From Promethearchaeota archaeon (lineage in GTDB: Archaea; Asgardarchaeota; Thorarchaeia; Thorarchaeales; Thorarchaeaceae), in NCBI GenBank assembly GCA_048937485.1, contig JBHLND010000001.1, positions 1 to 57,059 of the forward strand: a stretch of 57,059 bases of DNA, in the 5' to 3' direction. The notes beneath the pieces are model-generated. The model saw only the letters and a list, made by a program, of their open reading frames with translations. It did no database searches and was not told the origin of the DNA. Shown here piece after piece: positions 1 to 57,059 of this stretch (position 1 is the first letter of the stretch; every line of letters starts with the position of its first letter). The translations under genes and the position numbers were made by a program.

Positions 1-94
1 TCCTTTCTTCGGGATGTACAACCCCCTTAACCTCGAATATTAATTTCTCATTGGTAATAATGAAATGACTTTCAACAGGCTTAGTCATCATCAT
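1..94 (-). CDS. 5' end of an unidentified gene running off the window (MMMTKPVESHFIITNEKLIFEVKGVVHPEER...)
   Basis: Own translation of the minus strand from ATG triplets at 94/91/88. The frame stays open to the window edge. Too short to classify. Confidence 0.3.
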   Translation of the reverse strand, partial: MMMTKPVESHFIITNEKLIFEVKGVVHPEER

Positions 95-154
95 TGTTCA
101 GGTTGAATAGAATAACGCCAATATTAAAGCAGCTTCTGAACACTTCTATATCAA

Positions 155-1369
155 GTGAGCACAATAATGAAGATTCGGTCAGATTTTAACATATACGACT
201 CCAATCCAGATTTTGCCTACTTTGATTCAGCAAGCACCTCACTGGTTCCCAAAGTTGCAATTGAAACCACAGCAGATTTTCTAAGCTCAACCGTGGCATC
301 AGCACGTCGTGGAGCTCATAGTCTGGCCGTACAAGCCAGTACTCAAGTTGAGGATACACGCAACACACTTGCGTCGCTATTCGATACGGATAAGTCACAA
401 ATCTCTTTTCAGAAGTCAATACCAACCGCAGTTGCATCTTTTGCCTATGGTCATCACTCAAACCAGAAAAATCGAAACAAGATGGTTATTGCACAGAGCG
501 AAGAGAATTCAGTTCTTGTGGCTCTTCTCCGAGTGGCAGAAGTTATGAAGCTTGACGTAGTAGTGGTGCCAGTTGATTCCGAAGGAACCATTGATCTCTC
601 TTTCATGCAAAATGCGATTGATGAGAAGACCGGAATTGTTGCCGCGGGCCATGTTACCGTTGGTACTGGTACTGTAAATCCAATAGCTAAAATTGGTCAA
701 ATGGCACAAGAGAAAGGCGCATTGCTACTTACGGATGCCACTCGTTCTATCGGATTCCTTGAGTTCAATCCTGCTCAACTGGGAGCAGACATAGTTCTAT
801 GTTCTGGAAACATTGGATTACTGGGTCCACCAAGTGTTGAGATTCAGTGGATTCGTAAATCAGTTGGTGATTATCACGTGCCGGGAATTCTTGGGGGTTC
901 TGCTGTAGCAGATGTTAAACCTAGCTCCTATGAATTAGCATTTCAGCCTGACAAGTTCGAATCTGGAATGCTAAACGTTCCTGCAATAATAGGTCTTGGA
1001 GCCGCTGCAAAATACATTCAGAATCTAACTCCGCAAAAAATAGCAACCCATCTTGGAAAACTCAAAGGCTATCTTGAAGATCGACTGAACGAACTCAAAG
1101 GATTAACCATTTATGGTCCTGTCAGCAAGAAGAGTACAATCCTAGGCTTTAATGTAGGGACAGAGAACAGAATCAATTGCCATGAAGTGGCAATGTTTCT
1201 CGATGATTCAAATATAGCCGTAAGAAGCGGTCTTCTTTGTGCTCATCCCTTGATAAAGCCCATTGTAGATGATGGTCTAGTGCAAGTATCTCTTCATGCA
1301 TACAATTCATTTTCAGATATTGACCGACTTGTTGAAGCCCTTCAAACTATCATCACAGAACTACTTTGA
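155..1369 (+). CDS. Class-V aminotransferase / cysteine desulfurase (SufS/NifS)-like protein lacking the PLP-lysine motif
   Basis: 404-aa ORF with GTG at 155 or ATG at 167. SufS-like pattern: FDSASTSL, HVTVGTGTVNP, LLTDATRS and the catalytic-Cys loop RSGLLCAHP. The expected SGHK motif reads SGNI (803-814). Confidence 0.75.
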   Translation: MSTIMKIRSDFNIYDSNPDFAYFDSASTSLVPKVAIETTADFLSSTVASARRGAHSLAVQASTQVEDTRNTLASLFDTDKSQISFQKSIPTAVASFAYGHHSNQKNRNKMVIAQSEENSVLVALLRVAEVMKLDVVVVPVDSEGTIDLSFMQNAIDEKTGIVAAGHVTVGTGTVNPIAKIGQMAQEKGALLLTDATRSIGFLEFNPAQLGADIVLCSGNIGLLGPPSVEIQWIRKSVGDYHVPGILGGSAVADVKPSSYELAFQPDKFESGMLNVPAIIGLGAAAKYIQNLTPQKIATHLGKLKGYLEDRLNELKGLTIYGPVSKKSTILGFNVGTENRINCHEVAMFLDDSNIAVRSGLLCAHPLIKPIVDDGLVQVSLHAYNSFSDIDRLVEALQTIITELL

Positions 1370-1392
1370 TATTAGAAAACAGTCAGGCTTTT

Positions 1393-1641
1393 TCAACTCA
1401 AGATAAAAGCAGGAGGGAATGTAACAAAATACTGCACAATAATTGCCAGCAGAATTCCACTCATGACTAAACTCTTACCCTTCGAAGAATTGACTTCAGT
1501 AAACCAAAGTATTGCACCCACAAGAACCACTATTACTGCGGATATTCTGCCAATGAAAATCAGAAATTCCCATATCTCAGCAAAATAGGTAGCAATCAGA
1601 TTGGCAAAATCCACAAGTGGACTAAGAATTGTTCCCGACAT
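1393..1641 (-). CDS. Small two-helix membrane protein (hypothetical)
   Basis: 82-aa ORF 46 nt downstream of glmS on the same strand. Two long hydrophobic helices are separated by a basic loop (SSKGKS). Confidence 0.5.
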   Translation of the reverse strand: MSGTILSPLVDFANLIATYFAEIWEFLIFIGRISAVIVVLVGAILWFTEVNSSKGKSLVMSGILLAIIVQYFVTFPPAFILS

Positions 1642-1687
1642 TTGGATTCACACATACTGTGAATCAAGCTAGATGGATTTAAGCTCC

Positions 1688-3511
1688 TCAAAGTACCGTT
1701 ACTGACTTTGCTAAGTTACGTGGTTTATCCGGATCAAATCCCTTTCTTCTTGCCATATAATAGCTAAAGAGCTGAAGTGGAACTATATACGGCATGGTCG
1801 AAAATTCTGGCTCAACGCTTTGTGGGATGATAAAAGTGTGGTCCGATAAACCGCGGAGTTCAGTATCATTTCTTTCAATAACAGAAATAACTGAAGCTCC
1901 ACGTGCTTTCATCTCCATCATATTTCCAATCAATCGATTCCTTGTTTCATCTCTTGGGGCAATAAACACTACAGGATAGTCGTCTTGGACTAATGCAATT
2001 GGGCCATGTTTAGACTCTCCAGCTGAGTAGGCCTCAGCATGATTATATGCAATTTCTTTGAGTTTGAGGGCTCCTTCCTCTGCTGTAGCCAAAGATATCC
2101 CTCTTCCTAGGAACAGCAGACTTGGCTTGTTATACAATTCTGCGGCAAGACGACGTGCCGTTTCCTCATTTCTTGATATAACCTCAGAAACAACATCAGG
2201 TAGTTCCTGGAGAGCTCCCCTTTTCCTTTCAATAACATCCTTCGTAATATGACCTGTAATCTCTGCAGTTGCCAAGGCAATCAATGCCAACGATGTAAGT
2301 TGCACCATGAACGTCTTTGTTGCAGCGACTCCAATTTCAGGACCAGCTTGTGTAAGTACAGTATGATCAGCAATTCGAGTTATTGAACTACCCACAACGT
2401 TAGTGATTGCCACAACTTTTGTACCAAAGCCTTTTGCATACTTTACGGACATGATAGTATCAGTTGTTTCACCTGATTGTGTTATCGCTACAATACAGTC
2501 CTTTTCAGATAGTGTACCATAAACCGTATCCTGAAAATCACTTGCAAGTTCGAATGTAGGCAGAATTCCTGATAGAGAAGCAAACATATGTCGTCCAGCT
2601 AACGCAGCATGACCTGATGTTCCCATTGCTAAGAAATACACATTCTCTGCATCACTAATCAAGCGTGCTGCTTCTCCAATAGCTTCAGGTCTCAGACGAA
2701 GTGTGTTTCTAATAGCATCTGGCTGTTCATGTATCTCCTTCAGCATAAAATGAGGAAATCCGCCCTTTTGAGCCTGATCAGCTGTCCAGCTAATTTTGAT
2801 GGTTTCCCTTTCTACTATAGAATTATCAGAAAGCTTTCGGATTTCCACCCCGCCTGTACTTAATGCTGCTATCTCTCCATCTAAAAGCAGAATCATATCA
2901 TCAGTCATAGGTAGGAAGGCAGGGATATCGGAGGACACATAAGATGTACCTTCCTTTCTTCCTATTACTAGGGGATTCCCATCTCTCGTACATACTATTT
3001 TGTCAGGTTCTTTTGTAGCCATTGCCACTATCGCATAAGTTCCTTCAATCCGTTTTGTGACCTCTTTGAGAGCATCAACAAGGTTCATTCCGTCAGCCAT
3101 ACAGTCCTCAATCATATGAGGGATAACTTCAGTGTCTGTTTCAGACTCAAATTTATGCCCTTTTGAGTTCAATTCTTCCCTAAGCTCAAGAAAATTGTCA
3201 ATTACACCATTATGAACTACTGCAATCTCATCATTGCAGTCAAAATGCGGATGGGAATTATACATGGAAGGTATTCCATGAGTAGCCCATCGTGTGTGTC
3301 CAATTCCAATACTTCCATCCATCTCATCGAGGTTCAGTTTCATATGAACCTCCTCAATCTTCCCTTTATCCTTCTTCATAGACAATTTACCATTGGCGAT
3401 AGTTGTAACACCCACCGAATCATATCCTCTGTATTCAAGACGTTTCAGAGCTTGATGTAGGAAAGGTGCGACCTGCCCTCGTTTTTGTACGACACCAATA
3501 ATTCCACACAT
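1688..3511 (-). CDS. glmS: Glutamine--fructose-6-phosphate aminotransferase (isomerizing)
   Basis: N-terminal MCGIIGV (catalytic Cys must follow the initiator Met, so the start is ATG at 3511 rather than 3598). Two SIS domains and the C-terminal KSVTVL-type tail are present. Confidence 0.95.
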   Translation of the reverse strand: MCGIIGVVQKRGQVAPFLHQALKRLEYRGYDSVGVTTIANGKLSMKKDKGKIEEVHMKLNLDEMDGSIGIGHTRWATHGIPSMYNSHPHFDCNDEIAVVHNGVIDNFLELREELNSKGHKFESETDTEVIPHMIEDCMADGMNLVDALKEVTKRIEGTYAIVAMATKEPDKIVCTRDGNPLVIGRKEGTSYVSSDIPAFLPMTDDMILLLDGEIAALSTGGVEIRKLSDNSIVERETIKISWTADQAQKGGFPHFMLKEIHEQPDAIRNTLRLRPEAIGEAARLISDAENVYFLAMGTSGHAALAGRHMFASLSGILPTFELASDFQDTVYGTLSEKDCIVAITQSGETTDTIMSVKYAKGFGTKVVAITNVVGSSITRIADHTVLTQAGPEIGVAATKTFMVQLTSLALIALATAEITGHITKDVIERKRGALQELPDVVSEVISRNEETARRLAAELYNKPSLLFLGRGISLATAEEGALKLKEIAYNHAEAYSAGESKHGPIALVQDDYPVVFIAPRDETRNRLIGNMMEMKARGASVISVIERNDTELRGLSDHTFIIPQSVEPEFSTMPYIVPLQLFSYYMARRKGFDPDKPRNLAKSVTVL

Positions 3512-3598
3512 TTCTTGGAACGCCTCGGCATAGATTCGAATACCCAAGAAATGAAGCTTATACAAAAAGAGTTTGCGTCGGGACCAGAATAGTACCAA

Positions 3599-3910
3599 TT
3601 AACCCGTAAGTTCTATCTCAATGTACACTGAATCTGGGATTCGTACTCGCATAATTTGGCGAATTGCTCTTTCATCCGCATCGATATCTATCAGACGTTT
3701 GTGAACTCTCATTTCCCATTTGTCCCAAGACTCTGATCCTTGGCCACATGGCGTTTTTCGAGTTGGAATCACCATTCTGCGAGTTGGCAGTGGTATTGGA
3801 CCTGCCATACGGACACCTGTCTTGCGAGTAATCCTTCTGATTTGGTTGCATACACTATCAAGGTGTTCAGTACTGGTACTTGATAGTCGAATTCGTGCCT
3901 TTTGTGTCAT
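3599..3910 (-). CDS. rps10: 30S ribosomal protein uS10
   Basis: [11 protein letters not shown]...GPIPLPTRR...HKRLIDI is the typical S10/S20e sequence. Start taken at the internal ATG (3910). Confidence 0.9.
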
Positions 3911-4049
3911 TTGAAGAAACAACCTCACTTGGGGGGTGTCCAAGGCAACGGAATTGGATATGGATAAAAAGGTTGTCTTGTGTTTGAAACTTTGACTGCA
4001 AACTTCTCGATGGTAATGTCCATAAGCAATTCCTTTTCAAAGTACGCAA

Positions 4050-4853
4050 ATGTCTCCATCAGGAAAGCTTGTAATTGTAAAGCTTGGTGGTTCTGTCATA
4101 ACACAAAAAGCTTCCACGCCTCCGGAAGTTGATAAGAATAACATAAGCCGAATAGCTGAGGAACTGAAAACACACGATAGCCAGCTGATTGTAATCCTCG
4201 GAGGTGGAGCTCATGGTCATCAAGCTGCTCATGCTCATGGCTATGGAAATCCAGCAACACCACCCAGTGAGCTTCTCAAAGGTATTCCTCACGTTCGACA
4301 TAACATGAGTACCCTGGCTCTGGAGGTCGAAACAATTCTGAATAATACAGGAATTCCCGGAGTTGTCATATCTCCCTTTACTGCAGTGTGGTTGAGAGAT
4401 GGAAAGATAGCAGACTTTCCTCTTGACCTAATTCAGAAATCCCTCGACTCAGATTTTGTGGTAATCTTGCATGGAGATGTATGTTTTGATACAATCAAAG
4501 GAGCATCAATCCTTAGCGGTGATACAATAGCTGTACATCTTGCCAGAGAGCTTTCCGCTGCAGCATTATATCTTGGAACAGATGTTGATGGAGTCTTTGA
4601 AGACGATCCTAACCATAATCCACAAGCAAGACTAATTCCGTTGATTAGCAACTCCAACAAGGATGAAGTTCTGAAAAGGAGCGGGCCATCTTCTGCCACT
4701 GATGTAACAGGCGGAATGGCTAAGAAGATATCAGAGTTAATCAAACTATCAAGCTCTGGTACCGACATAGCAATCTTCAATCTCACCATTCCAAATCGTC
4801 TTTCTGACCTGATATCGGGCAGACCTATTCCCTGCACCAAGATTGTTGTATAG
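4050..4853 (+). CDS. ipk: Isopentenyl phosphate kinase (amino-acid kinase family)
   Basis: IVKLGGSVIT, ILGGGAHGH, ILHGDV, LGTDVDGVF and DVTGGM motifs, collinear with archaeal IPK. Confidence 0.8.
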   Translation: MSPSGKLVIVKLGGSVITQKASTPPEVDKNNISRIAEELKTHDSQLIVILGGGAHGHQAAHAHGYGNPATPPSELLKGIPHVRHNMSTLALEVETILNNTGIPGVVISPFTAVWLRDGKIADFPLDLIQKSLDSDFVVILHGDVCFDTIKGASILSGDTIAVHLARELSAAALYLGTDVDGVFEDDPNHNPQARLIPLISNSNKDEVLKRSGPSSATDVTGGMAKKISELIKLSSSGTDIAIFNLTIPNRLSDLISGRPIPCTKIVV

Positions 4854-4887
4854 ATCTACCACTAGGAAATCCAATGCAGTAGCAACC

Positions 4888-7800
4888 TTATCCTGTAACA
4901 CTAGCAGCTGACACATATTCAGAGAAATCAAAGAGCTGAATGTTCTCCGGCATAACTATGTTGTCTTCAAGATACTCAGCTGCAGTTAACACACATACAA
5001 TTCGTTTGGATTTACATGTTCTACAAGCTACATCACTTTGGAGATGAAGCAGGGTATTTAGCTGCTGCTGGTTTGGAAAAACAACATAGGAAATACCATT
5101 CGTGCAAAGATCATAATATCCATGCCCTCTGAATACTCTGTTTACACCCTTTTTCAATTTCAATGCAAGTGCATCAACTACGCTTTCCCTAAGCTCGCCA
5201 AGGACTGCTGAGTTCAAGACCCACAAACCTTCCGTCAAATCAATGAACTCAAGATCGTCACCAACACGAACAGCCACTAGAACCTCATCTGCAAGTAATT
5301 CAGTCAGGGCACGTTTCCCCTCTTCTGCATTCATTGGTGTTGAGCGTCCTTTCAATGATTGCATTGCAGTTGTTTCGATGAATTCTAGCAAAACAGGCCA
5401 TTCCACACGCCCTTCAGAAAGATCAATGAAATCTTGGAGCAATTGAAACCAGAGGCGCATTTGTATTGCCCTGCTTGTAGCCGATCCAACTTCATGCATT
5501 GCACCAATCAAATCTACTTGCCCTGTTCCCTCAATCACTTCTCCAAGCTGTTTCTGTTCTGCATCAGGAATATCTAATTCCGATTTAGCCACAAGGTTTT
5601 CAATCATTGTATTGAGTGAGCTTGGAAATGCAGACAGTATGTTAACAGCATTGAAATCTTCTGAACTGTCCATTAGTTCACGGAGCTTTGCTGCAGCAAC
5701 ACTACCTCTCACAATGATGATCAATTCTGTGACATTATTACCCAATTGACTCATATGACCCCTTATTCGCTGCAAAGTTGAATCCATAGAAGAGGCTTTC
5801 AGATGCTCAGGAAGAATCAAGATTGCCTTATCATCAAGCAATAGATCCAAGCCACTTTCTTCATCCGGCTCTTGAAGTTCATAGCGTGTTCCGAGCCGAC
5901 TTGTGATATACTCTGAAATGGCAGTCCTAACAGCAGGAAGACCTCGACCAGGTAATGTAAACACAAACCCTCCTGGCACCAGAGATAGTGCTTCTCTCTC
6001 AATTGTTCCAAGAGAAACCAAGTCACGAATAACTTCGTTAAAATCTTCATCATCTATCCTGGAATCAATTGTAGCCAAGAGCCTATGGATTTCCCCTTGT
6101 GTTGCCATACTTCTTGATGCAAGAAAGGCAACAACATGAGTACCAAGCTCACCGAACCTATCAAAGACTGTACCCTTCTTTTCTATTGGAATTACTTTGT
6201 CAACTCCAACAATAGAGTCCTCTGCTGAATCAGTCTGTTCCGCTGAAATCCGAACTTCAGATTCCTTTCTTGAAATCTTAGATGCAACAGATTGTCCAGC
6301 CATTACAATCTCCGCCAAAGGAGCCGATTCAAATGGACGTGTTGCCATTTCGAAGGTTTCAGTACCCGGCATTACTATCAATGCCCGGCCTCGTTTGAGT
6401 GTCCGAAGATAACGCTCCTGAACCTCTTCAAGAGACATAAACCTACCACCAATGCTACTATCATATGGAAGTCTGAATGTGATTTTGGTTGAAGTATTTG
6501 CTAGTATATTCGAAGAAATGTTAGGCCTAGTAGAAATAACTATCACTCCTTGGCCTGTTGCACGCAACAGCATAACCATTGATTCTCCTGTTGTAACATC
6601 TGCAGCAGTGTGTCGAGAATAACTCTCAGGAACCAAATTACTTGCTTCCTCTAAAACAACAAGATGTTGAAGTTCCGGTGTAATACCACGGTATAGTGCA
6701 AAATCGAATATCCGTTTAGCAACAAGATTGTACAGTATCCTTGCTGCCTCCATACCCCCAACCATTGCCACATGATGAAGATCGAATATTACGCGTTTTC
6801 CCATCAATTCAGAAATTCTGACGGCATTTTGTCCTCCTCTAAGAATCGACCCAAGAGGTTCCCGAGAAAGAATCTCCAATCGATTGAGCAAGGCATCTCT
6901 AGTCATATTACCCATTCTATCATCACTGGCTACCTCAACAATTCTCTGAACTAATGCTTGAATAGAGTTTTCATGATCTTTTGATTTAGCTACATCCAAT
7001 ACTGCAGTACGAAGCATCCTTTCCATGGCTGGTGTGAGCTCGGACGAAGTATTCCTTTCTTTTAACAGCTCTTTCAGAATAGCAAATGTAGTATGTGCAT
7101 GTTTCTCATCTAAATCTACTTCAGAATCCATTAAGTCAATCACAAAAGAAGGATCAAGCCCTGGACGAAGAATAACCACATCATCACATACATTGACCAA
7201 ATTCAGATACTCTGAACCTTTCACATCAAAAATCCACCAAGGGACCTCCGATTTGGTGCTTAATTCTCTTACAAGATGCTTAACAAGTGTAGTCTTCCCA
7301 GTTCCGGTAGCACCAAGTACAGCTACATGTTCTCGCAACCATTCAATATCCAATCCTACATCAATTAACTCTCGTCCTCCAAAGACAGCTTTTCCGATGA
7401 CCAGTTCATTATCAACCTGTTCCTTTGATGGAATAGCAAAAGAAGGTACGGGTGCAGATGCAATTACTGGCAACTGTTGAACTGGTGTATTAACAAAAGC
7501 GGCAAGTCTACTCACGTGCATTCTTCTTGGGCGAAGATGCCGTCTCATGAGCAATCTATAGCTAGTCCTTCGATTCATCCCTTTTGACTTAAGTTCTATA
7601 GTTCCTTCTCCTCCCCAGACCGAGTAAACCAACCCAGACAGACCCTCCTGATATTCCTGAAGCATGTCTAAGGTATTTGCTCTGACTACTAGGGTAACTG
7701 TGACATTAAACCAGGTATCCTTTCCTTGAATCTTCTCGTAGTGCCACAAGAGCTGTTTCTTGGCAGCTTGGTCAGCCAGTGAATCTTCACTTCTCTTTTC

Positions 7801-8829
7801 TTTTTCACGTATCGATTTCCATTTTCCTTCGAGCTTTCGTCGCTCTTTACCTGGCTTTGCTTTTGAGAAGACACAAGTTAAATTCGCTGAGTAACCTTGT
7901 TTCAGTACGGTAGAAATGAATGTACCAACCTGTGAAGAGTCAAGTGATGGCATGACACGAGGATCCCCATCAATGACAAACAAGGCATGATGCTCAAGTG
8001 GCTCTTCAGATACAGTATCATCCTTCCCAAATATAACTGGTTTCAGGTACGAAAACACTACATTCCTCAGTTCCAATCCACTCAGTTGTCGCAATTCCAC
8101 ATTATTAAGAGATGCCAAAAGTATTGCCTCAGTTCTAGTAGCTTCTCTTCTAAGTGTACCTGCAATCTGATTCAGATTTCTCCCTGAAGCAGTTATGAAG
8201 ATACGAAGAAATGGCTCCTCATTTTGTACACCAATCTCATAAGCCATTGTAACTCGATTATCCATTCCAGCTCGTAGTGCCAGAAGAAAAGTAGTATCAT
8301 ATTCAGGATGTTCTCTCTCGCTATACCGTACTGAACCTGGGGCTGAGATTATTTCCAAACAACTGGTTCCAATCAACCGATTGTTGGATCTAAGAACTAC
8401 CATATCCTCGTTAACAGATACAGAGATTCCACTATAACGCAATCTATCCAATGTGAGAAGCGCTGAAGTACCCATTATAACTCCACATACTAAGAACTCA
8501 ACTACGAATTTGAATGGAAATGGCACCGGCTGTATAAGTCGAGCAAGAGGGAGCAAATAAACGACAAACAGGTAAAGAACGCCTGACACAGTACTAAGGA
8601 TCCAAGACACCTCAACTATTCGCCAAATGCCGGCACGAGATATACTAGTGACCAAGCCCGAATGGCTTCCTTTTCCTGTTTCCCGTATAGACATAGTTAT
8701 CGCACCAATCCCGAAGACCGACTGCACGAGTGGCATCAGAACTAAGCTCTGGTCCTTGCTAGCACATATGAACTCCCCCAGATTGTGTTTCAACTTCTTT
8801 TTCCTAGGAATTTCTACAGTAGAGCTCAA
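4888..8829 (-). CDS. Membrane-anchored HerA/FtsK-superfamily (DUF87-type) P-loop ATPase with a long C-terminal extension
   Basis: 1313-aa ORF. Hydrophobic helices lie at about aa 30-125. Walker A is LGATGTGKTT (aa 505-513, nt 7291-7317) and Walker B is HLVVLEEASNL (about aa 722-731). About 460 aa follow the ATPase core. Confidence 0.75.
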   Translation of the reverse strand: MSSTVEIPRKKKLKHNLGEFICASKDQSLVLMPLVQSVFGIGAITMSIRETGKGSHSGLVTSISRAGIWRIVEVSWILSTVSGVLYLFVVYLLPLARLIQPVPFPFKFVVEFLVCGVIMGTSALLTLDRLRYSGISVSVNEDMVVLRSNNRLIGTSCLEIISAPGSVRYSEREHPEYDTTFLLALRAGMDNRVTMAYEIGVQNEEPFLRIFITASGRNLNQIAGTLRREATRTEAILLASLNNVELRQLSGLELRNVVFSYLKPVIFGKDDTVSEEPLEHHALFVIDGDPRVMPSLDSSQVGTFISTVLKQGYSANLTCVFSKAKPGKERRKLEGKWKSIREKEKRSEDSLADQAAKKQLLWHYEKIQGKDTWFNVTVTLVVRANTLDMLQEYQEGLSGLVYSVWGGEGTIELKSKGMNRRTSYRLLMRRHLRPRRMHVSRLAAFVNTPVQQLPVIASAPVPSFAIPSKEQVDNELVIGKAVFGGRELIDVGLDIEWLREHVAVLGATGTGKTTLVKHLVRELSTKSEVPWWIFDVKGSEYLNLVNVCDDVVILRPGLDPSFVIDLMDSEVDLDEKHAHTTFAILKELLKERNTSSELTPAMERMLRTAVLDVAKSKDHENSIQALVQRIVEVASDDRMGNMTRDALLNRLEILSREPLGSILRGGQNAVRISELMGKRVIFDLHHVAMVGGMEAARILYNLVAKRIFDFALYRGITPELQHLVVLEEASNLVPESYSRHTAADVTTGESMVMLLRATGQGVIVISTRPNISSNILANTSTKITFRLPYDSSIGGRFMSLEEVQERYLRTLKRGRALIVMPGTETFEMATRPFESAPLAEIVMAGQSVASKISRKESEVRISAEQTDSAEDSIVGVDKVIPIEKKGTVFDRFGELGTHVVAFLASRSMATQGEIHRLLATIDSRIDDEDFNEVIRDLVSLGTIEREALSLVPGGFVFTLPGRGLPAVRTAISEYITSRLGTRYELQEPDEESGLDLLLDDKAILILPEHLKASSMDSTLQRIRGHMSQLGNNVTELIIIVRGSVAAAKLRELMDSSEDFNAVNILSAFPSSLNTMIENLVAKSELDIPDAEQKQLGEVIEGTGQVDLIGAMHEVGSATSRAIQMRLWFQLLQDFIDLSEGRVEWPVLLEFIETTAMQSLKGRSTPMNAEEGKRALTELLADEVLVAVRVGDDLEFIDLTEGLWVLNSAVLGELRESVVDALALKLKKGVNRVFRGHGYYDLCTNGISYVVFPNQQQLNTLLHLQSDVACRTCKSKRIVCVLTAAEYLEDNIVMPENIQLFDFSEYVSAASVTG

Positions 8830-8990
8830 TGATGTCTATGATACGGCTTGTAGGAGATTAAAAACCAAGATGTAGACTCACATTGGGAACTTGATGAACC
8901 TACTCTCAGTATCCCAAAGCATACTGCTGGTAATCACGTTTCTATCTTAACAATAATGAATTAGTGCAAGCAAGCTGCGAGGTATGTTTC

Positions 8991-10955
8991 ATGAGGAGGC
9001 CACTCACTGCAATGACCCTCATAATACTGGGATTGATTCTGGTGTCCATGAGCAATACAGATGCCGTATCAGCCGAAGGTGAAACAGTAGTAATCAGAGG
9101 AGCTTCTATACCACTGACAGCAAGACTACTTCAGAATGGAACTTATGGCAATCCAGTTCCCAACCAAATCATAGATTTCTATGACGAACTCTTAGGAACA
9201 TACCTCGGGTCTGATGTAACAGACTCGAATGGCTATGCATCCATAATCTGGAATATTCCCTCAAATCACCCGCTAGGTATTACAATTATCAATGCCACTT
9301 TCGCAGGTAATGCAACACTTTCTTTAGCTCCATCGTTTCAGTATGCATTTGTACATGTAGTATCAAATACTCAGATATCCATTCAGAATCTTCCTGAAAC
9401 AATCTATCCAGGTGATGATTTATCTTTCACAGTCCTGTTACAGAATGATCTTGGAGAAGCTATAGCGGGTGCAATTCTAGCAGTTAGTACAGACAATACA
9501 CAGATTGCCATAGCTTCGACGAACGTAACTGGTTATGCCATTTTCAGCTTTCAGTGCAATGCATCATGGTGCCACCTTGGCTTGAATGAATTAAGAGTAG
9601 TCTACGAAGAAGACCTCGTGGGATATAACTCGGGTTATGAATTGGATTTCCAAATAAACATCGAACAAATTCAATCATCAATAAGCATCGAATCTACAAT
9701 CCCATACGCTGTCAATTTGACTGATACATTTCAGATCCAAGTACTGGCTGAAACGGTTGAAGGCTATCTCCAAGATACTCTCCTTGGCATTTATCTGGAT
9801 GATATTCCTATTGATACGATTACTACAGATGCACTAGGATATGCAGGCTATACTCTGAATGTTGATTCCCGTTTCAGTCTCGGCAAACATACTCTACGAA
9901 TTTACTTCAACGGGAGCGAACGATATACAACAACCCATGCAGAAACCACCATCGAAGTTGAAAGTCCTATATCAATAGATATCACTAAACCCGAATACTC
10001 CATTCTAGGTTTAGAGAATGAATTTGGGATTGAAGTATCCGATGTACTCAATAGACCCATACAAAATGCAACAATTACTATCCATGATCCTGCTACTAAT
10101 ACTGATTATGTAGAACAAGTCCCTCCCGGTCATATATCACTGATTATAGCTTTACTTTTTGAAGGTCCAGTTGGCCCAAGAAGCCTAACTATATCAGTTT
10201 CTGGGAATGATTTCATAACAAACAAATCTCATTCATTCGACTTGACAATATGGCTACAACCTGAACTCACATTGATTGAGAGCAGCATTCTTGGCTATGC
10301 ATCGCCTTCACAAAGGTTCTCATTAGAAATACAGCTTAATGGAATCGATGGGGGTCTACCTGATAAGGTCTTAGAAGTACTCAATCATCAAGGAACACCA
10401 AGTGAAGTTCTTGTAACAGATTCAATTGGACTTGTTCATTTCTCCATAACAGCACCAGACACAATAGGTGACTTCACAATTGCACTAATTTACACGGGGA
10501 TGCAATCCGAATATGAGCTGTCTACGACATTTTACTACAGCTTCAAAGTGAGGAGAATTATCCCAGTAATGGTTCAGCTTGATTATTATGAGGTAATTTC
10601 ACCAGCACAGGAGATATTCGTTCGCTTCGTTATGAGGGGCTATAATGGATCATTCCTCCAAGGCATTGGATTCACTTACACTTGGACGGAGTTTACTGTA
10701 CGAACCATTAGTCAAAGCAATGGAATCATTGACATCCACTTGCCAGTGCCTGGTGTGGGTGCTTACATTCTCTACTATGAGTCCGAAGAATCACCAACTC
10801 TGGAATCCTGTTCAGGAAACATAACAATCACTATATCCGGAATAGAAGCAATAGCTGCCCAAGGTGTAGGCATCTCAGGATTTGTAGTCAGCATTACCCT
10901 TTCATTAGCACTTGTGGGCATACCAGTTATTTACAGAAAGTATATGATTGGTTAG
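8991..10955 (+). CDS. Secreted, C-terminally membrane-anchored surface protein with repeated Ig-like modules
   Basis: Signal peptide MRRPLTAMTLIILGLILVSMSNTDAVSA from ATG 8991 (the ORF opens at GTG 8964). Repeated T(D/N)xxG(Y/L)A beta-sandwich-type motifs, many NxS/T sequons, and a terminal TM helix plus basic tail (IPVIYRKYMIG). Confidence 0.75.
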   Translation: MRRPLTAMTLIILGLILVSMSNTDAVSAEGETVVIRGASIPLTARLLQNGTYGNPVPNQIIDFYDELLGTYLGSDVTDSNGYASIIWNIPSNHPLGITIINATFAGNATLSLAPSFQYAFVHVVSNTQISIQNLPETIYPGDDLSFTVLLQNDLGEAIAGAILAVSTDNTQIAIASTNVTGYAIFSFQCNASWCHLGLNELRVVYEEDLVGYNSGYELDFQINIEQIQSSISIESTIPYAVNLTDTFQIQVLAETVEGYLQDTLLGIYLDDIPIDTITTDALGYAGYTLNVDSRFSLGKHTLRIYFNGSERYTTTHAETTIEVESPISIDITKPEYSILGLENEFGIEVSDVLNRPIQNATITIHDPATNTDYVEQVPPGHISLIIALLFEGPVGPRSLTISVSGNDFITNKSHSFDLTIWLQPELTLIESSILGYASPSQRFSLEIQLNGIDGGLPDKVLEVLNHQGTPSEVLVTDSIGLVHFSITAPDTIGDFTIALIYTGMQSEYELSTTFYYSFKVRRIIPVMVQLDYYEVISPAQEIFVRFVMRGYNGSFLQGIGFTYTWTEFTVRTISQSNGIIDIHLPVPGVGAYILYYESEESPTLESCSGNITITISGIEAIAAQGVGISGFVVSITLSLALVGIPVIYRKYMIG

Positions 10956-10962
10956 AAAGCAG

Positions 10963-11071
10963 TGGTGCTCCGGCCGGGATTTGAACCCGGGTCGGGGGAT
11001 CGAGAGTCCCCCATGCTGGGCCGGACTACACTCGGTCATACTGTATCCATACACAATACATCTACCGGAGC
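10963..11071 (-). tRNA. tRNA-Glu (anticodon CUC) with a non-canonical intron near positions 8-10; CCA encoded
   Basis: Minus-strand cloverleaf. Acceptor GCTCCGG/CCGGAGC; D-arm GTGT-AGTCCGGCCCA-GCAT; anticodon arm GGGGA-CTCTCGA-TCCCC; T-arm CCGGG-TTCAAAT-CCCGG; discriminator A plus CCA. About 31 nt are inserted between the acceptor strand and the D-arm. Confidence 0.85.
11032..11062 (-). other. Putative tRNA-Glu intron (about 31 nt; junction ambiguous by +/-2 nt because AG repeats at both ends)
   Basis: The sequence GATGTATTGTGTATGGATACAGTATGACCGA separates GCTCCGGTA from GTGTAGTCC. It contains the hairpin TGTAT/ATACA. Confidence 0.6.
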
Positions 11072-11214
11072 TTGAATGCACCAGTCCGGAGCGGGTCGGC
11101 ACCTTCTAGAGAACAAATAAGGTTTTCCTATTGAATGGCTCATATAATTTGAAGCAATACCTTCTCCAAGAATCTGATGTCAACTAAGACCCAATGACTC
11201 GATATTCGCTTCCA

Positions 11215-11421
11215 TTAAGGAAGGAATTGAGTCAGCCCATTCCAACTATCCTCTAAAAGCTGAAGCAGTCCGGCAACCACATTCTGTGCCCATCCTGTTG
11301 CCTGAAAGATTACTGCAATCACAATGGAGATTGTAATAACAGCTAGGCCAAGAAGAAGACTCTCTTCCACTAATGGTCCCCCTCTTTCATCATGTAGAGG
11401 ACTCTTGGTTGCTTCCATCAA
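11215..11421 (-). CDS. Small Flp/class-III-signal-peptide-like putative pilin
   Basis: 68 aa. A charged N-terminus is followed by RGGPLVEESLLLGLAVITISIVIAVIF, which resembles the Flp G/xxxxEY-type processing motif plus a hydrophobic helix. It lies immediately downstream of the secretion-type ATPase. Confidence 0.45.
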   Translation of the reverse strand: MMEATKSPLHDERGGPLVEESLLLGLAVITISIVIAVIFQATGWAQNVVAGLLQLLEDSWNGLTQFLP

Positions 11422-11520
11422 TTCACACCTGAAACTGAATCTGCATTTTCATATTTTAAGTACCCCAAATTTGTGAATTTTGCCTAATAATTGCTAAACA
11501 GCAAATTCTTCTCCCCATAG

Positions 11521-13239
11521 CTAATGGCCGACATACTTCATTGGATGTCCGAATCCCCACAGCTTTTCACTCAGTTTAAACTCGTTTGAATCTGAAGTGC
11601 AAAGAACCTGTTCTCGAAGATCTTCAATAATCGCCCTGTATGCTGGAAAATGACTGGCAGAACCTGCTTGTCTTGCATGAAATTGAAACGCCCCATCTTT
11701 AGACCAAGTGATTGAACTCGGTTCATTGCTTGAATAAACAGTGTTCAATCCACGAAATTCGAGAAAGCCATTAGCAATATCCTTTCGTATTTCTACAATC
11801 TCGCTGACCAATCTCGTGGACTCGCCAGGAACAGGTTTCCTTAAAGTAACAATTACATCACCCAATGCCAAACTTGAGTTCTCTATTCCATGGCCGTGTG
11901 TCCATCTTGCAAGCAAACTTGCAGCAGAGAAACTGTGACAAGTTTGTATTGTGCGTAAACCAGCAGCCAAAGCTTGAAAGAGAGCTCTGCTATGTTCTAT
12001 TGTTTGAATTTCTCCCAGTATCATATAGTCCGGAGACCGATGAAGGCTTTTGATTATCTCAGATGTCTTATCAAATCGATGTTCTACTTCATCAACAGGA
12101 TCAACCCTTATTCGAATCTGATGATGTTCTCTCTGACTTCTACTCTCTATTGCGTCTTCAATGTACAATTTTCTCCACGATCGTGGACTACTCAAATCCA
12201 ATGCATTAAGAAGGGTGGTTTTGCCTGAACCAGGTTCTCCTGTGATTGTAATATTGAACCGGCAGCTAAGGGCAAGAAGAAGGACGGCTGCCGCCTCAAT
12301 GGGAAGCGTACCATTCTCAATCAAGTCTGGAATTGAAAACGGTTCTTGACGTGCGCGGCGAATTTCCAGATGAAGCCCATCTGGAGTTAAGGGTGGGGTA
12401 CTGACAGAAACCCGTAGCGATGAACCAAGAATATTGATGTCAGTCTTCAATGATGGGTTCCTTCGGTCAAGATGCAAATTACTTTCAGCTCTAAATAGCG
12501 TCACAAGACGTGAAACAGAACCACAATCAAATGTCACAGAAGATGTACATCTTCCATGTCTAGCATGATCAAAATACACTGAAGTTAGTGGTTTATCAAG
12601 ATATACTTCTTCAACATCATCATCCAGTAAAATCGGGATTAGAGGATTGAGTACAGTAGAACGGTTCGCGACAATAACTGAGATTCTGTTTCTTGTGAGC
12701 TCATTAATCTCTGGCAATGTTGCCGATATTCTCTGAGACACACAAGAAGCCAAGTGTTGAAGTCTATCTGAAAGATCGGTTCTTGTGCCAGGTTTTCCAT
12801 CAGTGATTTTAGACATATCACGGACTAGCTCATCCACTAACGCCAGTTCAAGTGATGTTCGAACAAATGGATAGCTTTCATGAATCACATCATTAGCACC
12901 TGGTTTCGCAAAGAACACAGAAAGATATGGTCCAACTGAATAAACATCAATAAGCCTCTGCGGAGCTGTCATTAGTTTCGTGTGCATGCTCACATGAGCA
13001 GTTTCCCATCCATCCTGTTGCCAAGGTGGCTGCAAAAGCTTTTCATCTTTCAAGCTGATAAAATGAATCAGCTTCCTATCGGCCTCTACCAATAGAACTC
13101 TCCCATTACTAGAATCACCCTGAAGCGCCAAGAGGTTCATACAACCAAGATCAGAAGAATCCCGACAGTTACTACATCTACCTTTTGGGCAACATATGGT
13201 TCGTACACAATACTCTATCATCTCAAGCTCGCTCATCAA
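11521..13239 (-). CDS. Type II/IV secretion / type IV pilus family ATPase (TadA/VirB11/FlaI-like)
   Basis: Walker A ITGEPGSGKTTLLNAL, Walker B-like PDYMILGEIQT and His-box TCHS. The N-terminus is Cys-rich (CCPKGRCSNC...GC). Start may be 13239, 13236 or 13221; 13221 abuts the TFB-like stop codon. Confidence 0.85.
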   Translation of the reverse strand: MMSELEMIEYCVRTICCPKGRCSNCRDSSDLGCMNLLALQGDSSNGRVLLVEADRKLIHFISLKDEKLLQPPWQQDGWETAHVSMHTKLMTAPQRLIDVYSVGPYLSVFFAKPGANDVIHESYPFVRTSLELALVDELVRDMSKITDGKPGTRTDLSDRLQHLASCVSQRISATLPEINELTRNRISVIVANRSTVLNPLIPILLDDDVEEVYLDKPLTSVYFDHARHGRCTSSVTFDCGSVSRLVTLFRAESNLHLDRRNPSLKTDINILGSSLRVSVSTPPLTPDGLHLEIRRARQEPFSIPDLIENGTLPIEAAAVLLLALSCRFNITITGEPGSGKTTLLNALDLSSPRSWRKLYIEDAIESRSQREHHQIRIRVDPVDEVEHRFDKTSEIIKSLHRSPDYMILGEIQTIEHSRALFQALAAGLRTIQTCHSFSAASLLARWTHGHGIENSSLALGDVIVTLRKPVPGESTRLVSEIVEIRKDIANGFLEFRGLNTVYSSNEPSSITWSKDGAFQFHARQAGSASHFPAYRAIIEDLREQVLCTSDSNEFKLSEKLWGFGHPMKYVGH

Positions 13240-14284
13240 CTATTGCTACTACCTTCTTCATCATTCCAAAGTGGTCACGAATACTGTACTCAGCTACCTC
13301 AGTAGCATTCGATGTGAGCTTCTGAGTCAATACAGATCGCCTACCATGATCATCCGCAATCAAGCGGTCACTAGCATAAGCCGCAGATACGGTGAATATG
13401 TAGGGATTTCTCCCGCCACGTTTCGAAGCTGGAATAACCTCCAGAACCTCAAACATCTTCTCCCGTAGAGCATTCTCGTAATCCTTTGGATTCCAGCCAC
13501 GTGATATAATCTTATCAACTACTTTTTTGCTATTCATAAGCATGGAGAGTACCCTTGGAACATAGTCCTCAGGCCGACGGATTTCAGGAGCAACTCCTGT
13601 TAGCGACCTGAGTCGTAGTGCTTCTCTCACAATGGCTCTTACATTCACCCTATGACCACATTTCTCAAATGTAGTAGCGATTTCTTCTAATGTTATCGGG
13701 GCGTCATTCTTAAACTCTCGAACCGCCATAAGAAGGCAAACTGCAACTAGCAGGATATTATTTGAAATCTTACTGGATGATTCAGAAGTTATCTTCTTGT
13801 ACAAATACGCTGTTCGATCTCTCACCTGTTCATTAAGCATCAGCAATTTCGAAACATGATTAAGAGTTCTGAGAGCTCGATACTTTGCTTCGTTCTTGCC
13901 AATTCTTATACGTGTGCTATAGACTGTCTTGAGACGCTTAAACTTCTTCTGCATCCTTGATGACAGTACTTGCCCATGCGAATCCTGGAAATATTTCTCC
14001 TTGTGAAAGCCAATGTAGCTTCCAAGCCCATCGACAATATGCATTCTGTTTCCAAGAGACACAAAGACACTTGCATCTGGTGTATCATTTCCTACATTCT
14101 CACCCATCTGATAGGTAGGTAAGACATATTCCCTCGAAACAGCTAGTCCACATTCAGCACACACCAAGAACCCTTGGTTTATCACCAACAATCCGGAGCA
14201 TTCCGGACACGACCAAGATGAACCTTGAATAACCTCGAATGTTTCATCGATCAAAGACCACACCCAAAAAAGAACCAACGCCAA
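13223..14284 (-). CDS. tfb: Transcription factor B (TFIIB)-like protein, divergent
   Basis: Zn-ribbon CPEC...CAEC is followed by two cyclin-like repeats (RDRTAYLYKKI..., AVCLLMAVRE..., FTVSAAYASDRL). The ORF opens at TTG 14284 and has no early ATG. Confidence 0.8.
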   Translation of the reverse strand: MALVLFWVWSLIDETFEVIQGSSWSCPECSGLLVINQGFLVCAECGLAVSREYVLPTYQMGENVGNDTPDASVFVSLGNRMHIVDGLGSYIGFHKEKYFQDSHGQVLSSRMQKKFKRLKTVYSTRIRIGKNEAKYRALRTLNHVSKLLMLNEQVRDRTAYLYKKITSESSSKISNNILLVAVCLLMAVREFKNDAPITLEEIATTFEKCGHRVNVRAIVREALRLRSLTGVAPEIRRPEDYVPRVLSMLMNSKKVVDKIISRGWNPKDYENALREKMFEVLEVIPASKRGGRNPYIFTVSAAYASDRLIADDHGRRSVLTQKLTSNATEVAEYSIRDHFGMMKKVVAIVDERA

Positions 14285-14443
14285 ATCCTAACTGGCTTTC
14301 AGGATATTGGAATTCTATCTGTGGAACTATCAGTACTACACGATAGACCAAAAGTACCATAAAGTAGGCAGAGATAGCCCCGACAGAAAGGGGGATAACC
14401 GAAACTAATCTAGGTTTCTGGAAATATGAATTTGTATTCCTAT

Positions 14444-14809
14444 TTACTGAATCATAAAATAGACCTTGTCAGAGTCAAACGTATTCTTCTGTGCAGTGGT
14501 TGGCTTGGTAAGGTTCACTACCAACCTGAGTCCACCAATAGCACCAATAACATTCAGACCACCATTGTCACTAGTCCGAAAGACCTTGCTCTCAAGGTAA
14601 AGCTTCGATTTCTCTCCTCGTGTAAGTGGTTTGGAATCAATAACAACAACAATAGAGTCCTGTGGATTCAATGTGTCACAAAGAGCTTCAGGCAGCTCAA
14701 GTGTTATCTTGGCACCTTCTTCTTTGGATGAAATCTGTACAAGTTTAAGTCTCTTAGTTTCAGTATCATCAATAGATTCTATCACTGCATCTCTAAGCCT
14801 GACAACCAT
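14444..14809 (-). CDS. rpo8: Probable RNA polymerase subunit Rpo8 (RpoG/Rpb8-like)
   Basis: 121 aa. GAIGGLRLVVNL and the C-terminal DKVYFMIQ resemble the crenarchaeal RpoG motifs (SLFGLLVKII ... DHVYFCVKK, recalled from memory). It sits next to the TFB-like gene. Confidence 0.5.
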   Translation of the reverse strand: MVVRLRDAVIESIDDTETKRLKLVQISSKEEGAKITLELPEALCDTLNPQDSIVVVIDSKPLTRGEKSKLYLESKVFRTSDNGGLNVIGAIGGLRLVVNLTKPTTAQKNTFDSDKVYFMIQ

Positions 14810-14928
14810 GAGTCCAACACTCCAAGCCCATGGGCCTATCTGGGAACGACTAGGTCTGGAATTAAAGTTGTCGCTATATTCATGTGCTCTTTTTTAGGCA
14901 ATGTCAAGACTTCTTCTCGGTGGGTATA

Positions 14929-17559
14929 TTGAACCAGCGGATACTAGCAATCTTCTCGGTTTCAGCAATTATGGTTCTTTGCATGGCTGCTCCCGTTTCT
15001 GCATTTTATTTCGAATTTTTCTATTTTGAAACTGACAAGCTGGTTTACGAAGTTGGTGAAACAATCGATATGGTTGCCAAATTAATTGCCGACTTCAGCC
15101 AAGATGGCTGGTGTCACGTATCATTTGCAGTTGTCACTGATCATGGACCGGTATTTGCTGATAGCTATTCAATCTCCTCATCCCCAGACATTCGTTATCC
15201 AAATTCATCGTACACTATTCAGCCAGATCATACATCTCCAGGGATTGATGGAGTTGTTGCTTATGTAATCTTCAATGTAGAGATATACGATGGATACTCC
15301 CAAGGAGGTGGGGATACAATTGAGATTAATATCACAAGGGGTAGCCTTCATGTTGTTTCACAATCTTCTACAAGTATTGAATTCGGTACGAATGAAACAT
15401 TAGAGCTCAAGGTGAAAAGCATCCATAACAACAATGTAGTATATTCTAGCAGTCCAGTCACAATCTCAATCTACAACGAATCCTCATCAGAGATCTTCAG
15501 CGGAAATGCAACTACCAATGCCAACGGTTCAATTTTCATTGACTGTGATTCGAGTTTTGGCTTGCCTGGCGCTTATGACATTGAAATCTCTAGCAACGGT
15601 ACCGAAGACTTTCTTCCGCTCTTCCAGTCAGTCCCAATAACAATTCTTCCTGCCTCCTCCAATCTTAGTATTCTATCTGCTCCAACTTCTGTAATCTGTG
15701 AAACCCCAAATGGAATCTATGCGGAATCTGTGGATATTGCTGTACAACATACTACGGGAACAGATAGCATGCCTTTGAACGATAGCATCATACAATGGAC
15801 AACAGTCTTCTCAAGTGGTACTATGGATAATTTGGGTAACGGTCTGTATAGCATCTCAATACCGTTCCACATCGCACCTGGAAACCAGCTGATCAATCTT
15901 ACCGCAACAAATCCTCTTTATCAAACTGAGTTTGCAACTATCAGCATAAACGTCATTCCCAGGAATGCTGCTGTAGAAGTCAATGCGCCTCAGGACCATA
16001 TAATTGCTACACCTCTTGTGTTTAATGTCACAATAACTGACCTTGTCACTGGATCCGAAATTGAATCCTATCCTCTGTCAATTGACTTAGTTATAGCATC
16101 CACAACAATTGATAGCATTACAGGTATTACCAATGCACTTGGGCAACTGTTTGTCTCGTTTAGTATTCCCCAAGAAAGCTGGGGTTCTGGTAGTCTAATA
16201 ATCACAAGCCAAGGTACATCTCATTTCATGCCAAGCAACTACTCAATAGGAATGGATTTCCACTTCTCTTCTCAAATATCACATCAGATACTACAACCAG
16301 CTGTTCTAGGTTATTCCGCTGAGATTTCAGTGACTCTTAAGAACCCGTTAGAGCTGCCAGTTGTTGGTGCTGATATTCATATCCTTAATGAAACCGGTTA
16401 CATTCTTGCAGCTGGAACTACAAACTCACAGGGAAATACCCATCTAATTTGGTTAGTTTCACCAAATACAGAAATCAGACTTCAGAACTACACTCTTCAT
16501 ATACTGGCCAATACTTTAACTTACCTAGCAGAAAGCACCTCCACAATTCAAATTCAAGTTCAATATCCCCTGATTTTTCTACCCGATAACAGCACGTGGA
16601 ATGCAAATAGAAATTCAGATGTAACTGTACATTTCATACTTGATTCAGAATGGACTTTCAATCAGTCCATCAACGTTTCATTCAATGATTCTACTGGACA
16701 ATTTTCACAATCCGCATACATTCTAACAGATACGAATGCCAGCATTACCCTTTCAATTGAATCTGCTGTCGCACTTGGCAGACATATTGTCCTTGTAATC
16801 CTAGAAACTTCAGAGTATACAATTCTAGGTCCTAGCGAGTTTGAAATCGTTGTCACTGGAAGCATAAATGGAGCTGCGACACTTAGTACCATATACTACA
16901 GCGAGAATTATAGCCTATATCTAAACCTGCTTTACGATAACAACGAAGCTGTCCAATTTGTCGATATCCATATTCTTATTGACAACCAATTCATATCTGC
17001 ATTAGAAAACTGCAATACTTCATCCGAAATCTCCTTGGTGCTACCTTCATGGATTCTACCAGGCGAACATGAATTCCGCTTTGAAGTTTCAGCTGACTGG
17101 TGTACATCCCTAAACAGCTCAGTTTTCTCAACGGTCTGGATGAGAACTGAAATTGTGCTTATTATCGGAGAACAAGAACTTCAGCAAATTCTTGCTGCCG
17201 AAACAACCACTATAGAACCAAGTATTTCTCAGCCAAACATTCGTTTTAACAATTCATTAGGTTCAATCATGACTCCCCCACCAATTTTTGTCAAAGAATT
17301 GACCTCAACTCTACCCTCCACCGCTCTTGATACTTCTCCTGATAACTGTCCGAGACTTAGCTCTGGAACAAGCAAACGGTCCACAGAGTGTGCAAAAATG
17401 CGCACTGCTTCATCTGGGAATGGCCAAATTGTTCTAAGTCTAAAGGATCTAATCGCAGATTGGCTTAGGTTCTTTGTCATCAATTCGTCAACTGCTCTTG
17501 AAGTGCACCCATATGAAATAATCCCCCAGTCAGCTTCATCTGGTCCAGCTATTACGTAA
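14929..17559 (+). CDS. Secreted surface protein with repeated Ig-like modules; its 3' end runs antisense into korA
   Basis: The ORF opens at GTG 14884. TTG 14929 gives a clean signal peptide, M-NQRILAIFSVSAIMVLCMAAPVSA. TNANGS / TNALGQ / TNSQGN repeat motifs and many NxS/T sequons. No C-terminal TM anchor. The last ~110 codons overlap korA on the opposite strand. Confidence 0.65.
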   Translation: MNQRILAIFSVSAIMVLCMAAPVSAFYFEFFYFETDKLVYEVGETIDMVAKLIADFSQDGWCHVSFAVVTDHGPVFADSYSISSSPDIRYPNSSYTIQPDHTSPGIDGVVAYVIFNVEIYDGYSQGGGDTIEINITRGSLHVVSQSSTSIEFGTNETLELKVKSIHNNNVVYSSSPVTISIYNESSSEIFSGNATTNANGSIFIDCDSSFGLPGAYDIEISSNGTEDFLPLFQSVPITILPASSNLSILSAPTSVICETPNGIYAESVDIAVQHTTGTDSMPLNDSIIQWTTVFSSGTMDNLGNGLYSISIPFHIAPGNQLINLTATNPLYQTEFATISINVIPRNAAVEVNAPQDHIIATPLVFNVTITDLVTGSEIESYPLSIDLVIASTTIDSITGITNALGQLFVSFSIPQESWGSGSLIITSQGTSHFMPSNYSIGMDFHFSSQISHQILQPAVLGYSAEISVTLKNPLELPVVGADIHILNETGYILAAGTTNSQGNTHLIWLVSPNTEIRLQNYTLHILANTLTYLAESTSTIQIQVQYPLIFLPDNSTWNANRNSDVTVHFILDSEWTFNQSINVSFNDSTGQFSQSAYILTDTNASITLSIESAVALGRHIVLVILETSEYTILGPSEFEIVVTGSINGAATLSTIYYSENYSLYLNLLYDNNEAVQFVDIHILIDNQFISALENCNTSSEISLVLPSWILPGEHEFRFEVSADWCTSLNSSVFSTVWMRTEIVLIIGEQELQQILAAETTTIEPSISQPNIRFNNSLGSIMTPPPIFVKELTSTLPSTALDTSPDNCPRLSSGTSKRSTECAKMRTASSGNGQIVLSLKDLIADWLRFFVINSSTALEVHPYEIIPQSASSGPAIT

Positions 17560-18359
17560 TCCTCAAGGAAACTTCTGTTATTTTGGATTTTTGCAGCTAA
17601 TCTTCGTACCAAAGCGTTATGAACCTCAGGATCTGACGTTTTCCTAAAGCCTTTATCATTATGAGTGGACCCAGTAACAAGCAGATCATGCCCATCTCCG
17701 AATCTTGGCATGATAGAGTGGCCATTTTGATCCCTGCCGCCGAAAGGTGCTTCTCCCCTCTTGGCAAATCTCCTTTGTATCCTCACATCTTTTCTTAAAT
17801 CAACATTTACTTTCTCCCGTGAATGTGCAACAATCTCATCAGACAATAGTATTACTGGATGTCGAAGTTTCTCAGAAATGAAGAACGATTTCAATGTGAG
17901 TTCATATGATTCCTGTGCAGAATTTGGCGAGAGCACTATACTTTCATGATCTCCGTGTGTTCCCCATCTCGCCTGCATTAAATCTCCCTGAGCGGCTTTG
18001 GTTGCTTGCCCTGTACTAGGTCCACCTCTCTGTACATTTACAACGACACAAGGAGTTTCAGTCATAATCGCATAACCAATGTTTTCCTGCATAAGGCTGA
18101 ATCCAGGGCCAGATGTCGCAGTCATGGAAAGCAGTCCTCCCCACGATGCTCCCAGAATGGCAGAGATTGCTCCTATCTCATCCTCCATTTGAAGATACGT
18201 ACCGCCAACGCGTGGCAGTCTTTCGGCCATAATCTCAGCGATTTCCGAGGCCGGAGTAATTGGATACCCCGCAAAGAACCTACAGCCTGCAGCAATAGCC
18301 GCTTCAGCACAAGCTTGGTTTCCCTGCCAGAAATTGGTAGATTCATTCTTCGTAATCAT
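17229..18359 (-). CDS. korA: 2-oxoacid:ferredoxin oxidoreductase, alpha subunit
   Basis: GYPITPASEI, MEDEIGA and TSGPGFSLMQE motifs; full-length 376 aa. Confidence 0.85.
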   Translation of the reverse strand: MITKNESTNFWQGNQACAEAAIAAGCRFFAGYPITPASEIAEIMAERLPRVGGTYLQMEDEIGAISAILGASWGGLLSMTATSGPGFSLMQENIGYAIMTETPCVVVNVQRGGPSTGQATKAAQGDLMQARWGTHGDHESIVLSPNSAQESYELTLKSFFISEKLRHPVILLSDEIVAHSREKVNVDLRKDVRIQRRFAKRGEAPFGGRDQNGHSIMPRFGDGHDLLVTGSTHNDKGFRKTSDPEVHNALVRRLAAKIQNNRSFLEDYVIAGPDEADWGIISYGCTSRAVDELMTKNLSQSAIRSFRLRTIWPFPDEAVRIFAHSVDRLLVPELSLGQLSGEVSRAVEGRVEVNSLTKIGGGVMIEPNELLKRMFG

Positions 18360-18482
18360 TATCCAATTCTCTCCGTTCCGAGCTGTCAGGCAACCTCAAG
18401 ATAAGCATTGACATACAGACTCCAAAACAGCCAGATGCCAGCCGATAGTCTTTTATCGCCAGTCCCGAGAATGAGCCACTTG

Positions 18483-18588
18483 GCGACCGTGGTCTAGCAT
18501 GGTTAGGACGGAAGCCTCCCAAGCTTCCAACCCGGGACAGTCTTGTCTGGTACAAACTGCGGGAATTCAAATCTCGGCGGTCGCACCA
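18483..18588 (+). tRNA. tRNA-Gly (anticodon CCC) with an intron in the T-arm; CCA encoded
   Basis: Acceptor GCGACCG/CGGTCGC; D-arm GTCT-AGCATGGTTA-GGAC; anticodon arm GAAGC-CTCCCAA-GCTTC. T-stem CCGGG/CTCGG and loop TTCAAAT are separated by 29 nt. Discriminator A plus CCA. Confidence 0.85.
18537..18565 (+). other. Putative tRNA-Gly intron (29 nt, after position 53)
   Basis: ACAGTCTTGTCTGGTACAAACTGCGGGAA forms the hairpin CAGT(C)TTGT / ACAAACTG. Removing it restores CCGGG-TTCAAAT-CTCGG. Confidence 0.6.
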
Positions 18589-18806
18589 TAATCTTCTTTC
18601 GTCAGACTTAAGGCCACTACATTCAATTATGATGCAGGCGAGTAATGATTTCTCTGACCCCCATGAGTCAATTGTGACGATGATATGGATCTTGAGTAAA
18701 GAACTCGCCACTATTACTTTCGGAAACCTCCTACACGACAATACGATTAATCGTACATTTCGCATAATGCTTTTAAGACACATTTCCACTTCAAGTTTGG
18801 ACTGCT

Positions 18807-20003
18807 ATGACTCACGACTATGTGGAAGACGAACTAAGCCGACGAAGTGTATTCAAGTCAGAGCAGTTATTATCTATTGACTATGTGCCAGAAACACTTC
18901 CGCACCGGGAGTCAGAACTGAGGAACCTTGCGCAGAGTTTCAAGACACTCATAACATCACCCGGTCAGACAAGTCATAAGTTCATAATCGAGGGACCAGT
19001 CGGAACTGGAAAGACTGCTGTTGCCAAACGGTTTGCGGAACAAGTGGTTCAAGCGGCTCATAGAAGGAATATTAGACTTCACAAGCTTCATATCAACTGC
19101 CGAGTGAGCAAGAGTGCATATCTCGTTTATCTACGCATACTTAGGGAGTTTCGACCAAAGTTTCCAAGACGCGGCCATTCACCAGAAGAACTTCTAAACA
19201 TGATAGTTGAAGTCTTGGATGAAGAAGACTCGTATTTGCTTCTGATTCTCGATGAACTAGACTATTTCATCAGACAACGAGGTGCTGACATTCTCTATGA
19301 CTTAACTCGATTGATGGATGATCGACTAAATGCACCTCAGCGGCTTTCAATGATATCAATTGGACGAAAATTACCTCTAGATGAAGACATCCTAGATCCA
19401 AGCACACTTAGTACACTGCAAAGGAACATGCTGAAATTCCACGAGTACAGTGCAGAGGCTCTCTATGACATTCTTCAAGCTCGAGTGAAAATGGCTTTTG
19501 ATAGAGAATCGGTCATGGACGAGACTCTCCAGATTATATGTGATATCGCAGCAGAACGCGGCGATGCACGGTACGCAATAGAACTGCTTTGGAGAGCAGG
19601 AAAGCAAGCTGACCGTGAATTGTCCAAGAAAGTGATTCCAGATTACGCACGTCAGGCAAAAGCAGATACCCATCCGGAGTTGAGGAAGGAAATATTCGCA
19701 GCCTTACCACGCCAGAATATGCTGCTTCTTCTAGCCGCAGCTAGACAGCTCAAAGAGATTCGCGGTGCATACATTACCATGGGTGAATTAGAGGACATGT
19801 ATCGCACGGTATGTGAAGAGTATACTGAGGAGGCAAGGGCTCACACACAGGTCTGGGAGTGGGTTCAAGACTTAACAGCTCATAGGCTGATTGACACAAA
19901 GAAATCTGGAGCTGGCCAAAGGGGTCAAACCACCCTTATAGGCCTCTCTGATGTTCCTGCGGAAATGCTGGAAAGATATCTTCTAGAACTTCTTGAAATG
20001 TAG
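18807..20003 (+). CDS. cdc6: Orc1/Cdc6 replication initiator
   Basis: N-terminal LSIDYVPETLPHRESEL, Walker A GPVGTGKT, Walker B ILDELD, and a C-terminal winged-helix region. Confidence 0.9.
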   Translation: MTHDYVEDELSRRSVFKSEQLLSIDYVPETLPHRESELRNLAQSFKTLITSPGQTSHKFIIEGPVGTGKTAVAKRFAEQVVQAAHRRNIRLHKLHINCRVSKSAYLVYLRILREFRPKFPRRGHSPEELLNMIVEVLDEEDSYLLLILDELDYFIRQRGADILYDLTRLMDDRLNAPQRLSMISIGRKLPLDEDILDPSTLSTLQRNMLKFHEYSAEALYDILQARVKMAFDRESVMDETLQIICDIAAERGDARYAIELLWRAGKQADRELSKKVIPDYARQAKADTHPELRKEIFAALPRQNMLLLLAAARQLKEIRGAYITMGELEDMYRTVCEEYTEEARAHTQVWEWVQDLTAHRLIDTKKSGAGQRGQTTLIGLSDVPAEMLERYLLELLEM

Positions 20004-20009
20004 GAGGTA

Positions 20010-20306
20010 GTGCCAATTACTGATAGCAAAGACACCTTGTCACGGGTACCAATTGAGGAGCTATTCTCGTCTAGAGGGCGGATCAAAATTCTGAAGGAGT
20101 TGGCTTTCTCAAACGAACTCAATATTTCAGAATTATGTCGTAGAGTTTCTCTCAATCATAGCTCCACCAAATCCCATCTTGAAGTATTAATAGACTCAGG
20201 ATTGGTAGAAGAGAAAATGTTCGGAAGAATCAAAATATACCGTTATAGAGTAGAGGATTTGAAAGCACGCTCCCTCAAGAATCTGTTTGATTTATGGGAC
20301 TCATAG
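20010..20306 (+). CDS. Small winged-helix (ArsR-like) DNA-binding protein
   Basis: RIKILKELAFSNELNISELCRRVSLNHSSTKSHLEVLIDSGLV. GTG start is preceded by GGAGG. Confidence 0.7.
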   Translation: MPITDSKDTLSRVPIEELFSSRGRIKILKELAFSNELNISELCRRVSLNHSSTKSHLEVLIDSGLVEEKMFGRIKIYRYRVEDLKARSLKNLFDLWDS

Positions 20307-20318
20307 GAGTGTATCCAA

Positions 20319-21128
20319 TTGACTGCCTACATTGGACGTCTGTTCTACTTGGGCACTGATTATTATGGATCACAATTACAGCCTGGTTTCACCACAATTC
20401 AAGGAGAACTTATTCGGGGTGTCGAAGAATGGAGCAAGGAATCACACGATACACGGACTGTTCAATTGGCCGGAAGAACGGACCGTGGCGTGCATAGCTT
20501 AGGACAGATTGTACTGATTAGAACTGAAAAGAAACTCGACATTGACCGAATTAACTCCTATCTTCCAGATGACATAGTACTCTGGGCATCTGTACCAGTT
20601 GATGAGGATTTCAATCCAAGGTTTGACGTATTAATGCGTCATTACAGGTATTACCTGTGTCCGATGAGTTCAAACCTAAATCTTCGTGCTATGCAACTAG
20701 CGCTTGATGCAGCTATAGGTCTACATGACTTTCATGTCTTGTCTAAACCTGATGGGACCCGACCAACAACTGCAACGATTCTGAATGCATCTCTTATGAG
20801 TCATAGCAACATTCTGAAGATTGACCTATTTGGAACCAATTTCCTTTGGAAGTTAGTTCGGAAAATCATTAGTCTTCTAGTGCAGGTTGGAGAAGGCCAA
20901 TTCGACTCAGACATCATAACCAAGATTATCCGAAGACAAAACGAGATGCCCAGCGGCATAGCACCCGCACCTCCAGAATCTCTGGTCTTGGTGGAAACAA
21001 TAACACCAATCCGAATGAAGCAGAGCAAATACGCCCTTAGAAGGCTTCGGAAGAACTTAGACCGTATGATTTACTCTCTACAACGAACTCATACTACACT
21101 TTCTGCTCTTATCGATGATTTTCTCTAG
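20319..21128 (+). CDS. truA: tRNA pseudouridine synthase A
   Basis: GRTDRGVHSLGQIV catalytic motif, TTG start and TruA-like length. Confidence 0.9.
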   Translation: MTAYIGRLFYLGTDYYGSQLQPGFTTIQGELIRGVEEWSKESHDTRTVQLAGRTDRGVHSLGQIVLIRTEKKLDIDRINSYLPDDIVLWASVPVDEDFNPRFDVLMRHYRYYLCPMSSNLNLRAMQLALDAAIGLHDFHVLSKPDGTRPTTATILNASLMSHSNILKIDLFGTNFLWKLVRKIISLLVQVGEGQFDSDIITKIIRRQNEMPSGIAPAPPESLVLVETITPIRMKQSKYALRRLRKNLDRMIYSLQRTHTTLSALIDDFL

Positions 21129-22332
21129 CATCGAAAGATCCCCTCTTGAGATTCAACCACTGAGAAAACCTCGTACTCTCTGAGGGATTTCGTTTCACAA
21201 TTTCAATTATCGTATCCTTATGGGTTCGTGTAGCTCTCTGAGAAGAAACATGAGCCGCTCTTGAAAGCTTCGAGAGAAGGTCTGCATCTTTGTCAAGACT
21301 CTTGTTGCCACGCCAGACAAGTAAAGGCCATATTGGTTCCGAATACTCAACTCGCCTATAGGAGCTTTCATTTCTACTCCCTGCAGTTCCCGCTGATAGA
21401 AAATCATAGACATAGGAAAGTAGTTTCCAATTTTGATTTCTCATTATTCTTCCAAGAGAAAGATCTGCCAGTGAAAGCGACTCAAATCCAGCTTCTAATT
21501 CCAAGGGAGTAATCAGATGAAGGTGAATATTCTCCTCAAGCCAGAGGAGCAGTTCTCTATAGTCTGTATCTAATTCCGAAATAATGCGCCTAGCAGCTGC
21601 TTGATCCGTTGTCATGAACAGTCTGCGAAACACTTCCTTGATTCCCCTGCGTGAATCTCTCACAGGAAGAGAATCAAAATCTGATAGCGCCATTCCTTCC
21701 ACAAATGTTTCCAAGTCTGCTATTGCAGCTCGCAAATCACCGCCAGCCTGTTCTGCAATCTCTTCCAAAGTATCCTGCTGCAAGGAGGCATCATGTTTCT
21801 TTGCTATCTTCTGAAGTAGTGTTATCACATCAATAGTGTCAATTGCTTCAAAAGTAAATACTTGACATATCTTCAGCAGATCTTTCAGTCTTGGACTGCT
21901 AGGATCATTTGCAGTCATCACTATCGGATGTACTGTCTGTTCAATGATTTTTAGTATCGCACCCACTCCACCCCTATCACTAGTTCCAGAGAGTCCGTCT
22001 ACTTCATCTAAGAGTATCAGCCGCAACCGTCCATCCAATGTTTGCTGAGTGGCTGCTCTCCAGACAAGCGTTTCCACTGTTCCCTTGTTTCGTTTATCAC
22101 TCGAATTAAATTCCACAAGTTCCAAGTCGTAGTCATTGGACAATGCAAAAACCGAAGCGGTTTTGCCAACCCCAGATGACCCAATCAATAGAGCTGCATT
22201 TCTGGTTGGCTTTCCATCTATCCAACTTTGAATCCATTTCTTAATCTCACTGATTGATAATGCATTACCAACAATATCTACCAAACTTCTGGGTCTGTGT
22301 TGTTCTGGCCAGGGAAGATTACTACTAGTCAT
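21109..22332 (-). CDS. rfcL: Replication factor C large subunit
   Basis: WPEQHRPRSL, Walker A GSSGVGKT and Walker B LLDEVD. It overlaps the rfcS stop codon by 4 nt. Confidence 0.9.
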   Translation of the reverse strand: MTSSNLPWPEQHRPRSLVDIVGNALSISEIKKWIQSWIDGKPTRNAALLIGSSGVGKTASVFALSNDYDLELVEFNSSDKRNKGTVETLVWRAATQQTLDGRLRLILLDEVDGLSGTSDRGGVGAILKIIEQTVHPIVMTANDPSSPRLKDLLKICQVFTFEAIDTIDVITLLQKIAKKHDASLQQDTLEEIAEQAGGDLRAAIADLETFVEGMALSDFDSLPVRDSRRGIKEVFRRLFMTTDQAAARRIISELDTDYRELLLWLEENIHLHLITPLELEAGFESLSLADLSLGRIMRNQNWKLLSYVYDFLSAGTAGSRNESSYRRVEYSEPIWPLLVWRGNKSLDKDADLLSKLSRAAHVSSQRATRTHKDTIIEIVKRNPSESTRFSQWLNLKRGSFDARENHR

Positions 22333-23288
22333 CCATGTTCATACTCCAATCCTGCGTGAGCCAAAAGGGCTGCAAGCTGTACCTCCCCGCTAGCACCTTC
22401 GGCTATGCGAAACTCCGCCTCAGCAGCTTTTTCCAATAATACCATCTTCTTTTCCTGTGATATCTCAAGGTCCAACACCTCTCGATGTACCTGCCTTGTC
22501 AAATCCAAGGGAGATACCCCCTGCTGATAGAGCAAGCTCCTGAGAGCATCCAATGAACCATCATAATTGCCAGCGGATGCCAAATCTATCATCTCCTTAA
22601 CCGCTGCTGGACTTGCGCGTCCAGATATTGAGAACACCAAACTATCACTGATCTTCTCTCCTGTGGAAGATGCTGCTTGAAGCAGATTGATAGCTGCTCT
22701 CATATCACCTTCAGCCATATACAAGATTGCATCTTTCCCGCTCTTAAGCAAAGAAACTCGTTCCTGTTTTGCTATGTAGTCCAATCTTTCTGCAATCGAG
22801 TTTTCTTCTAGCCTAGAGAATCTGAAAATTGCACATCGGGACTGAATTGGAGGAATTATTCTACTTGAATAGTTGCAAATCAATATCATCCTGCATGAAG
22901 CCGAATATGATTCCATTGTTCTTCTTAGTGCATGCTGAGCATCAGCTGTTAGATGATCTGCTTCGTCGAGGACCAGAATCTTGAACGGAAGATCTCCCGC
23001 AGGCATAGTACGGGCGAAGTTCTTTATTTGATTCCTTACAACATCAATTCCTCTTTCATCACTGGCATTCAATTCCATGAAGTTCCGATCGAAAGTATCA
23101 CCGAAGAGGTCTCTAGCCATCGCCATTGCAGCTGTTGTCTTACTTGTACCCGGTGGCCCCGCAAACAAGCAATGTGGTACATTCCTATTATCTACAAAGT
23201 TAATCAAACTATCAACTACATTATCCTGTCCAATAATTTCACTCAAAGTTGGAGGTCTATATTTTTCAGTCCAAAGGTCAAGATTCAT
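22329..23288 (-). CDS. rfcS: Replication factor C small subunit
   Basis: WTEKYRP, P-loop GPPGTSKT (variant), DEADHL and the SRC motif. Start taken at ATG 23288 (MNLDLWTEKYRP). Confidence 0.9.
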   Translation of the reverse strand: MNLDLWTEKYRPPTLSEIIGQDNVVDSLINFVDNRNVPHCLFAGPPGTSKTTAAMAMARDLFGDTFDRNFMELNASDERGIDVVRNQIKNFARTMPAGDLPFKILVLDEADHLTADAQHALRRTMESYSASCRMILICNYSSRIIPPIQSRCAIFRFSRLEENSIAERLDYIAKQERVSLLKSGKDAILYMAEGDMRAAINLLQAASSTGEKISDSLVFSISGRASPAAVKEMIDLASAGNYDGSLDALRSLLYQQGVSPLDLTRQVHREVLDLEISQEKKMVLLEKAAEAEFRIAEGASGEVQLAALLAHAGLEYEHG

Positions 23289-23426
23289 TAGAAAATCCCA
23301 TCCAGCAAAATAGGCAATTGTAGTTAGGGTACTGCGCCTCAATCAATTCTGGCACCCTTAAAGTCTTCCTTAGTATAATCCATGCTGACGCAAAGACCCA
23401 GCAAAGAAATCAAGGTGCATGAAGAT

Positions 23427-24029
23427 TCACGAAACAGGCTGGGCAAGGACGCTTGCCCGCATGGCATCTTGAAACAATACTTGGAAGGCTTCCATGATAT
23501 TGTGTCCTTCACGAGCAATACTTCTAAACACATGAACTGAAGAAGGAAGCCTGAGCCGTGCCCGAACTTCTTCTTCTTGGATTGCTCCAGGTAAATCTTG
23601 CTTGTTTAGACATACTACAATCGGAAGAGGTCTATCCTCTTCAGCTACCATTGCCATAAGCTCATTCCAGCTGGCAAGATTTTCATCAAGCAAATGCTCC
23701 TGAGAATCAACCATGAAGACAACGCCATCGGCACCAACCAAAACCACTTCTCGTGTACTTCTGTAGAAGTCTTGTCCTGTCGCAGACCAAACATGGGCAT
23801 TGATTGTCCAGCTGTCTCCAAGGGCAAATGGAATTGTACCAAAATCGCAGAACATTGTTCTGCCCACCGTATTTTCGATGGAAGTAAGGTTGTCTGCGTA
23901 GTCAAGGCTAGAGAAGAGCCAGCGAATTGCAGTGGTCTTCCCACTCATAGCAGGACCAAAGAACACAATCTTCAGACCAATGGTTCGATTTCCGTAGTCG
24001 ATAATCATTACCTCTTCCTCCCAGTTCAT
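23427..24029 (-). CDS. Small GTPase, Arf/Rag/MglA-like
   Basis: G1 GPAMSGKTT, G3 VWSATGQD (Asp replaced by Ser) and G4 NKQD. ATG 24029 overlaps the upstream stop codon as ATGA; the ORF also opens at GTG 24038. Confidence 0.8.
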   Translation of the reverse strand: MNWEEEVMIIDYGNRTIGLKIVFFGPAMSGKTTAIRWLFSSLDYADNLTSIENTVGRTMFCDFGTIPFALGDSWTINAHVWSATGQDFYRSTREVVLVGADGVVFMVDSQEHLLDENLASWNELMAMVAEEDRPLPIVVCLNKQDLPGAIQEEEVRARLRLPSSVHVFRSIAREGHNIMEAFQVLFQDAMRASVLAQPVS

Positions 24030-24946
24030 GTTCCCCACATGCTATCCACCCATGCACCTAGTCCTGACAATGCACCAGATTTCACGCAATCGGAGAAATC
24101 TTCATGCCACTCAGCATGAATGAAATGAATCAAATCAGGTAGCTCTCCACTATCCCATCCTATTGCTTCATAGAGATTCCTTTCCGTTAATGCAGTGGAG
24201 GCTCCAAGTTCGCGAGCCAGCCGGATTCTTGACAATAATGTGACTGCTCTCCGAGCAGCATGAACATAATTACTTATTTCCTCATCAAAGACATCTTGTG
24301 TCAATTTCTCAGATTCATCATCAAGCTTCAATACAGCATTCACAACATGGCTGGAAACTTCAAGACCGCGAAGCGATTTCCGTAGAAGTCGCCGAATTCT
24401 TTCTAGAGATTGTCTCTTCCTAGTCAATATTTTGCTTACAATCTTCTTTTCAACTTCTAGACTGCTGTTGAAGGGTTCCATAAGAGAGAAGCTCATGGAA
24501 GACGGAGAACTCACCTGTAGGATCCCACAATTTCCTGATTTTTGCAGAATCCTGGTTACTACATTTTGAAGCAAACCCTCGTCTACTTGCACACCCAGTA
24601 CAGTTGCTCCAAGAGGAATTGCTAAAATCCATCCTGTGAATCGTGTAATTCGATCCAATGCAAGACGTAAATTGGAAGAAAGTCCACAGACAATTGTTCT
24701 GCTGACCTCATAGTCATGTTTCTCTTCTTCCCAGACTGCCAGTATCTCATTCTCAGACGTAAAATCGCGCCAAAAAACGAGCTTGTGTCTATGTGGTGCG
24801 AGCATTGTAAGACTTTCAGTGATGTCATCTACAAGTTCTCCATCACTTCCAGCAACAAGAATCGGCATTCTACTCATTACAGCGTTCAATAAGAGGGGAA
24901 AATCATCTCCAATCAGTTCAATCATACGCATAATAGAATATGTCAT
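24026..24946 (-). CDS. Uncharacterized 306-aa protein, middle gene of the roadblock-GTPase operon
   Basis: Long ORF joined to both neighbours by ATGA overlaps. I can assign no canonical motif. Confidence 0.7.
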   Translation of the reverse strand: MTYSIMRMIELIGDDFPLLLNAVMSRMPILVAGSDGELVDDITESLTMLAPHRHKLVFWRDFTSENEILAVWEEEKHDYEVSRTIVCGLSSNLRLALDRITRFTGWILAIPLGATVLGVQVDEGLLQNVVTRILQKSGNCGILQVSSPSSMSFSLMEPFNSSLEVEKKIVSKILTRKRQSLERIRRLLRKSLRGLEVSSHVVNAVLKLDDESEKLTQDVFDEEISNYVHAARRAVTLLSRIRLARELGASTALTERNLYEAIGWDSGELPDLIHFIHAEWHEDFSDCVKSGALSGLGAWVDSMWGT

Positions 24947-25890
24947 GGTTCTCGCCTCGCTAGCATTAAACCGCCCTCTGATCCACCAGCAAGAAGCAAT
25001 TCCTTTAGGTCATCAGGAACTGCAGGTTTCATTGCCTGAGAAGCATGTAAGACTCGTCTTATTTCCTCAATATAGTGTTTCAGCAGCAGTCGCATTAGTC
25101 CTAGCTTCTGACTACCTCGATCAACCCAGAGGCTAAACACTCCATTGGGCACAGCATAAATGAAATGACGAGTAGACCCTGTTTCACATAGAACGGTCTG
25201 TAGGGAACTATTTCGTAATGTTCTGACCACACGCTCAGAAGCATCATGAAGAGCAAAAGACATTGCAGCAAGTCTGTCATTAGTGAAACCATCCAAGGAT
25301 ACTCGCACGCCTCCGCTAAGTGACAGAAAGACAGAATCAACTTTCGGGATGCTATCATGGACTTGTCTCAGTAATGCTCTGAGGGTTAAAGCCTGTGAGC
25401 GATCAAGCGACATAATCGATCTAGAAGTGCTATACTTTGTATCCTGACCTTCCGCAACCGAGAAGCCACTTAGCACACGCTGCGTTTCGTCGTTGCTATA
25501 GGAACGAAGTGGAGGCAATCGTCCATCAATATGTTGTCGTAGTAGAAACGAAACGCGTGATAGACTATCCTTCATCTCTATGAACAAAGCAGCCAAGTTT
25601 ACCCGCGGTGCTGTGGTCACAGTAAGAAAGTAGTCAGTATCATTGGGCAAGGAGGCAAGGAATACCTTTGATGTTTCAGATTCCATCAACAGGTAATTGA
25701 ACTCGCCGTGCACCAACCTAGCAACCCCATAGATTGCACATGTTGAAGATGCTACGGCGAATACCTCTTCCTTGCTAAACCATACCCCTGCACTGGCTAC
25801 GGGGAGACCGTCCTTCTGGATAAGCACTACATTCTCCACGCCATTGATCATCTTGATACTCTGCAGCGTTTCAGTCAGCTCGTCGGTCAA
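24943..25890 (-). CDS. Tandem Roadblock/LC7 (MglB-like) domain protein
   Basis: The N-terminal half, INGVENVVLIQKDGLPVASAG...VFLASL, is typical Roadblock. A second similar half lies at about aa 170-290 (VDSVFLSLSGGVRVSLDG...). TTG start. Confidence 0.7.
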   Translation of the reverse strand: MTDELTETLQSIKMINGVENVVLIQKDGLPVASAGVWFSKEEVFAVASSTCAIYGVARLVHGEFNYLLMESETSKVFLASLPNDTDYFLTVTTAPRVNLAALFIEMKDSLSRVSFLLRQHIDGRLPPLRSYSNDETQRVLSGFSVAEGQDTKYSTSRSIMSLDRSQALTLRALLRQVHDSIPKVDSVFLSLSGGVRVSLDGFTNDRLAAMSFALHDASERVVRTLRNSSLQTVLCETGSTRHFIYAVPNGVFSLWVDRGSQKLGLMRLLLKHYIEEIRRVLHASQAMKPAVPDDLKELLLAGGSEGGLMLARREP

Positions 25891-26005
25891 TCATTCAGCC
25901 CCGGACCTGGTAGACAGTCCAAAGTAGAATCCCGGACCTGACTATATAACCACCACACAGCCGTTACTCGAAACTTGTTCTCTCTCTATAGGGGAAATCC
26001 AATAG

Positions 26006-27301
26006 TTACATGTGAATTAAAGCAGCATCTGGCACCTCTTGAAATATCTCCCTTGCAGCTCGTCCCACTTTTGTTCGATGTTCATCAAATGTGTAAACAC
26101 GAATCACATCAAGATATACCTTCATCATTTCCGCAATGTTTGAATACTCAGAAAGGTCATGCGGTACTTTTCTCCCGTCAATTATCTCGAAAATCTTTAT
26201 CTCCATTGGATTGAGTTGATGCGGATTGTATGGAACCGAGGGGAGGGTTGGAACATCAACTATCACCTCATCTGATGAAACTCCTGCAACATCTGCAATT
26301 TCTTCTTCTATGCTTTCTCGAACCTTACGTTTAGTGAGTACTTTCGAAACAAATCTATCTTCAGTGTGCAGGACTTTTTCGAAGGCTGATTTGTAGAGTA
26401 CACGCGAATCTAGCATATTGACCATTTTAACGGCCTCCTTCGCATCTTCGGATTCAGTCGGATCAATTCGTCTAATCTGAGAGATTAATGACATATCATC
26501 CAGTACAAGAAACTCTTCGGGTGTTGAGAAACCGGTTAGGTTTAGCACACTATTTGCGGCGTTCATCATCTTCACAAGCATAATCTCAACACTACGGACA
26601 GTCTTGTGATAGTACACATTGAGAAACATCTCATAACGCGCAACAAGAAAAGACTCAAGTGCACCACGTGCTGCTAAGTCGAACTGCAGGACCAAATCTT
26701 TGGACGCTTCCATGCTGTTAATTAGTCGATGGATATCTACGAGACCGTAATTCACTCCGCAATAGAAGGAGTCTCTGATTAGGTAGTCCATCTTATCTGC
26801 ATCTACTTGACCTGCCACTATTGAGCTTACAATAGAATCAGTTTTTCTCTTACGACGTCCGCGAACAAGATTTGCTATCCTGTTCTTTGATACACCGCCA
26901 TCTTCAAGCAAATCACCAAGCTCGCTCTTGCGGATTATCCACTCAGTTACATCCTCATGATTCCATCCTCTTTGCTCAATCAGAGATTCTTCGAACACAT
27001 GACTGAAAGGGCCATGCCCCACATCATGTAGCAATCCTGCAATGCGTACTTCTTGTAAAGTATCGTTCCCAAGACCCAGACTTCCAAGAAGTCGTTTTCC
27101 TACCATCCCTGCTAGATACATCGCACCAATACAGTGGCCAAAACGTGTATGCTCAGCAGTCGGATACACAAAGTGGCCACCCGAGAGTTGCTTTATTCGT
27201 CTTAGTCTTTGGTATGGAACAGAATTGATTACCTTGGCTTCAATTTCAGTCAGTCCAATGAATCCATGGATGGGGTCGTTGATTTCCATATCGAAGTTCA
27301 T
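26006..27301 (-). CDS. HD-domain phosphohydrolase (SAMHD1/dNTPase-like, COG1078 type)
   Basis: RFGHCIGAMYLAG, LLHDVGHGPFSH and DADKMDYLIRDS motifs. Confidence 0.85.
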   Translation of the reverse strand: MNFDMEINDPIHGFIGLTEIEAKVINSVPYQRLRRIKQLSGGHFVYPTAEHTRFGHCIGAMYLAGMVGKRLLGSLGLGNDTLQEVRIAGLLHDVGHGPFSHVFEESLIEQRGWNHEDVTEWIIRKSELGDLLEDGGVSKNRIANLVRGRRKRKTDSIVSSIVAGQVDADKMDYLIRDSFYCGVNYGLVDIHRLINSMEASKDLVLQFDLAARGALESFLVARYEMFLNVYYHKTVRSVEIMLVKMMNAANSVLNLTGFSTPEEFLVLDDMSLISQIRRIDPTESEDAKEAVKMVNMLDSRVLYKSAFEKVLHTEDRFVSKVLTKRKVRESIEEEIADVAGVSSDEVIVDVPTLPSVPYNPHQLNPMEIKIFEIIDGRKVPHDLSEYSNIAEMMKVYLDVIRVYTFDEHRTKVGRAAREIFQEVPDAALIHM

Positions 27302-27321
27302 CCGAGTTCCTCACATCTTCG

Positions 27322-28062
27322 TTAAATCTGGGGATTGAAGGCGCGAATTTCACGAATCAAATCCTCGGATTTTAGTTCTGATAAACAGAGCGGTAAGTGA
27401 ATACTATCTGCAATCTTTACAGCAAGAGGATCCAAATCCATAACCCCTTGTAATATTACTACTGCCGGTTTTACAGCTGCTGAGGTTCCAATCTGACTAG
27501 CTTTAATTGCAACCATTGGAGAGCGACCAGTAGAAACATTCGTTAGAACAGCTGCACGTTGAGTAGTTCCTCCGTATAAACGCAATAGCTGTTGTGGAGT
27601 CATATTTACAATGGCTTTGATGCTATCCAGTGCTGTATATCCATAGATGTCCCTGTCCAGCAGATTGCCATGAGTTAGCACTTTGCAACCAAGGAAGTCT
27701 ATTAGCAAACGTGCAGGAACTGGCAAACCAAATTCACGACTATCGAGAATTGCATCTGATGCAATTTCGGGAGCAATAAGCTTCTCTAGGGCCATAGCAA
27801 CACGACCACCACTTGCCGCATCCATTTCTATGAGCCCTTCGATAAATCTCCTAATAGTTTCGACCCGAGGCGATTTTCTTCTCCCACTTTCATAGTCGCT
27901 TATCACGGAAGGTGAAACCCCAAGGTGCTTTGCCAAGTGTTTTTGAGAAATCTGGAAGCGTTCCCGCCATCGTTTCATGATAGCACCAGGATCATTCTCA
28001 GCGAGGCATATCTCTCCCGCCATTGCTTCTGCAAGTCTGTGGATTGCCTCACTATCATCCAT
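27322..28062 (-). CDS. XRE-type HTH transcriptional regulator with an archaeal C-terminal domain
   Basis: ISQKHLAKHLGVSPSVISDYESGRRKSP helix-turn-helix. Start taken at ATG 28062 (MDDSEAIH). Confidence 0.75.
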   Translation of the reverse strand: MDDSEAIHRLAEAMAGEICLAENDPGAIMKRWRERFQISQKHLAKHLGVSPSVISDYESGRRKSPRVETIRRFIEGLIEMDAASGGRVAMALEKLIAPEIASDAILDSREFGLPVPARLLIDFLGCKVLTHGNLLDRDIYGYTALDSIKAIVNMTPQQLLRLYGGTTQRAAVLTNVSTGRSPMVAIKASQIGTSAAVKPAVVILQGVMDLDPLAVKIADSIHLPLCLSELKSEDLIREIRAFNPQI

Positions 28063-28176
28063 ACATGCTTTTGAGAGCGCGTTGTTGATAAGACTTGTGC
28101 AGCAGCAAACTGAAATAACCAATAACACCGAAGCACTCAAAGAGCAATCTGTTGTGAAAGGACACCGGTTAAGTCA

Positions 28177-28941
28177 ATGTTCTTCACGTTTCTGGTTGGT
28201 ACCGCAGGATCTGGGAAATCGATGCTCACAGCGTCCCTCGAGAAATGGCTTGTCAATGCAGATGTAAGTGTCACAGTTGTCAATCTTGATCCTGGAGTTG
28301 AAGACCCGCCCTACACAAGCGATGTTGACATCAGAGAACATGTTGACTATGGAGAAGTAATGAATAGCTTTGGCCTTGGTCCCAATGGTGCATTGGTTGC
28401 ATCATTAGACATGGCTGTTGGACTTGTAGGCGATTTGAGAGACGAAATTGTGGATACAGGCCGAGACTATGTTCTTGTTGATTGTCCAGGACAAATGGAG
28501 CTTTTCGCTTATCGAAGCTCTGGTCCACTCATGGTTTCAAGCCTCAGTTCTCAAGAGCCTTCATTATCTCTATACCTACTTGACTCGAATATCGCACGAA
28601 CACCTTCAGGCTATCTCTCCTCAATGCTTCTTGGCATGTCCATACACATGCGCTTTGGACTTCCACAACTCAACATATTGAGCAAGCCTGATCTCCTGAC
28701 AGAGGAACAGATTGAGGAGATTGTTTCTTGGTCAACGGATTCTTACTTGCTCGAGGCTGCCCTTGATGAACTATCAGAGGGTCTTATTCGCGAGTATTCC
28801 GGTGCAATACTTAGAATGCTGGATGATATTGGAGGAGAGAGCAGCATAATTCCCGTTTCTGCCAAGCTAATGACTGGAATAGAACCACTATATGGCGAGA
28901 TGCAGAGAGCTTTCCTAGGCGGAGACAATCTGATTGTGTGA
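28177..28941 (+). CDS. GPN-loop GTPase
   Basis: GTAGSGKS, GPNGA and DCPGQMELF motifs. Confidence 0.85.
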   Translation: MFFTFLVGTAGSGKSMLTASLEKWLVNADVSVTVVNLDPGVEDPPYTSDVDIREHVDYGEVMNSFGLGPNGALVASLDMAVGLVGDLRDEIVDTGRDYVLVDCPGQMELFAYRSSGPLMVSSLSSQEPSLSLYLLDSNIARTPSGYLSSMLLGMSIHMRFGLPQLNILSKPDLLTEEQIEEIVSWSTDSYLLEAALDELSEGLIREYSGAILRMLDDIGGESSIIPVSAKLMTGIEPLYGEMQRAFLGGDNLIV

Positions 28942-29987
28942 GTAGTGATGCGCTGTTGAGCAAGTATTTTGCCTTGGTCTCTGGTGAAGAAATAACACTT
29001 GCACAAGCTGAAGTTGAATCCACTCTCCAAATAATAGACCCTAAAGCCAAGATTGCTTGGGTCGGAGCCCTAGGACTTCTCGAAACCACAAATCAAGCTG
29101 TGAGATTTCTTCTTTCGAGAGCAGCGACAGTAAAAGAAGCAGGACATGTGATTGACATATCACACTCAAAGGAAGAATCCATGGACTGGGTTTCAGATGA
29201 GAAACTGCTTTCAGCAGTTTCTCATTCCAAAACCTTCTACATCACATCCAAATCCATGATTTCTGAGAAGAAAATCGAACACAGGAAGAGACTAACTGAC
29301 CAACTGGGTACCAAAATAGGGAACTTGACTGGAGCCAGAGTTTCCTCCAAGCTTCCTGATATCAACATACTTGTGATACTGACATCAGCTGGAACTTTCG
29401 TCTGTAAGACTGTAATCTCACAAGTACGCAAGTCCCTTCTTAGCAAAAATCCCTCCACAAAACCCTTCTTTCATCCATCAATGATGAATGCCCAATTAGC
29501 TAGAGTAATGTGTAACCTTGCTGGAGTAATGCCAGGGGATGTTGTAATTGACCCCTTTTGTGGCAGTGGTGGAATTCTTTCTGAAGTTGCCTCATTAGGA
29601 GCAAGAACCATTGGAATTGATCTCAATTGGCGTTTAGTCATGGGTGCCCAAGCAAACCTCCGAGATGAAAGATTCAGGGAATACTCTCTTATCCAAGGCG
29701 ATGCACGAAATATCCCAATTATCCTAGGGGGATGTGACAGTATTGTAACGGACCCCCCCTACGGGCGTGTTAGTTCGACTAGAGGTTCCGCAGCAGCAGA
29801 ATTGGTGACAGCCTTCCTTGAAACCGTTCCTTCTCTCCTAAAAAGAAATGGGCGACTATGCATAGGGGGAAGTAGTCAAATGAAACTCGCCGAACTGGCT
29901 ACTACTCTCGGACTAGAATGTATACACCATATCCCTGTTCGAGTTCACAGAGGTCTCGTACGTGATATTGTCACACTGAAGACCTAG
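28938..29987 (+). CDS. tRNA (guanine-N2)-methyltransferase, Trm11/Trm-G10-like (THUMP + SAM methyltransferase)
   Basis: DPFCGSGGIL (SAM motif I) and VTDPPYG (motif IV). GTG start overlaps the upstream stop codon (GTGA). Confidence 0.8.
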   Translation: MSSDALLSKYFALVSGEEITLAQAEVESTLQIIDPKAKIAWVGALGLLETTNQAVRFLLSRAATVKEAGHVIDISHSKEESMDWVSDEKLLSAVSHSKTFYITSKSMISEKKIEHRKRLTDQLGTKIGNLTGARVSSKLPDINILVILTSAGTFVCKTVISQVRKSLLSKNPSTKPFFHPSMMNAQLARVMCNLAGVMPGDVVIDPFCGSGGILSEVASLGARTIGIDLNWRLVMGAQANLRDERFREYSLIQGDARNIPIILGGCDSIVTDPPYGRVSSTRGSAAAELVTAFLETVPSLLKRNGRLCIGGSSQMKLAELATTLGLECIHHIPVRVHRGLVRDIVTLKT

Positions 29988-30403
29988 TCTAATACAATTC
30001 GTCCATTCTTTGTGGGAGGTACAAACCATTTTAGGAAGGCTCCAAGTTCCTCATCGTCTGCAAAACCAATAGAAATCCAAATTGATCCAAGAGGCGGCTC
30101 CTCCTCTCTGTCATCTACTAGTCGAAGTTTTCCATAGTATGCGGCCTGCTTATCAACCAGTATTCTTGTTTCCAATCCAATCAGGTTTCTTAGGATTGAT
30201 GAACGAGCCGTATCTATGATACGGCTCGAATGAATTGCATTGCGGACCAATTCGAGAGATTCCTTTCTGTCAGTATTCATTGATACTACACAATCTTCAA
30301 ACCGATACTTTGTATCTTTCCCAGGGAAGAAATTGGTCAATGCTGATAGAATTCTATTCTCGTCTTCAGTTGGAAATACCTGACAACGAACACCCACATA
30401 CAT
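29984..30403 (-). CDS. UPF0201/COG1931-like putative RNA-binding protein
   Basis: N-terminal VRCQVFPTEDENRI resembles archaeal UPF0201 proteins. It lies directly downstream of the UPF0200-type kinase, as in other archaea. Confidence 0.5.
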   Translation of the reverse strand: MYVGVRCQVFPTEDENRILSALTNFFPGKDTKYRFEDCVVSMNTDRKESLELVRNAIHSSRIIDTARSSILRNLIGLETRILVDKQAAYYGKLRLVDDREEEPPLGSIWISIGFADDEELGAFLKWFVPPTKNGRIVLD

Positions 30404-30943
30404 TCAGGTCAGTTCCTCCACAATCTCCTTTGAGATGCTTCGAAGGTCCTCAATTGTACCTTCGTTGACAATCATAATATCACTAAGCGAAATCACATTA
30501 CCAAGACCAACAGAGAGCTCTCGAATATCCCGTTCTCTGAAAGTTTCCCAATCTTCCGGGTCATCATCACGTTGCCGTTGGCGGAGTCGTTCGAATCTTG
30601 CTTTAGGTGAAGAATGTACGCAGATTATCGATACACTCTCTGCACAATCATCAAACACATCAATCTCCGCAAGACTTCTGCACCCCTCAATGACAACTAT
30701 AGGCGAATCAAGACTCACCAAATCGCCAACGCAGCGCTTAGCTACAGCTCCGGGTCCATCCTTTTCTCTGAGTTCAAGCATGACTCTTCTTGTGTTTGCA
30801 GGGGTTTCTTCAAGACCTCGTCGCCTGACTTCCTTTCGGATAACATCGCCCATCACAATCACAGGAATGCTTGCTTTTTGGAATGCATCTGCAACCTCAC
30901 TTTTTCCAGCTCCTGGCATTCCTGTCATTATTATTAGTTTCAT
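30404..30943 (-). CDS. P-loop nucleotide kinase, UPF0200 / dephospho-CoA-kinase-like
   Basis: MKLIIMTGMPGAGKSEV from ATG 30943; VMGDVIRKE; RFERLRQRQRDDDP...RDIRELS. Confidence 0.7.
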   Translation of the reverse strand: MKLIIMTGMPGAGKSEVADAFQKASIPVIVMGDVIRKEVRRRGLEETPANTRRVMLELREKDGPGAVAKRCVGDLVSLDSPIVVIEGCRSLAEIDVFDDCAESVSIICVHSSPKARFERLRQRQRDDDPEDWETFRERDIRELSVGLGNVISLSDIMIVNEGTIEDLRSISKEIVEELT

Positions 30944-31112
30944 CTTTGTTTCACCAAATATCAGCAAGCCCAGCAGTTGTCTTGTCCGACTTCCTCTCTG
31001 CGTTTTTCTAGTTCCTTGCAGATTTGAGTGTCCTTTAAGAGTTGCTTTGGTTAGAGTATACATAATCATCAGCTCATGAAGACATTATGTAATGAAGGAT
31101 TGAGATTGAAAG

Positions 31113-31676
31113 ATGGCTGAGAAAATCAGGGCATTTCTAAGTGTGGATATCGACGATAATCTGCTTCTTTCAAGAATTAAGGAAATCCAAGGAAGACTAA
31201 ACACAAGTGCCATGAAGATTAAAGCGGTCGAGATCAACAATATTCACTTCACGCTTCGCTTCTTTGGCGACACTGAAATGTCTATGATTAGACAGATGCA
31301 TGAAACACTATCTAGAATTAAACTCGACAAATTTCAAATCCAAATTGAAGGTGTTGGAGCTTTCCCAACTGTGCGTCGTCCACGAGTAATATGGGTAGGA
31401 GTTGCTCAAGGAAACAATCATTTCAATCATCTGAAGTTAGAGATAGAAACCGGACTGAAGACTATTGGCTACAAACCAGACAAAAGGTTCCACGCTCACG
31501 CAACAATTGCACGAGTTCGTGAGGTAAGGGATCGGGATGAAGTCGTCAAGAACCTCGAATCGCTAACTAACGAATTAATTGGAACCATGCAAGTTTCGGG
31601 CTTTAGAATGACTGGGAGTACGCTGACTTCTCATGGACCAATTTATGAAACAGTCTGGGAGATTCCACTTCGCTAA
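31113..31676 (+). CDS. thpR: RNA 2',3'-cyclic phosphodiesterase (2H family, ThpR/LigT)
   Basis: Two HxT motifs: HFTLRF and HATIARV. Confidence 0.85.
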   Translation: MAEKIRAFLSVDIDDNLLLSRIKEIQGRLNTSAMKIKAVEINNIHFTLRFFGDTEMSMIRQMHETLSRIKLDKFQIQIEGVGAFPTVRRPRVIWVGVAQGNNHFNHLKLEIETGLKTIGYKPDKRFHAHATIARVREVRDRDEVVKNLESLTNELIGTMQVSGFRMTGSTLTSHGPIYETVWEIPLR

Positions 31677-31712
31677 AAGCCTTTAGAAGCATGACATACT
31701 CCGGAATAGAAA

Positions 31713-31821
31713 TGGTGGGCCGGGGGCGACTTGAACGCCCGATCTCTTGCATATTGTGGCTTGAGGCAAAGAACCACTAGCCGCCCCAAGCAAGAATCAT
31801 ACCAAGCTAGACTACCGACCC
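31713..31821 (-). tRNA. tRNA-Pro (anticodon GGG) with a canonical-position intron; CCA encoded
   Basis: Acceptor GGGTCGG/CCGGCCC; anticodon stem CTTGC/GCAAG with loop TTGGGG-[32 nt]-T; T-arm GGGCG-TTCAAGT-CGCCC; discriminator A plus CCA. Confidence 0.85.
31752..31783 (-). other. tRNA-Pro intron (32 nt, after position 37)
   Basis: 39 nt lie between the anticodon-stem strands where 7 are expected. The register is fixed by the D-stem and a 5-nt variable loop. Confidence 0.65.
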
Positions 31822-31994
31822 ATGCCTTGAGCTAGAAGAGCTGAATCCGGAATTAAAGATAAACGTTGTTACATGATTCCATGCAGATGAATTAGAACAC
31901 GTGTTCTGACTTACACGCAAGGAGTTCTATCGCCTTCTCATCTAAACTTATCAGGCGCCATTTCCCAAAGCAGCCTATTCTCAAGAAGGAAACA

Positions 31995-33068
31995 ATGAGG
32001 CGACACTACTTCATGTCTACAGACCTGGTATTCCATGATATCTTCACAAAGCATGTAATGACCCCCGGACACCCGGAACGGCCCGAGCGTCTAATAGTAT
32101 CAATGGACTACATAACAAAAGCTGGACTTCTTGACAAGTCCAACGTAAGCCTCATTGAACCAAGCAAGGCTGAGCTGCATGCCATAATTCCACTTCATTC
32201 TCGTGAGTATCTTGAGTTGATTAGGACGAAATCTGAGAGAGGCGGTGGCTACTTCACCAGCGATAATGTTGTCAATGAATACACCTACGATGCCGCATTA
32301 ACAGCCGCAGGGGGAAGTATCCTTGCAGTTGATAGAGTACTGGATAATCTAAGTTGCAATGCCTATGTTATGTGTAGACCACCTGGTCATCATGCAGAGT
32401 ATAATAGAGCCTTTGGATTCTGTTTCATCAATAACATTGCTGTTGCAGCAAATCATCTAGTCCAAAACAGGGGTATGAAGCGCATATTGATTCTGGACTA
32501 TGACGCCCACCATGGTAATGGAACACAGAATGCATTCTACTCTAGCAACCAAGTATTGTACATTGGAATGCATCAAGACGGACGCACCCTATTCCCCGGA
32601 TCTGGCTTCCCGCATGAGATAGGCAACGGCAAGGGTTTGGGCTATAATGTTAATCTCTCTATGTACCCAGGAGCTGGTGACAGATCCTACATGATGGCAT
32701 TTGATGAAATCATTGATCCCATTTGTGCTGCATTCAAACCTGAGTTTGTATTAGTTTCAGCGGGATATGACGGCCACTTTGAAGACCATCTGACATCTCT
32801 TGGATTGACAACTGGTGGTTTTGCCAAGATTAACTCACGACTTCATTCCATTGCAAGGGAGTTCTCCGAAGGAAGGATTGCAGTGTTCCTAGAAGGAGGT
32901 TACAACCTGGACATAGTAGCAAAGGGCTCACAGAATCTCTTGGAGGAACTATCGAGCTCTACTATCTCTAAATTTGGGGACTCTTATACAGAGAGTCAAA
33001 ACTGTACTGAACATAATATGGCAGTGATAGATGTTCTCAAGAAATACCTTCAGAAAACCTTCTTCTAA
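31995..33068 (+). CDS. Histone deacetylase / acetylpolyamine amidohydrolase family protein
   Basis: RPPGHHA, DYDAHHGNGTQ and LEGGY motifs. ATG at 31995 or 32013. Confidence 0.85.
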   Translation: MRRHYFMSTDLVFHDIFTKHVMTPGHPERPERLIVSMDYITKAGLLDKSNVSLIEPSKAELHAIIPLHSREYLELIRTKSERGGGYFTSDNVVNEYTYDAALTAAGGSILAVDRVLDNLSCNAYVMCRPPGHHAEYNRAFGFCFINNIAVAANHLVQNRGMKRILILDYDAHHGNGTQNAFYSSNQVLYIGMHQDGRTLFPGSGFPHEIGNGKGLGYNVNLSMYPGAGDRSYMMAFDEIIDPICAAFKPEFVLVSAGYDGHFEDHLTSLGLTTGGFAKINSRLHSIAREFSEGRIAVFLEGGYNLDIVAKGSQNLLEELSSSTISKFGDSYTESQNCTEHNMAVIDVLKKYLQKTFF

Positions 33069-35311
33069 GCATCCCTTGGGTCGAAATCCTCAAGCAAAGT
33101 CTGTATTGGATCAAGAGCATCAACCTCTTCCAGAGCATCTGAGTCTTGCTGAGTTGACTTGACTTGAACTCCCAATTGCCGCTTGATAGACTCTGCAATC
33201 GCATTGCCTATGGTGGGAATCCGCGCTAGTTCCTCAATAGGCGCATGATAGAGGTCTGCCACTGTCTTCATTCCGTGACTATTCAGCATCCTCCCTCTTA
33301 CTCGCCCAATCCCTCTAAGGCTGACCAACTCAAGAATGTCCTCTTTTACTCCATGTTTCAACTGAGAACGAAGATTGTGCAGAAACGGAATATGTTGACC
33401 CTTGTTAATCACTTTGGCTATTTCCGAAGCAGAATAGGCCAACCATTCAGCACCTCGCACATACCTGTGGACATCCCCCATGCCAACTCCATAGTCATCT
33501 GTTAGGTCTTTCTCAGACCGTTCTGACATCCAATCTATGAGAAGTCGAGCAGTCTTGACCTCTGAGAGAAAATTAGCATAATCCTCTGGGAATTCCCAAT
33601 TATCTGGCAGATCGATAAGAAACTCAGAAATATGGTCATCAACATAGAACTCGTAATCTTCAGCTTCAGACCTTGTAAGGTATGTGATAGGCTGGTCTGA
33701 GCTATGACATATCAAATGCAGTATCCCCAAAGGACTCAATGACTCAGCGTCCGCCAAAGCATCCCGAAATAGGATAGCTGTCGAGGGGTCAATATACAAT
33801 CTTGATGTTCGCTTACCCAAATGGGTTGCAGAATATGATTCCTCTTCATCACATTCAATCAATTCACCTTCTTCAAGAAAGGTCAGAGCAGAGGAAATGT
33901 GGTGATCGATTTCCCACTTGTCAAACTGATGCGAGAAGAACGTGCTTCCAATCAGGTCATCGATTTCGGAACGTGTGCGAGTCATCTCAGTAGCTATCGC
34001 TGCTAACACGTGAAACCGGACTGCCTGCGGTGCAGCTAGTTTGGATGTTATTATCTCAGGATCTGAGAGAACATAGCGACTAACGAGGAAGTCCTGTTCT
34101 TGTTCCGATCTAGCAAAAAGTATTGCTTCGCCATACTTATCGTACTTTGGTCTTCCTGCCCGTCCTGCCATTTGCTTGTACTCTAAGACTGGTATCGGAT
34201 AGCTACCTCTACCCTGTTCGAACCTCCTATAGTCACGAATCACAACTCGTCTGGCTGGAAGATTCACACCTGCTGCCAACGTTGGTGTAGCAACAATCAC
34301 CTTCAGAAGGTCCTGCTTGAATCCATCTTCTATCAATGCACGTTCGGTATTGTCGAGACCGGCATGGTGGAAAGCTACCCCTGATGTAACAAGCCGACCT
34401 AGTGTCTTAGAAGCTTCAGGGGCCGATGTCTTTCCAGCAATCCTTTTCGCAATGATTGCCAGATTTTGCTGAGCTTCCTTTCTAATGTATGGACGAACAG
34501 ATGATGCAATTTTCTTAGCCATAGCAACTGTTGATCGTCGACTAGAAACAAAAACCAGTGATTGACCTCCCTCGTCCAATATGTCACAAATGATGTCAGC
34601 AACATCCTCGCGTCTCTTTCTCCTGATTTGCCTTGTTTCCCCACTACCAAAAGTAATCTCATCATCTAAGAATACCCCCTCAGTGAGTGGCACAGGACGC
34701 CATGTGCTTTTGACAAGCTCAGCATCGAGCCAACCTGCAATATCATCGGCATTGGAGATTGTTGCACTCAAAGCTACAACCTGAACCCCGGTAATAGCTT
34801 TCATCAACTTTGCAAGGACCATTTCCAAGGTGGGACCTCGTTTCGGATCATTGACTAGATGTACTTCATCAACAACTATGATTCCAATCTCATCGAGCCA
34901 ATCAACCTTATGACGAACTAGAGAATCTGCTCGTTCAGTTGTCAGAACAACGATGTCTGCCTCCTTCAATCTAACTCCAGGTGAGTCATAATCACCCACT
35001 GACATTGCAGTCTGGATTCCAAGAGAATCATATTTCTTAAAATCCGAATACTTCTCCCGAGCAAGGGACCTCAAAGGAACGAGATAGAGTGCTTTCCCTC
35101 GACCCTCCAAAATGGACTTCATCATACAGATTTCTGCGACTAGAGTCTTTCCTGCACTCGTGGGGACAGCCAAAACCAGGTTTTTGCCATCCAAAACCCC
35201 CGTGCCAAAAGCAGACTCTTGAGGTGGATATAGGTCTGAGAAGCCAAGTTCATGTAGCACATTCAAGACTTTCTCATTAACAGGAAGCTCCTTTATTCGC
35301 GTAGTTCTCAT
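33065..35311 (-). CDS. hel308: Ski2-like DNA helicase Hel308
   Basis: PTSAGKT, DEVH, SAT and HHAGL motifs, plus the C-terminal HhH-type region typical of Hel308. Confidence 0.85.
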   Translation of the reverse strand: MRTTRIKELPVNEKVLNVLHELGFSDLYPPQESAFGTGVLDGKNLVLAVPTSAGKTLVAEICMMKSILEGRGKALYLVPLRSLAREKYSDFKKYDSLGIQTAMSVGDYDSPGVRLKEADIVVLTTERADSLVRHKVDWLDEIGIIVVDEVHLVNDPKRGPTLEMVLAKLMKAITGVQVVALSATISNADDIAGWLDAELVKSTWRPVPLTEGVFLDDEITFGSGETRQIRRKRREDVADIICDILDEGGQSLVFVSSRRSTVAMAKKIASSVRPYIRKEAQQNLAIIAKRIAGKTSAPEASKTLGRLVTSGVAFHHAGLDNTERALIEDGFKQDLLKVIVATPTLAAGVNLPARRVVIRDYRRFEQGRGSYPIPVLEYKQMAGRAGRPKYDKYGEAILFARSEQEQDFLVSRYVLSDPEIITSKLAAPQAVRFHVLAAIATEMTRTRSEIDDLIGSTFFSHQFDKWEIDHHISSALTFLEEGELIECDEEESYSATHLGKRTSRLYIDPSTAILFRDALADAESLSPLGILHLICHSSDQPITYLTRSEAEDYEFYVDDHISEFLIDLPDNWEFPEDYANFLSEVKTARLLIDWMSERSEKDLTDDYGVGMGDVHRYVRGAEWLAYSASEIAKVINKGQHIPFLHNLRSQLKHGVKEDILELVSLRGIGRVRGRMLNSHGMKTVADLYHAPIEELARIPTIGNAIAESIKRQLGVQVKSTQQDSDALEEVDALDPIQTLLEDFDPRDA

Positions 35312-35332
35312 CTCCCTTGAAGCATTGATGTA

Positions 35333-37420
35333 TCAGCTCTGAGAGTGTCTAATCTTTCCATCCCGCGGACTATAGAGAATTCCATCAGCCAGGAGTTTCT
35401 TAATCATTTCTTCCACTCTATCACGTGCATGCCCCATTGCAATGGTCCTTTGTATTAAGACATCTTCATCAACTGTCGACGATCCTTCTGATTCCAAATC
35501 CCTCAATGCTTTGATGATCGAGTCTGAAATACTTCTTTGGGATTTCGTTTGCGAAGATACCAGACTGTCAATGTCTATCTTACCAGTTATACGGTCTAAT
35601 GCAACCATCCTAAGTGACTCTTCCATAAGACGCAATGCAGCCTGTGCATCTTCCTTTGTAACCCTTGACCTAAGTGCCATTTTGGCCCTTGCCTCAGAGA
35701 GTCGAACAAGGGACTCCAATTGACGTGCAGTTATTGGAACCGGAGCTGCTCCTCCCTCAGCGCTTTTACGAAGGTCCACATAGAATTTCTCAATAACCTC
35801 AGCAGCTTCGGCGCTTAGCAGCGGCTTAATCTCACCTGCGTGAATTATGTATTTCCTGAGAAAGTCTGCATCCAGTGGCGCTATGTCTTCTTCTGCATGA
35901 ACAGGCTTCATCTGATGCATGTCCAGAATAAACTTGGCTATCTCCCGGTCTCTTGTTGCCTCTACAGTATCAACCATAATCCAGATCAAATCAAATCTGG
36001 AAAGTATTGTAAAAGGAAGCTTGATGTTGTCCTGAACTGAAAGTGATGACTCATAACGACCCAAAGTAGGATTTGCAGCCGCCAAGATTGAGGTTCGTGC
36101 ATTCAGAGTTGCAATTATTCCTGCCTTGGCAATGCTGACAGTATGCTGTTCCATCGCTTCATGGATTGCCGTACGATCATTAGGATCCATCTTGTCAAAC
36201 TCATCAATACATGCAATCCCTTGATCGGCCAACACTAGTGCTCCAGCTTCAAGAGTCATTGCCCCCGTTTCTGTGTCATGGACAACAGCTGCTGTAAGAC
36301 CTGCCGCAGTCGTACCCTTGCCCGATGTATACAGTGCTCGATTTGCAAGACGGGTTACAAACTTCAGAATCTGGCTCTTACCCGTACCAGGATCTCCTAT
36401 CATAAGGATATTCGATCGTCCTCTTAGCTTGGTTTTATCAGCTAGTTCCTTATCATAACCTCCAAATAGCATTAAGGCAATTGATTCCTTGATATGATCA
36501 TGACCCTTTATTGAGGGTGCAATAGATCTAAAAATCCGTTGATGAACATAGGGGTCTTCAGCTAGGTCCTTTATCTGCTTCATCTCTTCTTTTGTGATTT
36601 CTACTTGCTCATACTCCTTCTCAGCTATCTCGACTCCGTTGGCTTCAATGAATACGCTAAATGTAGCAAGTTTTCCTCCCCGACGACTAAAATCGGGGGA
36701 AGTCTGAAGAATTCCCGTGACCTTCACCAAGTCCCCTGGTCTGGACATATCTACAATGTCTCCTTTTAGTACAACATCAACGGACCTTGGCATCTGTCCT
36801 GGTGGAAGCTCCTCAGGAGACTCCTGAATTCGTACCTTCTGCCAGTCTATGAAACGGGATCGCTCGAGCATAAGCCGCATTGGAGTTTTCTTCCCACAAG
36901 TTGGACAAAGCGGTGGTTCTGTATACCGACCTTCCTCCTGTTCTTGAGGAATCTCCGTCATGCAAACCCTACAAAGAAATCTCGCGCTTACAAGGAGGGG
37001 TTTCACCTCACTAGCACGCATCATTATGCCGCCGATTCGAATCAGTTTTCCGATATGCTTTGAACGTATATGTCTAAGCTTGACTTCGCGCGTATAGTTT
37101 ACAAATCGAACTTTTATCGCATCTTCTCCCACGTAGCTAATGTACTCATCCATCTGATACGATCGTAGAATGGCACGCAGTGCATTACTTGCAGCCTCCA
37201 AGAACGACAATGGGTCATCAGACACATCCTCCTGAAGCGCAATATCATAGTTGAACAAGTCCTCAAAATCAACGAAGAGTGATGTTTCCTCATTTGTCTG
37301 CATCAGCTGAATTCGTTCTCGATAGATTTCATTACCCTTATCGTCCTTGTAAGTCCGCAGGAAAGTTTCAAAACGTTCCTGAGTAGAGTCCATTTCTGTT
37401 GACATATCTGTGTGCCTCAT
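35333..37420 (-). CDS. mcm: Minichromosome maintenance helicase MCM
   Basis: Zn motif CRVC...CPTCG, Walker A GDPGTGKSQ, Walker B CIDEFDKM and arginine finger SRFDL. Confidence 0.95.
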   Translation of the reverse strand: MRHTDMSTEMDSTQERFETFLRTYKDDKGNEIYRERIQLMQTNEETSLFVDFEDLFNYDIALQEDVSDDPLSFLEAASNALRAILRSYQMDEYISYVGEDAIKVRFVNYTREVKLRHIRSKHIGKLIRIGGIMMRASEVKPLLVSARFLCRVCMTEIPQEQEEGRYTEPPLCPTCGKKTPMRLMLERSRFIDWQKVRIQESPEELPPGQMPRSVDVVLKGDIVDMSRPGDLVKVTGILQTSPDFSRRGGKLATFSVFIEANGVEIAEKEYEQVEITKEEMKQIKDLAEDPYVHQRIFRSIAPSIKGHDHIKESIALMLFGGYDKELADKTKLRGRSNILMIGDPGTGKSQILKFVTRLANRALYTSGKGTTAAGLTAAVVHDTETGAMTLEAGALVLADQGIACIDEFDKMDPNDRTAIHEAMEQHTVSIAKAGIIATLNARTSILAAANPTLGRYESSLSVQDNIKLPFTILSRFDLIWIMVDTVEATRDREIAKFILDMHQMKPVHAEEDIAPLDADFLRKYIIHAGEIKPLLSAEAAEVIEKFYVDLRKSAEGGAAPVPITARQLESLVRLSEARAKMALRSRVTKEDAQAALRLMEESLRMVALDRITGKIDIDSLVSSQTKSQRSISDSIIKALRDLESEGSSTVDEDVLIQRTIAMGHARDRVEEMIKKLLADGILYSPRDGKIRHSQS

Positions 37421-37593
37421 AAATCGGTGGACAGATGGATTGGTGATTAGAGTTTAATCTTCAAACCCTTGTATATCAGACCGAATATTAATTGCGCTCT
37501 CGTCAGCTATGAGATGGCCTTTTTAACTCTGCCAAGACCTTTCATTCATTATTGCAGTCCAGCAAATCGCTATTTGATACATCTATCAGCGAA

Positions 37594-38157
37594 CTATTCC
37601 TTCAACATTTCGCGCCAAGCAGAAATCAAGTAGTTTAGTCTATCAAGCAGCCATCTCTCTTCATGAGCCATCTGTCTACGCTTATCATGATAGGCACCCG
37701 ATTTGGCAATGCTAAGAATCTTGGTTAGACGTGTTTCCACCATGACTGAAAGCATCTGTTGGATACTTTCAATATCTTCGTAACGTTTCGGGTCCAATGA
37801 GGTCTTATCGCCTTGAAGCCGCAGCAATTTTCTTGCAGATGCTGTGTATATGAATTCCGGAAATTGCTGCAGATTGTATGGTTGCCCCTTTTCAGTATGA
37901 TAGAATCTCTTAAGGCCCGTTGTTGACTCGTATTCGTCATCTCGATGAATATGGACAAGTCCACGAGATGATAGTTTCTCTATCGCCCAATTTGGTAGAC
38001 TGGCTTCTTGGCCTTTCTTGAAGGGCCCCATCTCATGCCCAGCAATCACAATCCGTGGAACATCCACATCAAAGATGCATCTTCGATTATCCATCAGAAA
38101 CTGCATCTCAAAACGTTCCATGATTGCTTTGGTGTCTATGCTTTCAATCATAATCAA
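37594..38157 (-). CDS. GINS subunit (Gins51/Sld5-Psf1-like)
   Basis: 187 aa directly upstream of mcm. The pattern (GPFKKGQEASLPNWAIEKL..., C-terminal helical part) is consistent with archaeal GINS. Confidence 0.6.
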   Translation of the reverse strand: MIMIESIDTKAIMERFEMQFLMDNRRCIFDVDVPRIVIAGHEMGPFKKGQEASLPNWAIEKLSSRGLVHIHRDDEYESTTGLKRFYHTEKGQPYNLQQFPEFIYTASARKLLRLQGDKTSLDPKRYEDIESIQQMLSVMVETRLTKILSIAKSGAYHDKRRQMAHEERWLLDRLNYLISAWREMLKE

Positions 38158-38313
38158 AACACATCATCAACACCCATCAGAATCTGATAAAGCCCTTCCT
38201 CCTTGTTCCCATTTGGCTCCAACCCCACCGTTTCAACGAACGATTTATACGATTCCCTACGAGTGCGGCATCAATCTTGATTGTAAGCCAGTATGGACTT
38301 ACTATACAAGTAA

Positions 38314-40005
38314 ATGAGGAAGGAATACTTGAGCTGGGACCGAAGCAAGACAAGGTTTGTTTTCGTAACAGGAGGAGTACTCTCAGGCATTGGCAAAGGT
38401 GTCACTACCGCCTCAATAGCAAAGCTGTTCCAATTCAGAGGGTATAATATCCGCATAATCAAGATTGATCCTTACTTGAACATCGATCCCGGAACACTCA
38501 ATCCTGTTGAACATGGCGAAGTATTTGTGACCGATCAAACTTGGACATTCGAACCTGCAAAAGGATTCAGTTTCCGAATCTCTGAAATTGATCTTGATTT
38601 TGGTACATATGAGCGATTTACTGGAATGGAAGTACATCCTTCTCAAAACATCACCTCTGGCCAGATTTACATATCAGTCATTCTTGGAGAACGAAAAGGA
38701 ACATTTCTTGGGCGTACAGTTCAGATAATTCCTCATGTGACGGACCGAATTAAAGACAGAATTTGGCAGGTTGTTGATGAGCAAAAGCCCGATGTACTGC
38801 TAGTGGAGATAGGAGGCACCGTTGGGGATATCGAAGCGATGCCCTTCCTAGAAGCCGTACGTCAACTTGTCGGAGAAGTTGGGAGAAACCGGACTGCTTC
38901 AGTCCATGTAACACTTGTTCCCTATGTTCCATCAGTTGGTGAGTTTAAGACAAAACCAACCCAGCACAGTGTACACACACTTCAGGGTCTTGGTGTTCAA
39001 CCCGACTTTATTATTTGCCGAGCCGAAAAAGAGCTACCCGAATCAGCGGTGCAGAAAATCGCTTTATTCTGCAATGTTCCTGAGAAACAAGTAATCTCTA
39101 ATCCAGATATTCCAATAATATACAAACTTCCCATTTCTTTTGAGGATCAAGGTCTCGGGGACATACTTGCAGAGCATCTTGGAATGGAAAAACGTACTGC
39201 TGAAACTAGCACTTGGAGAAAAATGTTTGAAGCGTTCAAAGCCCCCTCGGAATCTGTTGTAATTGCTATGCCCGGCAAATACACGATGTTAAGTGATTCT
39301 TACAAGAGCATCAATGAGGCACTGACCCACGCTGCCATAGCAAATGGGGTGAATCTTGAGATAAAGTGGATTGAAACAGAAGAACGATGTGATGATGCAG
39401 CCTTACGTGATGATCTCAAAAACGTGGATGGAGTTCTTCTGACACCAGGGTTTGGAGAGCGCGGCGTTGAAGGCATGATTTGCGCAGCATCTGCTACATT
39501 TGATACAAAGATACCTTTTCTCGGTATCTGCTATGGGGCTCAGCTTGGAACTGTCGCTTTTGCAAGACGAATAATGAAATGGGAGGGAGCTCACACAACT
39601 GAGGTTGAACCAAGCAGCCTATATCCAGTTGTTGATTTACTGGACGAGCAGAAACTGATACCCGACAAGGGTGGGACAATGCGTCTTGGTGGGCATGAGG
39701 TAAGGATAGTTGAAGGTACACGTCTTCATTCAATCTATGGCACCACCAACGTTCGTGAAAGATTCAGGCATAGATACCACCTGATTGATAGATATCTCAG
39801 CAAGATGAAACAGGATGGACTGATCGTATCAGCCTTTGATTCAACTGGAAGGATAATTAATGCAATAGAATTAGCTGACCACCCATTTTGGGTTGGTGTC
39901 CAATATCATCCCGAGTTCAAATCAAGACCCGACACTCCGCATCCACTCTACTTGGGTCTTATTAGAGCGGCGCTGGAACACAGAAAGCAGAGAGGGAAAA
40001 AGTAG
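38314..40005 (+). CDS. pyrG: CTP synthase
   Basis: FVTGGVLSGIGKG, the GATase nucleophile GICYGAQ, and HPEF. Confidence 0.95.
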   Translation: MRKEYLSWDRSKTRFVFVTGGVLSGIGKGVTTASIAKLFQFRGYNIRIIKIDPYLNIDPGTLNPVEHGEVFVTDQTWTFEPAKGFSFRISEIDLDFGTYERFTGMEVHPSQNITSGQIYISVILGERKGTFLGRTVQIIPHVTDRIKDRIWQVVDEQKPDVLLVEIGGTVGDIEAMPFLEAVRQLVGEVGRNRTASVHVTLVPYVPSVGEFKTKPTQHSVHTLQGLGVQPDFIICRAEKELPESAVQKIALFCNVPEKQVISNPDIPIIYKLPISFEDQGLGDILAEHLGMEKRTAETSTWRKMFEAFKAPSESVVIAMPGKYTMLSDSYKSINEALTHAAIANGVNLEIKWIETEERCDDAALRDDLKNVDGVLLTPGFGERGVEGMICAASATFDTKIPFLGICYGAQLGTVAFARRIMKWEGAHTTEVEPSSLYPVVDLLDEQKLIPDKGGTMRLGGHEVRIVEGTRLHSIYGTTNVRERFRHRYHLIDRYLSKMKQDGLIVSAFDSTGRIINAIELADHPFWVGVQYHPEFKSRPDTPHPLYLGLIRAALEHRKQRGKK

Positions 40006-41165
40006 TGGACAAGAACCTCGACACAGTGCTTGCAATGCTAGTTGAGGAGATAGAGAAAATCGAATCGACCAGAAAGCAATTTGGGCTTGTCTTTTCTGAA
40101 TTAAAAGATACAATTGATCTTGCGAAATATCCAGCTGTTGCAGCAAACTTGGCTGAAACTAGGTTTTCAAAGCGGATCGAGCCAACCAGTCTATCTGGAC
40201 TGAGGATTGCCGGCGTAGATGGTGGACTAGTTCGAAAGCGTTTCAGATCAATGGACCTTGTACTAACTCGAGGTATTGCAGTTGTTTTCTCATTTGGTCC
40301 GAAAGAAGGTCCTCATGTTGACTTCTTTCCCAAGGCCTTTCCGGAACCAACTATTCGTCCAGTAATGCTAACTTTACCCGGTCCGGAACTTGATCAGCTT
40401 GCATCATTGGAGAGAGTTGCAGCAGAGCTTAGAGTCACAATCAAAGTTCTCGAAGAATTTCAAACCGATTTGATTCTGGTAGATGGTTCTCTCTTTTATC
40501 ATCCACGAGACCGCCCTCAAAACGGCTCAGTAGTATATGAGAAGTTCCAAGAAGTGACTGCGCTTTATAGGCAATTGTATACAAGAGCCCAGAAAAAGGA
40601 CACAACTCTAGTAGGAATCGTGAAGGACAGTCGGTCTACGCGAATTGTAAATATTCTTGGTGACATACTTCCCCACATACTTCGTAATCCATCGGCCTTT
40701 GAAAAGATGCAAGGTGTTGACTATAGATGGCTACTGAGAATCTCTAGAGACTGCGACTTGCTTGATACTTTTCTAGAGGAGGGAGAGCGATCATTCGCAT
40801 TTCGCTACTCTTCTGAACTCCTTCAGAATTCCAATTCCCTTTCTGATGATATTTCAACTTGGGCATCATCAATTTGGGTTACATACCTGAGAGCGGCCGC
40901 CGACGATCTTCCTGTGCGGATAGAGATTCTTGCTGGAAATGACAATCCAATTGAGCAAATAGACAAAGCATTATCAGTTATCCTGCCTTTATCCTGGCAA
41001 CATCCAGAATATGGCATTCCTACCCCAATTCTGGAAGCTGATGCACGGGCTAAAATATCAATGAATGAAACTCAACTCGTGACAGACAGACTGATGGCTC
41101 TCTCAGGACTGACCTATTCAACTCTTGAGAAGAGGAGATCAAGAAATCCGTTCGGAGGTAGCTAG
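40005..41165 (+). CDS. nurA: NurA 5'-3' nuclease
   Basis: IAGVDGGL and LVDGSLFYHP catalytic motifs. GTG start shares one base with the pyrG stop codon (TAGTG). Confidence 0.8.
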   Translation: MDKNLDTVLAMLVEEIEKIESTRKQFGLVFSELKDTIDLAKYPAVAANLAETRFSKRIEPTSLSGLRIAGVDGGLVRKRFRSMDLVLTRGIAVVFSFGPKEGPHVDFFPKAFPEPTIRPVMLTLPGPELDQLASLERVAAELRVTIKVLEEFQTDLILVDGSLFYHPRDRPQNGSVVYEKFQEVTALYRQLYTRAQKKDTTLVGIVKDSRSTRIVNILGDILPHILRNPSAFEKMQGVDYRWLLRISRDCDLLDTFLEEGERSFAFRYSSELLQNSNSLSDDISTWASSIWVTYLRAAADDLPVRIEILAGNDNPIEQIDKALSVILPLSWQHPEYGIPTPILEADARAKISMNETQLVTDRLMALSGLTYSTLEKRRSRNPFGGS

Positions 41166-42737
41166 TTGGCCGAAGAAACGGCTCCCACTAGAATTGGTAC
41201 AGTGATTTGCGAACAAGACACGCCAAACGTAATGGAATTCTCATTCGTTGTGGAAACCGATGGTGGTGTCATTTCCGCACGAAGAGGCGAGTTTGTGTCT
41301 ATCGTCACTGATGATGGAATAGTGATTGCAAGGATTCGTGACCTTATTCGTATCAATAGGTATTACCAGCATGCTGAAGCAGTAAGAGAGTACCAATCAA
41401 GGGGTGAACCATTACGGTCAATCTTTCCTACAGACCGGTGGCAGTACACTGTTGCAAAAGCACAAGTCCTAGGTCTATGGATTGGAAATAGAACGGCTAG
41501 GCCCTACTTTGCTGTTTCACCAGGTGCGTCAGTTCGTCGTGTGAATGATAAAACACTTTCAGATTTTCTACAGCTTGATTCGAATGGTCCAAACTTAGGC
41601 ACATTAGCACATCACAGTTTAGCATTTACGCCCTCAATCGATCGTCTTCTTTCCAAGCATCTGGCAATTCTGGCAATGAGTGGAGCTGGAAAATCCTATT
41701 TCGTATCAGTCCTATTGGAAGAGTTACTGGCAAGAAAGAAGGAACTTGGAAGGCTTGCTGTTGTGGTAGTGGATGTCCACGGAGAATATTCCTATTTGAA
41801 AGACCTCACTTCTGAGGATTTGGGTCTTCCAAAAGGAACGTTTGAAGTTGAGCAAATACGGGCATCGCATTTCCAAGTGGCTGTCCAATCCCTATCTGCA
41901 GAAGCAATAGGATCTCTCGTAGCTGATATGAGCTCAATTCAGGTACGTGACTTGAGACGTGTTGTTTCTGAGATGCAGAGCAGAACCAAGAACGGTTTCA
42001 CACTCAATGACATTATAGACTATGTAAGACTAGATGAAACAATCAGCAAAAACACACGTGAAGCCCTTATTGGCTGGTTGATTAACCTTGAGGGCACAGG
42101 CCTTTTTGGAAAAGAGTCAGTTCCAGATATTCAAAAAATAGTTAGGCCTGGGAAACTCACTCTAATTGATTTAAGTGACTTCATAAGTCTCAAGAAAAAG
42201 CAGATTGTTGTATCTCACTTAACAAACGAACTCCTGTATCTTAGGAGAAGAGAAAAAATCCCACCTTTCCTATTGGTCTTAGAAGAAGCACATCAATTCT
42301 GTCCTGAAAGCCGCCATGAACTCGCTCTGCCAAAAGCAAGAATCGAAACTATTGCTAGAGAAGGAAGGAAGTTCTTTGCTCTTCTTTGCTTAATCTCCCA
42401 GCGCCCAGTCAAGCTCTCTACAACGGTCCTGAGCCAATGCAGCAATCAAGCAATACTCAGAACAACAAACCCGTACGACTTGGATCATATAGGCCGCAGT
42501 AGTGAAGGAATTGACAGGTCATCTATCGATGCCATCACTACCCTTGAAGTTGGTGAAGCGCTTTTTGTCGGCGAAGTTGTATCTGTTCCAGCTTTTGTGA
42601 AGATACGTCAAAGAAAATTCGAACCTACTGGAACCGCCCGAAGTCTATCAGAAGCGCTGAAAAAGAATGATAAAACTCCCAAAAGACCGAGTACTTCCCC
42701 AAAACAGTCAAAAGCCAATACCATTGATTCGTCATGA
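41166..42737 (+). CDS. herA: HerA DNA helicase/translocase
   Basis: N-terminal HAS-barrel-like region, Walker A AMSGAGKSY and Walker B LLVLEEAHQF. TTG start immediately follows the nurA stop codon. Confidence 0.85.
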   Translation: MAEETAPTRIGTVICEQDTPNVMEFSFVVETDGGVISARRGEFVSIVTDDGIVIARIRDLIRINRYYQHAEAVREYQSRGEPLRSIFPTDRWQYTVAKAQVLGLWIGNRTARPYFAVSPGASVRRVNDKTLSDFLQLDSNGPNLGTLAHHSLAFTPSIDRLLSKHLAILAMSGAGKSYFVSVLLEELLARKKELGRLAVVVVDVHGEYSYLKDLTSEDLGLPKGTFEVEQIRASHFQVAVQSLSAEAIGSLVADMSSIQVRDLRRVVSEMQSRTKNGFTLNDIIDYVRLDETISKNTREALIGWLINLEGTGLFGKESVPDIQKIVRPGKLTLIDLSDFISLKKKQIVVSHLTNELLYLRRREKIPPFLLVLEEAHQFCPESRHELALPKARIETIAREGRKFFALLCLISQRPVKLSTTVLSQCSNQAILRTTNPYDLDHIGRSSEGIDRSSIDAITTLEVGEALFVGEVVSVPAFVKIRQRKFEPTGTARSLSEALKKNDKTPKRPSTSPKQSKANTIDSS

Positions 42738-42766
42738 AAAACGGATTGAGTACCGTTGGGGACTAA

Positions 42767-43309
42767 GTGAAAATGTCTGATAAAAACCCTGAAGAAATTC
42801 GCAAACTGATCGACAAGATGCAGTCGGGGTTAGTTGATTTATTTGACCAGCTGCATGAACTAAAACGACATTTGGATATTGCAGAGCCGAATTCAAATGA
42901 TAGAAGCGCTATGCCAGTAGTGCCCATCTTTTCAGAAGTTTCCAAGCTTGCTGATGATGAAGAGAATAAGAATGACAGAGTCGAAGCAAAACACAGCACC
43001 ACACCCGAACCTACTGATGACAGTGCCACTTCCATTCCAAATACTAGAATTGCACGAGTATTAGACCCGATTTTGCATGAGTTGAGAACAGGTGAATCAC
43101 CTGCAGAAGTAATCGCAGAATATCTCCAAGCGGCAAAGGAGTACCTGCTTCCTGATGGGAACTCCCAGGATAAGGTCGCACATGACATTGATGTAGTCCT
43201 GAAATTCCTTCGCGCGCGTGGCAACAAAGCAATTCGACCAGAGGAACGCGATAGTATTCTGAAGAGAATTGGTACATGGAAAATCCATCTAGCCAGAAGT
43301 GAAACGTGA
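42767..43309 (+). CDS. Hypothetical acidic helical protein downstream of herA
   Basis: 180-aa ORF (GTG 42767 or ATG 42773) with natural-looking composition. The competing antisense ORF is Ser-rich. Confidence 0.5.
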   Translation: MKMSDKNPEEIRKLIDKMQSGLVDLFDQLHELKRHLDIAEPNSNDRSAMPVVPIFSEVSKLADDEENKNDRVEAKHSTTPEPTDDSATSIPNTRIARVLDPILHELRTGESPAEVIAEYLQAAKEYLLPDGNSQDKVAHDIDVVLKFLRARGNKAIRPEERDSILKRIGTWKIHLARSET

Positions 43310-43384
43310 ACAAGAAATGCACAAGCTTGCCCAGAAAATAGGTTTCGGGAATCCCACTCTTGGTCAAGGGGATTCCACTACGGG

Positions 43385-43615
43385 CTATTCCAACTCGATG
43401 ACGATTTTCTTAATCTTGGTCCAAGAGATCTTCTTCAACCCATGTTGACCCGGTTCATAACGGCAATCCAATAGGCCAGCATCATTCAGAATCTTAATCT
43501 GCGCACTAGCATTGGCTTCTGTTCCGCCAAGATGTCGTGCCACTTCTGTCACATTAGCATCCTTATCTTTCTGGAGCAGTAGTTTTAGTATTTTCAGTCG
43601 AGTTTTGGATGACAA
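43385..43615 (-). CDS. Small ArsR-type winged-helix regulator
   Basis: RLKILKLLLQKDKDANVTEVARHLGGTEANASAQIKILNDAGLL; TTG start. Confidence 0.7.
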   Translation of the reverse strand: MSSKTRLKILKLLLQKDKDANVTEVARHLGGTEANASAQIKILNDAGLLDCRYEPGQHGLKKISWTKIKKIVIELE

Positions 43616-43744
43616 TGCACGTCCAATACGCAGAATTGCGTCGTTGTCATTGATTTGTAGTGTTTCTGACAGCTATACCACCTCGCAGAGTGTAGCAAGT
43701 TGCTTTAACATTCCTTTAATATACTTGTTGTTTACACATAACTC

Positions 43745-43788
43745 ATTTCCTGCAAATTAACAATGAGTGAACTACAAATGCAGGAAAT
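43745..43788. repeat. 10-bp perfect inverted repeat ATTTCCTGCA / TGCAGGAAAT with a 24-nt spacer
   Basis: Read directly at 43745-43754 and 43779-43788, within a 563-nt non-coding spacer. Confidence 0.4.
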
Positions 43789-44178
43789 CTTTGCGTTCTG
43801 TTTTTCTCCTGCCAAATCAACACTCAAACTGCATGAAAAAGTCTTGATGAACGGATTTGTCGGTTGATGGGAATTGATACGAAAAATCGCATACATGACT
43901 AAACCTCTGGATTCGATGGAATTGCCATTATGACTGTTCGAGGAAACGCACTAGTTGTTCATTCACGGAATGGTCCAGTTAATCTGTTCTTTCTCCTAAT
44001 CCTAGGAGCATTTCTAGTACGAATCACTGGAGCAGTCATAGTCCTGGCAAGAAGAGGAAGACATCCTGCCAAAGATGAACCAGACACATTAAGTAGACTG
44101 GAATTATTACACTTCTGGATTTTCCATTGGTACATATCTGAAGATAACTTAATCCTTATAGCCAATCCAACGAAATTG

Positions 44179-46215
44179 ATGCTGAGTGCTGAGCTAATGG
44201 ACGATGAAAGTGTGTTCATCATAGGATTCGATATTTTACCTTCACATAGTCCAAGGTCAAAAACAAGTCCAAAGTTTGCTTGTGTCATAATGAGAGAAGG
44301 AGTCATCCTTAACGAGTATGAAGAAATCTCGCGCAATGGGCTTCTCAAACTCGTTCGAGAAATCCGTCCAAAGTGGCTTAGCACGGACAATGTTTTCGAA
44401 ATAGTACCTGACAGCAAGACTCTCTTCCGATTAGTTGATAAAATTCCTCCTGAAACCAGAATTGTTCAGGTTACAGGCGTACCTCCACACCAAATCTCAC
44501 TCAAACGACTTGCAAAGCGTTATGGATTAGTTGCTCGAGGCAAGATTCTGCCTCTAGAAGCTGCTCGATTGGCCGCCCACTTAACGTCGCAAGGCGTTGG
44601 TCATAGTCTGGAATGCTTTGGTGAACAGACAGAGATCAAGGTCAGTAGAGGCCGAAAGCCTGGTCGGGGTGGACAGAGTGCCAATAGATTCAGACGCAAA
44701 GTCCACTCACAGATACAGCAGATGACACGTTTCATTGAATCGCAGGTAAAGGATGCAGGAATTGATTATGACATTGACATAAGAGAGTCTGACTTTGGCT
44801 ACTCAAGTGCTCGTATTGTCGCATATGCACCTCTTCCTACTATTCGTGAACTCGTTGAACCCAAACGCGGTGGAGACTTCAACATAATCATCTCGCCAGT
44901 GAGAAAACGAGTTGAATTCCTCCCTCTAGAACCCAAACCTATCTCCGTTCAACTACGTCCAAAATACTTCATTCTGGGAATTGACCCTGGCTCAACCGCG
45001 GCAATATGCCTGCTGTCACTAGACGGCAAAGCACGTTTCCTATTAAGCGGGAAATCGCTAACCAGGGAAGACATCATACGACAAGTGTATGAACGCGGCA
45101 TCCCGGTCATGATTGCTACGGATGTAAATCCAGTACCTCACTTCGTGAAGAAAATTGCAAGCACGGTTAATGCTGAACTCTTTGTTCCAAAGAGAGAGAT
45201 CTCAGTAGCTGAAAAACAAGAGATTGCCCGCGAGTTCTCAGACGGTATCCGCGTCCGAAATGCTCACGAACGCGACGCGTTAACAGCAGCCGTGTATGCG
45301 TATCGAGATCTTCTTCCCAAACTACAGCAGATTGACAAGAAGGTAAGAGATGAGCAGCTTGTAATAGACAGGAACCACCTGAAAGCCCTAGTCATAAAAG
45401 GAATGCCAGTTAGTGAGGCCATTTCGAGCCTTCTCTATAAAGAATCTGAAGAAGTTGACGTTCAACCCGAGCCGCCCTCAGCTGAGGAACCTCTCACACA
45501 AGAACGTTACGATTCGCTTAGAGCAAAGTATGAGGAATTGGAATCCGAGAATCTAGTCCTTAACGAGAAACTTGAGGACCAAGAACGCTTCATCGAGTAT
45601 CTGAGATTCCGTGAGAGTGAACTTGATCGGAGCTTAGAGATCATCAGCAAGGAGAATTATTGGAAAATCAAGCGGGATCGAGAATTATCAAAGAAGGAAA
45701 CGGAAATCAAACATGTAAAAATGGAGTCAGAAACTCTTCGCAAGCAATTGCGAAAGATGCAGAAACGTTTGGAGTTGCTAAAGGGAGTAAAGCGTCTTGA
45801 GATGCGAGGAGATATGCTTGCCGTAAAGGTAATACCACACTTCACTAGAGAGAGTATCGAAGAGTGTAATCAAAAGGTCCGTCTGAAACCCGGTGACATA
45901 GTTCTTTTTGAAGACGCAAGTGGTGGAGGTCCACAAACTGCAGGTATCCTGATTGAGCATGAAATTCGAGCGGTTATTGCAGATTCGCCATTATCTCACT
46001 TATCTGAAGACGAACTTGTGAAAGCCGTCATTCCAGTTATTGCAGCTGAGGAAGTTGAACTGCAGAGAGTTGATGAGTTTGCGTTCATTAGTAGAAAGAA
46101 GTTTGAGCAACAGCTGCAGAGCTTCATGTCTTTGGTCAAGGAACGGGCACGACAGAAGGGAGAAGAAGATCTGATTGAACTCGTTGAACGCTATCGTCGT
46201 GAGATAGAACGCTGA
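44179..46215 (+). CDS. COG2433/DUF460-like protein (predicted RNase-H-fold nuclease with a C-terminal coiled coil)
   Basis: IIGFDILP... and ILGIDPGSTAAICLLSLDG (RuvC/YqgF-like), followed by a long charged coiled coil. The ORF opens at 43930, but family-typical starts are ATG 44179 or 44197. Confidence 0.65.
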   Translation: MLSAELMDDESVFIIGFDILPSHSPRSKTSPKFACVIMREGVILNEYEEISRNGLLKLVREIRPKWLSTDNVFEIVPDSKTLFRLVDKIPPETRIVQVTGVPPHQISLKRLAKRYGLVARGKILPLEAARLAAHLTSQGVGHSLECFGEQTEIKVSRGRKPGRGGQSANRFRRKVHSQIQQMTRFIESQVKDAGIDYDIDIRESDFGYSSARIVAYAPLPTIRELVEPKRGGDFNIIISPVRKRVEFLPLEPKPISVQLRPKYFILGIDPGSTAAICLLSLDGKARFLLSGKSLTREDIIRQVYERGIPVMIATDVNPVPHFVKKIASTVNAELFVPKREISVAEKQEIAREFSDGIRVRNAHERDALTAAVYAYRDLLPKLQQIDKKVRDEQLVIDRNHLKALVIKGMPVSEAISSLLYKESEEVDVQPEPPSAEEPLTQERYDSLRAKYEELESENLVLNEKLEDQERFIEYLRFRESELDRSLEIISKENYWKIKRDRELSKKETEIKHVKMESETLRKQLRKMQKRLELLKGVKRLEMRGDMLAVKVIPHFTRESIEECNQKVRLKPGDIVLFEDASGGGPQTAGILIEHEIRAVIADSPLSHLSEDELVKAVIPVIAAEEVELQRVDEFAFISRKKFEQQLQSFMSLVKERARQKGEEDLIELVERYRREIER

Positions 46216-46220
46216 TACCA

Positions 46221-46448
46221 CTATTCAGGTATCTGTATCCAGAGAATGTTATTTCCTCGCAGAAGAAGCTGGCCATATTTGGCTCTAATCTCGTCTTTCT
46301 CCAGCTCTTCGGCGTCGCTCAATGTGAGGTTCATGTACATATCACATCGTGTCAAACGGCCACGAAAGATTCTCTGGTCCTTTAATTTGATAGAAATCAC
46401 GTCATTAAGAACTGATTCAAGAGCCTTGATTGGCATATTCTGAGACAT
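46221..46448 (-). CDS. Sm-like archaeal protein (SmAP/LSm)
   Basis: Sm1 (VISIKLKDQRIFRGRLTRCDMYMNLTL) and Sm2 (LLLRGNNILWI) motifs. Start taken at ATG 46448. Confidence 0.8.
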   Translation of the reverse strand: MSQNMPIKALESVLNDVISIKLKDQRIFRGRLTRCDMYMNLTLSDAEELEKDEIRAKYGQLLLRGNNILWIQIPE

Positions 46449-46642
46449 GTCCACTTCCTCAGCTGAAGGGCCGGCTGTGAACATTATAAAGCCTTTGCTG
46501 GAAACATCCGAAACCACGTTGAAGGAAGTCATGCATCTGACTGCATATTCACAGCCCCAATAGTCAATATTCATCGCCTATCTGGAGCCTTTATCAGATA
46601 GAGCGGCATTTTCATCATTAGCTGTCCCAAGGAGATCGAATA

Positions 46643-47608
46643 ATGCAGCCTAGCATCAACAAGAACGCTCTCGCTATTTTTAATGAAATCATTGACCTAA
46701 GAGAGGACCTAGGATGCAAAGTGAATGAGCTGGAGAATGGGACCACTGTGATTGATGCTGGAGCTAATGCTTTGGGGTGCATGGAGCTCGGACGGCTAAT
46801 TGGTGAGCTATGCATGGGGGGTCTGGGAGCAGTCAGATTGGGCTACACACACCTTAATGAAATGACACTGCCCGCAGTCATTGTAGGCGCTGATGACCCC
46901 TCCATATCTATTCTAGGATCACAGTATTCTGACTGGAATATCAAAGTCGGTGAATTCTCTGCTATAGGTTCCGGACCCGCCAGAGCACTAGCATTTGCTG
47001 GAAGTAAAATCTATACAGAGATAGACTACCAGGATAATTCAAGCGTTGGTGTTGTAGTTCTTGAAACAAGAACACTACCTTCGGAGAACGTGACAAATCA
47101 CATTGCAGATAAATGCAGCATTTCCACTTCTGACCTTTATTGCATAGTAGTCCCAACTGCAAGTGCAGCTGGGACCGTACAGATATCTGCCAGAATCATA
47201 GAAACTGCTATCTTCAGGCTCTACAGGCTTGGCCTGAGTCCAGACAAGATAAGGACGGCTCATGGTACAGCTCCAATTGCTCCCCTGGTCGAAAAGGATG
47301 ACCTGGCCATGGGACGGAACAACGATTGTATTCATTATGGGGGAAGAGCTCATTTCATCATTCGAAGTGGTCAAGATGACGACATAGCCTCAATGGTTGA
47401 TTTGGTTCCTTTCTCCTCCTCTCCGTACTATTGCAAGTCATTCTATGATCTTCTCAAGGCTTCAAAGTTTGAATTCTACATGATAGATTCAGATATCTTC
47501 AGACCTGCAGAAGTAACCATTAACGATATTGAAAAGATTGAGGTGCATAAGGCGGGCAAAATGAGCCCCCAAAAACTCGAAGAGTTGCTTAGAGGCACTA
47601 ATGACTAG
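46643..47608 (+). CDS. mch: Methenyltetrahydromethanopterin cyclohydrolase
   Basis: N-terminal NKNALAIFNEIID...ELENGTTVIDAG...GELCMGGLG is collinear with Mch; about 320 aa. Confidence 0.8.
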   Translation: MQPSINKNALAIFNEIIDLREDLGCKVNELENGTTVIDAGANALGCMELGRLIGELCMGGLGAVRLGYTHLNEMTLPAVIVGADDPSISILGSQYSDWNIKVGEFSAIGSGPARALAFAGSKIYTEIDYQDNSSVGVVVLETRTLPSENVTNHIADKCSISTSDLYCIVVPTASAAGTVQISARIIETAIFRLYRLGLSPDKIRTAHGTAPIAPLVEKDDLAMGRNNDCIHYGGRAHFIIRSGQDDDIASMVDLVPFSSSPYYCKSFYDLLKASKFEFYMIDSDIFRPAEVTINDIEKIEVHKAGKMSPQKLEELLRGTND

Positions 47609-47625
47609 CGTAGACCGGATAAATA

Positions 47626-47651
47626 GGGGCAGCTCCCCACTCCCAAGTGGG
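47626..47651. terminator. Overlapping GC hairpins in a 59-nt convergent intergenic spacer
   Basis: GGGG-cagct-CCCC (47626-47638) and CCCACT-ccca-AGTGGG (47636-47651), between mch and the membrane-protein gene. Confidence 0.3.
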
Positions 47652-47667
47652 AAGCTTGCCGTTCATT

Positions 47668-48342
47668 TTACCCAGTCACATAGACTGTTTCTGACGACAT
47701 TAGGACCTCTTTGGATTGAAACCACGGATTAATCAGTGCAAGTGTATAAGCTGTAATGCTTAGAACCGTAATGACATCAGCAATCCATGACAGGCCAACA
47801 GCAGCCCACACGATTTGACCAATCTGACTTACTATTGCCAGAAGTGATCCAAGAAGAACAAGTTCGCTTCTTACTTCCTTTAAACGCCCAGTCTTCCAAG
47901 TTATTGCAAACGTGATTATCACGCCGATAATAACAATCAAAATCCAAGTTGTCTGGTAGGTCTGTATTAAGGCTTGACTTGCTGCAAATAGGGACATGCC
48001 TATGGTTACAACTGTGAGAACTCCCCATAGTCGCATATGCCACTTTTCACCGCTTGGCCACATGATTCGCAGAAGGACAAGTGTCCAAGGCAAAAATATC
48101 CAAGCGATTACAAGAGACCTGACTCTGAATATCTCTAATGTTGCAGGCAGAAGTCCCACCATCTGACTTGACTTAATGAACTGACTAACCGCACTTGCAA
48201 CAAATACTATGCCAAACATCAAAGGTAAGTCAAATGGCAGACGAGTTTTCTGATTGTACCACTTGTGTATCAAATATGTAGCCACAATCATTGACACTAT
48301 GGTCGATACGGCTGACGAAACGAATACTACTTCAGATTGCAT
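47668..48342 (-). CDS. Polytopic membrane protein (7-8 TM), function unknown
   Basis: 224-aa ORF, almost entirely hydrophobic helices. It overlaps the CPBP protease gene by 11 nt. Confidence 0.6.
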   Translation of the reverse strand: MQSEVVFVSSAVSTIVSMIVATYLIHKWYNQKTRLPFDLPLMFGIVFVASAVSQFIKSSQMVGLLPATLEIFRVRSLVIAWIFLPWTLVLLRIMWPSGEKWHMRLWGVLTVVTIGMSLFAASQALIQTYQTTWILIVIIGVIITFAITWKTGRLKEVRSELVLLGSLLAIVSQIGQIVWAAVGLSWIADVITVLSITAYTLALINPWFQSKEVLMSSETVYVTG

Positions 48343-49285
48343 TATGACTCTCTCTCCTAAGTATAGATTTTAGATGCCTTACAAAGGCATTCCACTTTGC
48401 GTTGACAATCTCAACTCTGAGTTTCCATGAGAAGATGATTAAGCCAACATACCCGGCTAGGAAGAACAGAATCGTTATTCCTAATATAGCTGGATTCGCA
48501 TAGACATAGTCAGGACCTGGAACTAGCGGCTCGGGACCAAACTTGAAATGCTCATTGAAGAAGTCCATGAATGTGTGTGAAATTATTGGAGCCACTAAAG
48601 TACGGCGACTTGAGAATTTCTCGTAATACACCCCATACATTGTAGCAAATATGGCTGAGAACACCACCATGGAAACAGCCTGTCCAACTGAAAACAGGCT
48701 GTCTATTCCATTCATGATTGGCCAGATTGCATGCCACACCCCGAAAAAGATGCCTGAGATTACTATGCCACCAACGACTCCGATTTTCATTCTGATACTA
48801 TTCTGCAGTATTCCCCTGAAGAGAACTTCTTCAAGAAAACCATTTGTAACAAAGAAAATCAACGAGTACCACAGTAGCTCTATACTGACTATTCTGAAGT
48901 CAAGGGAATACGAGGAATCAAAGAAAGTTGCATAGACTACAAGGGGTATTACATCTAACAACATATGCCATGTTGCAAATATGCCCAATCCGAGGACTAT
49001 CTGCGTCTTGAAATAATTGTCCTTGGCCAGCCCCAGAACTGTCCCAACTTCCTTTCTCCGATACTTCCAGAAGACTCCAACAATAATGAGGAGCGGGAAA
49101 ATCTTGGAGGGCATGATGTTTAGCCAGGTATCTCCTAGACGAAGAGCAACTACATCAACGAGTCGCCATACTATTGCGACTGTGAACAGAATCCCCGCTA
49201 GGGTTAGCAGATTGATCCTTGAAAGCCAATGTTGAGGTACTGATTCCTCAATCTCTGGCCTTTCAGCTAATTCAACGATTGTCAT
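48332..49285 (-). CDS. CPBP (CAAX/Abi) family intramembrane glutamic protease
   Basis: FLEEVLFRG (EExxxR), FGVWH and HTFMDFFN motifs in a polytopic membrane protein. Confidence 0.8.
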   Translation of the reverse strand: MTIVELAERPEIEESVPQHWLSRINLLTLAGILFTVAIVWRLVDVVALRLGDTWLNIMPSKIFPLLIIVGVFWKYRRKEVGTVLGLAKDNYFKTQIVLGLGIFATWHMLLDVIPLVVYATFFDSSYSLDFRIVSIELLWYSLIFFVTNGFLEEVLFRGILQNSIRMKIGVVGGIVISGIFFGVWHAIWPIMNGIDSLFSVGQAVSMVVFSAIFATMYGVYYEKFSSRRTLVAPIISHTFMDFFNEHFKFGPEPLVPGPDYVYANPAILGITILFFLAGYVGLIIFSWKLRVEIVNAKWNAFVRHLKSILRRESHNAI

Positions 49286-49441
49286 GAAAAATCATCCTTT
49301 GTGAATTGTATGAACCATTTGTGAGTCAATATATTCCGATTTAAGGACCGAAAAAAACGAAAACGCAGACCCTAGTTATTCTCAAGCATATCTACTCCGG
49401 TTTCTTTATCAAAAGCATATTCACACCCAAAACTGATAGTC

Positions 49442-49720
49442 ATGAGAGTCACTGTTAGGCTCAGAGGTCCAATTGCAGCCCGCATCGAATCCCCTAACTA
49501 TGTAATCGAAATTGAGGAGAATTCAACCATAGGTGAAGTGCTACAGCTTCTTCTACACAATCATGATGAAATTAGAGAACTTTGGAATAGTCCAGAATTA
49601 ATTGATCGTGATGCCTTGATACTACTTAATGAAGTTGACACTGCATTGACAGGCGGCCTGCAATCAAAGATTGTTGAGGGAGACCAAGTAGTTATCCTGC
49701 CTCTAGTCCACGGTGGCTAA
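49442..49720 (+). CDS. MoaD/ThiS-family ubiquitin-like protein (SAMP-like) ending in Gly-Gly
   Basis: 92 aa with a beta-grasp-like pattern and C-terminus LVHGG followed by the stop codon. Confidence 0.75.
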   Translation: MRVTVRLRGPIAARIESPNYVIEIEENSTIGEVLQLLLHNHDEIRELWNSPELIDRDALILLNEVDTALTGGLQSKIVEGDQVVILPLVHGG

Positions 49721-50205
49721 ACAAGATTTGCGCCAGCTCTCACTGCATCAATATCAATCTGAAGTGCGCTTGACTTAATCATATCCTTAAGCGATTGTTC
49801 CAGTGCTTCCAATGGAAACACCTTGGACTTTTCAACAAGTGCACCTAACATCACCATATTGGACACAAGCCGCAATCCTAAACTGTCTGCTGTTCTCATG
49901 GCGGGTATCTCGACTATCTCATAATCAGCCATCTTCCCAGCATCTACGAGATCTGGGTCTATCAATAATACACTTCCTTTCTTAGCTCCGCCAAGATACA
50001 TCTCAAAAGCCTTCTGTGACATCAGTATGCTGTAATCCGCCTCACGCACCTTGGGATAACGTATGGGCTCATCACTCAGAATGACTTCACTCTTTGCCGC
50101 CGTTCCTCTTGCTTCTGATCCATAGCTCTGAGTCTGTACTGCATCAAGACCTGCATGTGTTACGGCAGCATAACCAAGCAAAACTCCTGCTAGAACAACC
50201 CCCAT
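49717..50205 (-). CDS. korC: 2-oxoacid:ferredoxin oxidoreductase gamma subunit (N-terminus probably extends upstream of the first ATG)
   Basis: VQTQSYGSEARGTAAKSEV is typical of the gamma subunit. The conserved RIAGTGG segment lies in frame at 50206-50247, upstream of ATG 50205. Confidence 0.8.
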   Translation of the reverse strand: MGVVLAGVLLGYAAVTHAGLDAVQTQSYGSEARGTAAKSEVILSDEPIRYPKVREADYSILMSQKAFEMYLGGAKKGSVLLIDPDLVDAGKMADYEIVEIPAMRTADSLGLRLVSNMVMLGALVEKSKVFPLEALEQSLKDMIKSSALQIDIDAVRAGANLV

Positions 50206-50247
50206 GCCACCAGTTCCAGCAATACGAACCTCTATTCTCAGAATTGT

Positions 50248-51042
50248 TCACTCTCCAAGGTGCGAAAAAGTATCTCTCAAGGATTCAGAGAAGGAAGTTT
50301 CGTTCCTGTCTACAAAGATACCCAAGTCAATACCATCATGCGTTGGGATCTTGTAGTCAACAGGATCACCCTTTTTCCTTACAGGAAGCCTCTTGAACCA
50401 TGCTAGCATCTCCTTTGCATCTCCAGCCTGGGCTCTTCGACCATAGGCAGTTGGACATTGGCTCAGCATCTCAATGAAAGTGAACCCTTTTCTCTGAAGG
50501 GCCGTTTTCATTGCACGAGACGCCTGAAGGGGGTGTCCAGTTGTCCATCTTGCCACATAGTTTGCACCTGCAGCTGCCACCAGACGAGAGATATCAAATG
50601 GACGCTCCGGATTTCCATAAGGAGTAGTAGCAGTCTTATCTCCTGTGAAGGTGGTGGGTCCTACCTGTCCACCTGTCATTCCGTAGATATAATTGTTCGA
50701 ACATATGACTGTCATGTCTATGTTGCGCCGAGCTGCATGGATTAGATGGTTTCCACCAATAGCTGCGAGGTCTCCATCTCCACTTATCACAACAACCTTC
50801 AGCTCTGGTCTTGCTAGTTTAAGGCCCGTTGCAAAGGCAATTGCTCTTCCGTGAGTAGTATGAAGTGTATCCGCTCGAAAATGCGGTGAAACAATCCACG
50901 CACCACACCCAATTCCTGAAACAAAGGCAAACTCACTCAAGTCTTCATGTCCAAGGTCTTTTACTGCTTTTAGGAATGCTGAGGCTGTTGCACCGTTGCC
51001 GCATCCTGGACAAGTGAACCATGGTAACGTTTCATCTCTCAA
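50248..51042 (-). CDS. korB: 2-oxoacid:ferredoxin oxidoreductase beta subunit (TPP-binding)
   Basis: CPGCG near the N-terminus and the TPP motif ISGDGDLAAIGGNH...NNYIYGMTGGQ. TTG start at 51042. Confidence 0.85.
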   Translation of the reverse strand: MRDETLPWFTCPGCGNGATASAFLKAVKDLGHEDLSEFAFVSGIGCGAWIVSPHFRADTLHTTHGRAIAFATGLKLARPELKVVVISGDGDLAAIGGNHLIHAARRNIDMTVICSNNYIYGMTGGQVGPTTFTGDKTATTPYGNPERPFDISRLVAAAGANYVARWTTGHPLQASRAMKTALQRKGFTFIEMLSQCPTAYGRRAQAGDAKEMLAWFKRLPVRKKGDPVDYKIPTHDGIDLGIFVDRNETSFSESLRDTFSHLGE

Positions 51043-51228
51043 GTATTGCCTTGCAAAGTGAACTGTGGCCTCTGTCAGTCTAGTTGCCTCCTAAACAAGT
51101 CGGATTGATGGTCCTGATGTTAATATGTGATTGCCAGGCGGCAAGCACAATGCTCTGTCAGGTCACACTGCTGGAGCATCACTTTTAAAACAACATCGTT
51201 GAAGCCAGCATTTGATTTTACCAAGTAA

Positions 51229-51672
51229 ATGGTGATAGTTATGTCAGATGTTGCAGCAATGAGAGCTTTCAATCGAGAGCTTGGTTCTGTCGTTGGAGCA
51301 ACCGTGGAGGTTGTGACAAAGACTAGCGAGAAGTACAAAGGCACTCTGAAGGGAATCGACCAGACTACCCTTAGCATAGTTCTCTCAGATGTACTAGATG
51401 CGGATGGTAATCCCATTCCGAGAATGTTCATTTATGGAAGTGGTATAGTATCCTTTTCTGTTACTGAGAAGGATATCACGCTCGAGGGACTCGTTAAGGA
51501 GCTCGAAAAGACATTTCCGCCAGGTGGGGTACAGTACTTCCCAGATACCCAGCTGATTTTGGTCATGAATAAGATTCGTATCACCCCCGAGGGTGTTGAT
51601 GGCACAGGTCCACTCTATGAACGTGTAGCCGCCATTGCAGACGAATGGTTCAAAGAACATGGCCTTGATTAA
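51229..51672 (+). CDS. Sm-like (LSm) domain protein with an extra C-terminal domain
   Basis: Sm1-like ATVEVVTKTSEKYKGTLKGIDQTTLSIVL and Sm2-like RMFIYGSGIVSF, followed by a further ~70-aa domain. Confidence 0.55.
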   Translation: MVIVMSDVAAMRAFNRELGSVVGATVEVVTKTSEKYKGTLKGIDQTTLSIVLSDVLDADGNPIPRMFIYGSGIVSFSVTEKDITLEGLVKELEKTFPPGGVQYFPDTQLILVMNKIRITPEGVDGTGPLYERVAAIADEWFKEHGLD

Positions 51673-51756
51673 TCGCTAAATATGATGCAATAAACTGGTC
51701 CGCGACTCGATTAGCTAAGCTAGATTACATCAGGCATACTGCTGCAACTGACATCA

Positions 51757-53019
51757 CTAGAGTATTCTTTTGAGTCCAAGCTCCTCCAAATCCAACTCGC
51801 TTGTATCAGGTAGCTTCCGTTCTGCAAGTTTTCTTTCAAGTGGCTTCAGACGTTCTTCCCAGCTCCTCCCAGATGAGAAGGGAGGAAGTTTTCCAAATCC
51901 TCGTGCTTTCGTTGAAACCGATCTTGCTGCAGTGGAACTGACATGGGAAGCAAGAATCCCTAACTCGGAAAGCCTACTAGTCCTAGTCTTTTGTATTGCC
52001 TCCTCCTTAGAACGTGGAAGGAGTTGAGGGCTCTTCACGCCAGTAAGAATCAGCATGACTCTGAGGATTCCGCTCAGTCTGGGGTCCACACGAGCTCCCC
52101 ATATGACATTAGCATCAGAGCTCATTTTCTGCGATACGAGCTCACCCACTTCATTTGCTTCTGCAAGTGACATATCAGGTCCTCCAGTGATGTGTATAAG
52201 CGCTCCAGTGGCCCCGCTCCACTCGACTTCCAATAAGGGGCTGTTTAATGCGTTCCTAATTGCCTCATTAGCCCGGTCATTGCCGGAGGCTTCCCCAAGT
52301 CCTACCAATGCCACTCCGCCATTACAAATGATCGAACGAACATCTGCATAATCCAAGTTGATGAGGCTTGGCATAGTAATAGTTTCAGTAATTCCTTTCA
52401 CCATGTTTGCCAGAACCTCGTCTGCAACTCCAAAAGCCTCCTCCAAGGGAAGATCTGGAACGAGTTCCATCAGCTTTTGATTATCTATAACCACTGCTGT
52501 ATCTACGTTTTCCTGCAATCGAGCAAGACCTGCATTCGCCTTATCAAGTCGAGTTCGTTCGAGATCAAATGGCATTGTTACAACGCCTACAACAATCGCA
52601 TTATTGCGTTTGGCAATCTCAGCAACAATGGGCGCACTACCAGTACCTGTACCACCTCCCAATCCAGCAGCAATGAAAACCAAATCTGCATCACGGAGCA
52701 ACTCCGTAAGTTGGTCGGTTGACTCTTCTGCAGCAGCTTGACCCACAGGAGGATACCCTCCTGCACCAAGACCTCGAGTTATTCTCTCTCCAATCAATAG
52801 TTTCCTGTGGGCAGTAGTGACAGCCAAATGCTGCCTATCTGTGTTGATTGCAATACATTCTGCACCCTGTACTCCTATAGTCATCAGACGCTTGACTGTA
52901 TTGTTGCCAGCTCCTCCACAACCTACCACAACGATACGTGCTTGTCCCATATCACGAGTGGCTAATGTATTCCTTTCGGCACGAATGTGATCCCTTGCGT
53001 CATCGATAAGGCTTCTCAT
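51757..53019 (-). CDS. ftsZ: Cell division protein FtsZ
   Basis: GCGGAGNN and the tubulin signature GLGGGTGTGSAP, with a long C-terminal linker ending in LDLEELGLKRIL. Confidence 0.95.
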   Translation of the reverse strand: MRSLIDDARDHIRAERNTLATRDMGQARIVVVGCGGAGNNTVKRLMTIGVQGAECIAINTDRQHLAVTTAHRKLLIGERITRGLGAGGYPPVGQAAAEESTDQLTELLRDADLVFIAAGLGGGTGTGSAPIVAEIAKRNNAIVVGVVTMPFDLERTRLDKANAGLARLQENVDTAVVIDNQKLMELVPDLPLEEAFGVADEVLANMVKGITETITMPSLINLDYADVRSIICNGGVALVGLGEASGNDRANEAIRNALNSPLLEVEWSGATGALIHITGGPDMSLAEANEVGELVSQKMSSDANVIWGARVDPRLSGILRVMLILTGVKSPQLLPRSKEEAIQKTRTSRLSELGILASHVSSTAARSVSTKARGFGKLPPFSSGRSWEERLKPLERKLAERKLPDTSELDLEELGLKRIL

Positions 53020-53198
53020 TGGCCTACTACCTCACTTATTCTTTCGGTTCGAAGGTTCTGTTCCCAAAGCTCCCGTTTCAGTAGGTCTCGAATCGCAATA
53101 CGAATCGTTTCCGAGCGATTGGGATAGAGACCCCGATTCACCAGGCGCTGTATGTCCTCGATTATCTTTTCGGGTAGGTGTACAGCAATGAGACGCAT
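53016..53198 (-). CDS. Ribbon-helix-helix (CopG-like) protein translationally coupled to ftsZ
   Basis: 60 aa. MRLIAVHLPEKIIEDIQRLV...RSETIRIAIRDLL shows a beta-strand/helix/helix pattern. Its stop codon overlaps the ftsZ ATG as ATGA. Confidence 0.7.
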   Translation of the reverse strand: MRLIAVHLPEKIIEDIQRLVNRGLYPNRSETIRIAIRDLLKRELWEQNLRTERISEVVGQ

Positions 53199-53299
53199 AT
53201 GTAGTCCTCCAGAATGAGGACCAATTACAGGGATATGACTTTGTGTAATACCTACACATAGTTCTAGACATGGAATTCCAAGTAGAAAGAAGAGAGAGA

Positions 53300-53319
53300 G
53301 AAGGGGGTGATTCCCCTTC
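53300..53319 (-). terminator. Hairpin plus pyrimidine-rich tract just after the uL2 gene
   Basis: GAAGGGG-gtgatt-CCCCTTC lies 5 nt downstream of the rpl2 stop codon. On the transcribed strand it is followed by CTCTCTCTCTTCTTTCT. Confidence 0.35.
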
Positions 53320-53323
53320 AGCT

Positions 53324-54043
53324 CTATTTCTTGCGGCCAGTTCTTCTGGCTGCTATATTACCCACCTTACGACCTGGTGGTGCATGCCTGCTGACAGTGC
53401 TTGGACGTCCTGGTGACTGATGAGATCCGCCACCATGCGGATGGCTCGCGGCGTTCATTGCAGCACCTCGGACAACAGGCCACTTTCGTGCCTTGCCACG
53501 AGTATGATGCCACACTGCACCAGCCTTGAGGAATGGTTTCTCAGTTCTTCCACCGCCAGCAACAATTCCAATTGTGGCCCTGCATTTTGGACTGAAGGCT
53601 TTCTGGCGTCCACTTGGAAGTCGAACCATTGCTTTGCTAGGATCAATTGAAACGATTGTAGCTGTGAGTCCAGACGATCTCACATACTTGCCACCGTCTC
53701 CTGGACTCCCTTCAATATTATAGACAGGTGTTCCTTCCGGAATATGCTGAAGCATCAGTGTATTTCCATTCTGGAGTGCAGCATCCTCACCGCACTCTAC
53801 GACTTGCCCAATCATGATACCTTCTGGAGCAACCATATAGTGAAGCTTGGATTCTCCTTCGTATCTAACCTCCGCCAGAGGTGCCCCTCTACCCGACTCA
53901 TGGTATAGATTGCTTATCTTCCCCACATAGGTCTTATCAGGAGCCCATTTTGGATGTCTGGCTCTTGCAATCTTCTTATGGCTGGGGCTTCTCCACTGAG
54001 TCGTCCCTCTTCCCTTGCGCTGTACGAGAACACGTCTACCCAT
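53324..54043 (-). CDS. rpl2: 50S ribosomal protein uL2
   Basis: GRRVLVQRKGRG..., SHPHGGG and GRKVG motifs. Confidence 0.95.
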   Translation of the reverse strand: MGRRVLVQRKGRGTTQWRSPSHKKIARARHPKWAPDKTYVGKISNLYHESGRGAPLAEVRYEGESKLHYMVAPEGIMIGQVVECGEDAALQNGNTLMLQHIPEGTPVYNIEGSPGDGGKYVRSSGLTATIVSIDPSKAMVRLPSGRQKAFSPKCRATIGIVAGGGRTEKPFLKAGAVWHHTRGKARKWPVVRGAAMNAASHPHGGGSHQSPGRPSTVSRHAPPGRKVGNIAARRTGRKK

Positions 54044-54055
54044 ATCATTCCCTCC

Positions 54056-54319
54056 TTAGAAGATCCCGAGGTTGGTTGCAACCTCTGCGGCACTATATTC
54101 CGGTGCCAGACGCACGAATGCCTTCTTCTTTCCATCAGGCAGTACTAGCGTGTTGACTTTCTCTACAACGACCTCGTAGAGGGTTTCCACAGCCCATCGA
54201 ATGGTGTTCTTGTTGGCTCTTCGATCGACATAGAAGGTGAGCTTGTTGTGGCTATCAACCGCTTCGAGACTAGCCTCTGTGATTACTGGTCTAATGATGA
54301 TTGTATTAGGATCCATCAC
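54056..54319 (-). CDS. rpl23: 50S ribosomal protein uL23
   Basis: IIRPVITEASL...KLTFYVDRRANK...KKAFVRL. Confidence 0.9.
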   Translation of the reverse strand: MMDPNTIIIRPVITEASLEAVDSHNKLTFYVDRRANKNTIRWAVETLYEVVVEKVNTLVLPDGKKKAFVRLAPEYSAAEVATNLGIF

Positions 54320-54327
54320 TTCTCACC

Positions 54328-55116
54328 TCACATGAAAAGAGCTTCCTGCTCTAACCGCTTAATTGCGGACTTCGACCAGACTACAAGTCGTCCGGGGTGT
54401 GTTCCAGGAGCAAGCAGGTCTGCATTTAGTCCGTTTACTTCCACAACATCAACGCCTGGTAGATTTCGGGCAGCCTTACCTATCCCCTGATCATTACTTA
54501 CAACAATCAGGAATGACTTTGGAGTCTTCATCTTCCTGCCACGCATTTTGCCCTTGCCTGCTCGAATTCCTCGACCTTTGATAGCTCTCAAAAGGTCCTC
54601 TTCAAGTCCAAGGGCAGTAACCGCAGCCCTGACCTCCTTAGTTGTTTGGAGGGTTTCGAGCTTGTCGTCAACAACAAGTGGAACTGTCGGAATCGATTCA
54701 ATCTTGTGTCCTCTAAGTCCAACAATCTTCTTGTCTGCTGTTGCTGCAATGGCTGATCGGATTGCAAGACGATTTTCCTTCTTGTTGATTCTTTCAATCA
54801 ATACTTTCCTTGCCTCGGGAGGATGTGCAACTCTACCACCTACTGTACCAGGAGCAAAGGCGCCCTTATTTGCAGCTGGGGTGCCGCTGCCCTTCACACG
54901 GGGCACTCTAGATCTTCCATGGCCAGTTTGCCAGCTCTGTGCAGTGTTCTTCTTTCCTGCCAGCTCATCTACCCCATGCGGTTGTCGTCGCTTGGATTGA
55001 ACGGATAGAACTGCTCTCTTTATGATGTCAGGCCGGTAGGGAGTGTCGAACTGCTCAGGGAGCTTGACCTTTTCGCCAGCCTTTCCCTTCAATGAATATG
55101 TAGCTACACTTGTCAT
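54328..55116 (-). CDS. rpl4: 50S ribosomal protein uL4
   Basis: Position between uL3 and uL23, plus GHGRSRVPRVKGSG and GKGKMRGRK motifs. Confidence 0.9.
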   Translation of the reverse strand: MTSVATYSLKGKAGEKVKLPEQFDTPYRPDIIKRAVLSVQSKRRQPHGVDELAGKKNTAQSWQTGHGRSRVPRVKGSGTPAANKGAFAPGTVGGRVAHPPEARKVLIERINKKENRLAIRSAIAATADKKIVGLRGHKIESIPTVPLVVDDKLETLQTTKEVRAAVTALGLEEDLLRAIKGRGIRAGKGKMRGRKMKTPKSFLIVVSNDQGIGKAARNLPGVDVVEVNGLNADLLAPGTHPGRLVVWSKSAIKRLEQEALFM

Positions 55117-55133
55117 TATATCTCAACCTCCCA

Positions 55134-56141
55134 TTATTGCTTGGATGCAGTACTGATGTAACTCACCTGAGTCACCTGTCCAAGATGAGAACTCCTTGGC
55201 CGGATTGCCATTCTGAGCCTAATTGGTCTCTTGACTGGACCTGGAATTGAACCCCACAGAATGACATAGTCTCCTCGTATCACACCATAATTCACAAAAC
55301 CACCTGATGGGGTTATTTCCTCACCACGCTCGCCCATCTTGAGTACTTCATTATTGAAACTAGTTCGAGTATGAAATCCTGTCTGACCGGGCCGTGGAAC
55401 AGTATAGCGGATGTTTGTTGGTGACCAAGGACCAATACAGCCAACACCGCGCTTAGTCTTACGTGATTTGTGTTGAAGAATTCTGACTCCCCAACGTCGG
55501 ACTGGGCCTTGAAATCCGTGTCCCTTTGTAACAGCAATCGAATCAACTAGAGTTCCTTCTCGAAGGATGTCTGCGACACGTATGTCGTTTCCCAGTACAC
55601 TCTTCGCATATTCAAATGCCTCCTGAACATTTGAAGCTCCAATCTTGTATTCTGTGATATCCGGCTTTTTCTTCGATACCCCAGCAAGACGAGGTTGGGT
55701 ATGAATTAGCATTCGGATTTCATCAAGTGTGTCAAGCTGTGTCTCAAACTCGTTCATCTTTGACTTTTGGTCATACTTCTTAGGCAGAGGCATTGCTTTT
55801 CGCAGATCTGGAGAAAGATTGTCCGCTAAGACCTCTGCAACAAGCTTTCGACCATAGGCTGCTGCCTTGTATCCACGGATAGAAAAGGGCCTGATTGGAG
55901 GCGTGTCAACAATTGTGACAGGTATGACTTTTTGCTGGCCCTGAAATGGACTATTCGGGTTTTGAATTGTCATCACTGCATGAGACATTCCAGCCTTGAA
56001 TCCAACGAAGCCAAGTAGTCTGGCATCGGAGCCATCATGTTCGGGCCAGTTTTTAATCCTAGGCAAGAATTTTGATGCCCTTCCACGAGGAAGATATGCA
56101 AGACTTCCTCTTCTAGGCGCATGCTTCTTTCTATGTGCCAT
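55134..56141 (-). CDS. rpl3: 50S ribosomal protein uL3
   Basis: MAHRKKHAPRRGSLAY..., KGHGFQGPVRRWG. GGTG Shine-Dalgarno-like element 7 nt upstream. Confidence 0.95.
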   Translation of the reverse strand: MAHRKKHAPRRGSLAYLPRGRASKFLPRIKNWPEHDGSDARLLGFVGFKAGMSHAVMTIQNPNSPFQGQQKVIPVTIVDTPPIRPFSIRGYKAAAYGRKLVAEVLADNLSPDLRKAMPLPKKYDQKSKMNEFETQLDTLDEIRMLIHTQPRLAGVSKKKPDITEYKIGASNVQEAFEYAKSVLGNDIRVADILREGTLVDSIAVTKGHGFQGPVRRWGVRILQHKSRKTKRGVGCIGPWSPTNIRYTVPRPGQTGFHTRTSFNNEVLKMGERGEEITPSGGFVNYGVIRGDYVILWGSIPGPVKRPIRLRMAIRPRSSHLGQVTQVSYISTASKQ

Positions 56142-56498
56142 TAATGTTCACCTTGTAGTTTTGCAGCCTGTGTGATATCAAAATCATCACAAAGTCGAAT
56201 AGTCAAATCACTTAGGCTATTCTTACTACACTGCGCGCCAAGTCGGAGTGTGTTTTTAAAGATTGTCAATTGCTCACAAACAACTTGAGAGGTAGCATAG
56301 CTTTCCAAAGGGAATGGAGAGCCAGAAAATCGTGTCTAGATCTACTGGGCATAGCAATCAATATGCGTAAATCAGTCAGAGGAAATAGTGGTATTCCAAA
56401 TGAGGATTCTGATTATCTCAGAGTAATGATTGGCCATTTGCAAGAGAAGAATACTATCGTCCTGCATAAGTATGGACGCAAGGAGTATTTACCGCATC

Positions 56499-57059
56499 TC
56501 AAAGAAACTTCTGCTCCGTCCGAGCGATTATCTCATCCTGGAGGGGCTTTCCAAGATTAATGAAGTAGTCACTATATCCGGCTACTCGCACAATGAGATC
56601 CCTAAACTCCTCTGGCCTTTTCTGTGCTTTCAAGAGCACTTCTTTATCCACCACATTGAACTGGATATGATGTCCTCCAAGCTTGAAGTAAGTTCTGACC
56701 AGATGCAACAGATTAATCCGACCTTCCTCATCATCCAAGATCTCCGGCATAAGTTTCTGATTCAGCAACGTACCGCCTGTACGTACATGGTCAATTTTCG
56801 CAACTGATTTTATGACTGCTGTAGGCCCTTTTGTATCAGCACCATGCGACGGAGAGATTCCATCCGACAATGGTTTGCCAGATTTTCTCCCATTTGGAGT
56901 TGCACCTGTGACCTGTCCAAAATAGATGTGAACTGTCGTAGGCAATAAGTTCACACGATATTCTCCGCCCTTGGTATTAGGTTGCCCATCTAATAAGTCG
57001 AAATATATGTCAAAGACTGCTTTTGCAAGATTGTCAGCATAATCATCATCGTTTCCAAA
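56499..57059 (-). CDS. Glycyl-radical enzyme (pyruvate formate-lyase family), C-terminal part; 5' end lies outside the window
   Basis: Glycyl radical motif RVAGYS near the C-terminus. The frame stays open to the window edge (FGNDDDYADN...), so the gene is truncated by the window. Confidence 0.85.
   Translation of the reverse strand, partial: FGNDDDYADNLAKAVFDIYFDLLDGQPNTKGGEYRVNLLPTTVHIYFGQVTGATPNGRKSGKPLSDGISPSHGADTKGPTAVIKSVAKIDHVRTGGTLLNQKLMPEILDDEEGRINLLHLVRTYFKLGGHHIQFNVVDKEVLLKAQKRPEEFRDLIVRVAGYSDYFINLGKPLQDEIIARTEQKFL

Follow-up and report, generated by a model that had tools for sequence, protein, structure and literature searches.

A likely Roadblock/DENN-like/small-GTPase operon with an MglA-type switch in a Thorarchaeota-like genome

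RESULTS

Organization of the locus

The window analysed here is a 57,059-nucleotide stretch of archaeal DNA, in which three co-directional open reading frames (g1, g2 and g3) occupy positions 25890 to 23427 of the minus strand, as the initial annotation had described. Together they encode ~820 residues (Table 1), and a PADLOC search gave no match to a defence system. The initial annotation had also reported ATGA start/stop overlaps at both gene junctions. Both are present in the window, but only the g1/g2 overlap is conserved, recurring in the Thorarchaeota loci L001 and L004; the overlap between g2 and g3 is not. Outside the Thorarchaeota, g1 and g2 are separated by gaps of 0 to 35 nt. Three candidate starts were considered for g3 (GTG at 24038, ATG at 24029 and ATG at 24008; gene end at 23427). 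In L001 and L004, g2 ends in TAA without an overlapping ATG, and g3 begins 17 to 19 nt downstream with the residues MIIDYGNR, a start that corresponds to the ATG at 24008 in the window, behind GGGAGG/GAGGT. Judged from these loci, the ATG of the second overlap (24029) is probably not the real start of g3. The conserved start/stop overlap is that of g1 and g2 only, and the genes are tightly linked with either g3 start.

Table 1. Features of the three-gene locus, with positions numbered along the window
Feature	Position	Strand	Description
Possible TATA box	25943-25949	-	TTATATA, 53-59 nt upstream of the g1 start; possible archaeal TATA box, read from the sequence
g1	25890-24943	-	TTG start, 315 aa; predicted tandem-Roadblock protein, MglB/LAMTOR-like intramolecular pseudo-dimer
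g1 N-terminal Roadblock unit	25531-25887	-	aa 2-120; canonical QxDGxP hairpin motif, with Q25, D27, G28 and P30 invariant
g1 inter-unit linker motif	25498-25515	-	PPLRSY, aa 126-131; P126 and P127 invariant in 11 sequences
g1 C-terminal Roadblock unit	25042-25401	-	aa 164-283; diverged, with GG at 193-194 replacing DG
g1/g2 stop/start overlap	24943-24946	-	ATGA, suggesting translational coupling; same ATGA in Thorarchaeota loci L001 and L004
g2	24946-24026	-	306 aa; putative DENN-like protein with core DENN α/β and d-DENN-like helical domains, without longin/u-DENN
g2 α/β domain	24482-24946	-	aa 1-155; repeated β-α units; signature DRxPIxVxG...PxR, with R26, P28 and R53 invariant in a 32-sequence alignment
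g2 helical C-terminal domain	24038-24457	-	aa 164-303; all-helical, d-DENN-like by position
g2/g3 junction	24010-24029	-	ATGA at 24029-24026 (not conserved), then SD-like GGGAGG/GAGGT at 24022-24010, preceding the start of g3 that is conserved
g3	24008-23427	-	Small GTPase of the MglA family; 193 aa if read from the conserved start and 200 aa if read from the ATG at 24029

g1 is predicted to be a tandem Roadblock protein

The two Roadblock/LC7-like halves noted in g1 by the initial annotation were borne out by both profile and structural comparisons. g1 matched the Pfam family Robl_LC7 (PF03259) in two stretches (E 1.2e-8; 34.9 bits, cutoff 23), and hhalign of its N-half against its C-half profile aligned 119 columns with a P value of 1.8e-5, indicating an internal repeat. 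The AF2 model (pLDDT 76.8, pTM 0.74) consists of two αββαβββα units, the N-terminal one with the order H2-13 E18-25 E30-37 H40-61 E66-71 E75-81 E84-93 H99-120 and the C-terminal one with H164-180 E184-191 E196-198 H202-226 E230-236 E240-247 E250-257 H263-283. For a two-unit chain, this pTM suggests that the units adopt a defined mutual arrangement in the predicted model. Foldseek matched the model to LAMTOR2 (6b9x_B, TMt 0.80), a Thor Roadblock protein (7f8m, TMt 0.85) and MglB (6h5b_B, TMt 0.77), with E values from 4e-6 to 1e-4. Members of the g1 cluster carry the JGI name [quoted passage not shown] Taken as modelled, g1 is a fusion of two Roadblock domains and thereby a predicted single-chain version of an MglB or LAMTOR2/3 dimer.

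g3 resembles group 1 MglA GTPases

The closest PDB sequences to g3 in a phmmer search were those of MglA (3t12, E 2e-28; 6hjh, E 8e-27), followed by Rab11 and Arf at ~1e-8. The motifs singled out in the initial annotation (GPAMSGKTT, VWSATGQD and NKQD) are present in the window, and GPAMSGK(T/S), GRT, (S/T)xTGQ and NKxD are found in 9/9 orthologues; the G3 motif reads WSATGQ in the window and WTATGQ, WSSTGQ, YSTTGQ or FSATGQ elsewhere. Within the invariant GRT (9/9), the arginine stands beside the switch-I threonine and aligns to the ERT/DRT of Thermus and Myxococcus MglA, and the N-terminal MIIDYGNR aligns with the MglA N terminus. Group 1 MglA proteins have an intrinsic arginine finger adjoining the switch-I (G2) threonine (PMC4316618), so the conservation of GRT, (S/T)xTGQ and NKxD matches group 1 features.

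The initial reading of g3 as Arf/Rag/MglA-like can therefore be narrowed: the MglA-type G3 motif, (S/T)xxGQ, in which Ser or Thr replaces the usual Asp, and the intrinsic arginine point specifically to MglA, and not to Arf or Rag. Arf proteins carry WDxGGQ and an N-terminal amphipathic helix/Gly2; an Arf identity was rejected on the lack of WDxGGQ (G3 is WSATGQ) and on the MglA-like N terminus. Rag was rejected because 193 to 200 residues leave no room for a C-terminal Roadblock domain and because the Pfam Gtr1_RagA match (E 2.4e-4) is below cutoff. [quoted passage not shown] Its Roadblock partner, g1, is encoded in the same operon at 9 loci.

g2 is best explained as a DENN-like protein

The initial annotation had found no assignable motif in g2, and no Pfam or NCBIfam family reached threshold with it; the segment quoted there as resembling a DENN core corresponds to g2 residues 14-59. 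The AF2 model is confident (pLDDT 92.4, pTM 0.87) and divides into an α/β domain of β-α units (E29-33/H36-47, E54-58/H65-77, E84-88/H90-99 and E106-111/H123-137) and a helical domain (H164-192, H199-205, H209-246, H255-262, H269-280 and H294-303). Its best full-length PDB matches in Foldseek were DENN proteins: DENND10 (8p0v_M), DENND1A (6ekk), DENND1B (3tw8), C9orf72/SMCR8 (7mge_C) and a putative FLCN-complex chain (8dhb_J). These alignments covered 269 to 326 columns (prob 0.75-0.96, TMq 0.30-0.41, E 0.02-0.07), and no PDB match had an E value of <0.001. A fold search of BFVD, a library without DENN proteins, returned weak matches, all of them P-loop ATPases, so that fold similarity by itself does not settle the assignment.

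Sequence profiles also pointed toward DENN. Sub-threshold Pfam matches in the g2 family to Folliculin_C (4.8e-4 and 0.015) and DENN (0.093) all fell on the same N-terminal helix-strand-helix; scores were below the gathering cutoffs for both Folliculin_C (PF16692; 20.2 bits against 27) and DENN (PF02141; 13.1 against 23.4). When the g2 family was compared with the FLCN DENN domain by hhalign, the g2 α/β domain aligned to folliculin residues 347-494 (Prob 44%, P 2.4e-4), compared with P values of 0.13 to 0.85 for reversed and shuffled controls. An alignment of 22 FLCN sequences was needed for this comparison to be informative; a single FLCN sequence gave an uninformative P of 0.65. A weak Pfam match to Njmu-R1 (E 0.047) was also seen on the N-terminal motif. 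A PDB sequence profile search with the g2 alignment gave ferritin matches only, which we judged spurious, and the candidate g2 domain fusions P0183, P0186 and P0187 were discarded as false positives, being fn3, PKD and SBP repeat proteins with low-scoring search matches.

The DENN module comprises longin (u-DENN), core DENN and d-DENN in one protein (PMC3521125). Its core is an α/β three-layer sandwich. In topology this core is described as a minimal P-loop NTPase domain that lacks the residues for nucleotide binding (PMC3521125). The g2 model shows repeated β-α units without such residues, and its fold matches include DENN as well as P-loop proteins; across the alignment of 32 sequences, neither GK(S/T) nor a Walker B residue is conserved. 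The tripartite architecture is not seen in g2, the 306 residues of which start directly at the core-DENN-like helix and form the α/β and helical domains only, with the Roadblock units of the trio lying on the separate protein g1. As modelled, then, g2 has a fold that is matched best by the core-DENN and d-DENN portions of eukaryotic DENN proteins; it carries no nucleotide-binding motif and lacks its own longin domain. Convergent lines of sequence and model evidence, each of them sub-threshold, are best explained by a DENN-like protein, in support of the DENN assignment first made by eye.

The trio is conserved across Asgard archaea

The neighbourhood proved to be conserved well beyond the window. 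The three genes keep their order, amid unrelated flanking genes, in Thorarchaeia (L001-L004), Helarchaeia (L005 and L007), Lokiarchaeia (L006), Sigynarchaeia (L008), Baldrarchaeia (L012) and at L011, with intergenic distances within the trio of -10 to +77 nt. Pairwise identities of the three proteins correlate across loci (r 0.81-0.98). In at least five Asgard classes, the three genes have been inherited as a unit. Two distant g2-family members occur outside the trio: L009 holds two DENN-like paralogues with no adjacent GTPase, and the L010 member stands alone.

Such an operon has been described before. Liu et al. reported a Roadblock/small-GTPase/DENN operon conserved in most Asgard archaea (bioRxiv 10.1101/2020.10.19.343400; Nature 2021), and the preprint's passage on it distinguishes the GTPase from Rag and proposes an FLCN-like GEF role. 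From content and distribution, we infer that the present operon is the one known from these 2020/2021 genome comparisons. The initial annotation had proposed a three-component switch with a new regulator; given the account of Liu et al., the regulator is not new. Relative to that account as given in the preprint passage, the refinements are that the GTPase is of MglA type and that the DENN protein is without a longin domain of its own. The value of the present analysis is that a published prediction is confirmed and sharpened, rather than that a discovery is made. In the literature searched, we found no biochemistry for any member of the trio.

DISCUSSION

Proposed mechanism and alternative explanations

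Throughout membrane traffic and nutrient signalling in eukaryotes, the Rab, Arf and Rag GTPases are under the control of DENN and longin/Roadblock proteins. We consider it likely that the locus is an Asgard Roadblock/DENN/small-GTPase operon with an MglA-type switch, in a Thorarchaeota-like genome, in which g1 and g2 control g3. By analogy with the MglB dimer, which binds one MglA, g1 would bind one g3 across its switch regions and stimulate GTP hydrolysis by positioning the GTPase's own arginine and glutamine. g2 would dock on g1, and the two proteins might in trans re-create the longin/Roadblock-plus-DENN arrangement that is found in FLCN-FNIP, C9orf72-SMCR8 or DENND1. g2 could then tune the nucleotide state of g3, either by promoting exchange or by scaffolding or gating GAP activity; GAP, GEF and effector are all possible roles for it.

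Several other explanations were weighed against this mechanism. The alternative raised initially for g2, a P-loop that has lost GK(S/T), is hardly a rival, since the DENN core is itself P-loop-like in topology (PMC3521125). A stronger form, in which g2 is a degenerate P-loop/AAA+-type pseudo-ATPase (an α/β NTPase-like domain with a helical lid) not specifically related to DENN and acting as an adaptor or remodelling-type subunit, would account for the exclusively P-loop ATPase matches in BFVD, for the clamp-loader/AAA+ and VirB11/CpaF ATPases that Foldseek also lists, and for the strand-loop-helix ILVAGSDGELVDD at the place expected for Walker A. However, the AAA+ alignments have an rmsd near 20 Å (prob 0.1-0.6, TMq 0.16-0.27), the VirB11/CpaF matches span just ~200 columns, and neither Walker A GxxxxGK(S/T) nor Walker B hhhhD/E is present or conserved in the 32 sequences. 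hhalign of g2 gave P values of 0.18 against an RFC AAA+ profile and 0.25 against the g3 GTPase profile, far from that obtained with the FLCN DENN domain. The cross-matches to P-loop folds are explained by the P-loop-like topology of the DENN core (PMC3521125), and we regard the pseudo-ATPase as unlikely. That the genes are adjacent through conserved synteny only, with no joint function, is very improbable and already disfavoured: the wider neighbourhood (HTH, HD, GPN-loop GTPase and RFC) is likewise syntenic within the Thorarchaeota, but outside this group every flanking gene differs while the order and tight spacing of the trio persist, and MglA-Roadblock is an established functional pair.

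The remaining alternatives concern the roles of the three proteins. g1 alone might be the regulator, as an MglB-like GAP, with g2 an effector downstream of GTP-bound g3 that mirrors RomR/RomX. MglB dimers suffice as an MglA GAP, RomRX of Myxococcus was recently re-classified as an MglA effector (PMC13408092), and the L009 and L010 family members without an adjacent GTPase also favour this arrangement. Against it, the tightest and most conserved linkage in the operon is that of g1 and g2, a pattern more in keeping with a stoichiometric complex of the two than with an effector of g3, and in eukaryotes DENN modules and longin/Roadblock platforms act jointly on the nucleotide cycle (PMC3521125, PMC12290439); we find the effector role rather unlikely. 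An equivalent of FLCN/Ragulator/Rag nutrient signalling, serving as GEF or GAP for Rag- or Rab-like GTPases encoded elsewhere, would suit the presence of Roadblock and DENN components and the best sequence-level link of g2, to Folliculin_C, and is the role proposed in the passage of Liu et al. on the operon (bioRxiv 10.1101/2020.10.19.343400). Yet the co-encoded GTPase is of MglA type, with a Gtr1_RagA match below cutoff and no Rag C-terminal Roadblock domain, and the context is not that of a TOR pathway or lysosome; the genes around the trio in the window belong to replication and RNA housekeeping. This role, too, seems improbable.

Returning to control of g3 by g1 and g2, we tentatively suggest, as a possible evolutionary reading, that the operon is an ancestral "split" state of eukaryotic longin-DENN regulators. 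An MglA-MglB switch, with a group-1-like MglA that has its own arginine finger and with MglB as a fused Roadblock pseudo-dimer, would have taken on a separate core-DENN/d-DENN protein; platform and DENN could later have fused and the client GTPase changed, giving rise to FLCN-FNIP, C9orf72-SMCR8 and DENND-type regulators. If so, the tandem DENN-like paralogues of L009 would set a precedent in archaea for DENN-DENN heterodimers. This reading goes beyond the operon passage of Liu et al., which discusses no split module. The origin of DENN/longin/Roadblock regulators is part of the question of eukaryogenesis, and the trio lets one ask whether the DENN-Roadblock partnership predates eukaryotes. 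Being compact, with confident models for two of its proteins, it also offers a tractable minimal system for a DENN protein and Roadblock platform as GEF, GAP co-factor or effector.

Comparison with known systems

The predicted "LAMTOR1-like Roadblock / Rab-like GTPase / DENN" operon of Liu et al. has the same three kinds of component and occurs in most Asgard lineages. Their GTPase is called "Rab-like," whereas g3, which has an intrinsic arginine, is here placed in the MglA family, and the tandem nature of the Roadblock protein, brought out here, is not mentioned in their text on the operon. Like the MglA-MglB polarity switch of Myxococcus and Thermus, the trio has a GTPase with (T/S)xxGQ, an intrinsic arginine and a catalytic glutamine, a GTPase gene that adjoins the Roadblock regulator, and two Roadblock units per GTPase. 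It differs from MglA-MglB in that a single chain holds both Roadblock units, now diverged from one another, and in that a third, DENN-like protein is encoded between the Roadblock protein and the GTPase, with no RomR/RomX-type partners.

With FLCN-FNIP, C9orf72-SMCR8 and DENND1-type Rab GEFs, g2 shares a predicted α/β core-DENN followed by a helical d-DENN domain, and its sequence link to these systems is weak but specific, to Folliculin_C, below family thresholds. In the eukaryotic longin-DENN systems and DENND1-type Rab GEFs, a longin/Roadblock platform acts on a small GTPase, as would be the case for the trio by analogy. Unlike these proteins, g2 is without longin (u-DENN), and a Roadblock protein encoded separately would serve as the platform; the putative client is MglA-type, not Rag, Arf or Rab, and no catalytic arginine equivalent to FLCN Arg164 was identified in g2. 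Although the trio has neither a LAMTOR1-like wrapping subunit nor a Roadblock domain on the GTPase itself, it resembles Ragulator (LAMTOR2/3, 4/5)-Rag in its Roadblock heterodimer-like platform, with LAMTOR2 among the best fold matches of g1.

Organization and conservation of the trio

The window is the complete 57,059-bp NCBI contig of a MAG labeled "Promethearchaeota archaeon," whose closest relatives carry the label Thorarchaeota. Three co-directional ORFs encode a tandem-Roadblock protein (g1), a middle protein (g2), and a small GTPase (g3), with housekeeping neighbors (HD-domain protein, HTH protein, GPN-loop GTPase, RFC small and large subunits, TruA, and Cdc6). The initial annotation had hinged its operon on a neighborhood conserved across archaea, and among Asgard archaea such a neighborhood was found: tandem-Roadblock protein (304 to 333 aa), g2-like protein (297 to 308 aa), and MglA-like GTPase (183 to 200 aa) recur in this order in Thor- (L001 to L004), Hel- (L005 and L007), Loki- (L006), Sigyn- (L008), and Baldrarchaeia (L012) loci and on an unplaced contig (L011). 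Outside Thorarchaeota, every flanking gene is different. When locus pairs are compared, the identities of g1, g2, and g3 correlate (r = 0.81 to 0.98), which fits the expectation for co-inheritance. Two exceptions without the trio occur among very distant g2 members. Locus L010 has a single g2-family copy alone, and in L009 (distant Asgard MAG GCA_054681365.1) two g2-like paralogues lie side by side, the upstream gene being the second paralogue and not a Roadblock gene, with no adjacent GTPase. Defense-system models matched none of g1, g2, or g3.

All three genes had been described as joined by ATGA overlaps. Both overlaps are present, but comparison of nine orthologous loci set them apart: the g1/g2 overlap is retained in both other Thorarchaeota loci (elsewhere, gaps of 0 to 35 nt), whereas the g2/g3 overlap is found in this contig alone. 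In L001 and L004, TAA terminates g2 and g3 starts (MIIDYGNR) 17 to 19 nt downstream; the counterpart in the window is ATG 24008, with GGGAGG/GAGGT ahead of it. Spacing between g2 and g3 ranges from -10 to +77 nt across all loci compared. The operon-like packing of the trio is genuine, and the g1/g2 overlap is its sole conserved coupling device. Since the RFC ORF pair immediately downstream also overlaps by 4 nt, start/stop overlaps are a genome-wide habit and not a speciality of the GTPase module.

Upstream, synteny of the trio with the GPN-loop GTPase (identified by Pfam ATP_bind_1 in syntenic loci), HTH, and HD genes is kept inside Thorarchaeota and lost in other Asgard classes. Elsewhere in the window, a tRNA-like gene matches Rfam tRNA at 32.1 bits (gathering score, 29; model positions 9 to 63) and gave no match by ARAGORN. 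Its encoded end is ...GGAGCACCA, and a matching CTCCGG ~40 nt upstream of the Rfam match suggests an archaeal tRNA with a noncanonical intron near the D-arm.

Coordinates of features in the window and, in the last row, at L009
Feature	Position	Strand	Remarks
g1	25890-24943	-	TTG start; 315 aa; MFX1366992.1
g1 linker PPLRS(Y/F)	25498-25515	-	aa 126-131
g1/g2 ATGA	24946-24943	-	g1 stop and g2 start
g2	24946-24026	-	306 aa
g2 region with Njmu-R1 match	24029-24946	-	aa 4-48
g2/g3 ATGA	24029-24026	-	
GGGAGG/GAGGT	24022-24010		
g3	end 23427	-	ORF
RFC small-subunit ORF	23342-22329	-	
RFC large-subunit ORF	22332-21109	-	
RFC overlap	22329-22332	-	
GPN-loop GTPase, HTH protein, HD-domain protein	28177-28941 and 26006-28140	+ and -	
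tRNA-like gene	10974-11070	-	
g2-like paralogues, L009	3052-3966 and 4001-4936		

The Roadblock protein and the GTPase

The two Roadblock/LC7-like halves proposed for g1 were recovered by several routes. Pfam Robl_LC7 matched two stretches over threshold, profiles of the N- and C-terminal halves aligned over 119 columns (P = 1.8e-5), and an AF2 model built on 11 sequences (pLDDT, 76.8; pTM, 0.74) contains the αββαβββα unit twice, at residues 2 to 120 and 164 to 283. Foldseek matched LAMTOR2, Asgard Roadblock crystal structures, and MglB (target-normalized TM-scores, 0.77 to 0.85) and, over the full length, also multi-longin proteins, e.g., Mon1/Ccz1. Members of the g1 cluster carry the JGI label [quoted passage not shown] The canonical QxDGxP hairpin is kept in the N-unit, with GG there instead in the C-unit. 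The linker between the units, PPLRS(Y/F), has an invariant PP: all 11 sequences, drawn from five Asgard classes, share P126 and P127. A short helix follows directly.

Against PDB sequences, the top four matches of g3 were MglA proteins (E = 2e-28 to 1e-26), followed by Rab11 and Arf at ~1e-8. Pfam gave generic Arf/Roc/Ras matches, with Gtr1_RagA below its cutoff. All nine g3 orthologues carry GPAMSGK(T/S), an invariant GRT in which the Arg occupies the alignment position of the intrinsic arginine finger in MglA from Thermus and Myxococcus, (S/T)xTGQ (first residue Ser in the window, Thr in the Loki- and Baldrarchaeia orthologues), and NKxD, as in group-1 MglA (Wuichet and Søgaard-Andersen, PMC4316618). 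Inspection of the g3 sequence revealed no Arf-type N-terminus, Rag-type C-terminal domain, or C-terminal lipidation box. The original description as Arf/Rag/MglA-like therefore narrows to MglA.

Assignment of the middle protein

g2 matched no curated family and nothing among PDB sequences. Its family is small and restricted to Asgard archaea, with named members in Thor-, Hel-, Loki-, Sigyn-, and Baldrarchaeia. In a library of 1.8 billion proteins, relatives fall into 68 clusters when grouped at 50% identity, three of the weakest being repeat-protein false positives. Relatives grouped at 90% identity number 227 clusters, nearly all of them thorarchaeotal and 76 to 99% identical. Among the 120 clusters listed of these 227 matches, Thorarchaeota members measure, with few exceptions, exactly 306 aa; this near-uniformity, with the high identity, points to strong constraint along the entire protein, helical domain included. 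In an alignment of 32 sequences, R26, P28, and R53 are invariant within the signature LLxxLLDRxPIxVxG...LxPxR, and neither a Walker A nor a Walker B residue shows conservation. The AF2 model is confident (pLDDT, 92.4; pTM, 0.87), with an α/β domain of repeated β-α units (residues 1 to 155) and an all-helical domain (residues 164 to 303).

The initial annotation had offered two readings of g2, DENN-like or pseudo-P-loop, and fold matches were mixed. Foldseek of the model against the PDB gave no match at E < 0.001. Its full-length matches with the top probabilities and TM-scores were DENN proteins: 8dhb_J (prob, 0.96; TMq, 0.41), labeled at complex level only as a chain of the active folliculin (FLCN) complex, and DENND10 (8p0v_M), DENND1A (6ekk), DENND1B (3tw8), and a C9orf72/SMCR8 chain (7mge_C), the last four assigned from what each entry contains and how long its chains are. 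AAA+ clamp loaders were matched too, at an rmsd near 20 Å; VirB11/CpaF ATPases matched the α/β domain only; and BFVD, which is without DENN proteins, yielded weak ATPase matches only. Such a mixture is expected, because core DENN is an α/β sandwich with minimal P-loop NTPase domain topology and without nucleotide-binding residues (Zhang, Iyer, He and Aravind, PMC3521125).

Sequence evidence tipped the balance to DENN. Three family members gave sub-threshold Pfam matches (Folliculin_C, E = 4.8e-4 and 0.015; DENN, E = 0.093), all to one N-terminal helix-strand-helix. Using an FLCN profile made from the folliculin C-terminal sequence, checked against the PDB, and 21 homologues, hhalign aligned g2 3-137 with FLCN 347-494 (score, 35.6; P = 2.4e-4; probability, 44%). 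Control scores were far lower: 10 to 17 for 12 reversed or column-shuffled versions (P = 0.13 to 0.85), 17.1 for an RFC AAA+ profile (P = 0.18), and 15.0 for the g3 GTPase profile (P = 0.25). We consider it likely that g2 combines core-DENN and d-DENN parts and lacks a longin domain. Residues 4 to 48 of g2 also match Pfam Njmu-R1 (C17orf75 family) weakly (E = 0.047; profile positions 167 to 211), over the helix-strand-helix matched to Folliculin_C/DENN in other members, a hint that Njmu-R1 may contain a DENN-like core.

Discussion

The three-gene operon is confirmed with the g3 start corrected, and its reading with a probable DENN-like middle protein is supported with the GTPase reassigned to MglA; the folds and families are as assigned here, and the genes are co-inherited. 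The idea of a new regulator or effector did not hold. Liu et al. (bioRxiv 10.1101/2020.10.19.343400; Nature 2021) describe a three-protein operon in most Asgard archaea, one protein having a DENN domain; they place its GTPase outside the Rag family and propose an FLCN-like exchange-factor role. As described there, content, gene number, and distribution agree with this locus. In later papers, DENN domains appear on lists of eukaryotic-signature proteins from Asgard archaea, and both MglA-like GTPases and Roadblock structures are mentioned for these archaea. The module has thus been published before; we found no biochemical study of the trio in the literature searched.

By analogy with the MglB dimer on MglA, the fused Roadblock pair of g1 would sit over the switch regions of one g3 molecule and could promote hydrolysis via the Arg and Gln belonging to g3. 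The very tight g1-g2 coupling favors a predicted stoichiometric g1-g2 complex. g2 might modulate exchange or gate the GAP, and its role could be that of a GEF, a GAP cofactor, or an effector. Two refinements emerge, a client of MglA type with an intrinsic arginine and a DENN protein that would depend on a separate double-Roadblock partner; this client and the split DENN/Roadblock arrangement are the residual interest and make a concrete evolutionary hypothesis testable. Together, g2 and g1 would form a platform-plus-DENN arrangement in trans, comparable to FLCN-FNIP, C9orf72-SMCR8, and DENND1, and the tandem DENN-like paralogues of L009 recall the FLCN-FNIP and C9orf72-SMCR8 heterodimers.
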